Source: Thermotoga sp. (lineage in GTDB: Bacteria > Bipolaricaulota > Bipolaricaulia > Bipolaricaulales > Bipolaricaulaceae). From it: 47,650 nt of DNA. Positions within the stretch are counted from its first letter, which is position 1. Each line of letters begins with the position of its first letter. The translations under genes were made by a program, and so were the position numbers. Location: contig DYGJ01000001.1 in assembly GCA_020724765.1 (NCBI GenBank), forward strand, positions 1 to 47,650. Reading direction: 5' to 3'. A model generated the notes under the pieces. The model was given only the letters and a program-made list of their open reading frames with translations, was not told where the DNA came from and did not search any database. Below, in pieces: positions 1 through 47,650 of this stretch.

Positions 1-372
1 GAGCGGGAGGTGTTCGAGCGGGTGACCGAGGCCCGTTCGGCATCGATGAAGGCGCGGACGCCGAAGGAACAGGCCGAGGCGGACAACGTCCTCGCCGGGA
101 CCCTCAAGTCGCTGTTCGCCGTGGTCGAGAACTACCCCCAGCTGAAGGCGAACGAGAACTTCACCTCTCTCCAGAGATCCCTCGAGGGGCTGGAGGAGGA
201 GATCGCCCGCTCCCGTCGCTACTACAACGCGGTAGTGCGCGATCTGAACACCGCGATCAAGGTGTTCCCCCAGAACCTGATCGCGAACCTGTTCCGGATC
301 CAGGAGCGGGAATTCTACATGCTCCCCTCGGAGGCGATGGGGGAGCCGCCAAAGGTGGACTTCAGCCGATGA
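1..372 (+). CDS. lemA: LemA family protein (5' end outside window)
   Basis: LFAVVENYPQLKANENF, EEEIARSRRYYNAVVRDLN and VFPQNLIA are LemA motifs; the frame is open to the window edge. Confidence 0.93.
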   Translation, partial: EREVFERVTEARSASMKARTPKEQAEADNVLAGTLKSLFAVVENYPQLKANENFTSLQRSLEGLEEEIARSRRYYNAVVRDLNTAIKVFPQNLIANLFRIQEREFYMLPSEAMGEPPKVDFSR

Positions 373-2042
373 AGCGGATCACCCTCGTCCTCGCACTCCT
401 TGTCTCCGTTCTCGGCGTTGGGGAGGAGATCCGAGATTACCTCGTCCGGGCGGAGATCCGGGAGGGCGGGGTCGTCGTTGTCCACGAGGAAATCGGCGTA
501 CACTTCGACGTCGCGCGCCACGGGATTTTCCGCGAGATCCCCATCTCGTACCGCCTCCCCACCGGAGAGACGTACCGGCTAGGGGTCACAGTGGACGAGG
601 TGCTGGCAAACGGCAGCCCCGTTCCCTACCGGCAGTACACGGAAGGAAGGAACCTCGTTCTCAAGATCGGCGATCCGGACCGGACCGTGCGCGGCCTGGT
701 CACGTACACCGTCCGCTACCGCGTGGCGCGCGCCCTGCGCCGCTACGACGGCGAGATCGAGCTCTACTGGAACGCGGTCGGGACGGATTGGGCTATGCCC
801 ATCGCCCGGGCCCGGGTGGAGATCACGTTCCCCCCTGTGATCAGCCCCACCGACGTGCGGGCCCTGGGGTTCCGCGGGCCGTACGGGTCCACCGACCCGT
901 TGGAGCTGGGGTGGGAGAACGGCCTCCTCGCGGGAGAGGCAGAGGGTCTCCGGGCCCGGGAGGGGATCACAGTCGCGGTGCGGATCCCGGAGGGAGTGGT
1001 GACCCTCCCTGGGGTGTGGCAGGGGTTCCTGTGGTTCCTCCAGGACAATTTGTACGCGGGGATCCCGATCCTCGTCTTCGCCGGGATGTTCGCCCTGTGG
1101 TGGAAGCGGGGGCGCGATCCGAAGGTAGGTTCGGTGGCCCCCGAGTACAAGCCAATCGAGGGTCTGGGACCGGCCGAAGCCGGGGTTCTCCTCGACAACC
1201 GCGCCGATCCCCGGGACTTCGCGGCGGGGATCCTCTCTCTCGCCACGAAGGGCCACCTCGTGATCCGCGAGATCTGGACGGACGACAAGGCCCGCGAGCC
1301 GGACGACTTCGAGCTCGTGGCCACGGAGAGCAGTCTTCCCCTTACCCCGTACGAGAAGGCGTTGCGGGAGAACCTTCTCGGGGAGGCGACGGAGCGGAAG
1401 ATCTCCGACCTCAAGTACAAGCTGTACGACAAGATGCCCGGGCTCAAGGCCCGCCTGTACATGGACCTCAGCGAGGACGGGTACTATGTGGGCAACCCGG
1501 ACCATGTGCGCGGCGCCTACTACGGGCTCGGCATCGGGTTCATCGTCCTGGCTGGGTTCCTCGCCTACTTCACCCAGTCCCTGTACCTCGGCCTCACCCT
1601 CGGCGTCTCCGGACTCATCGTGATTGGCTTCGCCCCGATCATGCCCAAGCGGAGCGGGAAGGGGATCGAGGAGTTGCGTCTCGTGCTCGGGCTTCAGGAG
1701 TACATCCGCCGTGCCGAGGTAGACCGGATCGAGTTCGCGGCGAGAGAGAAGCACTTCGACGAACTCCTCCCCTACGCGATGGCCCTCGGCCTCACCGAGC
1801 TGTGGACGAAGAAGTTCGACGGTCTCCTGGCCAAAGCGCCGGACTGGTACCAAGGCCGGTTCCCCACGTTCGCCCCGTACTGGTTTGGGATGCGCCTGGT
1901 GACGCTTCAGAACAGCGCCTACACCGCGGCCACCGCGGCCCCACGGCAGACGCGGAGCGGCGGATGGAGCGGCGGCTCGGGGTTCGGCGGGCGCGGGTTC
2001 TCCGGCGGCGGGATGGGCGGGGGGGGCGGCCGCTCCTGGTGA
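369..2042 (+). CDS. DUF2207 family membrane protein
   Basis: Signal peptide, HGIFREIP, ELYWNAVG.W, RGRDP, transmembrane segments, LLPYAMALG and a Gly/Ser-rich tail; ATGA overlap with lemA, a common pairing. Confidence 0.88.
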   Translation: MKRITLVLALLVSVLGVGEEIRDYLVRAEIREGGVVVVHEEIGVHFDVARHGIFREIPISYRLPTGETYRLGVTVDEVLANGSPVPYRQYTEGRNLVLKIGDPDRTVRGLVTYTVRYRVARALRRYDGEIELYWNAVGTDWAMPIARARVEITFPPVISPTDVRALGFRGPYGSTDPLELGWENGLLAGEAEGLRAREGITVAVRIPEGVVTLPGVWQGFLWFLQDNLYAGIPILVFAGMFALWWKRGRDPKVGSVAPEYKPIEGLGPAEAGVLLDNRADPRDFAAGILSLATKGHLVIREIWTDDKAREPDDFELVATESSLPLTPYEKALRENLLGEATERKISDLKYKLYDKMPGLKARLYMDLSEDGYYVGNPDHVRGAYYGLGIGFIVLAGFLAYFTQSLYLGLTLGVSGLIVIGFAPIMPKRSGKGIEELRLVLGLQEYIRRAEVDRIEFAAREKHFDELLPYAMALGLTELWTKKFDGLLAKAPDWYQGRFPTFAPYWFGMRLVTLQNSAYTAATAAPRQTRSGGWSGGSGFGGRGFSGGGMGGGGGRSW

Positions 2043-2046
2043 CGCG

Positions 2047-2601
2047 ATGAACGCGACTTCGTGGCTCATCTTCGCTCTTCTCGCCGCAGTGACGCTGATC
2101 GTACTCTGGCAGCGGCGGACCCAACGCCTGGCCAGAGGGCTGGCCCGCGTGGACGCGGCGTGGCAGGATCTAGAGAAGACCCTTGCTGAACGGATCGCGG
2201 CCCTCGAGGAGATGCACGCCGCACTGGAACGGGCGGGGTACGTCCCAGAGGGTCGTCCCCGCCTACGCCAGGTCGTGACTGCGCTGAAGGAAGCCCGCGG
2301 TCCACGGGCCCAGGCTGAGGCTGACCTGGCCGTAGAGAGCGTGCTGCACGACATCTACCGCGGCCTCCCCCGGGAGCGGATCGAGGCCATCCGCAGCGCC
2401 CAGAACCGACTCGCCCAGGCGGACGAAGAACGGGACATCGCCCGAACCAGGTACAACGATCTCTCCTTGAGTCTGGCCCTCCTGGTGCGGCGATTTGTGT
2501 ACCGCTCGATCGCCCGCCACCGCCGCATCGTCCCTCCCGAGCCGTTTCTCCTTCCCGGTGAGGAAACGGACTACGTGCGGCGCCATCTCGGCCATCCCTG
2601 A
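2047..2601 (+). CDS. Divergent LemA-like membrane-anchored coiled-coil protein
   Basis: N-terminal TM helix, VDAAWQDLEKTLAER and ERDIARTRYND resemble LemA; the conserved YP.LKA motif is absent. Confidence 0.65.
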   Translation: MNATSWLIFALLAAVTLIVLWQRRTQRLARGLARVDAAWQDLEKTLAERIAALEEMHAALERAGYVPEGRPRLRQVVTALKEARGPRAQAEADLAVESVLHDIYRGLPRERIEAIRSAQNRLAQADEERDIARTRYNDLSLSLALLVRRFVYRSIARHRRIVPPEPFLLPGEETDYVRRHLGHP

Positions 2602-2607
2602 TCATCA

Positions 2608-2635
2608 TTGACGGTCACCGCCTGGCGAGTATAGT
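2608..2635 (+). promoter_or_regulatory. Sigma70-type promoter of the amino-acid ABC operon
   Basis: TTGACG (2608-2613), 16 bp spacer, TATAGT (2630-2635); GGAGGT SD precedes ATG 2671. Confidence 0.7.
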
Positions 2636-2670
2636 CAAGGCGATTTCGCAATCTTCTGGAGGTGGCAGGG

Positions 2671-3516
2671 ATGAAAGTCGTTGGTGTGGCGGTTCTGATG
2701 GCGGTTCTGTTGGCGGGCTGTCTGGCCTTGGGTCAGCCCAAGTACATCGTCCTATCGGACATCGCATGGGCACCGTTCGAGTGGGTGTCCGAGAAAGGCG
2801 CCTACCTCGGGTTCGATCTCGATGTGATGCGTGCGATCGCGATCCTTGAGGGATTCGAGATCGAGCTTCGCGACACGCCGTTCGACTCGATCATCCCCGC
2901 GATCATCGCGGGACGAGGGGACATCGGGGCATCGGGGTTCACGATCACCGAGGAGCGGGCATTGGTGATCAACTTCTCCGAGGCGTATTGGGATTCTAAC
3001 CAGGCGGTCGTGGTTCGTGCGGGATCAGGCCTTGACCTGGATATGGTCGCGTCGCCGGGACGCCTCGTGGGTGCCCAGCGCGGCACGACCGGGTCGTTCT
3101 GGATCGAGGATGAGTGGGTACCTCTGGGCGTGACCCTCGTGGAGTACGAGACCTACCCTGAAGCGATCCTTGACCTCCTGGCGGGGCGGATCGACGGCAT
3201 CGTCCAGGACGTCGACCCGTCCAAGATGGCTGTCCTTCAGTACAAGGGCCAGATCGAGATCGCGGGCGTGGTGGACACCGGCGAGCAGTTTGGGTTCCTG
3301 GTCGCCAAGGACGATCCAAAGGAGCTTCTCCCCCGCATCCACCGTGGCGTAGCAACCCTCAAGGATCTTGGGGTGTGGGATCTGCTTATCGAGGCTTACT
3401 TCGGGCCATCCCTCGGCGCGATCGAGTCCGCATGGGAGAAGTGCATCGACATCCTGCTCGTGGATCGCGATCCGCTTCGGTACGCCCAGTGTCTGACCGC
3501 TGAGCTGAGGCCGTAA
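2671..3516 (+). CDS. Polar amino-acid ABC transporter substrate-binding protein (SBP family 3, probable lipoprotein)
   Basis: WAPFEW, GFDLD, FDSII, GFTITEER, FSEAY and GAQRGTTG motifs; LAGC lipobox; start chosen by SD. Confidence 0.92.
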   Translation: MKVVGVAVLMAVLLAGCLALGQPKYIVLSDIAWAPFEWVSEKGAYLGFDLDVMRAIAILEGFEIELRDTPFDSIIPAIIAGRGDIGASGFTITEERALVINFSEAYWDSNQAVVVRAGSGLDLDMVASPGRLVGAQRGTTGSFWIEDEWVPLGVTLVEYETYPEAILDLLAGRIDGIVQDVDPSKMAVLQYKGQIEIAGVVDTGEQFGFLVAKDDPKELLPRIHRGVATLKDLGVWDLLIEAYFGPSLGAIESAWEKCIDILLVDRDPLRYAQCLTAELRP

Positions 3517-3523
3517 CCGACCG

Positions 3524-3550
3524 AGGGGAGGGGCCTCGGGCCCCTCCCCT
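3524..3550 (+). terminator. Strong intercistronic stem-loop after the SBP gene (mRNA stabiliser or partial terminator)
   Basis: Perfect 12-bp stem AGGGGAGGGGCC / GGCCCCTCCCCT with TCG loop; no long U-tract. Confidence 0.6.
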
Positions 3551-3561
3551 TCCATACTTCG

Positions 3562-4239
3562 TTGGACCTCAGCGTCTGGACCGAAGTTGCACCGCACGTC
3601 CCCGTTCTTCTGCGGGGCCTTCTTGTCAACATCCAGCTTCTCCTGGGCCTGATCTCCCTTGGACTGGTCGTGGGCGTGGTCACGGCGCTGATTGAGGTCT
3701 ACGCCCCCCGACCGGTGGGGATAGTAGCGGGCGCGTACACGTGGTTCTTCCGCGGGGTTCCAGAGATTGTGCTGCTGTTTCTGTTCTACTTCGGCCTATC
3801 GCAGTTCGGGGTGCCGGTATCCGCCTTCTTCGCTGCCGTACTTGCGCTGGGGCTCCGCTCGTCGGCCTACCAGGCCCAGATCTTCCGTGGAGCGTTTCAG
3901 TCGATTCCTCACGGGCAGATGATGGCTGCCCGGGCGTTGGGCCTGGGTCGATTGAGAGCCATTGTGCACGTGGTCCTTCCCCAAGCGCTACGGCTCTCGC
4001 TGGCCGGGTGGTCGAACGAGTTCTCGTCGGTGCTCAAGGACACGACCCTCGCCTGGGGGATCGGAGTCGTGGAGATCATGCGCCAGGCGAGCTACATCCG
4101 CGCGCGGAACTTCACGCTCACACTGCCCATCTATGTCACGGTGGCGCTGATGTTCCTCGTGCTTACCTACGTCGGCAACCTCGCGATTGGACTTGCAGAG
4201 AGGAAGCTGCGGGTACCGGGTCTGGAGGGGCAGAGGTAA
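3562..4239 (+). CDS. Amino-acid ABC transporter permease (HisM/GlnP family)
   Basis: FFRGVP, SAYQAQIFRGAFQSIPHGQMMAARALG (EAA loop), NEFSSVLKDT. Confidence 0.93.
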   Translation: MDLSVWTEVAPHVPVLLRGLLVNIQLLLGLISLGLVVGVVTALIEVYAPRPVGIVAGAYTWFFRGVPEIVLLFLFYFGLSQFGVPVSAFFAAVLALGLRSSAYQAQIFRGAFQSIPHGQMMAARALGLGRLRAIVHVVLPQALRLSLAGWSNEFSSVLKDTTLAWGIGVVEIMRQASYIRARNFTLTLPIYVTVALMFLVLTYVGNLAIGLAERKLRVPGLEGQR

Positions 4240-4242
4240 CCG

Positions 4243-4992
4243 ATGGCGCTGCTTCGGGTGGAGAATCTGCACAAGCGGTACGGGCACGAGGAGGTCTTGA
4301 AGGGCGTCACGCTAGCCCAAGACGCGGGAGAGACGAAGGTGGTGATCGGCCCATCGGGGACAGGCAAGTCCACGCTTCTGAGGTGCATCAACCGACTGAC
4401 CGAACCTGACCAGGGCCGGGTGTGGCTGGAGGACACGGAGATCACGTCGCGTCGGACCGACATCAACAGGGTTCGGGCCAAGATCGGGTTCGTCTTCCAG
4501 GACTTCAACCTGTTCACGCATCTCACCTCACTGGACAACGTCCGGCTGGGCCTGATGAAGGTACGGGGGATGCCCCGAGCGGCGGCCACGGGACGGGCGA
4601 TGGCAGAACTCGAACGGGTGGGGTTGGCCGCAAAAGCCAACGCTTACCCCGCCCAACTGTCTGGCGGCCAGCAGCAGCGGGTGTCCATCGCCCGCGCCCT
4701 AGCCATGGACCCCAAGCTCATCCTGTTCGATGAGCCCACGAGCGCCCTCGACCCCGAGCTCATCGGGGAGGTCCTGTCGGTGATGATCCAGCTCGCCCGA
4801 GATGGGATGACGATGATCGTGGTCACCCACGAAATGGGGTTCGCGCGCAGCGTGGCTGACGAGATCGTGTTCATGGAGGGCGGGGTGATTGTGGAGCAGG
4901 GCACCCCAGACAAGATGTTCCGCTCTCCCGAGGTGCCCCGAACGGGAGAGTTCCTGCGCAAGATCAGCGACCTGTACGGGGAATCTCGATGA
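4243..4992 (+). CDS. Amino-acid ABC transporter ATP-binding protein (GlnQ family)
   Basis: Walker A GPSGTGKST, LSGGQQQRV, Walker B ILFDEPTSALDPE, VTHEMGFA. Confidence 0.95.
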   Translation: MALLRVENLHKRYGHEEVLKGVTLAQDAGETKVVIGPSGTGKSTLLRCINRLTEPDQGRVWLEDTEITSRRTDINRVRAKIGFVFQDFNLFTHLTSLDNVRLGLMKVRGMPRAAATGRAMAELERVGLAAKANAYPAQLSGGQQQRVSIARALAMDPKLILFDEPTSALDPELIGEVLSVMIQLARDGMTMIVVTHEMGFARSVADEIVFMEGGVIVEQGTPDKMFRSPEVPRTGEFLRKISDLYGESR

Positions 4993-5684
4993 ACCTCGTC
5001 TTCGACCCAGCCTGGCTGCCCCGGCTTGGCCAGGGCGTCTTGCTCACGGTGCAGCTTACCCTCTACTGCATGGGCCTTGGGGCCGTGCTGGGAGCGGTGC
5101 TGGGGCTGGTGCGGGTGTACGGTGGCGGGCGATGGTCCCCACTGTACTGGGTAGCGAGCGCCTACATCCACTTCTTCCGCGGGACACCCCTTCTCGTTCA
5201 GCTACTTGGAATCTACCTCGGACTCCCAACGGCCGGGATCCTCGTGGGGCCGTTCCTGGCCGGCCTGCTGGCGATGACGCTCAACACGGCAGCGTACCAG
5301 GCGGAGTATTTCCGGGGGGCGATTCAGTCTGTGAAGTCAGGCCAGATGATGGCCGCGCGGGCCCTCGGAATGAGCCGCGCCCAGGCGATTGGCCACGTGA
5401 TCATGCCCCAGGCCTTGCGGTTGATCATCCCCCCCTGGTCGAACGAGCTCATCTACATGCTCAAGTACTCGTCCATCGTCTCCATGACCGCCCTCCGCCC
5501 GGAGACGATGGACCTGTTCGGAGTCGCGCGGTCAATCGCCGCCCGGAACTTCCGGTACTTCGAGGTTTACATCCTTGTTGCCCTGTTCTATTTGGCGATG
5601 GTCCTCATCCTCACGGTGGCCCTGAGGTGGGTCGAGCGACGGGTGCGCATCCCCGGGCTGGGAACCCCGGGCCGGGGAATCTAG
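4989..5684 (+). CDS. Amino-acid ABC transporter permease (second)
   Basis: FFRGTPLLVQL, AYQAEYFRGAIQSVKSGQMMAARALG; ATGA overlap with the ATPase gene. Confidence 0.93.
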   Translation: MNLVFDPAWLPRLGQGVLLTVQLTLYCMGLGAVLGAVLGLVRVYGGGRWSPLYWVASAYIHFFRGTPLLVQLLGIYLGLPTAGILVGPFLAGLLAMTLNTAAYQAEYFRGAIQSVKSGQMMAARALGMSRAQAIGHVIMPQALRLIIPPWSNELIYMLKYSSIVSMTALRPETMDLFGVARSIAARNFRYFEVYILVALFYLAMVLILTVALRWVERRVRIPGLGTPGRGI

Positions 5685-7015
5685 GGTCTCAGCCAGGCTT
5701 GCAGCAGATCGTCCAGCGGCACCGGGCTCTCCTCGCTCAGGACCCGCAGAAGGTCGGCGCCCGTTGCCAGTCTCCACTGGAACTCGTCACGGTACAGGCG
5801 TAGCGCCCCGAAGAACGCCTCGTCGCCCATCCTCTCCCGCAGTGAGTGGAAGAACAAGGCCCCGCCCGAGTAGACGATTCCCCCGTAACCCTCACCCCCT
5901 GGAAACGCCCACAACGGGCTCGTGATCCCGGCCGTCTTGTTCCGCAGCTGCCCCCCGGCGTAGCCCGATTCCCAGTAGTACAGGATCTCTGGGAACCGTC
6001 CCTCTGACTCGAAATAGAGGCCTGAGGTGTACGTGGCGAGCGCCTCGTCTACCCACGGCTCGGCGACCTGGTCGTTCCCAACCTCGGCGTACCACCATTG
6101 GTGGGCAACCTCATGGGCGAAGATCATTGGGAAGAACAGAGAATCGAGCGGGTACCGATCGTAGTAAGTCTCTCCGGCAAGAATGAGGCCGGGGTATTCA
6201 ATCCCTGCCGCTCCGCGCAGGGGAACAGCGACCACATCAAGCCCCGAAAACGGATGAGGGCCAAGGTGGTTCACGAACACAGCGATCGCCTTCGCAGTGA
6301 CATCGAGCGCTGCCCAGCCTGCCCGCTTGTGTCCGGCCCGGTAGAAACTCCGCACCTCAACTCCTCGCACCGAGGTCGTCTGGACCTCGTACTCGTGAAG
6401 GAGAACGAACGCCAGTTCGCGCAGGTTCTCACCTTCGATACGATACCGGCCAGAGGCAATCTCAACCTCGGTTCCGCCTGCAACAACCGTCCAGCCCTCG
6501 GGGACGGCAAGGTCCACCTTATAGTCCGCGACCTCGGCCACGATCGAGTCCCCCCACGGGAACACGGGATGGGCGATCCACGACCCATCCCACGGAGCGA
6601 GGATCGGATACGCTTGCGAGAGGACAACCGTGTGCGCCGACCTGGCGTAGGACCCATACCCCCCAGCGCGAACGAACTCCGGAACCTTCCCCCGAAACGC
6701 GAGGGTAACGGAGAACGCCTGCCCTGCGGTCGCGGGGAGGGCCAAGGTGACCGTCGTCGGCTCGACCGACTCCCAGGTCACGGAAGCTCCTTCCACCCAC
6801 GCGTCGGTCACATGAAGGCGGTCAGCCCCAAGTGCCGCGGGGTACAGACGAAACACGGCCTCCGGCCAGTCCACCGGTGCGAGCCCGCTGACCGTGGTCT
6901 GGCCGAGGATCTCTCCAGTTGCATCCACGGAGATCTCCATCGCGTAGTGCAGGTTGGCCGCAGCGGCGGCGACAGCAACGACGCAGAGAGGTACGAGAAG
7001 GACTAACCGCCGCAC
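5681..7015 (-). CDS. Exported M1-family zinc aminopeptidase
   Basis: Signal peptide, GIEYPGL (GxMEN-like), HEVAHQWW with downstream DEALA Glu, VYSGGALF..LR. Confidence 0.88.
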   Translation of the reverse strand: MRRLVLLVPLCVVAVAAAAANLHYAMEISVDATGEILGQTTVSGLAPVDWPEAVFRLYPAALGADRLHVTDAWVEGASVTWESVEPTTVTLALPATAGQAFSVTLAFRGKVPEFVRAGGYGSYARSAHTVVLSQAYPILAPWDGSWIAHPVFPWGDSIVAEVADYKVDLAVPEGWTVVAGGTEVEIASGRYRIEGENLRELAFVLLHEYEVQTTSVRGVEVRSFYRAGHKRAGWAALDVTAKAIAVFVNHLGPHPFSGLDVVAVPLRGAAGIEYPGLILAGETYYDRYPLDSLFFPMIFAHEVAHQWWYAEVGNDQVAEPWVDEALATYTSGLYFESEGRFPEILYYWESGYAGGQLRNKTAGITSPLWAFPGGEGYGGIVYSGGALFFHSLRERMGDEAFFGALRLYRDEFQWRLATGADLLRVLSEESPVPLDDLLQAWLRP

Positions 7016-7746
7016 CCACAGCCTCCGCCCGACGGCTTGGGTGGCGGACCAACCGCGGGCAGGATCACGTGCAGCACCGCGGCCGAGCGCCCCACAGCTC
7101 CGCGATCATCCACCACCGTCAGGGTCACGGTGTACACGCCCTCCTGGTGATAGACATGCTCCGGGCTCCACCAGGTCGACGTCTCCCCGTCGTCAAACTC
7201 CCACAGGGCCTGAACCACAACCCCATCGGGATCGTCTACGTCCGCTGTGAACCACACCACGTCCCCCGTCTGAGGCTGAGCGGGATACACCCGTAGCCGC
7301 ACAGAGGGTGGCGTGTTCTCAGGAAGGGAGAACAACTCTTCGGGCGACAAGTACCACGGGTCGATCTGCCCGGGTGCCCTCCACGGGACGCGGCCGAGGA
7401 ACACGCCACGGGTGAACTGTCCATCCTGATCGAGGGGTGGGAACCCGGGCAGCACCGGAAGGACAACTCTCTCCCCACCCTCTCCCCACCACCACACGAG
7501 AACCCACCACTCCTCTCCAGAGCGGGCAAGTTCGACGGAAAAGCCCAACGACGCGAGCCGTCCAGCGACAAACAGGGAGAGCTGGCGATCCTCCCACCCG
7601 AGTCGCATCGGGCACCCGCCGCACCCAAGCCGCCAATCTGCCAAGATGGCTTCAATCTCCGCCACCCGGGAAGTGGCCACACCGATCGGCCACGGTCCGA
7701 CAACCACACCCAGAGTTACAATGCCGATCAGGAATAACGTTCGCAC
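7003..7746 (-). CDS. Exported PKD-domain protein
   Basis: N-terminal hydrophobic segment; DPDG..V...WEFDDG...PEHVY...GVYTVTLTVVDDRG is a PKD domain; ends GGGCGCGG. Confidence 0.8.
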   Translation of the reverse strand: MRTLFLIGIVTLGVVVGPWPIGVATSRVAEIEAILADWRLGCGGCPMRLGWEDRQLSLFVAGRLASLGFSVELARSGEEWWVLVWWWGEGGERVVLPVLPGFPPLDQDGQFTRGVFLGRVPWRAPGQIDPWYLSPEELFSLPENTPPSVRLRVYPAQPQTGDVVWFTADVDDPDGVVVQALWEFDDGETSTWWSPEHVYHQEGVYTVTLTVVDDRGAVGRSAAVLHVILPAVGPPPKPSGGGCGCGG

Positions 7747-7749
7747 AAC

Positions 7750-9120
7750 TCATCCCTCCTCCGGACGGCGAAGGAACGTCGGGATGTCGAGGTCCTCGTC
7801 GGCCGTTCGCCGGGGGATCACGGGACGGACCCGTTCTTTCTTCTTCTCCTCCTCCTCCTCGACGGCGACTCCGCGAAAGTCGGCGGCAATCACGGTGACC
7901 TCCACTGCGCCACTGTTTTGAGCTTGGATCACTGCCCCGAACGTGATATCCGCTTCTGCCGCTGCGGACTTGCGAATCGACTCAGCCACCTGGGTCACTT
8001 CGGTCAAGGTGAGATCCTCGCTGCCGGTGATGTTGAGAAGAACCCGCCGCGCCCCCTTGATCGTCCCCCCTTCAAGGAGGGGGTTTGTCACGGCGGCTTT
8101 GGCCGCGCGGAGGGCGCGGTTTTCCCCATGAGCCTCCCCCATGCCCATCATCGCCGTTCCTGCACCGCGCAACACCGACGCCACATCCGCGAAGTCCAGG
8201 TTCACCAGGCCAGGCACGGTGATGAGGTCGGAGATCCCCCGCACGCCGCGCAAGAGCACGTCATCAGCGAGTTCGAACGCCTCGGTGACCGAGATGTTGG
8301 GAGCGATCTCCAGCAGCCGATCGTTGCGAACCACGATAAGGACATCGGTCTTCTCCCCCAAGCGCGCCAGCCCAGCCTGTGCGCGTTGAGATCTCAGCTC
8401 TCCCTCAAACGAGAACGGCAACGTGACCACACCCACCGTGAGCGCCCCCCGCGAGCGGGCGATCTGGGCCACGACCGGCGCAATGCCTGCGCCCGTCCCT
8501 TTGCCAAGCCCGCACGTCAGGAACACGAGGTGGGCCTCGGCAATGAGGTCCTCGATCTCCCCCGCCGCTTCCTCGGCCGCCCGGCGCGCTTTCTCGGGGT
8601 CCCCTCCTGTGCTCCGGCCGTGGGTCACCCGCTCTCCAAGGAGCAGGCTCGATCCGCTGCGAAAGGCCGATAGCACTTGACGATCGGTGTCGAGGGCCGC
8701 AAGGCGGACCCCAGCCAGTCTTGCCTCACGCATCCGGGCAAGCGCGTTGATCCCCCCACCCCCGATCCCGAGGACAAGAATCCGTGCCGGAGTCACGGCC
8801 TCGCGGACGAGGGACGTTTTCTGGGGAGAGGACGCTTCGGTCGCCTCGCCAAACGGAAGCTGACGCTCGTCGCCTGGGTCGACCAGGTGCACCTCCAGTT
8901 CACCAAAGACCGTGCGTACCGCCTCGACGAGCTTCCCCATCTTGCGCTGGACGTACTCCTTCTTGAACGACGACTCGATCTCAATGAGCAGGGCGCCGCG
9001 TTCCCGACGAACCTTGCCTATTGGCACAGGAAGGCACGCACGCAACATCCGGTCCTGAACTTCTCCTAGGAGTTGCCTCCACTTCTGGGCAAACTCTTCT
9101 TTCCCTCGTTCGCGGTCCAT
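7750..9120 (-). CDS. ftsZ: Cell division protein FtsZ with a ~110-aa N-terminal extension containing a DnaA domain I (KH-fold)-like domain
   Basis: GIGGGG, GLGKGTGAG (tubulin signature variant), PFSFEG, NDRL, GLVNLDFADV (T7 loop), LLNITG and C-terminal peptide DLDIPTFLRR. Confidence 0.95.
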   Translation of the reverse strand: MDRERGKEEFAQKWRQLLGEVQDRMLRACLPVPIGKVRRERGALLIEIESSFKKEYVQRKMGKLVEAVRTVFGELEVHLVDPGDERQLPFGEATEASSPQKTSLVREAVTPARILVLGIGGGGINALARMREARLAGVRLAALDTDRQVLSAFRSGSSLLLGERVTHGRSTGGDPEKARRAAEEAAGEIEDLIAEAHLVFLTCGLGKGTGAGIAPVVAQIARSRGALTVGVVTLPFSFEGELRSQRAQAGLARLGEKTDVLIVVRNDRLLEIAPNISVTEAFELADDVLLRGVRGISDLITVPGLVNLDFADVASVLRGAGTAMMGMGEAHGENRALRAAKAAVTNPLLEGGTIKGARRVLLNITGSEDLTLTEVTQVAESIRKSAAAEADITFGAVIQAQNSGAVEVTVIAADFRGVAVEEEEEKKKERVRPVIPRRTADEDLDIPTFLRRPEEG

Positions 9121-9157
9121 GGCCTATCAACCATTGTGGCGATCGCCGCAGAACCCG

Positions 9158-9805
9158 TCAACTCGCGGACCGCACCAATTCGGGGATCGGTTGGAAGTGG
9201 TGGACCACGGTTCGCGCTGCTGCTGCCACCTCTGGCACCTTGGGGGCGTACGCGATCGCGTGCCCCACGGCCCTGAACACCGGGATGTCGTTCAGATGAT
9301 CCCCCACAAACGCGATCTGGTCGAGGGAGAGACCCAACCGGCTGGCCTGCTGCTCGACGACGCCGAGCTTGTCCGCCAGGCCCACCCGGACTACCGCCTC
9401 TCCGGTGAACCGCCCAGCGGCGGTGAGAAGTTCGTTGGCCACCGCGAACGAGAGGGCGAGATCCCTCCGCACCCACTCCGCAACGAGGCTCACCCCCGAG
9501 GAAACGATCCCCAGGATATAGCCAGCCCGACGGAGCTCGGTGAGCGCTTCCGGCACGCCGGGGGCATAGGGCGGCGGGAGCAACGCGGGCATGACGCGGG
9601 CAACCGGAACCCCGCGGAGGAGAGCTGCGTTCTCTCTCACCCAGTTCGGATACTCGTCCAGTCGCCCGCGGTAGCGATCGAGAAGCTCATCCCACAGCGG
9701 TCCCACTCCTGCAGCGGCCCCAAGCGCGCCCCAGGTCGACTCGAAGGCGACCCCATGGTAGCGAACGAGGGTTCCGTCGAGATCGAAGAAAACCGCGCGG
9801 ATCAC
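9158..9805 (-). CDS. HAD-IB family phosphatase (phosphoserine phosphatase-like)
   Basis: FFDLDGTL, IVSSG, conserved Lys and FVGDHLND HAD motifs; ANEL....GRFTG as in SerB. Confidence 0.85.
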   Translation of the reverse strand: MIRAVFFDLDGTLVRYHGVAFESTWGALGAAAGVGPLWDELLDRYRGRLDEYPNWVRENAALLRGVPVARVMPALLPPPYAPGVPEALTELRRAGYILGIVSSGVSLVAEWVRRDLALSFAVANELLTAAGRFTGEAVVRVGLADKLGVVEQQASRLGLSLDQIAFVGDHLNDIPVFRAVGHAIAYAPKVPEVAAAARTVVHHFQPIPELVRSAS

Positions 9806-11667
9806 GGACTAGAGATGAGCCTGATCTCCCGTCCTAGTCCGTGCTCAGCGAGCACCCCTGCTGGAACCTCAAGCGCCATTGTGAACGGATCAGCTGCCCC
9901 GTACAGGTCCTTCGAGTCTGCCTCCATCGTGTTCCGACCAAGGAATGCTCCATCAACAGCGAAAAACACGATGTCAAGCGGAAGAAAAACATTCTTCATG
10001 TGGAACTGGCTGGGCACTGGCTCCTCGAACACGAACAGGATGGAAAGGTCCTTTCCCATCTCGACGGGAATCCCCTGGAACCCGATGAACCGCTCGTGGG
10101 GAAGAGCAGCCACACGTGCGGAAAGACTCACCCGCTTCCCAGAAGCATCCTCCAAGGTCAGCACCCGGTCATGCATAGTTCCCACGACACCCGGGAGGCC
10201 TGGGTAGAAACCGCGATCCATGAGCGGAGCCGGATCCTGACCTCCTCCGCCAAACGGGATCGGAAGATCACCGATTCCATCACCATCGGCGTCTCTGCCC
10301 GCGTAGTCGGAATACCAGTTGCCTCGACCGTAGGGCGCCCACGTGTTCTTACCCAGATCACGCGCAGCTCGACTGTGCCCCCACAGGAGGTTCTCGTAGA
10401 TCTGGGTCCCGGTGGTCTCGGTCCCAAAGTACAGGCTATCTGTACAGCGGTAGAGCACATTGTGGCGGACAACGTTGTCGGTGGGGGTGGCTTGAGAGTA
10501 GGCCTCTTCGAAGATGATCCCGATGTTCGCCCGCGCGATGAGGTTTCGCTCGTAGAGCCCGTACGAAGCGACAGAGGAGATCCCATATCCCACTTGCACC
10601 ATGGACGAGTAGGCCACCCGGGGGTGGCTCGCCCCGCCCTCGATGAACACGGCAACATCGGACTCGGTAAATGCACACAGCTCGACCACGGCCCCGCGCG
10701 ACGTCTCAATCTCGACCCCGTGGCGGTTTTGGTAGAACAGACCCTGTTGGATCAACGTATCCTGCGCTCCCCCTGTGATGCGGACTCCCACCGGGTTCGC
10801 AGCGAAAACGTTGTTCCTGATGACCACGCCATCGGAGCCATTCACCACGATCCCCTCGATCTGGTTGGCGTACACCCCGCAGTTCTCGATGTGCACACCA
10901 TCCGAGAGCAGTACGGAGATACCAGCCTGAACACAGTTCGCGATTCGTGGCGAGTCAACGACCACCGTGTCCGGCGAGGAGAAGATGAGAATGCCGTTGC
11001 CCTGAGCACGAGAGATGTCAGCATTTTCGATCCGCACACCCTCCGAGAGGACGACCATGATCCCATCCCCTCGGTCGATCTTCGCCCCGCGCAGGGTCAC
11101 GTCGCGGCATGCAGCGAGCATGATGTAACCTGCGGCGACGTCCTCGAGGGTCTGATTGGAAAGACCGTAGTAGTAACGGACTTCCTGGCCGTTTACCGTG
11201 TTGGTGGGTTCCACAGCGTGTCGAAAATGCTCTTTCTCCAGACCCAGGACCTGGAGCCCAATCCCTCGCACGCCGAGGAAGTTGTCTCGCACCGTGATGT
11301 CCCGCGACGTTCGGATGAGCATCCCGTTAATGCTGTCTGTAACCGTACAATCCTCAATCGTTCCCCCGCTCGTATTGGCAAGGTAGATCGCCGCACCGCG
11401 GGTGTCCATCGCTCCGGTTACCATGCACCCGCGAACGACGAACGAGGCTGTGGTGCCCTCAATGCGGATCCCATAGAGATCCCCTGAGGACACACGGACC
11501 TGCCAGCCTACGATCAGATAGGGATCACCCGGCGTGCCCGTCCCTCCGATCACCCCGTTCTCGGCAGTGAAGTCAGCATCGCTGAGAATGACAATGGGGC
11601 CGCGCTCCGCGGCGACACCCATAGCAAAGACTAAACCCACCAACAGAACCCCGATTGCCCTACGCAT
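9802..11667 (-). CDS. Exported right-handed beta-helix (NosD/CASH-like) protein fused to a C-terminal DUF192 domain
   Basis: Signal peptide, GTGTPGDPY.I, repeated N..GI.I rungs, GNWYSDY.G.DADGDGIGD.P; C-terminal LFVF....FHMKNVFLPLDIVF...ALEVPAG is DUF192. Confidence 0.8.
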   Translation of the reverse strand: MRRAIGVLLVGLVFAMGVAAERGPIVILSDADFTAENGVIGGTGTPGDPYLIVGWQVRVSSGDLYGIRIEGTTASFVVRGCMVTGAMDTRGAAIYLANTSGGTIEDCTVTDSINGMLIRTSRDITVRDNFLGVRGIGLQVLGLEKEHFRHAVEPTNTVNGQEVRYYYGLSNQTLEDVAAGYIMLAACRDVTLRGAKIDRGDGIMVVLSEGVRIENADISRAQGNGILIFSSPDTVVVDSPRIANCVQAGISVLLSDGVHIENCGVYANQIEGIVVNGSDGVVIRNNVFAANPVGVRITGGAQDTLIQQGLFYQNRHGVEIETSRGAVVELCAFTESDVAVFIEGGASHPRVAYSSMVQVGYGISSVASYGLYERNLIARANIGIIFEEAYSQATPTDNVVRHNVLYRCTDSLYFGTETTGTQIYENLLWGHSRAARDLGKNTWAPYGRGNWYSDYAGRDADGDGIGDLPIPFGGGGQDPAPLMDRGFYPGLPGVVGTMHDRVLTLEDASGKRVSLSARVAALPHERFIGFQGIPVEMGKDLSILFVFEEPVPSQFHMKNVFLPLDIVFFAVDGAFLGRNTMEADSKDLYGAADPFTMALEVPAGVLAEHGLGREIRLISSP

Positions 11668-11745
11668 CGTGCCTCCTTATCCTTGGGAGAGGATAGCGAT
11701 TGTGCGAAGACTAAGCAACCGATGTGGATCTTTGGAGGAGGGGAG

Positions 11746-12507
11746 ATGGATCTCCACCGAATGAGTTGGGTTGAAGCAAGAGAGGCACTGCACACAGCGC
11801 GAGTCGGACTCCTGCCCGTGGGGTCCACCGAGCAACACGGGCCGCACCTCCCGTTGGGAACGGACCACCTCACCGCAGCCGAGGTGGCGAGGAGGGCGAG
11901 CACCCGAGGCGGGTGGATCGTGCTTCCTACCGTTCCGGTTGGAGTTTCCGAGCATCATCGCCAGTTCTGGGGAACGCTGTGGGTGGAACCGAGCGTTTTT
12001 CGGGACTACGTGGTGGGGATCGCGCGGTCTCTTGCTAGCCACGGGGTTCGACGGCTGGTGCTCGTGAATGGGCACGGAGGCAACACCGCAGCCCTCGACG
12101 AAGCTGCTCGGAAGCTGCGCCGTGAGAATATCTTCAGCTATGTGTTCTCGTGGTGGCGGACGATTCCCGAGGTGATCGCGGAGACCATCGACGTCGGCGG
12201 GTCTCACGCCGGTGAGCTGGAGACTTCAGCCGTGCTTGCCTTCGCTCGTGAGTTGGTCGTTTCAGATCGCTACTCCGACGCAGCCGCCGCATCGGCTCCG
12301 GAGTGGGGGAAGCGCCTCCACGGGGTTGAGGTCGGGTTCGACACCCGCGACTTCTCCCCCAACGGGGCAGTGGGTGATCCGTCTCGCGCCACAGAAGACA
12401 AAGGCCAGAAGGTGCTGACGGCAGCCGCAGAACGGCTGGACGCCTTCTGTCGGTGGCTGGCCGAAGAACCAGAGGAGAACCTCCGAGCCCAACCGCACAT
12501 ATCCTGA
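11746..12507 (+). CDS. Creatininase / creatinine amidohydrolase family protein
   Basis: LPVGSTEQHGPHLPLGTD, NGHGGN, HAGELETS, GAVGDP; GGAGGAGG SD before ATG 11746. Confidence 0.9.
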   Translation: MDLHRMSWVEAREALHTARVGLLPVGSTEQHGPHLPLGTDHLTAAEVARRASTRGGWIVLPTVPVGVSEHHRQFWGTLWVEPSVFRDYVVGIARSLASHGVRRLVLVNGHGGNTAALDEAARKLRRENIFSYVFSWWRTIPEVIAETIDVGGSHAGELETSAVLAFARELVVSDRYSDAAAASAPEWGKRLHGVEVGFDTRDFSPNGAVGDPSRATEDKGQKVLTAAAERLDAFCRWLAEEPEENLRAQPHIS

Positions 12508-12597
12508 CAGAAGGCTTCGAAGTCGGAGCCCGCTGCTCCAGGAGGGCGGGGTACAGACGGCCGTGTCCGAAGCTCAGTACGGGGCGCGCGGGGGCAC

Positions 12598-14424
12598 CTA
12601 GAACCAGATTTTGCAGCCCAGGTCAAACCATTCGAGGGGTTCGGCCTTGACGAAGTTCCACTGCCCCCTTATGAACGCTGTGACGTTGGGGGACACGGGC
12701 ACATCGAGCTTGAGCCGGATCCGCTGCAGGCCAAACAGGATCCCTTTCGTCACGAACCACAGCTCCGCGCTCCACGAGACCGCGCCCCCGCAGCAGCCCG
12801 GCCCGGTGGAGGTGATCCCCGCGTACTCGAACTCGTGCGCGTAGAACGTGACGTCGGTCATGCTTTCCACTGCGTCCGGGTCGAGCGCGGTCACGAGCCG
12901 CAGCTTCCCGCGGTCAAGCGCGCAGGTGATCCCCCATCCGTACAGCGCGAGTCCAGAGAAGCCGTGGTCGGTCCAGATCACATCTCCGTACACCATGATG
13001 CACCCCGAGATCCGTGGCCACCGCCCCGCAAGCGAAACGGTCTTGGTCTCGAGTGTTAACACGACTCCAATCTCCGCAACCAGATCGCAGCACGCAAGAG
13101 AGACGGATCTCATCTCAAGAGCGAGGCGTTCGGGGCCGCGACACGCGGAAAGAGTGACACTGGCATCGAGGACCAGGCCGCAGCAGAACGCCGGGAGGCC
13201 TGTAGCCACAGCCGTGACCCGGCCCAGCCCGAAGCCGGTGCAACAGTCCCACAAGTCCACGGTGATCGTGAACGGGTCCCAGCGGAGGTAGAGCCGTTGG
13301 TTGATGAACACCCCCGGAAGGAGGTTCGCGGTACAGCATGGCTCATCCCGAGTCGCGATGAGGTCAGCAGGCAGGATCACGGCCACACCACCCGTTACCG
13401 TAACCTTCCCGTAGACACACACCTCTCTGCTGTACGAAGAACTGGCGGTAGGCCATCCCGGGTGATTGGGCAAGATGACCTCCACCCTGTTCTCCACCGT
13501 CGCGCCGCCCCCGATGCGCACGCGGTAGTGGTCTTCATGCCCGTGGTACTTGGCAGGCCCCGTGATGCTGACCACCGGTCCTTGGACCCAGACCATTTCG
13601 CCATCCTGAAGATGGGCGTTGAACCAGCGCGTCACGCTCCCCGGACAGCTCAGAGCGGTGGGATACCCACAACACCCTCCAGAAGAGAGATTCGATGGAG
13701 ACGAGACCGCCACTTCCGCTACCGAATACCCTCCATCTCGCGGCCCACCGGAGGTCCACCGATACCCCTTGATCGTCCCTTGCACACAGACCGCCTTGCC
13801 CACCCACGATTCCCAGAACCTCGCACCGAACGCTTCCTCGAACTTGGGAAGGTTCGACGCCGAGATGTGCACGTCGAACCGATCGGGATCCGAAGAGGGT
13901 CGGCCGACGTAGAGCCTCAGGGGGCCGGTGTGTTCGTAGCCGACGACCGGCCCCTGTACATACAGCACGCGGCCGATGTGCCGCCACGCTTCGTACCAGA
14001 AAACCGTGTTTGAGCACGGCCACGGGCCGAACTTATCCCTGTCAGAGGAGGTGTACTCGCCCAACGCCGACCAATGGTTCACGGTCAGTCGCATCAGTCC
14101 CCCGTTGTGTTTCATCTCAGCGCTGATCCACGCTTTGCGGTACCGGACGTCCTGAGCGTGAAAGGAGACCCTCCCTCCTAGGTTGAACTGGCCAAAGGTT
14201 CCCGACAGATAGAAACTCTGGTAGCGGAGACCATCGTGGTAGAACGTAGATTCGCTCTCGACGCGGAGCCCAGCGATCGTCCCCTTGAGGGTGAGTTCGC
14301 TTTCCTGGATCCCGACGGTTGGCAGAACCCGCAGTGTTGAGTTGAAGTTTCCAGAAACGTGGGGCTGAGCCCACCCGAGAGGGGCGAAGAACACCGCCAA
14401 CGCCATCCATCGCCAGTGCGCCAT
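12598..14424 (-). CDS. Cys-rich exported beta-barrel-like protein with two inserted OB-fold-like domains
   Basis: Signal peptide, amphipathic beta-strand pattern, six CC pairs, terminal Phe (FDLGCKIWF); aligns by eye with 14585..15811. Start set by GGAG SD. Confidence 0.6.
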   Translation of the reverse strand: MAHWRWMALAVFFAPLGWAQPHVSGNFNSTLRVLPTVGIQESELTLKGTIAGLRVESESTFYHDGLRYQSFYLSGTFGQFNLGGRVSFHAQDVRYRKAWISAEMKHNGGLMRLTVNHWSALGEYTSSDRDKFGPWPCSNTVFWYEAWRHIGRVLYVQGPVVGYEHTGPLRLYVGRPSSDPDRFDVHISASNLPKFEEAFGARFWESWVGKAVCVQGTIKGYRWTSGGPRDGGYSVAEVAVSSPSNLSSGGCCGYPTALSCPGSVTRWFNAHLQDGEMVWVQGPVVSITGPAKYHGHEDHYRVRIGGGATVENRVEVILPNHPGWPTASSSYSREVCVYGKVTVTGGVAVILPADLIATRDEPCCTANLLPGVFINQRLYLRWDPFTITVDLWDCCTGFGLGRVTAVATGLPAFCCGLVLDASVTLSACRGPERLALEMRSVSLACCDLVAEIGVVLTLETKTVSLAGRWPRISGCIMVYGDVIWTDHGFSGLALYGWGITCALDRGKLRLVTALDPDAVESMTDVTFYAHEFEYAGITSTGPGCCGGAVSWSAELWFVTKGILFGLQRIRLKLDVPVSPNVTAFIRGQWNFVKAEPLEWFDLGCKIWF

Positions 14425-14505
14425 GGCCTCTCCGTGGCGGGAGAAGGACAATGGTTGCTACCGCACAAGTTCATCGGGTACCCTGATGCTCCACCGCCGT
14501 AAAGT

Positions 14506-14511
14506 ATTATA
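14506..14511 (-). promoter_or_regulatory. -10 element upstream of 12598..14424
   Basis: Perfect TATAAT on the minus strand in an AT-rich intergenic patch; -35 is poor. Confidence 0.5.
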
Positions 14512-14584
14512 CATCATAACTACAAACCCGTCCCACGTTGTGAGGCGGGTCTCTCTCCCTGAGCCCTCGGGCAGAAGATTCTTG

Positions 14585-15811
14585 CTAGAACCGGAAGACC
14601 CAACCCACAGATAGAGTCGTCGGGGCACCGATCGCCGACACCCCGAACGAGAGGTACACCGTGAAGTTGGCAAGGAGCGGTGCCCCCAACTTCGCGCTGA
14701 ATCTGCTGAACCCGAACAGACTCCCCGAAGGCTGGAAGTAAAGCGCTATGTCCACCGTGTACATCCCACCGCAACATCCAGGGCCGCAAAACCCTAGTTT
14801 AACGTACTCGAATTCGTCACCTAGAAACAGGTCGACGTCCCCCAGAATCTCTTCAACCTTATCCACGTCGAGCGCTGTCAGAAGTTCCACGTATGAACAG
14901 GAGCTGAAGTCACAGCGGAGCTTGTAGCCGTAGATTGCCAAGCCCTGGATGACCATCATCACGTCATCCCACAACACATCGCCGTAGAGTTCGAAGCAGA
15001 CCTGTCCGCCGCCAAACCACTTCGGTTTGACGGAGAACGACTTGGTGTCCACCGTGTACGTGATCGAGGATTCGAGGAAGATCCCGCAACAGAGGGGGAG
15101 GTCAAGCGTGAATTCCAGGTAGACGAATCCAAGCTTTGTGAAGTAGACCTCGATGTTGTGGGTGATCCCGCAGCACAGGGACGCACCGGAAACTGTAAGT
15201 GTCACATCCTTGAACGAAAGCCCTGTGCAGCAGTCGGCAAACCGAGCAACGAGGGTCGTCGGCGCGGCGGCCACAATGAGCGACAGGAGGGTATAGGTCT
15301 GTGTCTGAGGAGGGCAACACGGCCAGCGATAGTCTTCGATGCTCTTCAAATCTGCAGGATCTTTGGTGTAAGGGTACGCCCAGTGGTTCAGTTTCACTCC
15401 GATCTCCACGCCCAGGAAACTGAGTTTTGTCAGAAACCACGCCGACTTGTAGGCCGGAGCCGTGAGTATCACGGGCTCTGTAGACGGAGTACAACCCGGT
15501 GGATAGGTCACCGTTACCGTACTGGTATCTTGGGGATTGAACTCGATCCCCCCTGTCATGGAGAGCGGGCCGAACGTCCCCAGGATCCCGAATGCCTGCG
15601 CGGTGAGCCCCAGGGTGCCGAATGTGGAGGTGCTCGTGATCTGCCATCCCTCAGCCACAGTGTACGCCAGTGTTAGCACGCACGTTTCCAGGGTCACTCC
15701 AGGTGGAGAAGGAAGGATAAGAAGGCTGGCCTCCCAGCTTCCACTCAGTTGGGCTATGGAAGGCAAAGTCATCGCGAGCGTACACACCAGCGCAATCCCC
15801 AGACGTTTCAT
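14585..15811 (-). CDS. Cys-rich exported beta-barrel-like protein (paralog of 12598..14424)
   Basis: AGGAGG SD, signal peptide, alternating beta-strand pattern, five CC pairs, ends LSVGWVFRF (beta-signal-like). Confidence 0.65.
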   Translation of the reverse strand: MKRLGIALVCTLAMTLPSIAQLSGSWEASLLILPSPPGVTLETCVLTLAYTVAEGWQITSTSTFGTLGLTAQAFGILGTFGPLSMTGGIEFNPQDTSTVTVTYPPGCTPSTEPVILTAPAYKSAWFLTKLSFLGVEIGVKLNHWAYPYTKDPADLKSIEDYRWPCCPPQTQTYTLLSLIVAAAPTTLVARFADCCTGLSFKDVTLTVSGASLCCGITHNIEVYFTKLGFVYLEFTLDLPLCCGIFLESSITYTVDTKSFSVKPKWFGGGQVCFELYGDVLWDDVMMVIQGLAIYGYKLRCDFSSCSYVELLTALDVDKVEEILGDVDLFLGDEFEYVKLGFCGPGCCGGMYTVDIALYFQPSGSLFGFSRFSAKLGAPLLANFTVYLSFGVSAIGAPTTLSVGWVFRF

Positions 15812-15824
15812 CGGCGGACCTCCT

Positions 15825-16655
15825 TCATATCTGTTGCCGATCCTGTGTATCCCCTCGCCCGTCGCTGGCAGAGGTAGGAGGTCCGCGAGAGAGCGGAACC
15901 TGGTGTGTGATGGCCGTTACGGTGCAGCGCCGTCCCGGTCTACCATGTCCTCGCGGACCATCCCGAAGCGGCGGACACAGTCCTTCACAGTCCCTCCAGA
16001 TCGCCTTCCGCGTACAGCTCGCGGACGTAGTAGAGGTGCCCGGAGATCCGTACGTAGATAGGAGGTCTGCTTCGGTACGACCTGAGAGGTGAGCCAGCGC
16101 GCCGATGCGCCGGAACGCGTCCCCCATTGCCAGGTGCACCAGGCCGTGTCACGAGACCACCGCTTCCTCGTACACCATTTCCCTCTTCTGCTCGATCCCG
16201 AGGAAGTAGCGGTGGACAGCGATGTAGTGGCGGAGGACCTTGCACTCCCAAGCTCGGCGAACAGGGTGCTCTGGCCTGGGAGGAAATGATTACGGTGGGT
16301 CTGCAATAAGAACGCTGTGCGCTCGACTTTGACGAGAGTATTCGTGGGAGTGTCGACCGCCGAGATAGCCATCGAGGGCACGAACTCCATCACCCCGGCG
16401 TCCACCAACTGCGCCCGAATGCGCCGAGCGGCTGTCACCCGATGGTGGCCATCCTCGACAAAGCAGGCTCCTCCGATCTTGTACAGCTGACTTGACCGGA
16501 GGAAGGATCTTGCCCATCTGCCACGCGGCCCTCCACGTTTGTGCCACCTTGAGGTACTCCAGGTAGTCGTAGGGGAGGTCCCCGTAAGGCAGGGTTAGAT
16601 CAAGCTTACCGAACCGTTTCCCGAGAGGCCTGCTCAAAGGCAGAGCTGACCTCAT
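15825..16655 (-). pseudogene. Degraded ParB/Srx-like plus DUF4032-like gene
   Basis: Joining frames gives LPPV/LYKIGGACFVEDGHHRVTAAR...HYIAVHRYFLGIEQKREMVYEEAVVS*H...GRTEADL/YVRISGHLYY; frameshifts near 16490, 16245 and 16060 and an in-frame TGA at 16149-16151. Confidence 0.72.
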
Positions 16656-16682
16656 CGCTCACAACGAGGAGCCTTCTCTCTC

Positions 16683-18509
16683 CTACACAAGGTCCTCCAG
16701 TCCCAACGACCTCAGCTCCTCTGCGCACAGGCCGTTCTTTGTCCATCCTCGTCGCCGGCGGTACGCCTCGGTCTCGGCCCGGAAAGCGTCTCGCTCGATC
16801 GCTCTCCCCGCCGATGCACCGCGGGGGAGCGGCTCGTGGAACCGCGCGGGGAGCCGGTCCTCCTCCGGCCCGTACCCAACACGGCCCGCATAGAGGCGCA
16901 GGAGGGCGAGGTTACGCTCTCCCACAGCGAGCATGTCCTCCGGAGCGAGCTCGACCCCAGTGGCGTATGCCAGAAGCTCCCGGATGAGGGGATAGTTGTA
17001 ACGGGGGCCGACATCCCGCGTCACGAATGAGCACAGGACGAGCGAGTTCGCGAACGAGCGCAGGTTCTCATAGACCACCACAGTGTTCGCCTTCCCAGCC
17101 AGGGAGAAACGGTCCATCCGCTCGGTGATCCCCAGCTCCGGCGTAGGGGAATCGGTTTCAAGCATGGTATCGTGCATCCCCTCCATGTGGTTCGCTCCCC
17201 GCGAACTCAAAGCATAGGAGAGGCCGAGACCGACCTTTCCCCGCGGCTCGTGCATCGGGACCTCGACCCCCTTCACCTCCATCGCGAAGTCGGCTCCGAC
17301 CTTCTGAGCCCACGGAGCAAGACCAGCGGCGAGCTCATCTCCGAGGCCCTCCCGGCGGGCGATTCTCTCCACCCAGGTTACGATCGCCCCACCGTCTCCC
17401 CACGAAACGCGCTCCGTGACAAGCCTCTTCTCGGAGGCCTCCATGAGGGCGGCGATCGCGATCCCGACCGAGATCGTGTCCACGCCGTACGCGTTGCAGA
17501 GCTGGTTCGCGAGGGCGATCGCGGGGAGGTTGGAACAGAGGCACAGAGATCCGAGTGCGGCGAGGGTCTCGTACTCCGGGCCGCCGTACAGGGGACGAAC
17601 AGCTTGCCCCCCGAACTCGGTCTCCACAATACGCTTGCAGCGCACCGGGCACCCAGCACAGGTCTCACGGCCGACGAGGATCGTCTCCTTCATCCGCTCC
17701 CCGCCGATGTCCGCCGTGTGATCGAACACGCCGTCCTGGAAGTTCTTCGTGGGGAGGATCCCCATCTCGGAGAGCCACGTCAGGCCGCGGGCGGTGCCGT
17801 ACTCCCCGAACCGCTGCATCCCCTCGTCCATAAGCTCCTTCGCAAACTGGGACCGCGCGCGGACGAACCCGGACCGGTTGGCAAGCGGTTTCTCCTGATG
17901 GCCCTTCACCGCGACCGCCTTGAGGCGCTTGGCTCCCATCACCGCGCCGAGGCCGGGCCGGCCAGCGGCCCGGTTCACGTCGTGGATGATGCACGCCTGG
18001 GACACGAGCTTCTCCCCCGCCGGGCCGATTCCGGCCACCCTCACACCGGGGTGGCGGACCTTGAGGACCTCGTCCACGTCGCCTGTAAGCTTCCCCCACA
18101 GGTCGCCCGCGTCTCGGATCTCGGCCCGGCCATCGGCGACGAGGAGGTACACCGGATCTTGAGCCTGGCCGCGGACGATGATCCCGTCGTAGCCGGACCG
18201 CCCCAGTTCGTGACCGACGTAGCCGCCCACGTAGGAGTCAGCGATGGATCCCGTTTTGGGGGACACAGCCATCACGACGTGCCGGCCCGCGCCCGCGAGC
18301 CCCGTGCCCTGAAACGGACCGGTGGCCCAGACGAGGGCGTTCGTCGGCGCCAGGGCATCCGTGCCCGGGGGAACGAGATCGAGGAGGAGCCGCGCCGCGA
18401 TCCCCCTCCCTCCGAGGTGGAGTTCGTACCATCGGGAGGGGATCTCCCGCTCCCGCACGGTCGCAGTTGAGAGGTCCACGTCCAGATACCGTCCGCACGT
18501 TCCGTTCAC
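16683..18509 (-). CDS. aor: Aldehyde:ferredoxin oxidoreductase (tungstopterin AOR family)
   Basis: LGGRG, SPKTG, IGPAGE, AAGRPGLGAVMGAKRLKA, CAGCPVRC, GPEYET, DTIS and LVLC motifs. Confidence 0.92.
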   Translation of the reverse strand: MNGTCGRYLDVDLSTATVREREIPSRWYELHLGGRGIAARLLLDLVPPGTDALAPTNALVWATGPFQGTGLAGAGRHVVMAVSPKTGSIADSYVGGYVGHELGRSGYDGIIVRGQAQDPVYLLVADGRAEIRDAGDLWGKLTGDVDEVLKVRHPGVRVAGIGPAGEKLVSQACIIHDVNRAAGRPGLGAVMGAKRLKAVAVKGHQEKPLANRSGFVRARSQFAKELMDEGMQRFGEYGTARGLTWLSEMGILPTKNFQDGVFDHTADIGGERMKETILVGRETCAGCPVRCKRIVETEFGGQAVRPLYGGPEYETLAALGSLCLCSNLPAIALANQLCNAYGVDTISVGIAIAALMEASEKRLVTERVSWGDGGAIVTWVERIARREGLGDELAAGLAPWAQKVGADFAMEVKGVEVPMHEPRGKVGLGLSYALSSRGANHMEGMHDTMLETDSPTPELGITERMDRFSLAGKANTVVVYENLRSFANSLVLCSFVTRDVGPRYNYPLIRELLAYATGVELAPEDMLAVGERNLALLRLYAGRVGYGPEEDRLPARFHEPLPRGASAGRAIERDAFRAETEAYRRRRGWTKNGLCAEELRSLGLEDLV

Positions 18510-19561
18510 CCTGCCTCCTTCTCCTGCGCCAGCTTGTTCAGCCGTCGTTGCACGTCGCCGACGAGCTTCTCGACGTCCTCGTGCTTCCCCCGTGCGTTGC
18601 GCAGGTGGTTGCCGAGAATGTTCACCTCTCCACCGATCTTCGTCACAAGGTCCTCCACGGCCCGCAGCTCGCCGAACAGCTCCTGCACGTTGCGCGACAA
18701 CGCGAGCCCCCTCAGCCCCATCGCCACAGACCGGAGGTAGGAGTAGAACGAGTTCGGGGAGCAGGGAACGACCCGCTTCGCCATCGCGTAGCTGAGGAAG
18801 TCGAGGTCGTCGCCCGGCATGAGGAGCTCGTGGTACACGCCCTCGGCAGGAATGTACATGAGGGCGAAGTCGGCCGTCCCCTCCTCGGGCCGAATGTACT
18901 TGGCAGCGATGTTATCCGCGTGCTTCTGGGCGTCCCGCACCAAGGCCCGCTTGTGCTTCTTTCGCTCCTCGTCCGTGGCCGCGGCCACGAGGCGCTCGAA
19001 CCCGGACAAGGGGAACTTCGCGTCCACGGGAACGACGATCCCCTCGAGAAAGATCGCCGCGTCCACCGCCTCGCCGGTGGCAAACCGGTGCTGCTCGCGG
19101 TACCGATCGCGGGGAAGCACCTCGGCGAGGAGGTTGCCGAGGAGCCACTCCCCCATCGCCCCCCGCGCCTTGGGAGCACGCAGGATCTCCTGGAGCGAGG
19201 CCAGATCCGCGGCGAGATCGGTGAGCCGGCGGCCGGTCTCGGCAAGGCCTCCCAGCCGTTCCCGAACGTCGGCCACCACCCCCTGGACCGCGCTCAACCG
19301 CTCCCCGAGGGTCCCCTCCTGCTTCTGAAGGAGCTGGGCCGTGCTCGCGAGTTGATCGGACACCTGCGCGGAGAGGGTCCCCAGCTGGGCCGTCACGAGC
19401 TGGGCCAGCTGGCTCACCTGGTCGGAGAGAAGCCGCGTGGTTTCCCGAAGCGCGGGGATCTCCCAATCCAGATCCCCTCCCGAGCGCCGCCGAACAACGA
19501 CCAGAGCCATGGCCATCACGGCCGCGGCGAGGAACCCGAGCGCGATCCAGACCCCGGTCAC
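18506..19561 (-). CDS. rmuC: DNA recombination protein RmuC
   Basis: N-terminal TM and coiled coil, [35 protein letters not shown]; GTG start overlaps the uvrA stop (GTGA). Confidence 0.9.
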
Positions 19562-22383
19562 GCGACCCCCTGCAGGGAGAGAACCGTGCGCAGGAACTGC
19601 CCTGTGTACGACCCCGCCACCTCGGCCACGCCCTCCGGTGGCCCCTCCGCGATCACCCGGCCCCCTCCCTCTCCTCCCTCTGGACCGAGGTCGATGATCC
19701 AGTCCGCGGTCTTGATCACATCGAGGTTGTGCTCGATCACGACGACCGTGTTCCCGACGTCCACCAGCCGGTGGAGGACGGAGAGGAGCTTCCGAACATC
19801 CTCGGGGTGGAGGCCGGTCGTCGGCTCGTCGAGGACGTACAGGGTCCGTCCGGTGGCCCGGCGGGCCAGCTCCCGGGCCAGCTTCACCCGTTGCGCCTCC
19901 CCGCCGGAAAGCTCCGTCGCCGACTGGCCGAGCTTGATGTACCCCAAGCCCACGTCGTACACGGTCTGGAGCTTGTCCCGAATCGGGGGAATCGGGGAGA
20001 AGAATCCCAGTGCCTCCTCGACCGTCATCTCCAGAACCTCGGCGATGTTCCGCCCTTTGTAGCGAACGGCAAGCGTCTCCTTGTTGTAGCGAGTGCCGTA
20101 GCAGACGTCGCACGGCACGTAGACGTCGGGGAGGAAGTGCATCTCGATCTTCACCTTGCCCTGGCCCTGGCACGCCTCGCACCGTCCCCCGCGGACGTTG
20201 AACGAGAACCGACCGAGCTCGTACCCCCTCATCCGCGCCTCGGGCGTGGCCGCGAACATCTCCCGGATCGGGTCGAACGCCTTGGTGTACGTGGCCGGGT
20301 TCGAGCGGGGCGTGCGCCCGATCGGCGACTGATCGATCTCGATCACCTTGTCGAAGTGCTGAACTCCCTCGATATCGTCGTGGGTGCCGGGCTTCCCCAC
20401 CATGTATCCCAGCCGCCAGGCGAGGCCCCGGTACAGAACCTCCTCAGCGAGCGTGGATTTCCCTGAGCCGGACACGCCGGTGATGCACACGAACAACCCC
20501 ACCGGGAACCGCACGTGAATCCCCTTCAGGTTGTGTTCACGCGCCCCGCGCACGACAAGCCAACGGCTGTCCGCTTTCCTGCGCATGGCCGGGATCGGAA
20601 TCCGCCGCGTCCCTGCCAGGTACTGCCCGGTGAGCGAGCGCGTCTCCCGCGCGACCTCGTCCGGCGTCCCGGTGGCCACGACGTGCCCGCCGTGGATGCC
20701 CGCCCCTGGCCCGAGGTCCACGAGGCAATCCGCTTCGCGCATCGTCTCCTCGTCATGTTCGACGACGAGGACCGTGTTCCCGATGTCCCGGAGCCGTTTG
20801 AGGGTCGCCAGGAGCTTCAGATTGTCCCGGGCGTGAAGCCCCACCGAAGGCTCATCTAGGACGTACAGGACGCCGGTGAGCTGGGATCCGATCTGGGTGG
20901 CGAGGCGGATCCGCTGCGCTTCCCCACCGGCGAGGGTTCCCGCCGAGCGGTCGAGGGTCAGGTAGCCGAGTCCCACGTCCGCCATGAACTGAAGGCGGGA
21001 CCGAATCTCCTTCAGGATCTGGTGCGCGATCAGCTGCTCGCGCTCGCTCAGTCCCAGGACGGTGAAAAACGTCAGCGCGGCCTGCACCGTAAGCTGTGCC
21101 ACGTCCCAGATGTTCTTTTTCCCCACCGTCACCGCGAGCGCTTCCCGCCGCAACCGAGCTCCTTGGCAGTCGGCGCATGGGAGAGCGGACATGTACTGCT
21201 CAACCCCTTCCCGGGCTTCCTCCGACGTCGTCTCACGGTAGCTGCGCTCCAAAACTGGGATCATTCCATCGAACGGGCGCCGGTAGACGCGGGTGCGACC
21301 GTAGGTGGTGGTGTAGGTGAACTCCACCGACTCCCCGTCCGTCCCGTAGAGAAGGACGCGGAGCTTCGCCGGGGGAAGCTGCCCGAGGGGTCGATCGGGG
21401 TCGATCTTCTGCGCACGGCACACTCCGTCGAGCATCGCCGCAACCCACCGTGACTTGGTGGTCGCCCATGGGATCAGACCTCCTTCCCGAAGTGAGCGAC
21501 GGGAATCCACCACGAGGTCGGGGTCCACCACCATCCGCACCCCGAGGCCATCGCAGGTCGGACACGCTCCGAACGGCGAGTTGAACGAGAACAGGCGGGG
21601 TTCGATCTCCGGCAGGCTGACCCCGCACGCAGCGCACGCGAAGTGCTCGGAGTAGAGGCGCTCCCCGTGCCCGACCACCTCCACAATCACGAGCCCCTGT
21701 CCGTAGCGGAGGGCGGTCTCAATCGAGTCCCCGATCCGGTTGCGCTTCTTGTCCGTAACCTTGATCCGATCAAGGACGATCTCCACGTCGTGACGCTTGT
21801 TCTTGTCGAGTTCGATCGCCTCGTACAAGGTGCGCAGAACCCCGTCCACCCTCACCCGCACGAACCCTTCGCGCTTCAGGTCGTCGAACAGATTCTTGTA
21901 CTCCCCTTTCCGCCCCCGAATCACAGGGGCCATGATCTGGACCGCAGTCCCCTCGGAGAGAGCCATCACCTGGTCCGTGATCTGCTGCGCCGTCTGGCGC
22001 TCGATCGGCTGGCCGCACTGCGGGCAGTGGGGGTGCCCGACCCGGGCGAACAAGAGCCGAAGGTAGTCGTGGATCTCCGTCACCGTCCCTACCGTAGAGC
22101 GCGGGTTGTGGGAGCGGGACTTCTGGTCGATCGAGATCGCCGGCGAAAGCCCCTCGATGAAGTCCACATTCGGCTTCTGCATCAAACCAAGGAACTGACG
22201 GGCATACGCCGACAACGACTCCACGTAGCGACGCTGCCCTTCGGCGTAGATCGTGTCGAACGCCAGCGAGGACTTCCCCGACCCGGAGATCCCGGTGATA
22301 ACGACGAGCTTGTCGCGCGGGATCTCAACGTCGATCCCCTTCAGGTTGTGCTCCCGGGCGCCGCGGATGATGAGCTTGTCCAT
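19558..22383 (-). CDS. uvrA: Excinuclease ABC subunit A
   Basis: [38 protein letters not shown], zinc fingers, second ABC domain GVSGSGKS and [12 protein letters not shown]; start at MDKLIIRG. Confidence 0.98.
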
Positions 22384-22572
22384 AATCAGGTGGGAAAGCG
22401 CGTCCTGCCCTTTTGCAGGCCGTACCCGTAATTTTAGCCGCGCTGGTGGTCGCTCGCCACGCGCCTCTCCGTCGCGTGACATGGGGAACTTCTTCGGGGC
22501 ACCAATGGCCTTGGATGAAGGGAAGTACCGGGTACCGTGTAATACAGATCACTTCCACAAGGGGAGGGCGCC

Positions 22573-23256
22573 GTGGGTCAGAACAGACAACTGGTGAAAG
22601 TCCTGATGTCGGCAGCAGCGGGCGGGCTCGTCCTCGCCTCTCTGGCAGGGTGTGGACGGGTGACCGCGAAGATCGAAAGCTACAGCCCGAACGATCCGGG
22701 TGCGCCCGTCCGTGTTGAGGCTGGGAAAATTGTTCCCCTCAGCGTTACGTTCACAAACACTGGCAACCGGACGGGCTCCTTCCAAGTCCGAGCGGTTGTG
22801 AGGGACAGCGCAAGCGTTCAGGTCGGGGCAAATCCACAGACCGTGACCGTTGAGCGCGGGAAATCTCACACGGTAACCTGGGAGCACGTCGTGCTCGCGC
22901 CGGGGACGTACACAGTGCAGTTCATCGTCGGGAAGGACGCGACCACCACCTACACCCTCGCTCCGGCCTCCCCGGCCCCGCTCATCGTGGGGATTCCGGC
23001 AGTGGTGTCGACGAAGTTCAAAGTCGGGGACCGGGTTCGGGTGACCTCAGAGGTCAACGTTCGAACCGGGCCGGGGACGGACAGCCCTAAGGTCACCCAC
23101 GTCAACTATCGGGGCTCAGCCCCGATCGGAGCGGAAGGGAAGGTCATCGGAGGTCCAGAAAAGGCGGACGGCTACGTGTGGTGGCGGGTCGAGTTCGACG
23201 TCGGCTACACCGGGTGGTGCATCGAGGACCCCTTGACCAAGGCGGCCGGAGGCTGA
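22573..23256 (+). CDS. Lipoprotein with Ig-like (CARDB-like) and C-terminal SH3b-like domains
   Basis: LAGC lipobox; VTFTNTG...PGTYTV Ig-like segment; [17 protein letters not shown]...[10 protein letters not shown]...TGW SH3 pattern. Confidence 0.75.
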
Positions 23257-23257
23257 T

Positions 23258-24238
23258 CTACGGCAGCCGAAGATACGGGTCGAGGAGCCAGGAGGAGATC
23301 TTTCGTTCCCACTCGTCTTGCCGCGCTGCGTCGCGGCCGTGGTTCGTCTCCCGGTCGTACTGGGTCTGGGTTGCGGAGTGGCGGCCCAGCACCTCCTGAA
23401 AGACCGATTCCGCCAGTCGGAGAAGACTGTGCATCGCTTCCGAAGCAGAGCTACCTGTCCCAGAGATCCCCCGCAACGAACGCTCCAGAAAACGGCGGTA
23501 CGCTTCGGCAAGGTCGAAATGCCGTTGCTCGTGGAGAAGGCCGGCTGGCGTCCTGCGGTCGGGCAGCGCCCACGAACGGTCGCGCTCCATCGCCGCCGTC
23601 ACAGTGAGCGAGTCCACGCGCGCCCGCCAGCTTGGCCCTTCCTGTGCCACCACCGGCACCATCTGGTACTGGAGAACCATCGCGATCGCAGCTGCGGCCT
23701 GCGGATCCCGGTCTGGAGGCGAAGGAGCCCAGAAGTCGTCCCAGGTGATCGGGCGCGAACTCCAGAGGAGCCGTGTCTGCGTCTCCAGCGGCCCCGTAGG
23801 TGCTGATGACTGCAAGGCGCACGACGAGCTGGAAGCGGCTATGTCCACGGCTACCTTCAGATCAAGGGGCGGGACCCCGTCAGTCCACGTCCGGTACACG
23901 ATCTCCACGCGTCGCCCGGCGCTTCCCGGGGGAGGGGTGAACGCGTAGAGCGTTGTCACCGTCCCCCAGCCCGAGGAAGACGAACCTGCGGGCCATCCGG
24001 TTGGCACGGCAACGGGCGCAACGTGCACCGTCCGCGCCGGATCCGCAGAGACCGATAGCGACACCAAAGCCGACGATCCCTCGGAAACCTGGCACTGGAG
24101 GAACGTCCCCCCGCTCGAAAAGCATGAACTGGCTGCCTGGATCTCCCACGACCAGCGGAGGGTGACCGCGGTCTGGCCCCAACCGAAGACCGTCGCAACC
24201 CAGAGAGCACATCCTACGAACCCAAGGCGAGACATCAT
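23258..24238 (-). CDS. Exported protein with C-terminal DUF922 (predicted Zn peptidase) domain
   Basis: Signal peptide; W...RPITWDDF, SW, LLHEQRHFDLAE (HExxH) and QYDRETNHG...Q..W fit DUF922. Confidence 0.75.
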   Translation of the reverse strand: MMSRLGFVGCALWVATVFGWGQTAVTLRWSWEIQAASSCFSSGGTFLQCQVSEGSSALVSLSVSADPARTVHVAPVAVPTGWPAGSSSSGWGTVTTLYAFTPPPGSAGRRVEIVYRTWTDGVPPLDLKVAVDIAASSSSCALQSSAPTGPLETQTRLLWSSRPITWDDFWAPSPPDRDPQAAAAIAMVLQYQMVPVVAQEGPSWRARVDSLTVTAAMERDRSWALPDRRTPAGLLHEQRHFDLAEAYRRFLERSLRGISGTGSSASEAMHSLLRLAESVFQEVLGRHSATQTQYDRETNHGRDAARQDEWERKISSWLLDPYLRLP

Positions 24239-24265
24239 CGCCCGGATCTCCTGCGCCAGTGCGTA

Positions 24266-24556
24266 CTACTTCTGCTGGATCCGGGCGACGAAATCGTCAA
24301 TGGACAGGGCGCTCAGCGTCTCGATCTTCACCGTTCCTCGCGCGCCCAGCTCCACGGCCACGCGGGCCACGGCCATCGCGCCGGTGGCCTCGATGATCGT
24401 GACGAAGTCGTACTGCCCGAGCGTGGCGTACTGGTGGATGACCTTCGCCCCCAGGGCCTCGATCTCCCGGTTGACCTCGAGGATCCGCTCCGGCTTCTCC
24501 TTGATCGTCTTCGCCCCTTCGTCCGTAAGCCTGGTCAGAAACACGTAGGTCTGCAT
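24266..24556 (-). CDS. GYD domain protein
   Basis: TDEGAKTIK..P.R, YATLGQYDFV, GTVKIETL.A; AGGAGG SD before ATG 24556. Confidence 0.85.
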   Translation of the reverse strand: MQTYVFLTRLTDEGAKTIKEKPERILEVNREIEALGAKVIHQYATLGQYDFVTIIEATGAMAVARVAVELGARGTVKIETLSALSIDDFVARIQQK

Positions 24557-24661
24557 CCGCCCTCCTTTGGTGGGGAGATCGTACCCGATCACCTTGATCA
24601 GGCAACGAACCCAGCCGCCGGGTTCCGCCCCTTCCGGTACAGGAGAGTCCGGGGGGGACCC

Positions 24662-25789
24662 TCACCGGGCACCAGGACCGACCCGGGCGAGCAGCCAATC
24701 TACGATCGCGGGGAGGAGACGCGGGTGGAACTCCATGGGGAGAAGGGCGTACTCCTCCAGCCCGCCCGTGACCGCCTTCTGGAACAGGTGGTTCGCTTCG
24801 GGGAGGACGACCACGGTCACGTCGCGGTTCCCAGCGCGGGAGATGGCTTCCTCAAGGGCAGCCTCGTTCTGGTCGGCGTCGACCTGGACGTCCACTCCGC
24901 CGAACACCGCGAGCACGGGAACGCGAACCTTGGCCCAGTCTTGGGCGGGGTCGTGGACGAGGAACTCCCGGTACCACGCGCTCTGGAACGCTGCCAGGTC
25001 CTGGGCGGCCAGGGTCCGCGCCAGAGCGTTGAGGTCCCCGAGGGCCTGCTGCTGCGCGGGGGGAAGGGCCGCGATCTGGGCGAGCTTGATCTCCACCACG
25101 AGGGTCTCTAAGGCCTCCCAATCTCCGGCTACGACGAGATCGAGGATCACCCGCTGCTGGGCAGCGGCCGCCGCGGCTGCGTCGGCACTTGCCCCCGCAG
25201 CGAGGACGATCAGTTCCACCTGGCGGACGATCGTCTCGTAGCCCGTTACGGCGCTGCCGGCCAGGGACACCACGAACGCCACCTCCGGCCGCCGCGCGGC
25301 GACCATTGCCGCCACGATCCCGCCCTCGCTGTGTCCGAGGATGCCGACCCGCGTGGGAGCGATCTCGGGCCGGCCGCGAAGGTAGTCGAAGGCAGCCTCA
25401 GCGTCGTCGGCGAAGTCAGCGGTAGTGGCGGCGGCGAAGTGGCCCCCGGACTGGCCCACACCTCGGTCGTCATAGCGCAGAACGGCGATCCCGCGCGTAC
25501 CGAGGTACTCCGCGATCCAGCGGAACGGGGCGTACCCGGGGATCCCGGGGATCTCCGAGTCCCGGTTCTGGGGACCGCTTCCCGTGATGAGGACCAGTGC
25601 CGGGTGAGGCCCCGGACCTGCGGGAAGGTTGAGCGTCCCGGTAAGGGCGATCCCCCGATGGGAGAAGGCCACCTCCATCTCTCGCGCGGGGGCGACCACG
25701 GGCACGCGCTCCGAGCCCGGACCACTGAGGATGAAGAACGCGGCCAATCCGGCCATCAAAGCAAGCAGAATCCACTTCCACGCTTCCAT
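24662..25789 (-). CDS. Membrane-anchored alpha/beta hydrolase (serine peptidase/esterase)
   Basis: GSGPQNRD, RYDDRGVG.S.G, nucleophile GHSEGG, DVQV and ANHLF catalytic triad. Confidence 0.9.
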   Translation of the reverse strand: MEAWKWILLALMAGLAAFFILSGPGSERVPVVAPAREMEVAFSHRGIALTGTLNLPAGPGPHPALVLITGSGPQNRDSEIPGIPGYAPFRWIAEYLGTRGIAVLRYDDRGVGQSGGHFAAATTADFADDAEAAFDYLRGRPEIAPTRVGILGHSEGGIVAAMVAARRPEVAFVVSLAGSAVTGYETIVRQVELIVLAAGASADAAAAAAAQQRVILDLVVAGDWEALETLVVEIKLAQIAALPPAQQQALGDLNALARTLAAQDLAAFQSAWYREFLVHDPAQDWAKVRVPVLAVFGGVDVQVDADQNEAALEEAISRAGNRDVTVVVLPEANHLFQKAVTGGLEEYALLPMEFHPRLLPAIVDWLLARVGPGAR

Positions 25790-25899
25790 TTCCCCTCCTT
25801 AATGGAAAGGGCTGACGCGGAGCCCGCCCCTGTTCCATGACCACCTCCAGGGTACACGAGACAGCAACCCACCCCCAGGTACGTGGCTCGGCCTGCTGC

Positions 25900-27207
25900 C
25901 TATGCCAATGGGTATGCAGAAGGGAATGCAACGCGCCGGGCCACCCGTAGGGCGAGCGCAGCGGTGGTGAGGATCGTCGGAAGGCCCTGGGAGAGAGGAG
26001 CGAGCGACAGGTCCGCGACCCACAGACCCTCCGGGAGCGAACAGGGATGCATGGACGGCACGTCCTCGGAAGTAAGGGGGACTGTCCCCCCGAGGTGGCC
26101 GGCGTTGGCGAGCCCGGGGACGAACGGCCCGCGCACACCGGCCTCTCCCATGACCGCCCGGGCACGATCGAGCGCCGCGCCGAGCAGGTGCTCGTCCTCC
26201 GACGTGAGCGCCTTGTCCACCGTCCCGTCGGCGCGCACGGTGCCGGCGGACGCGTCAGCGAGCTTCACCATCAGCCCCACGCGGTCGGCGAGCCGTACCC
26301 GTCGCCACGGCGGATGGAAGTAGTGGGAGAAGATGTCGAAGTACGGGGAGAGGATGTACCCCTCGCGCTGCGCGTACCAGACCATCGGCAGCTCGTCGAG
26401 CTGATGTGCACCGGCGAGTCGCCCTCCCAGGGTTATCACCACGTCCACCCACAACCGGTCGGCCACCGGAAGGCCCGATCGGCGCAGAATCTGAGCCGTG
26501 CCGATCGCGCCCGCGGCGAGGACCACGGCGTCCGCCCGGACGATCTCATCGCCCACCGCCACGCCCACGGCCCGATCACGTTCGAAAATGACCCGCTCCA
26601 CCGGCATCCCCGTGCGTACCTCCCCCCCGTTCCGCCGAACATCGCTCAAGAACCGTCGGGCATCCCACTTCGCGCCCTGCGCGCACCCGACCTCGCACAG
26701 CCCGCACGCCACGCACCGCTCCGGATCCACAATCTTTGGTACAGGTCTCGGCGCCAGACCAAGACCCTCCGCCGCGGCGAACATCGCCCGGCTCACCGGC
26801 CGCCAGCGCTCGATCGGGGTGGGCCGGGGCTGAAGGAGCGCTTCCAGCTCAGCGTACTCAGGAGAGAGGTCGAGCCCGATCTCCCGGAGGCCCCGCTCCG
26901 CGCGGACGAGGTTCCCGCAGGCGAGAGTTGTGCTCCCGCCGGTGGTCAACCCGCGGACGAGCACGATCCCGCCCGAGGTGCGGATTGCATCGAGGTAGGG
27001 GAAGAGGCGGGAGATGGTGCGAGGCGGCCCCAGAAGGCCGAGCCTCCGCAGCGGTTCGGCAGACCGGAGCAGAGCCCGGGGGAGCGGACGGAACGTCTTT
27101 CCCGCCTCGAGGACGAGGACGCGCCACCCGCGCTGGACCAGCTCACGGGCCACGGTTGCCCCGCCCGCGCCGGACCCGACCACGATGACCTTGAGCCGAC
27201 TCTTCAT
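25900..27207 (-). CDS. GMC-family FAD oxidoreductase with a CxxCxxCxxxC motif
   Basis: VIVVGSGAGGA..LEAG Rossmann fold, GGSTT, CVACGLCEVGC, VVLAAGAIGT, HLGGT, LWVADLS, LPTILT; ATGA-coupled start. Confidence 0.85.
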   Translation of the reverse strand: MKSRLKVIVVGSGAGGATVARELVQRGWRVLVLEAGKTFRPLPRALLRSAEPLRRLGLLGPPRTISRLFPYLDAIRTSGGIVLVRGLTTGGSTTLACGNLVRAERGLREIGLDLSPEYAELEALLQPRPTPIERWRPVSRAMFAAAEGLGLAPRPVPKIVDPERCVACGLCEVGCAQGAKWDARRFLSDVRRNGGEVRTGMPVERVIFERDRAVGVAVGDEIVRADAVVLAAGAIGTAQILRRSGLPVADRLWVDVVITLGGRLAGAHQLDELPMVWYAQREGYILSPYFDIFSHYFHPPWRRVRLADRVGLMVKLADASAGTVRADGTVDKALTSEDEHLLGAALDRARAVMGEAGVRGPFVPGLANAGHLGGTVPLTSEDVPSMHPCSLPEGLWVADLSLAPLSQGLPTILTTAALALRVARRVAFPSAYPLA

Positions 27208-27809
27208 CGCGCGTCCTCGCGAGTAATCTCCGCGATGCAGGCCGGGCGTCCGTCGGTAAGCCGGTCCGCGAACGCCATACGCAGGCGTGGATTCAGCCCC
27301 GCCAGAACGCCCTCGTCCACCGCAGACAGAGCCCGGCAGGTGAGGGAACCGTAGTGCTGAGCGAGGGCGCAGCGCTCGACGACGAGCCGCGTCGGAGGGC
27401 CCGGATCGAGCCGAAACGTGATCCCCAGGGCGCGGTACAGGATCCGTGCCGCCCGCGCCACATCCCCGAGGGCGTCGCCCACCCCGAGACTCCGTCGCGC
27501 CTCGCGGCCGAGGGCCACGCTGACGGGGAACAGCGTTGCCCGCGCGAGTTCCACCGCCCGCTCCTCCCCCAGCGCGTCGGTCAGGGCGAGTACGCGACGG
27601 GCGTGGCCCTGCGCCATCCTCGCCCGCCGCGCGGCGATCCGCCGGGGAAGCCGGCCTTCGCCGCTCTGGATGCGGCGGAGTTCCTCCGGGGCGTGCTCGG
27701 CAAGGAGCGCGTCGAGCACGGCGTTCGTGACGCGCCCCACCCGTCCGAGGATCCACGCCTCCACGGGGGAAGGAAACCACCGCCCGGCGAGACGCAGCCG
27801 CACGCTCAC
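27204..27809 (-). CDS. V4R / L-2-aminothiazoline-4-carboxylate hydrolase-like protein
   Basis: Helical N-terminal half, then VERCALAQHY..TC..LS.VDEG..GLNP...RLTDG..AC with three spaced Cys; GTGA-coupled start. Confidence 0.55.
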   Translation of the reverse strand: MSVRLRLAGRWFPSPVEAWILGRVGRVTNAVLDALLAEHAPEELRRIQSGEGRLPRRIAARRARMAQGHARRVLALTDALGEERAVELARATLFPVSVALGREARRSLGVGDALGDVARAARILYRALGITFRLDPGPPTRLVVERCALAQHYGSLTCRALSAVDEGVLAGLNPRLRMAFADRLTDGRPACIAEITREDAR

Positions 27810-30553
27810 GGCGCGGGCGCCGCCCGCCCGAGGTGGAGGACCCCGTCTAGATGGGTGCTCGCTCCGTACAGGGCCGCGACCGCATCGCCCCTGCGCTCGA
27901 GGACGGACGCTCGCCGGAGCTTGAGGTTCGCGGTCAGCTCCCCCCTCTCGATCGAGAGGTCGTGCGCCAGCACGGCCCACGCCTTCACCTGCTCGGGGTG
28001 GGAGAGGTTCCGGTTGACCGTTCCCACCGCGTCGTCGAGCTTCCTCGCCTCCTCCGGACGGAGATCGCCCTTGGCCACCCAGAGAAGCGCGGCGCAGTAC
28101 GGCCGGCCCTCTCCTATCACCATCGCCTCTGCCACGCCCGGGATCCCCTTGAGGAGGGCCTCCACCCTCCCCGGGCTCACGTACTTGCCGTACGCCGTCT
28201 TGAGGAGATCCTTCTTGCGACCGGTGATGGCGAGGAACCCGTCGCGGAGCTCGCCGAGGTCACCGGTGAGGAGCCACCCGTCACAGAACGGGTGTTCGCC
28301 CTCGCGCCCCCAGTACCCCGGCGTGACCTGGGGGCCGCGGACGAGGACCTCCCCATCTGCGCCCAAGCGCACCTCGGTCTCCGGTAGCGGCTCGCCCACC
28401 GTGCCCAGCCTGTTCCTGCCCGTCCGGTTCAGGGTCACGAGGGGCGCCTCAGTCAGCCCGTACGCGTTGTGGACCTCAATCCCCAGACCCGCGAGGTCGC
28501 GGACCAACCCCTCGCCGATCGGGGCGGAGCCAGAGATGAGCTGGGCGCAGCGGTCGAGGCCCGCACGGGCGAGGAGGCGGCGTCGAACGAGGGGATGCAG
28601 CAGAGCACGCACGGTCGGTCCGAGTCCGCCGTACCACCGGCCGACCGCGCTGGTGCGGAACGCGTCCCATAACTTCTCGTAGAACCGGGGGACAGAGAAG
28701 AACACCGTTGGCCGCACGCGCTGCAGCGCGCCCGCCAAGCGCCGGAAGTCGTCGAGGAACGTCACATCCACCCGCGCCGGCATGTAGTGCGGGGCGTACG
28801 TGCCCAGAATCCCTTCCACGACGTGGTTCATGGGCAGGAACGACAGGTACGTCCCCGGCCGATTCCTCGGCCCCCACGGGAGGAGGCCCCCCAACGTCTC
28901 CGCCATCCAGCGCAGCTGATGGTGGCGGAACATCACGCCCTTCGGGACCCCGGTCGTGCCCGACGTGTAGCGGAGCGTGGCAAGGTCGTCCGGCCCGGCC
29001 GGGCTCCGCGTCTGGTCACCGTGCGCCGTTCCCAACGCGAGGAACGCCTCCCACCCCAGCACGCCGGCGGGGGGATCCCCCCCGTCGTGGGCGAACGCGA
29101 CCACGCGCTCCGGAGCGCCCAGCTCGGGGAGACGATCGAGGAGCGACTGCACACCCACGAACAGAAGGCGGGCTCCGCTGTCGGCGAGGATGGCGCGGAT
29201 CTCCTCCGGAGGACTCGTGTAGTAGAGAGGAACGCTTACCGCGCCGGCGAGGCCGATCGCGGTGTCGAGGGCCAGGTAGCGCGTGCTGTTCAGCCCCACG
29301 AGCGCCACCCGATCCCCGGGGCGCACGACGAGGGCGCGGAGCGCCCCCGCCGCCCGCAGGATCTCCCCACGCAGAACAGCGGGATCCTGGCCCACCGTCT
29401 TCCCGCTTCGAAGGTCGTGGTACCGCACCGGCCGGCTGCGGCTCGCCAGCCGCACCAGCACCTGCTCGTGGACCGTGCGTTCCGAGCGGTGCAGGAACCC
29501 GCAGCGGACGGCGAACCGAAGCAGATGGGGCATCATCTCCCTCCAGTCGAGCGTGTACGGTCCAAGCACGCGATCGGTGTTCGTTCGCTCGTATCGGCAC
29601 CGCTCCCGTACATACGCCGCGAGCGGCGCGAGGGAACCGAACGCGGCGACCGCCCGCTCGGGCAACGGCACACACATAGGACGGGGAACGCGCACCCCCA
29701 GCTCGCGGCGCGCCCAGGTGCGGACGAACCCGACCAGCTCGCCCACGGTGGGGGCCTCCTCGGCAGGCGGGGTGAGGTGGAACGTGAGCCCCTCCGCCCT
29801 CGGGTGGAACAGGAGCTGCGTAACCGCATCTGCGACGTAGTCCACCGGGATCAGGTTCAGCCGGATCGCGGGCGAGGTGGGCAGCACGCGGAGCCGACCC
29901 GTGAGGAGGAGCCGTAGGGCGTAGTACACGGTGTTGAACATCTTGATGTATCCCGTGTGGGAATCGCCGACAATCATCCCCGGACGGAACACGGACACGG
30001 GCACCTCTCCCATCACAGCTCGCACCCACGATTCGCCCTCGTGCTTCGTCCTCTCGTAGGCGCTGCGGAATCGGGGCGCTGCCGGCAGATCGTCCTCCGG
30101 CACGACGCTGGGGTGGGCGCCGGCGACGTAGGCCGTGGAGACGTGCCCCATACGGACCAATCCGTGCTGCCGCGCCATTTGGGCAAACTCCAACACGTGC
30201 CGCACGCCGTCCACGTTCGTCGCCCGGAGCGCCTCGAGCGGGGCATTCAGCCGGAGATCGGCCGCCGCGTGGACGAGGTGCGTCACCCGCCGCGCCAGGT
30301 CCGCGTAGACCTCGGGACCAAGCCCGAGAAAGGGGGCAGCCACATCGCCCGCGACGGGCTCGATCCCGTGGCCGATCTTCGCCCGAAGATCAGGCCAATC
30401 CCACCACGCACGGGCCAGCCGTCGCGCCGCGTCGCCATCCGGGGCCCGGGCGAGCGCCACGACCGCGCAGCCGCGACCGATGAGCCGCTTCACGACCTCC
30501 GTGCCGACGAACCCCGCGGCGCCGGTGACGAGTACGGTCGGCGTCAGGCCCAC
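27806..30553 (-). CDS. Fusion of an N-terminal extended-SDR thioester/acyl-CoA reductase domain and a long-chain acyl-CoA synthetase (AMP-binding) domain
   Basis: VLVTGAAGFVG, HAAA, NVDG, VSTAYVAG, YERTK, RPGMIVG (NAD_binding_4-like); then YTSGTTGVPKGV, SFLPMNH, VPRFYEK, AYGLTE, TGDLG, GRKKDL. Start approximate (GTG 30553). Confidence 0.88.
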   Translation of the reverse strand: MGLTPTVLVTGAAGFVGTEVVKRLIGRGCAVVALARAPDGDAARRLARAWWDWPDLRAKIGHGIEPVAGDVAAPFLGLGPEVYADLARRVTHLVHAAADLRLNAPLEALRATNVDGVRHVLEFAQMARQHGLVRMGHVSTAYVAGAHPSVVPEDDLPAAPRFRSAYERTKHEGESWVRAVMGEVPVSVFRPGMIVGDSHTGYIKMFNTVYYALRLLLTGRLRVLPTSPAIRLNLIPVDYVADAVTQLLFHPRAEGLTFHLTPPAEEAPTVGELVGFVRTWARRELGVRVPRPMCVPLPERAVAAFGSLAPLAAYVRERCRYERTNTDRVLGPYTLDWREMMPHLLRFAVRCGFLHRSERTVHEQVLVRLASRSRPVRYHDLRSGKTVGQDPAVLRGEILRAAGALRALVVRPGDRVALVGLNSTRYLALDTAIGLAGAVSVPLYYTSPPEEIRAILADSGARLLFVGVQSLLDRLPELGAPERVVAFAHDGGDPPAGVLGWEAFLALGTAHGDQTRSPAGPDDLATLRYTSGTTGVPKGVMFRHHQLRWMAETLGGLLPWGPRNRPGTYLSFLPMNHVVEGILGTYAPHYMPARVDVTFLDDFRRLAGALQRVRPTVFFSVPRFYEKLWDAFRTSAVGRWYGGLGPTVRALLHPLVRRRLLARAGLDRCAQLISGSAPIGEGLVRDLAGLGIEVHNAYGLTEAPLVTLNRTGRNRLGTVGEPLPETEVRLGADGEVLVRGPQVTPGYWGREGEHPFCDGWLLTGDLGELRDGFLAITGRKKDLLKTAYGKYVSPGRVEALLKGIPGVAEAMVIGEGRPYCAALLWVAKGDLRPEEARKLDDAVGTVNRNLSHPEQVKAWAVLAHDLSIERGELTANLKLRRASVLERRGDAVAALYGASTHLDGVLHLGRAAPAP

Positions 30554-31776
30554 CCCCGGTCGGCGAGGAACGCCCGCAGGAGCTCCCGGTTCCGTTGGGC
30601 GCGGCCCAGCAGGTTCGTGTACCCGGCTTCGAGGATCCTCTGTTGCTCCCCAGGGGACTCCAGAAGCTCGGCGACCCGCGCGGGCAAGGCGTCCAGCAAC
30701 TCCGGTTCGACGAAGTACCGCTCGCGGAGCCCGAGCTCCTCGTAGAGGGTCCTCAACCGCAGGTCGTGCCCCACCGCGACCTGCGGCACGGATCCGGCGA
30801 GGGAGAGGACCGCCGCGTGGTAGCGCGACGTCTGGAGCGCGGTCAGGCTCCGCAGGAGCCACGTCATCTGCGACGCGTTGAGGGTGCGCGACGAGAACAC
30901 ACGAGCCCGATCCTCATGCTTCATCCGTTCCTGCACTGCGGTGGCCAAGGGCTCGTCGAGCTCTTCCATGGCGATGAGGGCGATGCCCACGTCGTGCTCG
31001 GCGGCGACCTGGTCGGCCAGAGCAGCGTAGGACGCGGCCAAGGCGCGACTCGCCTGGCAGCACGCCCGGGAGCGCCGGAAGTAGTACGGCCAGCGGTAAC
31101 AGCTGGCCCGCCGCCCGAACGGGCGGATGACCACCGGCCAGAGGTGAAAGTCCACCACCGCCATCCCCACAACCCTCGGGGGCGCATCCGGCCACAGGTG
31201 CCGTAACACGCCTGCGTCCGACGGATCGGGGGCGAAGGTGAGGGCGTTGTCCGCCGTGACCTCGATCGGGCTCGTCACGCCCCACCCCCGCAGCCGCTCC
31301 GCCGCGCCCCGGCTGCGGGTGATGATGAGGCCGGTCTTGCTCGCTTCCCGTCGCACCCGCCGGACGTTCGCCGGCTTGAGGGACCCGGCATCCACGGCAT
31401 AGGCCAGGGACGGCTTGCCGAAGGCCTTCGCGCACCGCGTCACCCACAGGAACGCCCACAGGAGGGCCGACGTCCAGGTGTCCATGTACGCGCTGCCCTC
31501 AACGAGCATCACCAGGTCGTGCTCGCGTACGAGCCGGCGCGCGGTGCGGAAGAACACGGGCGGGAGGCGGACAATCCTCAGGTGCTCATCCTCATGGACG
31601 TACCGACGTAGGTTTGCGGGGTTGAGAGAGGGGATGGTGATCCGGGCCTGGGGCCCCAGCACAGCGCGCACGTCGGCGATGTCCGCGAGGAGGAGCGCCT
31701 CGGCGCCGGTGTTGTTCGCGCCGTTGTACCCGACCATCAGGATCCGCGGTCCGACCGAGGAGCGCGGGAGCGCCAT
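30544..31776 (-). CDS. Polysaccharide pyruvyl transferase family protein (CsaB/WcaK-like)
   Basis: GYNGANNTGAEA, EGSAYMD, IITRS, ADNA, TSRYHAAVLS...VPQVAVG motifs; GGAGGT SD. Confidence 0.8.
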   Translation of the reverse strand: MALPRSSVGPRILMVGYNGANNTGAEALLLADIADVRAVLGPQARITIPSLNPANLRRYVHEDEHLRIVRLPPVFFRTARRLVREHDLVMLVEGSAYMDTWTSALLWAFLWVTRCAKAFGKPSLAYAVDAGSLKPANVRRVRREASKTGLIITRSRGAAERLRGWGVTSPIEVTADNALTFAPDPSDAGVLRHLWPDAPPRVVGMAVVDFHLWPVVIRPFGRRASCYRWPYYFRRSRACCQASRALAASYAALADQVAAEHDVGIALIAMEELDEPLATAVQERMKHEDRARVFSSRTLNASQMTWLLRSLTALQTSRYHAAVLSLAGSVPQVAVGHDLRLRTLYEELGLRERYFVEPELLDALPARVAELLESPGEQQRILEAGYTNLLGRAQRNRELLRAFLADRGWA

Positions 31777-31855
31777 GCTTCACCTCCCTCCTGAGGGGTT
31801 ACCTGCCCCGAATAGAGGGAGTATATACCTGTGTAGGCACCCCAGCGGGCCCGAG

Positions 31856-33289
31856 CTAGCCTACTGCTCGGACCGCGTTGCGGCCCATCACCGCGCAGCC
31901 GGGGATCCCCGCCCCGCCGGCGGACTGCCCCACGATCTGGAGGCCCTCCACCCCAAGCACGGTCATCGGCCGAGCGAACATCATCGCCCCCCACTGGGGC
32001 GACGACGCGAACCCCGGCCCCACGCCCGTGTACCGCTCCGTGGTGAGAGGAGTGGCGACGTCCGACACCTCGACCTGGCCCATGATCCCGGGAAACCGAG
32101 GTTCCAGGAGCCGAAGGATCGTTTCCACCAGGCGTTCCTTCTCCGCACGGTACCGCTCGCGGTCGCGTCCCAGCTCCGCCCAGTAGCTCCACGTCGTGTC
32201 GAGGAGCACCTTCAGGACGCCCTTCCCCGGCGGGGCGAGCGACGGATCGAACCCGAACAACTCCAGATCCAGCCGATCGCGAACCCGCTCCGCGAGCTGA
32301 GCCGGCTCGCGGAGCCAGAGAACCATCGCGTGCGGTTCCGAGGCGAGATCCCGTGCCAGGCCAAGCGAGACGTGGATGCCCATCACCATCTCGTCCTGGG
32401 GCCGGGCGAACGAGGCCCGCAGCTTGTCGTCGAGGTATTCCTCTCCGAGGAGGTGGTGCAGGGTGGCATGCGCGGTGGCGTTGGAGATCACCGCGTCCGC
32501 CCGGTGCTCCGTGCCGTCGCCCAGGCGGACCCCGATCGCGCGCCCCTTCTCGACCAGGATCGCTTCGACCTTCGTTCGGTAGCGGATCTCGCCGCCGAGG
32601 GAGAGGTACCGGTCCGCGATCGCCTGGGCGAAGCGAAGCGATCCTCCCACGGGGAACCCGTACCGACGGACAGCGCTTCCGGCGAGGATGTTCAGGTGCA
32701 GGAAGACCGGCGTGCCCGGCCAGTCATACTGGATCGTAGCCATCGCTTGGCGCAGCAACGGGTCGCGAAACCGTTCCGCGAACGTGCGCATCGTCAGCCG
32801 ACCCCACCGCATCGCGGTCGGCGCGCGGCGGAGGAGACGGGCCCAGTCGCTCCACGACCCGGTCATCGCGTCGAACAGGTCGAACCGGGTGAACGCGCGA
32901 AGGGCACGGGCGTAGCGTCGGACAAGCCGGTCGTCACCTGGCGCGAGGCCGAGGAGGTGTGCCTCCAGACGATCGAGATCCGTGTGCACGGTGAGAACCT
33001 TCCCGTCCGGCGTCTCGACCTGGGTGAGGTCGGCAGGGTAGAGGACCTCCCGCGGCATCGCCCCCAGCTCCTCCCACATCCGGTGGGTGGGGGTTCCCTC
33101 GCGGCAGCCAGCAAGGTGGTGGATGCAGCCGTCGAACGTGTACCCCTGGCGCGTCCACGCCGTGCACAGGCCGCCGGGCTTGTCGTGCATCTCGAAGATC
33201 GTCGTTTCCAGGCCGGCACGCCGACCGTAGACCCCGGCGGCGAGCCCGCCCATCCCCGCCCCAATGATCGCCACCGTGCGCGTGCTCAT
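31856..33289 (-). CDS. Phytoene desaturase (CrtI)-like FAD-dependent oxidoreductase
   Basis: IIGAGMGGLAAG, EMHDKPGGLCTAWTRQGYTFDG, P.GGS, DVATPLT..RYT, G.GIPG; ATGA overlap with DUF4342. Confidence 0.85.
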   Translation of the reverse strand: MSTRTVAIIGAGMGGLAAGVYGRRAGLETTIFEMHDKPGGLCTAWTRQGYTFDGCIHHLAGCREGTPTHRMWEELGAMPREVLYPADLTQVETPDGKVLTVHTDLDRLEAHLLGLAPGDDRLVRRYARALRAFTRFDLFDAMTGSWSDWARLLRRAPTAMRWGRLTMRTFAERFRDPLLRQAMATIQYDWPGTPVFLHLNILAGSAVRRYGFPVGGSLRFAQAIADRYLSLGGEIRYRTKVEAILVEKGRAIGVRLGDGTEHRADAVISNATAHATLHHLLGEEYLDDKLRASFARPQDEMVMGIHVSLGLARDLASEPHAMVLWLREPAQLAERVRDRLDLELFGFDPSLAPPGKGVLKVLLDTTWSYWAELGRDRERYRAEKERLVETILRLLEPRFPGIMGQVEVSDVATPLTTERYTGVGPGFASSPQWGAMMFARPMTVLGVEGLQIVGQSAGGAGIPGCAVMGRNAVRAVG

Positions 33290-33546
33290 CTCCCGTCGCC
33301 CACCCGTTCCACGACGATCGTGCAGCGGGTGAGGAGCGCCGCTGCGGCGCCGATCGCGGCCCACACCGGCAGGAGCAGCGCCCCGACCACGCCCACGGTG
33401 AGAGGGAACTCGACCACCGTCTCGCCCTCCTCGTTGCGGATCGCGATCCGCCGCACGTTCCCTTCGTGGACGAGCTCCTTCACCTTCGCCAGGACCTCCT
33501 CCCCGCTCACCCGGAACTCCTCGGTCCGCCCTGTCCTGCCCTCCAT
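33286..33546 (-). CDS. DUF4342 domain protein
   Basis: EEFRVSGEE....VKELVHEGNVRRI.I...E.PLTVGV.G.LL.P..AAIG.AAAL...CTIVVER; AGGAGG SD. Confidence 0.85.
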   Translation of the reverse strand: MEGRTGRTEEFRVSGEEVLAKVKELVHEGNVRRIAIRNEEGETVVEFPLTVGVVGALLLPVWAAIGAAAALLTRCTIVVERVGDGR

Positions 33547-33564
33547 GTCGCCTCCTTCCGTGGC

Positions 33565-33741
33565 TCAGCTCGAGAGCATCTTCAGGATATGCCTGGCCAG
33601 AACGTCGTTGATCTCGGTATGGCGAGGGATCGGTTGACTGACCTTCGTGGTGGGGTTCTGGTACCAGTCATGCCGCGCACCGTGGCGGATCAGGACGCAC
33701 CCTCTCTTTTCAACCTCACGGATGAGATCGGTTCGCTTCAT
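33565..33741 (-). CDS. hicA: HicA family toxin (58 aa, below the ORF-track cutoff)
   Basis: Translated by hand: MKRTDLIREVEKRGCVLIRHGARHDWYQNPTTKVSQPIPRHTEINDVLARHILKMLSS; ATGA overlap with hicB. Confidence 0.9.
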   Translation of the reverse strand: MKRTDLIREVEKRGCVLIRHGARHDWYQNPTTKVSQPIPRHTEINDVLARHILKMLSS

Positions 33742-33929
33742 GCAACCTGCAGCTCAGCCACGCGGCGCACCTCGGGGATGACCCCGCCAGCGAGGTCAGC
33801 GTAGAGATCCCTCAAGTTCTCTTTCAGCCCTTCCAGGGTCTGTCCCTGCGTCCAGTAGTCCGGGTACTCAGCGAGGTGCCCCATCCACATGTCCTCACGC
33901 TGCCAGTACACGTACTGCACGGTCTTCAT
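33738..33929 (-). CDS. hicB: Short HicB family antitoxin (no DNA-binding domain)
   Basis: W.GHLAEYPDYWTQGQTLEGLKENL is the HicB partial RNase H fold; directly upstream of hicA. Confidence 0.88.
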   Translation of the reverse strand: MKTVQYVYWQREDMWMGHLAEYPDYWTQGQTLEGLKENLRDLYADLAGGVIPEVRRVAELQVA

Positions 33930-33964
33930 GGGGCGAGCTTACCCCTCGCGTATCTGGCCGTCCA
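33930..33964 (-). promoter_or_regulatory. Probable leaderless promoter of hicBA
   Basis: Minus strand TGGACG, 17 bp, TAAGCT, 6 bp, ATG; no SD. Confidence 0.55.
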
Positions 33965-34026
33965 GAACACAAAACAGCCTAGGAGGCTATGCCTTGGGCG
34001 CACGGCCGACACTCCCCCCTGCCTCC

Positions 34027-35319
34027 CTACTCCTCCAACCGGAACGGGGGATAGCGGTCCGTCATCAACGCAGCGTAGATCGCGACCCGGTACGCCCAGC
34101 GGTTCATGCTCATCACGAACGCGAAGATCCCCTTCGGGTACCGGCCCCGGAACAGGAGCGCCACCCCAGCAAACAAGGTGAGCAGCGGCACGAGCCCCCC
34201 GCCAGACCGGCCTCCCCCGCCCTGGAACAGGCTCACCACCGCGTAGTGGGGAATCGCGAGGAGCCACCACTTCACGAGCACGAGGCCCCGGGACAGCCGC
34301 TCCGGGTAGGCGACGTCGAGATCGGCCGGGTACCCGCCCGCCCTCAGGGCGAACGGCGGGTAGAGGTCTGTGCCCAACGCCTGGTAGGCGTAGAACCCCA
34401 CGCGCCACGTCCAGCGCAGGACCCCCACGTTGTAGTCGAAAAGCGGCCGCGGGTACCGCCCGGTGAACAGGATCGCCAGGAACGAGACGAGCCACGAGAA
34501 GCCGAACCCCACCCACAGGAAGGCGAGGACAACGTAGTGCGGGATGAGGAGGAACCACTTCACCAGCCACAGGGCGGGCGACAAGGGCTCGGCGAGCTCA
34601 CCCGTGAAGGTGAGCGGGTAGCCGTCGGCGGGTTCGGGCTGCGGTGAGCCCTCGGCGAGGGGACGCCCACGCACCCCGACGTAGATGAGCGCCACGGCGA
34701 GCACCAGCAGCGCCACCCCGCCCACGAGGATCCCGATGGCAAGCGGCAAGAGCGCGGGGAACTTCACCCCGACGGACGCCCACGCCTCTACCCCTTGGGA
34801 TCCGTCGGCGTTCATGAGTACAAGCGTCCACTCGCCGGGCTTCACGTCCCAGGTCAGCGTCTGCGTCCCCACGCCCTCCGCGCGGGCCGCCCACAACGTC
34901 CGCCGGCCCGGCGGTCACGGCGGCGGTCCGCCGGGGATGTTCCGGTACCCAACCCACACCGGGCGGAGCTCGACGTCCATCACCTCGTCCCGCGCCACGC
35001 CGGCAAGGTAGGCCTGAGCATCGCGCCAGTCGGCGACCCCCACGAACAGGGCGCGGCTGGAGTCGGCCGCCTGAACTTCGACCCGCAGCGTGGCCCGGCT
35101 GCCCCGCCACCACGGCGCGTCCCCTCCGATCCATGCCGTCTGGGTGACGATCCCGTAGGCGTTGCTCAGCAGCCGGATTTCGCCCGACGTCATGAACCCG
35201 TCACGATCGGCGAACGCCAGGCGGAACACGAGCCCCGCCGTCCCGCCGATCACGAGGCCGACCCCGACGATCCCCACCAACACCCCGAACACGACAACAA
35301 GAACTTTTCCCAATCTCAT
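34027..35319 (-). pseudogene. DUF4389 membrane protein interrupted by a single in-frame TGA
   Basis: ORFs 34915..35319 and 34027..34896 are in the same frame, separated only by TGA at 34915-34917; two DUF4389 repeats (LWLVKWFLLIPHY...FTGRYP...W.WRV..Y...TD.YPPF). Confidence 0.75.
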
Positions 35320-35446
35320 CCCTGCCTCCCCTGAGCGCTGCTCATCCCACGGCCTGCTTAAACGCGTAGTTCACGCTGTATCGTAGTGCTCGGACCCCAG
35401 GTCTGCCAAGACTGGCTGCTAGCCTGCCGATGCATCCGCTGTTGTC

Positions 35447-35486
35447 TTGTCATTCACGCCGTGAATGATTATCATGCATAGCATGA
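35447..35486 (+). promoter_or_regulatory. Sigma70 promoter with palindromic operator; leaderless start of the AAA ATPase gene
   Basis: TTGTCA (35447-52), 17 bp, TATCAT (35470-75), ATG at 35483; perfect palindrome TCATTCAC-GCC-GTGAATGA (35450-35468) and TCATGC-ATA-GCATGA (35472-35486). Confidence 0.72.
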
Positions 35487-36700
35487 GGGCACTCCCCCGC
35501 GCCGTTGGGACCGCGCTACGCGACAGACTTGCGGTGATGCCCGTGGTCGTGCTGACGGGTGCCCGGCAGACGGGCAAGAGCACTCTGGCCGAGCACCTCG
35601 TTCCCGAGCCACGTCGCTACCACACCCTCGACGACCTCGACGTGCTGGATGTGGCGCGTCGCGATCCAGAGGCACTGGTCAGCGGCAGCCAGCCGGTCAC
35701 CCTGGACGAGGTCCAGCGCGCACCCGATCTTCTCCAGGCGGTGAAGCGCGCCGTTGATCGAGAGCGCAGACCTGGGCAGTTCCTCGTCACCGGATCGGCC
35801 AACCTCCTGCTCATGCGCCAAGTATCAGAATCCCTCGCAGGACGAGCCAGCTACCTCACCCTGTGGCCGATGACGCGCCGCGAGCAGCAGGGCGAGGGCC
35901 GGCACGGGGCGTGGGAGGAGATCGTCGCCGCCCGCGACGAGGAGTGGCTAGATCTCCTGGCGGCTCAGCCCGATGCTCCCGAAGATTGGCGCGCCCTCGC
36001 GCGGCGGGGTGGCTATCCCACGCCGACGACCACCCTGCGCACATCGAGCGAGCGTGCCATCTGGTTCGATGGCTACGTCCGCACCTACCTTGAGCGTGAC
36101 CTGCAGGACCTCGCTTCCATCTCGGCGCTTCCCGACTTTCGCCGTCTGATGCGCGCTGCCTGCCTACGGCTCGGGCAGCTGCTCAACCAAGCGGAGCTGG
36201 GTCGCGACGTCGCGCTCACCCAGCCCACCGTTCACCGCTGGCTCAACCTGCTGGAGACGTCGTACTTGGCGGTACGACTCCCGTCCTACGCGGTCAACCG
36301 CACCAAGCGGCTCATCAAGTCGCCCAAGCTCTACTGGAACGATGTCGGGCTCGCGCTGCATCTCGCGGGGCAGGATGACCCGACAGGAGCACATCTGGAG
36401 AACCTCGTCCTCCACGACCTCCTGGTGTGGCGCGACGCGCGACTGGAACGTGCGGAGATCTGCTACTGGCGGACGGCGGTCGGCGAGGAAGTGGATTTCG
36501 TGATCGAGACGGGTCGGCGGCTCATTCCCATTGAAGTGAAGGCCTCCCCGCGGCCGCGGCTTGCCGACGCGGCCCACCTGCGTGCCTTTCGGGCCGAGTA
36601 CGGGAGAGAGGCACGTGCGGGGTTGCTTCTCCACACCGGAAGCCAGCTCGAATGGCTGGCAGGCGACGTGCTCGCCGTGCCCTGGTGGCGGGTCCTCTGA
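35483..36700 (+). CDS. AAA+ ATPase (AAA_14) with DUF4143, wHTH and a C-terminal PD-(D/E)xK-like domain
   Basis: GARQTGKST, LDEVQR, FLVTGSA, ESLAGR, GGYP, YLERD, KRLIKSPKLY..D.G, YWRT..GEEVDFV....PIEVK. Confidence 0.9.
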   Translation: MRALPRAVGTALRDRLAVMPVVVLTGARQTGKSTLAEHLVPEPRRYHTLDDLDVLDVARRDPEALVSGSQPVTLDEVQRAPDLLQAVKRAVDRERRPGQFLVTGSANLLLMRQVSESLAGRASYLTLWPMTRREQQGEGRHGAWEEIVAARDEEWLDLLAAQPDAPEDWRALARRGGYPTPTTTLRTSSERAIWFDGYVRTYLERDLQDLASISALPDFRRLMRAACLRLGQLLNQAELGRDVALTQPTVHRWLNLLETSYLAVRLPSYAVNRTKRLIKSPKLYWNDVGLALHLAGQDDPTGAHLENLVLHDLLVWRDARLERAEICYWRTAVGEEVDFVIETGRRLIPIEVKASPRPRLADAAHLRAFRAEYGREARAGLLLHTGSQLEWLAGDVLAVPWWRVL

Positions 36701-36802
36701 GCCCAAGCGACGCGCATTTGAGCGTCTCACGCCGCGGCGCAGCGTCTCCTGCCGCAGGGCCTTGATCTGGTCATCCGTCAGCGACACCCGGGTCCGGTGC
36801 AT
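36701..36802 (-). pseudogene. Truncated CopG/ribbon-helix-helix antitoxin-like remnant
   Basis: MHRTRVSLTDDQIKALRQETLRRGV resembles RHH antitoxin N-termini; the frame then runs antisense into the ATPase gene. Confidence 0.45.
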
Positions 36803-37355
36803 CCTCGCACTTCCTCTGAGCTGACATCATGCCCCGTTGCACCCTACACCGTGCAGTCTAGGGAGGCAGTTCGCTGTTGCCAGTCAACGTTGTCCGAACC
36901 CCAGGCGCGCGGGAGCGGTTGAGTCAGGAACGGTGGCGTGCAGAAGCTTCCTCCCTCACCGTGCGGATCGCTTCGAGCACGTCCTTCCCAATCTCTTCCT
37001 CTGAGACCTCGCCAGGCCGATGATGTTGCCCCAGATGTGATTGCGGGCCGAGCGTCACGTCCGCAGCATCAGGGCGCGATCTTCCCTGTAGAGCCGGCGC
37101 GGCGGTTGATGCGTCCTGTGAGCGCGGCGGCAGGCCCATCGGGTGGACCGCAAATCCGACCCAATCACAACGACAGCCATGTGAGCCGCTGGAATGCGTG
37201 CGGGGGCACACCTTGAAGATCGAAACACCGCTGTTGGGTTTTCAAGGTGGACTACCCAAGTTCCCATCCCGTGATTGCTGTACCCGCATGACCGGGGCGG
37301 CCTGGGCCATTTGGGCCGCAGGCCCCCAGCCTGCTTGGTACCCGTGTGCAGATGG

Positions 37356-37403
37356 TTGGCATGCGTACCCGAAACGGGTACGATCGTACCCACGATGGGT
37401 TCG
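37356..37403 (+). promoter_or_regulatory. Promoter with tandem palindromic operators for the MNT-HEPN pair
   Basis: TTGGCA (37356-61), 17 bp, TACGAT (37379-84); CGTACCCG-AAA-CGGGTACG (37364-82) and CGTACCCA-CGA-TGGGTTCG (37385-403), 21 bp apart, the second covering ATG 37395. Confidence 0.72.
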
Positions 37404-38021
37404 ACAGGCCTTGAAGAGGCAATCGGAACAGCTCTTTTCGGGAAGACCCGCCGTGCCGTGCTTGCCCTCCTGTTCACCTCCGCCGATCGGTCGTTCTACC
37501 TGAACGAGATCGTCCGTGAGGTGGGGCTCGGTGTGGGCACCGTCCAGCGCGAGCTCCGGGCCCTGACCCACGCCGGGCTGATCCGGCGCTCGGCACGGGG
37601 GAACCAGGTGTTCTTCCGTGCCAATCCGGACAGCCCTGTGTTCGCTGAACTGATGGCCCTGGTGGAGAAGACCGTGGGCGCACCTGCGGCGCTACGCGCT
37701 CTTCTTGAGCCGCTGACGAAGCGGATCGAAGCCGCTTTCATCTACGGGTCGCTGGCCCGAGGGGACGCCGTGGGCGAGAGTGACGTGGACCTCCTGGTGG
37801 TGGGGGATGTCCCGGCGTTGGACCTGGCAGTCGCTGTGGGGGAAGCCGAGGAGAAGCTCCGTCGCGAGGTGAATCCCATCGTGTTCCCGCCGGAGGAGTT
37901 CAACAGGCGGATCCGCGGCGGAGACCACTTCCTGACCACGGTGTTGCGGGAGCCAAAGATCTTCCTGATCGGAGACGAGGATGACCTTAAACGACTGGCA
38001 GGACAGCGGGATCCTCGCTAG
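37395..38021 (+). CDS. wHTH plus minimal nucleotidyltransferase (MNT) antitoxin
   Basis: LFGKTRRAVLALLF...YLNEIVRE..LG.GTVQREL HTH; AFIYGSLARG....SDVDLLVVG nucleotidyltransferase motif. Confidence 0.88.
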   Translation: MGSTGLEEAIGTALFGKTRRAVLALLFTSADRSFYLNEIVREVGLGVGTVQRELRALTHAGLIRRSARGNQVFFRANPDSPVFAELMALVEKTVGAPAALRALLEPLTKRIEAAFIYGSLARGDAVGESDVDLLVVGDVPALDLAVAVGEAEEKLRREVNPIVFPPEEFNRRIRGGDHFLTTVLREPKIFLIGDEDDLKRLAGQRDPR

Positions 38022-38424
38022 CCACACCCCGAGCCGAGGCGAGATCGCCGGGCTGCTGGCCATTGTGGATCGGGATCTACGCGACTGCCGGGCGCGAGGG
38101 CTCAGCCCGGAGTGGCAACTGAGCATTGCCTACAATGCCATCCTCCAAGCCGCCACGGCAGCGCTTGCCGCTACGGGGTACCGAGTTCGCCGTCGGGAGG
38201 GTAGTCACCACCATACGTTGGAGTCTCTCAAGCACACCGTGGGGATCGAGGCCAACGTGCTGCGCAGGGTGGACGTGCTCCGCAAGAAGCGGCACCTCAG
38301 TGACTACATCCGTGCCGGGGCCGTATCACAGCAGGAAGCGGACGAGGCGATCGCACTCGCGGAGCGGCTGTGCGTGGAGATCACGATCTGGCTGCGCGAG
38401 CAGTATGCCGATCTCATGGAGTAA
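37981..38424 (+). CDS. HEPN domain protein (probable toxin of an MNT-HEPN pair)
   Basis: AYNAILQAATAAL...GYR....HH, LRKKRHLSDY; overlaps the end of the MNT gene. Confidence 0.78.
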   Translation: MTLNDWQDSGILASHTPSRGEIAGLLAIVDRDLRDCRARGLSPEWQLSIAYNAILQAATAALAATGYRVRRREGSHHHTLESLKHTVGIEANVLRRVDVLRKKRHLSDYIRAGAVSQQEADEAIALAERLCVEITIWLREQYADLME

Positions 38425-38460
38425 CCGTAGAGAGCGCCGCACCAAGGCTAGGTTAGCGCG

Positions 38461-38490
38461 TTGACGGCTAGGCGTGCAGCACCCTATCAT
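38461..38490 (+). promoter_or_regulatory. Sigma70-type promoter
   Basis: TTGACG, 18 bp, TATCAT, followed by GAGGAGG SD and ATG 38509. Confidence 0.6.
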
Positions 38491-38508
38491 GGCGGCGAGG
38501 AGGGAAGG

Positions 38509-40932
38509 ATGAGGAGAACGCTTGGGCTGGCGGCAGCGTTGATCGTGGGGTTGGCGGGGACGGCTCTGGCGGGCGCGATGTACCGGAACGACTCTGGAGA
38601 GGTGGCGCGGGCGGTGCGGATCGAGTTCTCCGAGCCTGCGGAGATCACCTCGATGTGGCCGAGCTTCCCGCAGCGGGATCCTCAAGGCCCGGCCACGGTG
38701 ATCGTCCTGAGCGGTGGCGAGATCGCCGCCGGTGGCTGGTTCAGCTTCACCTGGCGGCCGGACGCTGCCCGGGTGGTGACGATCGAGTGGTTCGTCAGCC
38801 CACCATCATCCGCTCGCCCCAATCTGGGGTTCTCCGATCCGAAGCCCAAGCCGGAGGTCCATGGCGAGATCCTCAACCCGGTCTTCTTCGCGCATCCCGC
38901 CTACGTGATGCAAGGCGTGTCCGAGCGGGACAAGGTGTTTGCGTTGCCCCTCCATGGGGTTCCCGAGCTCTCGTTCTACCCCGTCCTCGGTGGTCTCCCC
39001 GCCTCTTCGCTCACCTGGACGTTCGAGGTGAGCCACCCGGAGGGGATCGGTGCAGCCATCGAAGACAGAACCCTCTACATCTGGGGTAACAACCCGGAGT
39101 GGCAAGGTTATGGCGAGGTGGAGCTGCACGTGAGCGCCTCGGGCGGGCGCACCGGTTCGGTGGAGATCCCGGTGGTGGTGTTCTGCAGTGACCGGACGCT
39201 TTTGGACCCGCAGGGGAAGAAAGACTACTTCGTGCCGTGGGGCGCAATCCTCGACATCAACCGGATCCTGTCGACTGAGGAGCACATGCGGCAGTACAAC
39301 AAGCCCGACCTCGGGCTCCTCGACCGGACACTGCGGTTCTCCCCGTGGAGACCGATGGAGTACCAGAAGAACGCCGGATTCACCACTGCGTGGATCAACG
39401 AGATCAGCTATGACGGAACATGGAGACAACCAACGATGCTCAGGCTGGTGGACGTTGTTCTTGAGGATCTGAGGCATCTCGGGTTCAACAGTCTGACAGT
39501 GCACAGTGCGTTCTACATCGATCTCAAGGATGATACGATTCGCCCCCGGTATGATGCGTGCGGGAACACACCCAACTTCTGGGGGCAGTCCAAGCGTCCC
39601 CACGAGGTGGCTTACATCGCCAACGAAGCCCATCGCCAAGGTTTCGCAGTCATGCTAGCCAGCTTCTATGTTCCCTTCGTGCCGATGGGTACAGCACTGG
39701 ACCAGGGGCTCGAGTTGTGCAACTACTGCCCCACCAATCTCGATAGGTTCCTCATCGAGCACACATGTCACACAAGGCAGGAACTCGCATTCTGGGCGTC
39801 CCTGGGTGTCGACATAGCCGCGATCGGTATCCAGCTTGAGGGGCTGTGTGATGCCGCGATCCCGCTTTCTGAAGGCAATGAGCTTCAGGAGAGATTGGCA
39901 AGTGTGGCTCGTGAGGAGTTTCCAGGTCCGATCACCTCTCTGATGGGAGTCGTATACAGGCCACCTGGACAGGATCAGGCAAACATCTTCATGCCCTTCT
40001 GGGAGAAGTTGGACGTACTCTCGATCGGCATCAACTACCCGTACTTGACTCCGTTGACCCCCTATGCCCAACCCACTCTAGAACAGCTCATCGCGGGCTG
40101 GGAGCAGCTCATAGCGCATGTCTTCCGGCCTTTTCAGAACCGGTTCAACAAGCCCTTCATCGCCTACGAGGTGGGAACCTACCCCGTCTTGGGATGCTCC
40201 AACTTCGGTGCCTGGTGCAGAATCGCGGGAAGAGTCGAGATAGCTCCGTCTACCTTCAGCGTGGAGGACATGGAGAGGTACTTCGTCTCGCAACATAGGG
40301 CCTTTGAACAGATGGAAGGGTACTATGGGGCCATGCACTCGTTCTTCTATCTCACATTCGACTACAGGGAGGTAGGAGGCCATAGAGACTACGCGAACAT
40401 CTCTCCGAGAGGCATCGTGGATGATCTGATCCAACAGCGCTTCCTGGGGGAGGCCCGGCCCAGGGTAGTTCAGATAGATGGAAGGACTGATGACTGGGAC
40501 AACATTTCTCCTACGCGCTTCTCAGATCCTCGCGGAGACTCCAAGGGTGCGAACGACATCATTGGGATGAGCTACACCAGCGATGAGCTGTTCCTGTACT
40601 TCAAGATCGACTACCTGAGTGCGCCCTCAGGGTATCTCCTGATCCAGTTTGACACAAGCGGAAACGGCAAGGAGGACTTCTTCCTCATGCTCAACGACGT
40701 CAACGGTGCATGGTGGCGCCAGGAGACGATCTACCACCCGGACCACCCCAGGGTCCCGATCATAGGCATTGCGGATGCAGTCGACGGACCCAAGTTCATA
40801 GAGACGCGGATTCCCAGGCCTTTCCTTGTGGATTACTGGACAGGCGGCCCGTTCTCTGTCCGTCTGGTCCATGCTGACAGGAACTGGAACGTGGAAGACG
40901 AGACGGTGTGGCACAGGATCGACAGGCCGTGA
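38509..40932 (+). CDS. Exported multidomain protein with a GH113-like TIM barrel and a C-terminal DOMON/carbohydrate-binding-like domain
   Basis: Signal peptide; AHRQGFAVML, AIGIQLEG, FPGPIT, PFWEKLDVLSI, NKPFIAYEVG; C-terminal IDG...DW....DP.GD.....DI......D...LYF. Confidence 0.6.
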   Translation: MRRTLGLAAALIVGLAGTALAGAMYRNDSGEVARAVRIEFSEPAEITSMWPSFPQRDPQGPATVIVLSGGEIAAGGWFSFTWRPDAARVVTIEWFVSPPSSARPNLGFSDPKPKPEVHGEILNPVFFAHPAYVMQGVSERDKVFALPLHGVPELSFYPVLGGLPASSLTWTFEVSHPEGIGAAIEDRTLYIWGNNPEWQGYGEVELHVSASGGRTGSVEIPVVVFCSDRTLLDPQGKKDYFVPWGAILDINRILSTEEHMRQYNKPDLGLLDRTLRFSPWRPMEYQKNAGFTTAWINEISYDGTWRQPTMLRLVDVVLEDLRHLGFNSLTVHSAFYIDLKDDTIRPRYDACGNTPNFWGQSKRPHEVAYIANEAHRQGFAVMLASFYVPFVPMGTALDQGLELCNYCPTNLDRFLIEHTCHTRQELAFWASLGVDIAAIGIQLEGLCDAAIPLSEGNELQERLASVAREEFPGPITSLMGVVYRPPGQDQANIFMPFWEKLDVLSIGINYPYLTPLTPYAQPTLEQLIAGWEQLIAHVFRPFQNRFNKPFIAYEVGTYPVLGCSNFGAWCRIAGRVEIAPSTFSVEDMERYFVSQHRAFEQMEGYYGAMHSFFYLTFDYREVGGHRDYANISPRGIVDDLIQQRFLGEARPRVVQIDGRTDDWDNISPTRFSDPRGDSKGANDIIGMSYTSDELFLYFKIDYLSAPSGYLLIQFDTSGNGKEDFFLMLNDVNGAWWRQETIYHPDHPRVPIIGIADAVDGPKFIETRIPRPFLVDYWTGGPFSVRLVHADRNWNVEDETVWHRIDRP

Positions 40933-40966
40933 CCAGGGTCAAAGGTCAGGGCTTTGGCCGCGGCAG

Positions 40967-41359
40967 CTACTCCACCGTCAGCGCGGCGGAGCTGCGGTCG
41001 GTGTCGGAGAGGAGGAAGTCGGGGCTCTCGGCGAGGGCGTCCACCGGGCAGGCGTCTACGCACTGGGCGCAGAACGTGCACCGCGCGACATGCATCCGGA
41101 TCTTCTTCACTTCGGGCAGGAACTCGATCACCTTCGCCGGGCACACCCGGATGCAGAGCTGACACCCGATGCACTTCTCCCGGTCGTAGGCGATCTTCCC
41201 CCGGAACCGGGGCGGCACAGGCACGGGCGGGACGAGGGTCGCCTTCCCCTCCTTCACCTTGCCCAGAAACCCGAGCACCGACTTGGGCATGTACTTCGCC
41301 GGGAACCGGTTCGTGGCCGGTTTGGTGAAGAGCTGGGAGAACAGGGTCTTGAGGATCAT
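40967..41359 (-). CDS. mbhN: Mbh subunit N (NuoI-like, 2x[4Fe-4S])
   Basis: KPATNRFP, FRGKI, CIGCQLCIRVCP and CTFCAQCVDACP. Confidence 0.88.
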   Translation of the reverse strand: MILKTLFSQLFTKPATNRFPAKYMPKSVLGFLGKVKEGKATLVPPVPVPPRFRGKIAYDREKCIGCQLCIRVCPAKVIEFLPEVKKIRMHVARCTFCAQCVDACPVDALAESPDFLLSDTDRSSAALTVE

Positions 41360-42348
41360 CCGACCACCATCCGGTCGAGCACGAGCAGCACGAGCCCCGC
41401 CACGGCCACCGCGGTGATCTGGAGCCAGAACCCGCGCGCCACCTGGTCGATCTTGAGCCGGGCCATCGCCACCCTCACCGTGGTCACCGCCGCGAACATC
41501 ACGACGAAGATCTTGACGAGGTGGAACAGGAGGTCCACCGCCTGGCCGCCGGCCCCGGAGAGGCCGAGGAGCCCGGCGATCCCGTACGGGGCGAACAGGG
41601 TCACGACGAGGGCGGCCATGGCGATCGTCTTCGCCGCGTCGGCGAGGTAGAACAGCGCGAGGTACGTCCCGGAGTACTCGACCATCAGGCCGCCGGCGAT
41701 CTCGGTCTCCGCCTCGGGGATGTCGAACGGGATCTTGGACAGCTCGGCCGGGGTCACGATCAGAAGACACGCGGCGAGGATCGCCAGGCCGATCACCCCC
41801 AACGGCCCAACCATGGTCCACAGGGGCGCGGCGGCGATCGCCCCCAGCGAGAACGCGGGGCCGCCGCCGAGGGTCGCCAGCCGCCACACCACGCCGACCA
41901 CGGCCACGGCGAGCGGGAACTCGTAGGACATGAGCATCACGATCTCCCGCTGCGCGCCCACGGTGGCCAGGGGAGACCCGGAGGCGAACCCCCCGAGCGC
42001 CATCGCCACGGCGGGCACGGCGAGGAGGTACAGGACGAGGATCGCGTCGCCGCCGCTGCGAAGGATCGCCGGGAACGGCCCCCACGGGAGGTAGAGGAGG
42101 ACCGTGAACGAGGCGATCACGGCGAGGAACGGCATCGCCTTGAACAGCCACCCCACGGCGTCCTTGGGAACGATGCTCTCCTTCACGAGGAGTTTGCCCA
42201 CGTCGAGGAACGGCTGCCGGAGCGGGGGGCCGATCCGCGACTGCATCCGCGCGGCGAGTTTCCGGTCGAACCCCTTGTAGACGAGCCCGAGGAGCCCGCC
42301 GCCCACGAGCACCGCCGCCGCCTGCCACACGAGGTGAAGCGCGGTCAC
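41356..42348 (-). CDS. mbhM: Mbh subunit M (NuoH-like membrane subunit)
   Basis: DRKLAARMQSRIGPP..QPF.D..KL..KE, GAQRE, PFDIPEAETEI..G...EYSG, ARLKIDQ. Confidence 0.9.
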   Translation of the reverse strand: MTALHLVWQAAAVLVGGGLLGLVYKGFDRKLAARMQSRIGPPLRQPFLDVGKLLVKESIVPKDAVGWLFKAMPFLAVIASFTVLLYLPWGPFPAILRSGGDAILVLYLLAVPAVAMALGGFASGSPLATVGAQREIVMLMSYEFPLAVAVVGVVWRLATLGGGPAFSLGAIAAAPLWTMVGPLGVIGLAILAACLLIVTPAELSKIPFDIPEAETEIAGGLMVEYSGTYLALFYLADAAKTIAMAALVVTLFAPYGIAGLLGLSGAGGQAVDLLFHLVKIFVVMFAAVTTVRVAMARLKIDQVARGFWLQITAVAVAGLVLLVLDRMVVG

Positions 42349-43607
42349 AGGCCACCTCCGTGACGGGGGACGGGGGACAGGTGACGGGTGACCCGGTCCG
42401 TCTTGGCGCGGGAGAGGCGGAGGAGTTCTTCCTTGAGCACCGTTCCCGGGGAGCCGTCGCGCACCACGTGCACGCGGTCCATGCAGCACATGCAGGGGTC
42501 GATCGAGGCGGCGATGATCGGGATGTCGGCCACCTCCTGGTCGCGGAACATCGGGACCCAGCTCATGAGGTTCGAGTACGTGGGCGCCTTCACCTTCCAC
42601 ACGATCGGCTCCTCGACTCCGGCCTCGAGGCGGATGTAGTGGATGACCTCGCCCCGCGGCGCCTCGTGCCAGCCCAACCCCTCGCCCTCGGCCTTCTTGA
42701 GGAAGGCGAGCAGGGCGGGGATCTTCGGGAACGAGGTGATCTCGCCCTCCGGCATCTCGTACAGGCACGTCTCGATCAGGTCGAGGGACTGGGCGACCTC
42801 GAGCAGCCGCACCACGGCCTTGTCGTACACGTCGCCCCGCGGTTCGAGCCCGTAGTCGCGGGGGGTGATCGCCTTCACCCCGAGCTCGCCATACACGAGG
42901 TACGGCCGGTCCTGACGCACGTCCTTGCTCAGGCCCGACGCCCGGGCGGTGGGGCCCACCGCGCACAGGGAGTCGGCCTCCTTTGGGGTGAGGATTCCCA
43001 CGTTCCGGGTCCGGGCCTCGACGGACGGGTCGCGGAGGAACGCGTCGAGGAGCTCGTCGAGCAGCCCGCGGTAGTACCGGACCATCGCCTCGACCTTCGG
43101 GATCTGCTCGGGGGCGACGTCCCGCCGCACCCCGCCGTAGATGGGGAGCGCGTAGTCGATCCGGTTCCCGGACAGCTCCTCGAGGAGGTCCAGCACCTGC
43201 TCGCGCACCTTCCACGTGAGGTGGAGCAGGGTGTCGAACCCCAGTTCGTGGGCGGCGACGCCGGCCCAGAGGAGGTGGGAGTGGATCCGCTCCAGCTCGG
43301 AGTAGATCACCCGCAGGTACTGGGCCCGGGGCGGAACCTCGATCCCCGCTGCCCGCTCCACGGCGAGCGTGATCGTGATCGGGTGGGAGATCGAGCAGAT
43401 GCCGCAGATCCGCTCGGAGAGATAGAGGGTCTGGATCAGGTTCCGCTTCATCGCCATGAACTCGATCCCGCGGTGGGCGAACCCGGCGCGGATGTCCACG
43501 CCCCGGATCCGCTCCCCCTCCACCCTGAACGTGAACCGGATCGGCTCCTTGAGCGCGGGGTGGATGGGGCCGATCGGGATCTCGTACACGTTCTGGGTCT
43601 CAGCCAT
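42345..43607 (-). CDS. mbhL: Group 4 [NiFe]-hydrogenase large subunit
   Basis: IPIGPIHPALKEP, HRGIE, L1 ERICGICSISH, EAPRGE, L2 SIDPCMCCMDR plus a C-terminal extension. Confidence 0.93.
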   Translation of the reverse strand: MAETQNVYEIPIGPIHPALKEPIRFTFRVEGERIRGVDIRAGFAHRGIEFMAMKRNLIQTLYLSERICGICSISHPITITLAVERAAGIEVPPRAQYLRVIYSELERIHSHLLWAGVAAHELGFDTLLHLTWKVREQVLDLLEELSGNRIDYALPIYGGVRRDVAPEQIPKVEAMVRYYRGLLDELLDAFLRDPSVEARTRNVGILTPKEADSLCAVGPTARASGLSKDVRQDRPYLVYGELGVKAITPRDYGLEPRGDVYDKAVVRLLEVAQSLDLIETCLYEMPEGEITSFPKIPALLAFLKKAEGEGLGWHEAPRGEVIHYIRLEAGVEEPIVWKVKAPTYSNLMSWVPMFRDQEVADIPIIAASIDPCMCCMDRVHVVRDGSPGTVLKEELLRLSRAKTDRVTRHLSPVPRHGGGL

Positions 43608-44118
43608 TCTTCCCCTCCCACTCCACGAGCCGGTTCACGAGTTTCGCCGTCTCCGGGTCGTCCTTCCGCCACGGGTAGCCGGGGAAGTCGTCGGGCAGGA
43701 ACACGTGCGCGGTGGACGGGATCCCGGTGAACTCGACGCCGAGGAACTCGATCTTCTCCCGCTCCGCGGTCTCGGATCCCGGCAGGAGGCCGCAGATCGA
43801 GGGAAGCACGGGATCTGCCTTGGACACGGTCACGCGGAGGGTGACGGTCACCTCGCCCCCCGGCGTGCCGTACCCGGCGGCAAAGTGGTACAGGAGTTCG
43901 ATCCCCTCGCCCGTGTCCCGACCGGAGATCACGGAGATGTGCAACGGGCCGGCGGCCTTGAGCGCCGCCACCGCGGGGACGAGCCCCTCGCGGGGGATCT
44001 CGGCCCACAGCTCGGGTACCTCGACCCGCGTCCGCACCCCCACCGGCCGAGGCCGCAGCTCGACCTCGAGGCCCGGTACGGCGGACGCGAGCGCCTTCTT
44101 GACCTGATCGGCGGTCAT
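43600..44118 (-). CDS. mbhK: Mbh subunit K (NuoC-like)
   Basis: ISG.D.GE.IELLYHF, LPSI, EREKIEFLGVEF.G.P, FLPDDFPGYPWRKD. Confidence 0.88.
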   Translation of the reverse strand: MTADQVKKALASAVPGLEVELRPRPVGVRTRVEVPELWAEIPREGLVPAVAALKAAGPLHISVISGRDTGEGIELLYHFAAGYGTPGGEVTVTLRVTVSKADPVLPSICGLLPGSETAEREKIEFLGVEFTGIPSTAHVFLPDDFPGYPWRKDDPETAKLVNRLVEWEGKNG

Positions 44119-44546
44119 CGCTTCTCCCCAGCGAGCTGTTCGAGCTTCGCCACCGCGGTCACCACGCCGTGGATGATCGCCTCCGGCCGGGGCGGGCAGC
44201 CGGGGACGTAGGCCGCCACGGGGACGATCTTGTCCACCGGACCGACCACGTTGTAGCTGTCGTAGAACACGCCCGAGGTGGAGCCGCACCCGCCGACCAC
44301 GACCACGGCCTTGGGTTCCGGCGTCTGGTCGTAGACCCGCTTCAGCCGCTCCGCCATCGGCCGCGTCACGGGCCCGGTCACGAGGAGGACGTCGGCGTGG
44401 CGCGGGGTGCCGACGAGCTTGATGCCGAACCGCTCCACGTCGTAGCGGGGGGTGAGGGCGGCCACGATCTCGATGTCGCAGCCATTGCACGAACCGGTGG
44501 CGACGTGGAACACCCACAGCGCCCGCTTGAACGACGACAGGCCCAT
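44115..44546 (-). CDS. mbhJ: Mbh subunit J, hydrogenase small subunit (NuoB-like)
   Basis: GSCNGCDIE, PRYDVERFG, PRHADVLLVTG, GGCG, PGCPPRPE. Confidence 0.92.
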   Translation of the reverse strand: MGLSSFKRALWVFHVATGSCNGCDIEIVAALTPRYDVERFGIKLVGTPRHADVLLVTGPVTRPMAERLKRVYDQTPEPKAVVVVGGCGSTSGVFYDSYNVVGPVDKIVPVAAYVPGCPPRPEAIIHGVVTAVAKLEQLAGEKR

Positions 44547-44547
44547 C

Positions 44548-44874
44548 TCAGCCCCCCACGAGGACGATCAGGAACGCCACGGCCAAGATGACCACCAGCC
44601 ACCCCACGTAGTCGTTGACCAGCCCGCTGTGCAGCGCCCGGAGCCGCTCGACGTAGGGCCGCAGCCCCTCCACGAACCCCCAGTAGAGGTGCCCCCCGCC
44701 GACGTGGGCTCCTTCCATCTTTTCGCCGGACAGGAACGGGAGTTCGCGGTCGGTCCCCCGGGTGTAGTCGCGCCGGCCGCGGGACCACACGACGAGCGCC
44801 AGCAGGGTCACCCCCGCCGCGGCGGCGAGCCAGAGGAGCGGGTTCCAGAACCCGTGCCCGGTGAGGAGGGTCAT
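44548..44874 (-). CDS. mbhI: Mbh subunit I-like membrane protein
   Basis: GFWNPLLW, PFLSGE, LYWGF, HSGLVNDYV.W; located between the H and J subunit genes. Confidence 0.8.
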   Translation of the reverse strand: MTLLTGHGFWNPLLWLAAAAGVTLLALVVWSRGRRDYTRGTDRELPFLSGEKMEGAHVGGGHLYWGFVEGLRPYVERLRALHSGLVNDYVGWLVVILAVAFLIVLVGG

Positions 44875-46409
44875 CGTCCCAGCACCGCCCGGAGGTAGAG
44901 GTCGCGGCCCGTCCACAGGGCGTCCGCTGCCGGCGCCACGAGGTGGCGGACGACGAGCTCGGGGAACAGGCCCAGGGCGAGCACGCCCAGGGCGAGCACG
45001 CCCATCGCCACCAGCATCGGCACGGGAACCGGCTTGGGCTGGGAGAGCTTGGGCCCGAGGAACGCCCCCTGGAACGCCTTCACGAACACCGCGAGGAGGA
45101 GGATCGACGCCAGGATCGCGAGCGCGGACAGGATTGGGGAGAGGAGAAAGCTCGACTGGTAGATCATCAGCTTCGAGGCGAACCCGTTGAGGGGCGGGAT
45201 CCCCGCCAAGGCGAGGGATCCGAGGAGGAAGAACCCGGTGGTCCACGTGAGGTCGTGCCCTAGCCCGCCCAGGTTCGCCAGGTTCCGGTTCCCGGCGGCC
45301 TTCTCCACCGCGCCCACGGCGAGGAACAGGAGCCCAATCGCCACCGCATCATTGAGCATGTGGAAGATCCCGCCCTGGATTGCGACGAGCCCGTACGCGG
45401 GCCGGGCGGCGATGGCGGTCAGGCCGACCCCGACCCCGAGGAGCATGTACCCGATCTGGGATACAGCCCCGAACGCGACGAGCCGGCCGAGGTCCATCTG
45501 GACCACCGCCATCAGGGCCGCCACGAGGAGGGTCAGGGTGCCGAGGGCGACGACGAGCCACCCGATCGCCGGGTCGGCGACCCCGCCATAGAGGGTGAAC
45601 AGGACCCGGAACAGGGCGTAGAGGGAGATCTGGGTGTTGGCGACGAGGAGGATCACCGCCTGGGCCGGCGCCTCGCCGTACGCATCGGGCGCCCACATGT
45701 GCAGGGGCACCGCGCCGGCCTTCATGAGGAGCCCGCCCAAGAGGAGGGCGAGGGCGATCCGGTCCACCACCGACCCGGTGATCTGCCGGGCGAGGTAGGC
45801 GAGGTTCAGCGCCCCGTACTCCCCGTAGAGGAGGGCGATCGCGAGGAGGACGAACAGCCCGCCCACGGTGTACATGACCATCGTCTTGAACGCCGCCTCC
45901 GGGCCGCGCGACGCCCACGTGCGGTACCCGACGAGGCCGCACGCGGCGATCGACGTCACCTCGAAGAACACGAACAGGTTGAACAGGTCGCCGGTGAACG
46001 CCATCCCGAGCATCCCCGCCCAGAGGAGCGTCCCCAGGGTCAGGGCGAGGGTCTTGCCCTCGTCCTCCACCAGGTACCGCCAGGCGTAGGCGAAGCCGAC
46101 CACGGCCACGAGGGCGGTGATGAGCCCCATGAACGCGCTGAGGGCGTCCACGGCGAGCACGATGCGGATCGGGAACCCGCCCGGGGCGAGGGTGTCCAGC
46201 GGCCACGCCCCCCCCAGGGTGTAAACCTGGATCCCGACCGTGTAGACCTGGACGGCGACAAGGACGGTGAGGGCGGCGGTGGCGCCTGCGACGAGGACGA
46301 GCCACAGGTCACGCAGGGACGGGCGAAGCTTCGCCCACAACGGCAGGGCGAACGCGCCCAGCAGGGGCACGGCGACGGCGAGGATCGGGGCGTGCGCGGC
46401 GAGGTTCAT
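44871..46409 (-). CDS. mbhH: Mbh subunit H (MrpD/NuoN-like antiporter subunit)
   Basis: TGDLFNLFVFFEV, KAGAVPLHMWAPDAY, SQIGY, LAGIPPLNGFASK; about 14 TM helices. Confidence 0.9.
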   Translation of the reverse strand: MNLAAHAPILAVAVPLLGAFALPLWAKLRPSLRDLWLVLVAGATAALTVLVAVQVYTVGIQVYTLGGAWPLDTLAPGGFPIRIVLAVDALSAFMGLITALVAVVGFAYAWRYLVEDEGKTLALTLGTLLWAGMLGMAFTGDLFNLFVFFEVTSIAACGLVGYRTWASRGPEAAFKTMVMYTVGGLFVLLAIALLYGEYGALNLAYLARQITGSVVDRIALALLLGGLLMKAGAVPLHMWAPDAYGEAPAQAVILLVANTQISLYALFRVLFTLYGGVADPAIGWLVVALGTLTLLVAALMAVVQMDLGRLVAFGAVSQIGYMLLGVGVGLTAIAARPAYGLVAIQGGIFHMLNDAVAIGLLFLAVGAVEKAAGNRNLANLGGLGHDLTWTTGFFLLGSLALAGIPPLNGFASKLMIYQSSFLLSPILSALAILASILLLAVFVKAFQGAFLGPKLSQPKPVPVPMLVAMGVLALGVLALGLFPELVVRHLVAPAADALWTGRDLYLRAVLGR

Positions 46410-46753
46410 CCTGAGAGCTCCGTGACCTTGCGGCCGTCGAGGGTCTTCTTGTGGCGGTGGATGACGACGACGAACGCGAGCATGAGCGCCGTGGTGGCGA
46501 GTCCAATCACGATGCTCGTCAGGGTGAGGGCCTGCGGCGTGGGGAGGACCATCGCGGCGTCCGGCGGGGCGTACGTGTAGATGGGGACGATCCCGCCCCT
46601 CACGTAGCCCGTGGCGACGAGGTACAGGTTGACCCCGTTCTCGACGATCTTGATCCCGATCACGACCTTGATCAGGTTCCTCCGGAAGAGGAGGGCCCAC
46701 AGGCCGAGGAGGACGAGGACCATGCACACCACGAACGGCGTGTTACCGATCAT
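46406..46753 (-). CDS. mbhG: Mbh subunit G (MrpC-like)
   Basis: NLIKVVIG, VNL.L, PQALTLTSIVIG.A.TA, KTLD. Confidence 0.88.
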   Translation of the reverse strand: MIGNTPFVVCMVLVLLGLWALLFRRNLIKVVIGIKIVENGVNLYLVATGYVRGGIVPIYTYAPPDAAMVLPTPQALTLTSIVIGLATTALMLAFVVVIHRHKKTLDGRKVTELSG

Positions 46754-47192
46754 CGTCGCCCCCGAACAAGCCGAACAGGACCATCACCGCGCCCAGGCCG
46801 CCCAACACCTTGAACCCCACCGCCCAGTTCATGAGGGGGACCGTGCCCCCGGTGCTGAGGAACCCGGCGTTGGGACCGATCGGTGAGGCCGCGCCGAACA
46901 GCCCGCCCGATCCGGCGAGGAGGTTGAAGAAGAACGTGGTCCCGATCCCGAGGAACGCCAGGACCACGAACGCGATACCGCCGAGGTCCTCGAGAACCGA
47001 CAGCGGGCTCTTCAGCTTCTTGAGCGAAGGCGCGCCGAACGCGACGAGGAGGAGCGCCACCGCCGACGCGGCCACCGCCCCGCCCTGGAACCCTCCGCCT
47101 GGGGTGAGGTGCCCGTGGAGGATGACGTACCCCCCGAAGGCGAGGATCACCGGGACGAGGATCCGGGCGATCGTCCGCACGACGACGCTCAT
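46743..47192 (-). CDS. mbhF: Mbh subunit F (MrpB-like)
   Basis: [29 protein letters not shown]-like motif. Confidence 0.88.
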
Positions 47193-47455
47193 CGCTTCAG
47201 CCTCCGCAGGACCAGGGCGACCCCGATCACGGCCGTGAACAGCACCGTCGCCTCGCCGAGGGTGTCGTAGCCTCGGTAGTCGAACACGATCGCCGTCACC
47301 ACGTTGCTCGTCGCCGCCTCCGTCTGCGACCAGGCGTTGAAGTAGCGGTCCATGAGGTCGTGGCGCGGCGCTCCGAACGGGCGCATCCGCGCCCCACCGA
47401 GGAGGAGGGACCCCGCCACGATCACGAACGCCGCCAAGACGGTCCAGCGCCTCAT
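47189..47455 (-). CDS. mbhE: Mbh subunit E (MrpA C-terminal/MrpB-like)
   Basis: [25 protein letters not shown]; ATGA-coupled start at 47455. Confidence 0.85.
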
Positions 47456-47650
47456 TCCTCCTCCTTGCGCTGCGTCTTGCGGATGGCGAGGACGAAGATC
47501 GCCGTGGTGAGGGCCGCGCCGACCCCGGCCTCGGCGATCGCCACGTCGGGCGCCTGAAGTAGGTAGAACTGGAGGGCGAGCAGGAGGCTCGACCCGGCGA
47601 GGGCGATCACGCTCGCCAGGAGGTCCTTCAGCCACACGGCAAGGACCGAA
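47452..47650 (-). CDS. mbhD: Mbh subunit D (DUF4040-like), 5' end outside window
   Basis: [25 protein letters not shown]. Confidence 0.85.

Follow-up and report, generated by a model that had tools for sequence, protein, structure and literature searches.

A second FtsZ of Bipolaricaulota with a predicted replication-type domain at its N-terminus

The window analysed here, a stretch of 47,650 nucleotides from a genome of the uncultured phylum Bipolaricaulota (contig DYGJ01000001.1 of assembly GCA_020724765.1, positions 1 to 47,650), encodes the second of two FtsZ proteins of its host, here called FtsZ2, in which a complete FtsZ is preceded in frame by a linker and a predicted KH-like domain. 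Within the literature searched, an FtsZ2 with such an N-terminal domain is an undescribed FtsZ architecture. Searches for work on FtsZ in Bipolaricaulota or Acetothermia, on FtsZ fused to KH, DnaA or DciA domains, and on N-terminal extensions of FtsZ found no description, with most subscription journals outside their scope, and public databases label FtsZ2 simply 'cell division protein FtsZ'. Plastids and rhizobia have FtsZ pairs, as do archaea (FtsZ1/FtsZ2) and, reportedly, Odinarchaeota; the present pair resembles these, which likewise have two genes per genome and diverged roles. To our knowledge, no second FtsZ paralog has been described with a replication-type domain fused in front.

The ftsZ2 gene and its FtsZ core

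The gene and the parts of its product lie in the window as follows.

9133..9161, minus strand: sigma-70-type promoter, TTGACG-17-CACAAT (pattern, and recurrence at related loci)
7750..9120, minus strand: ftsZ2, 456 aa, the genome's second FtsZ (single open frame, Pfam)
8872..9120, minus strand: N-terminal KH-like domain, residues 1-83, of the DnaX-C/DnaA-I/DciA group (predicted model, profiles)
9028..9057, minus strand: helix 2 and loop, residues 22-31, the most conserved element of the domain (mean top-residue share 0.85), with a DnaX-C-like pattern
8932..8976, minus strand: helix 3, residues 49-63, conserved and basic (mean net charge +2.6), holding F52 and Y56, like the lineage's DnaA-I
8791..8871, minus strand: variable linker, residues 84-110, predicted disordered, 17-37 aa in homologs by the analyst's column bounds
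8302..8784, minus strand: Tubulin/FtsZ GTPase domain, residues 113-273, with clade-wide D144, R169 and T/A171 and genus-level K207 (Pfam, alignment)
8185..8202, minus strand: T7 loop catalytic residues N307, D309 and D312, invariant in 113 of 113 homologs
7876..8160, minus strand: FtsZ C-terminal domain, residues 321-415 (Pfam)
7765..7788, minus strand: conserved C-terminal peptide, residues 445-452, letter-identical to that of the ftsA-linked FtsZ

An earlier note on this DNA had described a complete FtsZ with an ordered N-terminal extension and a linker, and that description stands, since the single frame, the Pfam domains and the order and disorder predicted by AlphaFold2 agree. Pfam places Tubulin (PF00091) on residues 113-273 (E 1e-37, 130.6 bits against a cut-off of 33) and FtsZ_C (PF12327) on residues 321-415 (E 1e-28, 100 bits against 27). 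In the full-length AlphaFold2 model (pTM 0.67), residues of about 10-80 are ordered (block pLDDT 87-92) and residues 85-109 are disordered.

The same note had raised two possible objections, that the true start lies near the GTPase core and that the assembly is chimeric, and both are countered. The promoter-like sequence TTGACG-17-CACAAT lies at 9161-9133 with the ATG 12 nt downstream (one element found, against 0.1 expected in shuffles), a distance that implies a very short leader. In a pattern search, the same element with its 17-nt spacer precedes the ftsZ2 start at 23 of 25 related loci, where starts were script-picked as the nearest start codon 5' of the conserved motif; the remaining two have a near variant, TTGACT-17-GAGAAT. 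An ungapped public contig from run X2, which may be the source sample, covers 7104-9170 and with it the whole of ftsZ2, and full-length homologs at 52-86% identity exist in other species belonging to two families, both of which argue that ftsZ2 is not chimeric. The conserved promoter ahead of Met1 and the unbroken contig argue in turn that the start and the fusion are real.

It is scarcely credible, then, that the N-terminal domain is a functionless passenger or that the real start is near the core. The only match among RNA contigs, of 202 bases, does fall in the core rather than the domain (these contigs are uninformative on starts or absence), and FtsZ2 orthologs that lack the domain exist, as described below. 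However, the promoter sits immediately 5' of Met1 at nearly all of the loci surveyed, the domain is widely kept (see below), and among 113 full-length homologs its mean identity of 50% exceeds that of the linker (35%) and the tail (31%), the core standing at 66-70%. Across 12 same-genus loci, pN/pS is 0.35 for the domain, 0.61 for the linker and 0.19 for the core; as judged from sequence comparison, the domain is under purifying selection.

The core keeps the residues on which assembly and hydrolysis turn in Staphylococcus aureus FtsZ (D46, Q48, R143, N208, D210 and D213; PMC8936486). By motif these map to D146, Q148, R243, N307, D309 and D312, and all six are kept in FtsZ2, R243 being present in 96% of homologs and replaced by Lys in 4%. 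In the tubulin signature loop, G204, G206, G208, T209, G210 and G212 stand at 97-100%, with position 211 variable. Other nucleotide-site positions have changed. Position 144 corresponds to S. aureus N44, whose side chain holds Mg-bound waters (PMC8936486), and is Asp in 113 of 113 FtsZ2 homologs versus Asn in 25 of 25 ordinary copies. Changes from Leu to Arg at 169 and from Ala to Thr at 171, in the loop contacting the gamma-phosphate mimic, run through the FtsZ2 clade; G121 has become Asp in 58% of homologs, and G207 has become Lys in 24%, including the window's protein (K207, in the signature loop), a genus-level change. From these residues we infer that FtsZ2 binds GTP and polymerises, probably with altered turnover.

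The earlier note spoke of this product as the Z-ring protein; it is a paralog rather than the canonical Z-ring FtsZ, and its gene does not lie behind ftsA. The host's other FtsZ, FtsZ1, does; it is encoded 3' of ftsA on contig C110, in a cluster whose reading frames look, from their first residues, like ftsW, murG, murC, murB and ftsQ, and which ends in ftsA-ftsZ. FtsZ2 is 52% identical to FtsZ1 over the core and shares with it, and with canonical FtsZ, the GTPase and C-terminal domains, intact T7 residues and the C-terminal peptide. It differs from canonical FtsZ in its extra folded 83-residue domain and linker, its locus outside the division cluster and its nucleotide-site changes. The C-terminal peptide has a mean identity of 65% among homologs. 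Each of the 29 f1 and f4 genomes in which FtsA was detected has a single FtsA match (f1, f4 and the like denote families of the phylum), and because the two FtsZ proteins of the host have identical C-terminal peptides, both are likely anchored through this FtsA.

In the window, ftsZ2 has as neighbours genes for a HAD hydrolase, a PKD-domain protein and a NosD/DUF192 protein. The last of these (9802-11667, minus strand; 621 aa) combines beta-helix/NosD repeats with a C-terminal DUF192 and adjoins ftsZ2 in eight f1 loci. The f4 neighbours, which in the analyst's reading look like RNase H, D-aminoacyl-tRNA deacylase and a response regulator, are wholly unlike those in f1, and no replication or division genes adjoin ftsZ2 in the f1 and f4 neighbourhoods. 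At one locus (L145, G041:C32:16000-34000), both ftsZ genes lie 8 kb apart on the same contig and strand.

Fold and relatives of the N-terminal domain

Modelled alone by AlphaFold2 from a 25-sequence alignment, the domain has a mean pLDDT of 88.4 and a pTM of 0.74. Its predicted elements run helix-helix-strand-strand-helix-helix-strand, the order described for Bacillus subtilis DnaA domain I (PMC4285326). Foldseek puts DnaA domain I at the top (4TPS, TM 0.68, E 0.015), DciA at ranks 4-6 and the tau C-terminus lower (TM 0.58-0.60 to chain E of 5FKV and 5FKU), with no match to the domain model reaching E 0.001. VIA-align, in which nothing reaches Z 8 for the model, ranks DciA best (Z 7.4 and 7.3, rmsd 2.7-3.2 over 76-79 residues), followed by two ribosomal chains (6.8), DnaA-I (6.3), RbfA (6.2 and 6.1) and the tau C-terminus (5.7); ribosomal and RbfA KH domains, at Z 6.0-6.8, are thereby level with DnaA-I. 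The predicted fold is that of the group common to DnaA domain I, DciA and the DnaX/tau C-terminus, and the particular member is indistinguishable by structure. To this extent the proposal of a KH-like folded domain from the DnaA-I/DciA/DnaX-C group is borne out by the predicted model, on which Foldseek and VIA-align agree.

The narrower proposal, that the extension belongs to the DnaA_N family (PF11638), is not supported by comparison of profiles. Only 2 of 25 members match DnaA_N (best E 0.017), and a PF11638 search of 184 genomes did not pick up the ftsZ2 loci. The Pfam DnaX_C family (PF20964) matches 16 of the 25 at E<=1 (best 7.5e-6), DciA (PF05258) weakly matches 14 (best E 0.0027) and STICHEL DnaA_N-like matches five; the window's own domain scores 12.1 bits against the DnaX_C cut-off of 26.2 and 13.8 bits against the DciA cut-off of 24. 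When hhalign was run against profiles of the lineage's own proteins, DnaX-C reached 94% (E 1e-7, 72 columns), DnaA-I 47% (E 2e-4, 56 columns) and DciA 13% (24 columns), with reversed-profile controls below 0.5%, and DnaX-C was the winning profile in 28 of 30 resamplings. Sequence profiles thus favour DnaX-C, and the label 'DnaA domain I' is too specific. A PDB sequence search with the domain profile gave three short chance matches (best E 0.59). In the ESM Atlas, the nearest clusters are unnamed proteins of 86-99 aa (0.91-0.94), with STICHEL DnaA_N-like, PolC N-terminal and DnaA_N clusters below 0.9, all of these being leads only; the full protein falls with a 76-member Bipolaricaulota FtsZ cluster.

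The likeness is a mosaic, in which helix 2 resembles DnaX-C and helix 3 resembles the lineage's DnaA-I in both pattern and charge. The C-terminal domain of DnaX (tau), which is PF20964 or domain V of E. coli tau, is the best profile and shares the predicted fold and the helix 2 pattern, but it sits at the C-terminus of a clamp loader, whereas the FtsZ2 domain is N-terminal on FtsZ, and its helix 3 is acidic in this lineage (-2.1), whereas that of FtsZ2 is as basic as in the lineage's DnaA-I (+2.6 in both). DnaA domain I shares the element order, the top Foldseek row, an N-terminal position on a linker, an invariant Trp in helix 1, a Phe opening helix 3 and, in this lineage, the basic helix 3; the FtsZ2 domain nevertheless falls below that family's threshold, has an unlike helix 2 and has no AAA+ initiator behind it. 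The helicase loader DciA provides the top VIA-align rows and the weak Pfam matches, but is the weakest match among the lineage profiles.

Conservation among 121 domain sequences is concentrated in helix 2 (0.85) and helix 3 (0.78) and is 0.45-0.57 elsewhere; helix 1 stands at 0.55, though its W14 is invariant. W14, D23, L26, C29, P31, F52, K53, Y56, R59 and K60 are each present at 96-100%. In DnaA domain I, DiaA, DnaB, HobA and SirA are bound through helices 2 and 3 (PMC5448010, PMC4285326). By analogy, the conserved elements of the FtsZ2 domain are the helices that correspond to this partner-binding face. With its basic character, helix 3 could equally well meet nucleic acid, an acidic protein or DnaB.

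RNA-binding KH domains carry a GxxG loop between two core helices. The FtsZ2 domain lacks this loop between helices 3 and 4, where positions 59-63 read R-K-x-x-K, and this counts against a reading in which the basic helix contacts nucleoid DNA, single-stranded DNA at the fork or RNA, making FtsZ2 a self-contained nucleoid-occlusion device. The net charge is also modest (+0.7 over 83 columns, +3.0 over residues 10-80), and since helix 3 of the lineage's DnaA-I is equally basic, the charge may be a family trait. Such binding would nonetheless suit the basic residues K53, K54/R, R59, K60 and K63, which are kept in 88-100% of the 121 sequences, and the structural matches to RbfA, Era and ribosomal KH domains (Z 5-6.8). 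Single-stranded nucleic acid is a known ligand of KH folds, and weak ssDNA binding is described for E. coli DnaA-I (PMC5448010). On balance, a role in nucleic-acid binding seems distinctly unlikely.

Distribution, descent and genomic setting

Of 184 Bipolaricaulota genomes searched with the domain profile, 120 contain the domain, each in a single match. Carriers make up 46 of 49 genomes of f1 plus the host genome itself, 69 of 74 of f4 and 4 of 4 of f11, that is 120 of 128 in these three families, so the extension is kept in relatives, a point that the earlier note had left to be checked. The profile search found the domain in 0 of 56 genomes of eight other Bipolaricaulota families. The fused protein was read directly at a subset of the loci in the 120 genomes. 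Named homologs are assigned to Bipolaricaulota/Acetothermia, one being labelled Caldiserica, and one of 81% identity bears the name Ca. Bipolaricaulis sp.

Among the matches read, the domain was not found apart from FtsZ, either standing alone or in another fusion. A search of 1.84 billion representatives gave 19 matches. Twelve of the best 14 were fetched, and each proved to be an FtsZ2 N-terminus, a fragment, or an N-terminus joined to a foreign tail in a short or partial record; the 14 also include one full FtsZ2 and one 48-aa piece, and the weaker matches comprise one repeat match and four unread. Ten short proteins with the domain are the same fragments or are labelled partial. The Tubulin domain is present in 118 of 120 longer proteins among the matches listed, with at least 84 further matches.

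In trees built from the core only, the extended copies form one clade (support 99/97 and 100/99), and the split inside it, f1 versus f4 plus f11, repeats the split of the ordinary copies, which indicates vertical descent. Second FtsZ copies that lack the domain occur in f3, in f8 and in one f6 genome (G078). They lie at L131:5253-6287, L133:3169-4287, L215:683-1822, L217:1444-2535 and L222:1459-2535. They share Asp144 and Thr171, and position 169 is Arg in the f3 and f8 copies and Thr in the f6 copy. The trees join the f3 and f8 copies to the extended clade and set them apart from every ordinary copy (100/97 and 100/99). The G078 copy, absent from all trees, is assigned by its motifs alone. 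No split-off gene for the domain was found upstream of the domain-less orthologs, in a search that included L222. The existence of domain-less FtsZ2 orthologs argues that FtsZ2 has a job that does not need the domain. We infer from these sequences, all FtsZ trees being unrooted, that the simplest history is an old duplication, the domain being acquired later on the stem lineage leading to f1, f4 and f11. The first tree missed 7 of 49 sequences, including two domain-less orthologs, and later trees added these while omitting 11 and 21 rows.

Two further substitutions were seen in FtsZ sequences of the phylum. The f8 copies carry Asn in place of the first T7 Asp and, like L222, a changed residue following the T7 Asp. 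In the ordinary FtsZ of several f5, f7 and f9 genomes (L156, L158, L164 and L167), Arg replaces the hydrophobic residue after the T7 Asn.

Relocation of the domain from DnaA, DnaX or DciA was considered and is ruled out, because in the genome or its lineage each of these proteins retains its own copy; for DnaA, retention of domain I in the host genome was a check proposed with the original description and gave a positive result. Directly behind dnaA lies a dciA-like gene with a C-terminal CxxC-x-CxxC (L003:180-776, G000 contig C24), an arrangement seen at 26 of 29 related dnaA loci. PF11638 exceeds its cut-off in 0 of 36 genomes of f3, f5, f7, f8, f9 and f10, and in the remaining families it has a match in 46/49, 67/74, 4/4, 18/19 and 1/1 genomes. 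These six families form one clade in the unrooted FtsZ1 tree, and judging by the profile search DnaA appears to be without domain I across this branch, whose initiator would then be without its helicase-recruiting, dimerising domain. Three DnaA frames that were read (L206:788-1936, L207:781-1869 and L208:856-1968) begin just 5' of the AAA+ domain. Co-loss of the FtsZ2 domain with DnaA domain I, f3 and f8 being without both, was dropped, since G078 has a domain-less FtsZ2 and an intact DnaA-I.

Several other replication and division proteins were sought. No DiaA-like SIS protein exceeds the cut-off in any of five genomes. DnaE was not found in the host genome, which is 84% complete, and is present in 5 of 5 relatives. 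At the dnaB loci of G003, G018, G025, G028, G034, G037 and G040, the DnaB match breaks off at query residue 388-431 although the open frame runs to 624-954 aa, a pattern suggestive of inteins. MinC, SepF and ZapA were each found in 0 of 41 genomes of the class, whether or not these carry the fusion.

Possible roles of the domain

The reading that we tentatively prefer, as possible rather than probable, is that the domain serves as an adaptor by which FtsZ2 filaments are tied to a replication protein on the chromosome, DnaB helicase being the most plausible candidate. The case for it is made by the fold group, the DnaX-C profile, the conserved helices 2 and 3, and the analogy with DnaB binding, since DnaB binding is described for both DnaA-I and DnaX domain V, and DciA has the same fold (PMC9912922). 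The domain would have been added to a pre-existing FtsZ2, probably from the 3' end of dnaX. FtsZ2 filaments would reach the membrane through the single FtsA, by way of the C-terminal peptide, and would likely join a ring built by FtsZ1, while the helix 2/helix 3 face would bind a replisome or helicase-loading protein. Holding FtsZ2 at the replication machinery, or releasing it, might then bias the place or timing of the ring, in a phylum whose searched genomes yielded no MinC, SepF or ZapA. That a clamp-loader-derived domain lets a division filament bind the helicase or replisome directly, and so couples the place or timing of the ring to replication while dispensing with go-betweens of the Min, Noc, SlmA or MipZ type, is rather doubtful.

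Several observations stand against a tether. The neighbourhoods of ftsZ2 have no replication genes and share nothing between f1 and f4; domain-less orthologs exist; and families that lack the fusion also lack detected MinC, SepF and ZapA. The structural matches stop short of E 0.001 in Foldseek and Z 8, RNA-binding KH domains score equally well against the model, and the window's domain, at 12-14 bits, lies below the Pfam cut-offs of 24-26. The analogy itself has exceptions: DciA needs its C-terminal part, not its KH domain, to bind DnaB (PMC9912922), the contact between DnaA-I and the helicase had been demonstrated only for E. coli as of a 2017 review (PMC5448010), and no DiaA-like protein exceeds the cut-off in the genomes searched for one.

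The missing ZapA and SepF could instead point to bundling, in which the domain dimerises or binds FtsZ or another divisome protein and cross-links filaments in their place, the replication-like fold being ancestry only. E. coli DnaA-I dimerises through its helix 1 Trp (PMC5448010), and the corresponding W14 is invariant here; the linker is flexible at 17-37 aa, and the C-terminal linkers of FtsZ1 are acidic (mean net charge -6.2) and could meet the basic helix 3. However, helix 1 is otherwise poorly conserved, the full-length pTM of 0.67 roughly equals the fraction of the chain made up by the core, a hint that the predicted domain is not packed in a fixed way against its own core, and ZapA and SepF are missing from fusion-free families as well. 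Bundling is unlikely as an explanation of the domain.

That ftsZ2 stands apart from the division cluster under a promoter of its own, and that its nucleotide site has changed across the clade, might also be expected of a shape protein, that is, an FtsZ2 that acts at poles or prosthecae rather than as a division regulator and whose domain recruits a lineage-specific factor. An Acetothermia bacterium from a digester is described with bipolar prosthecae (PMC6092417), and the close homolog from Ca. Bipolaricaulis sp. was noted above. This role is very unlikely: the C-terminal peptide is identical to that of FtsZ1, and the paper on the prosthecae credits bactofilin and a PBP, with no 'fts' in its main text, supplements apart (PMC6092417).

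A replication tether thus remains the tentatively preferred reading, and it bears on a wider problem. How division is coupled to replication in bacteria is an open question, and the known links go through separate regulators. An FtsZ with a replication-type contact domain, present in nearly every genome of three families, is a candidate direct link, and it shrinks the question to one 9-kDa domain, a few candidate partners in the same genome and one conserved face. The predicted fold of DnaA-I, DciA and tau would here be reused outside replication proteins. Even if the partner is not a replication protein, FtsZ2 is an undescribed FtsZ architecture in a phylum in which MinC, SepF and ZapA were not detected.
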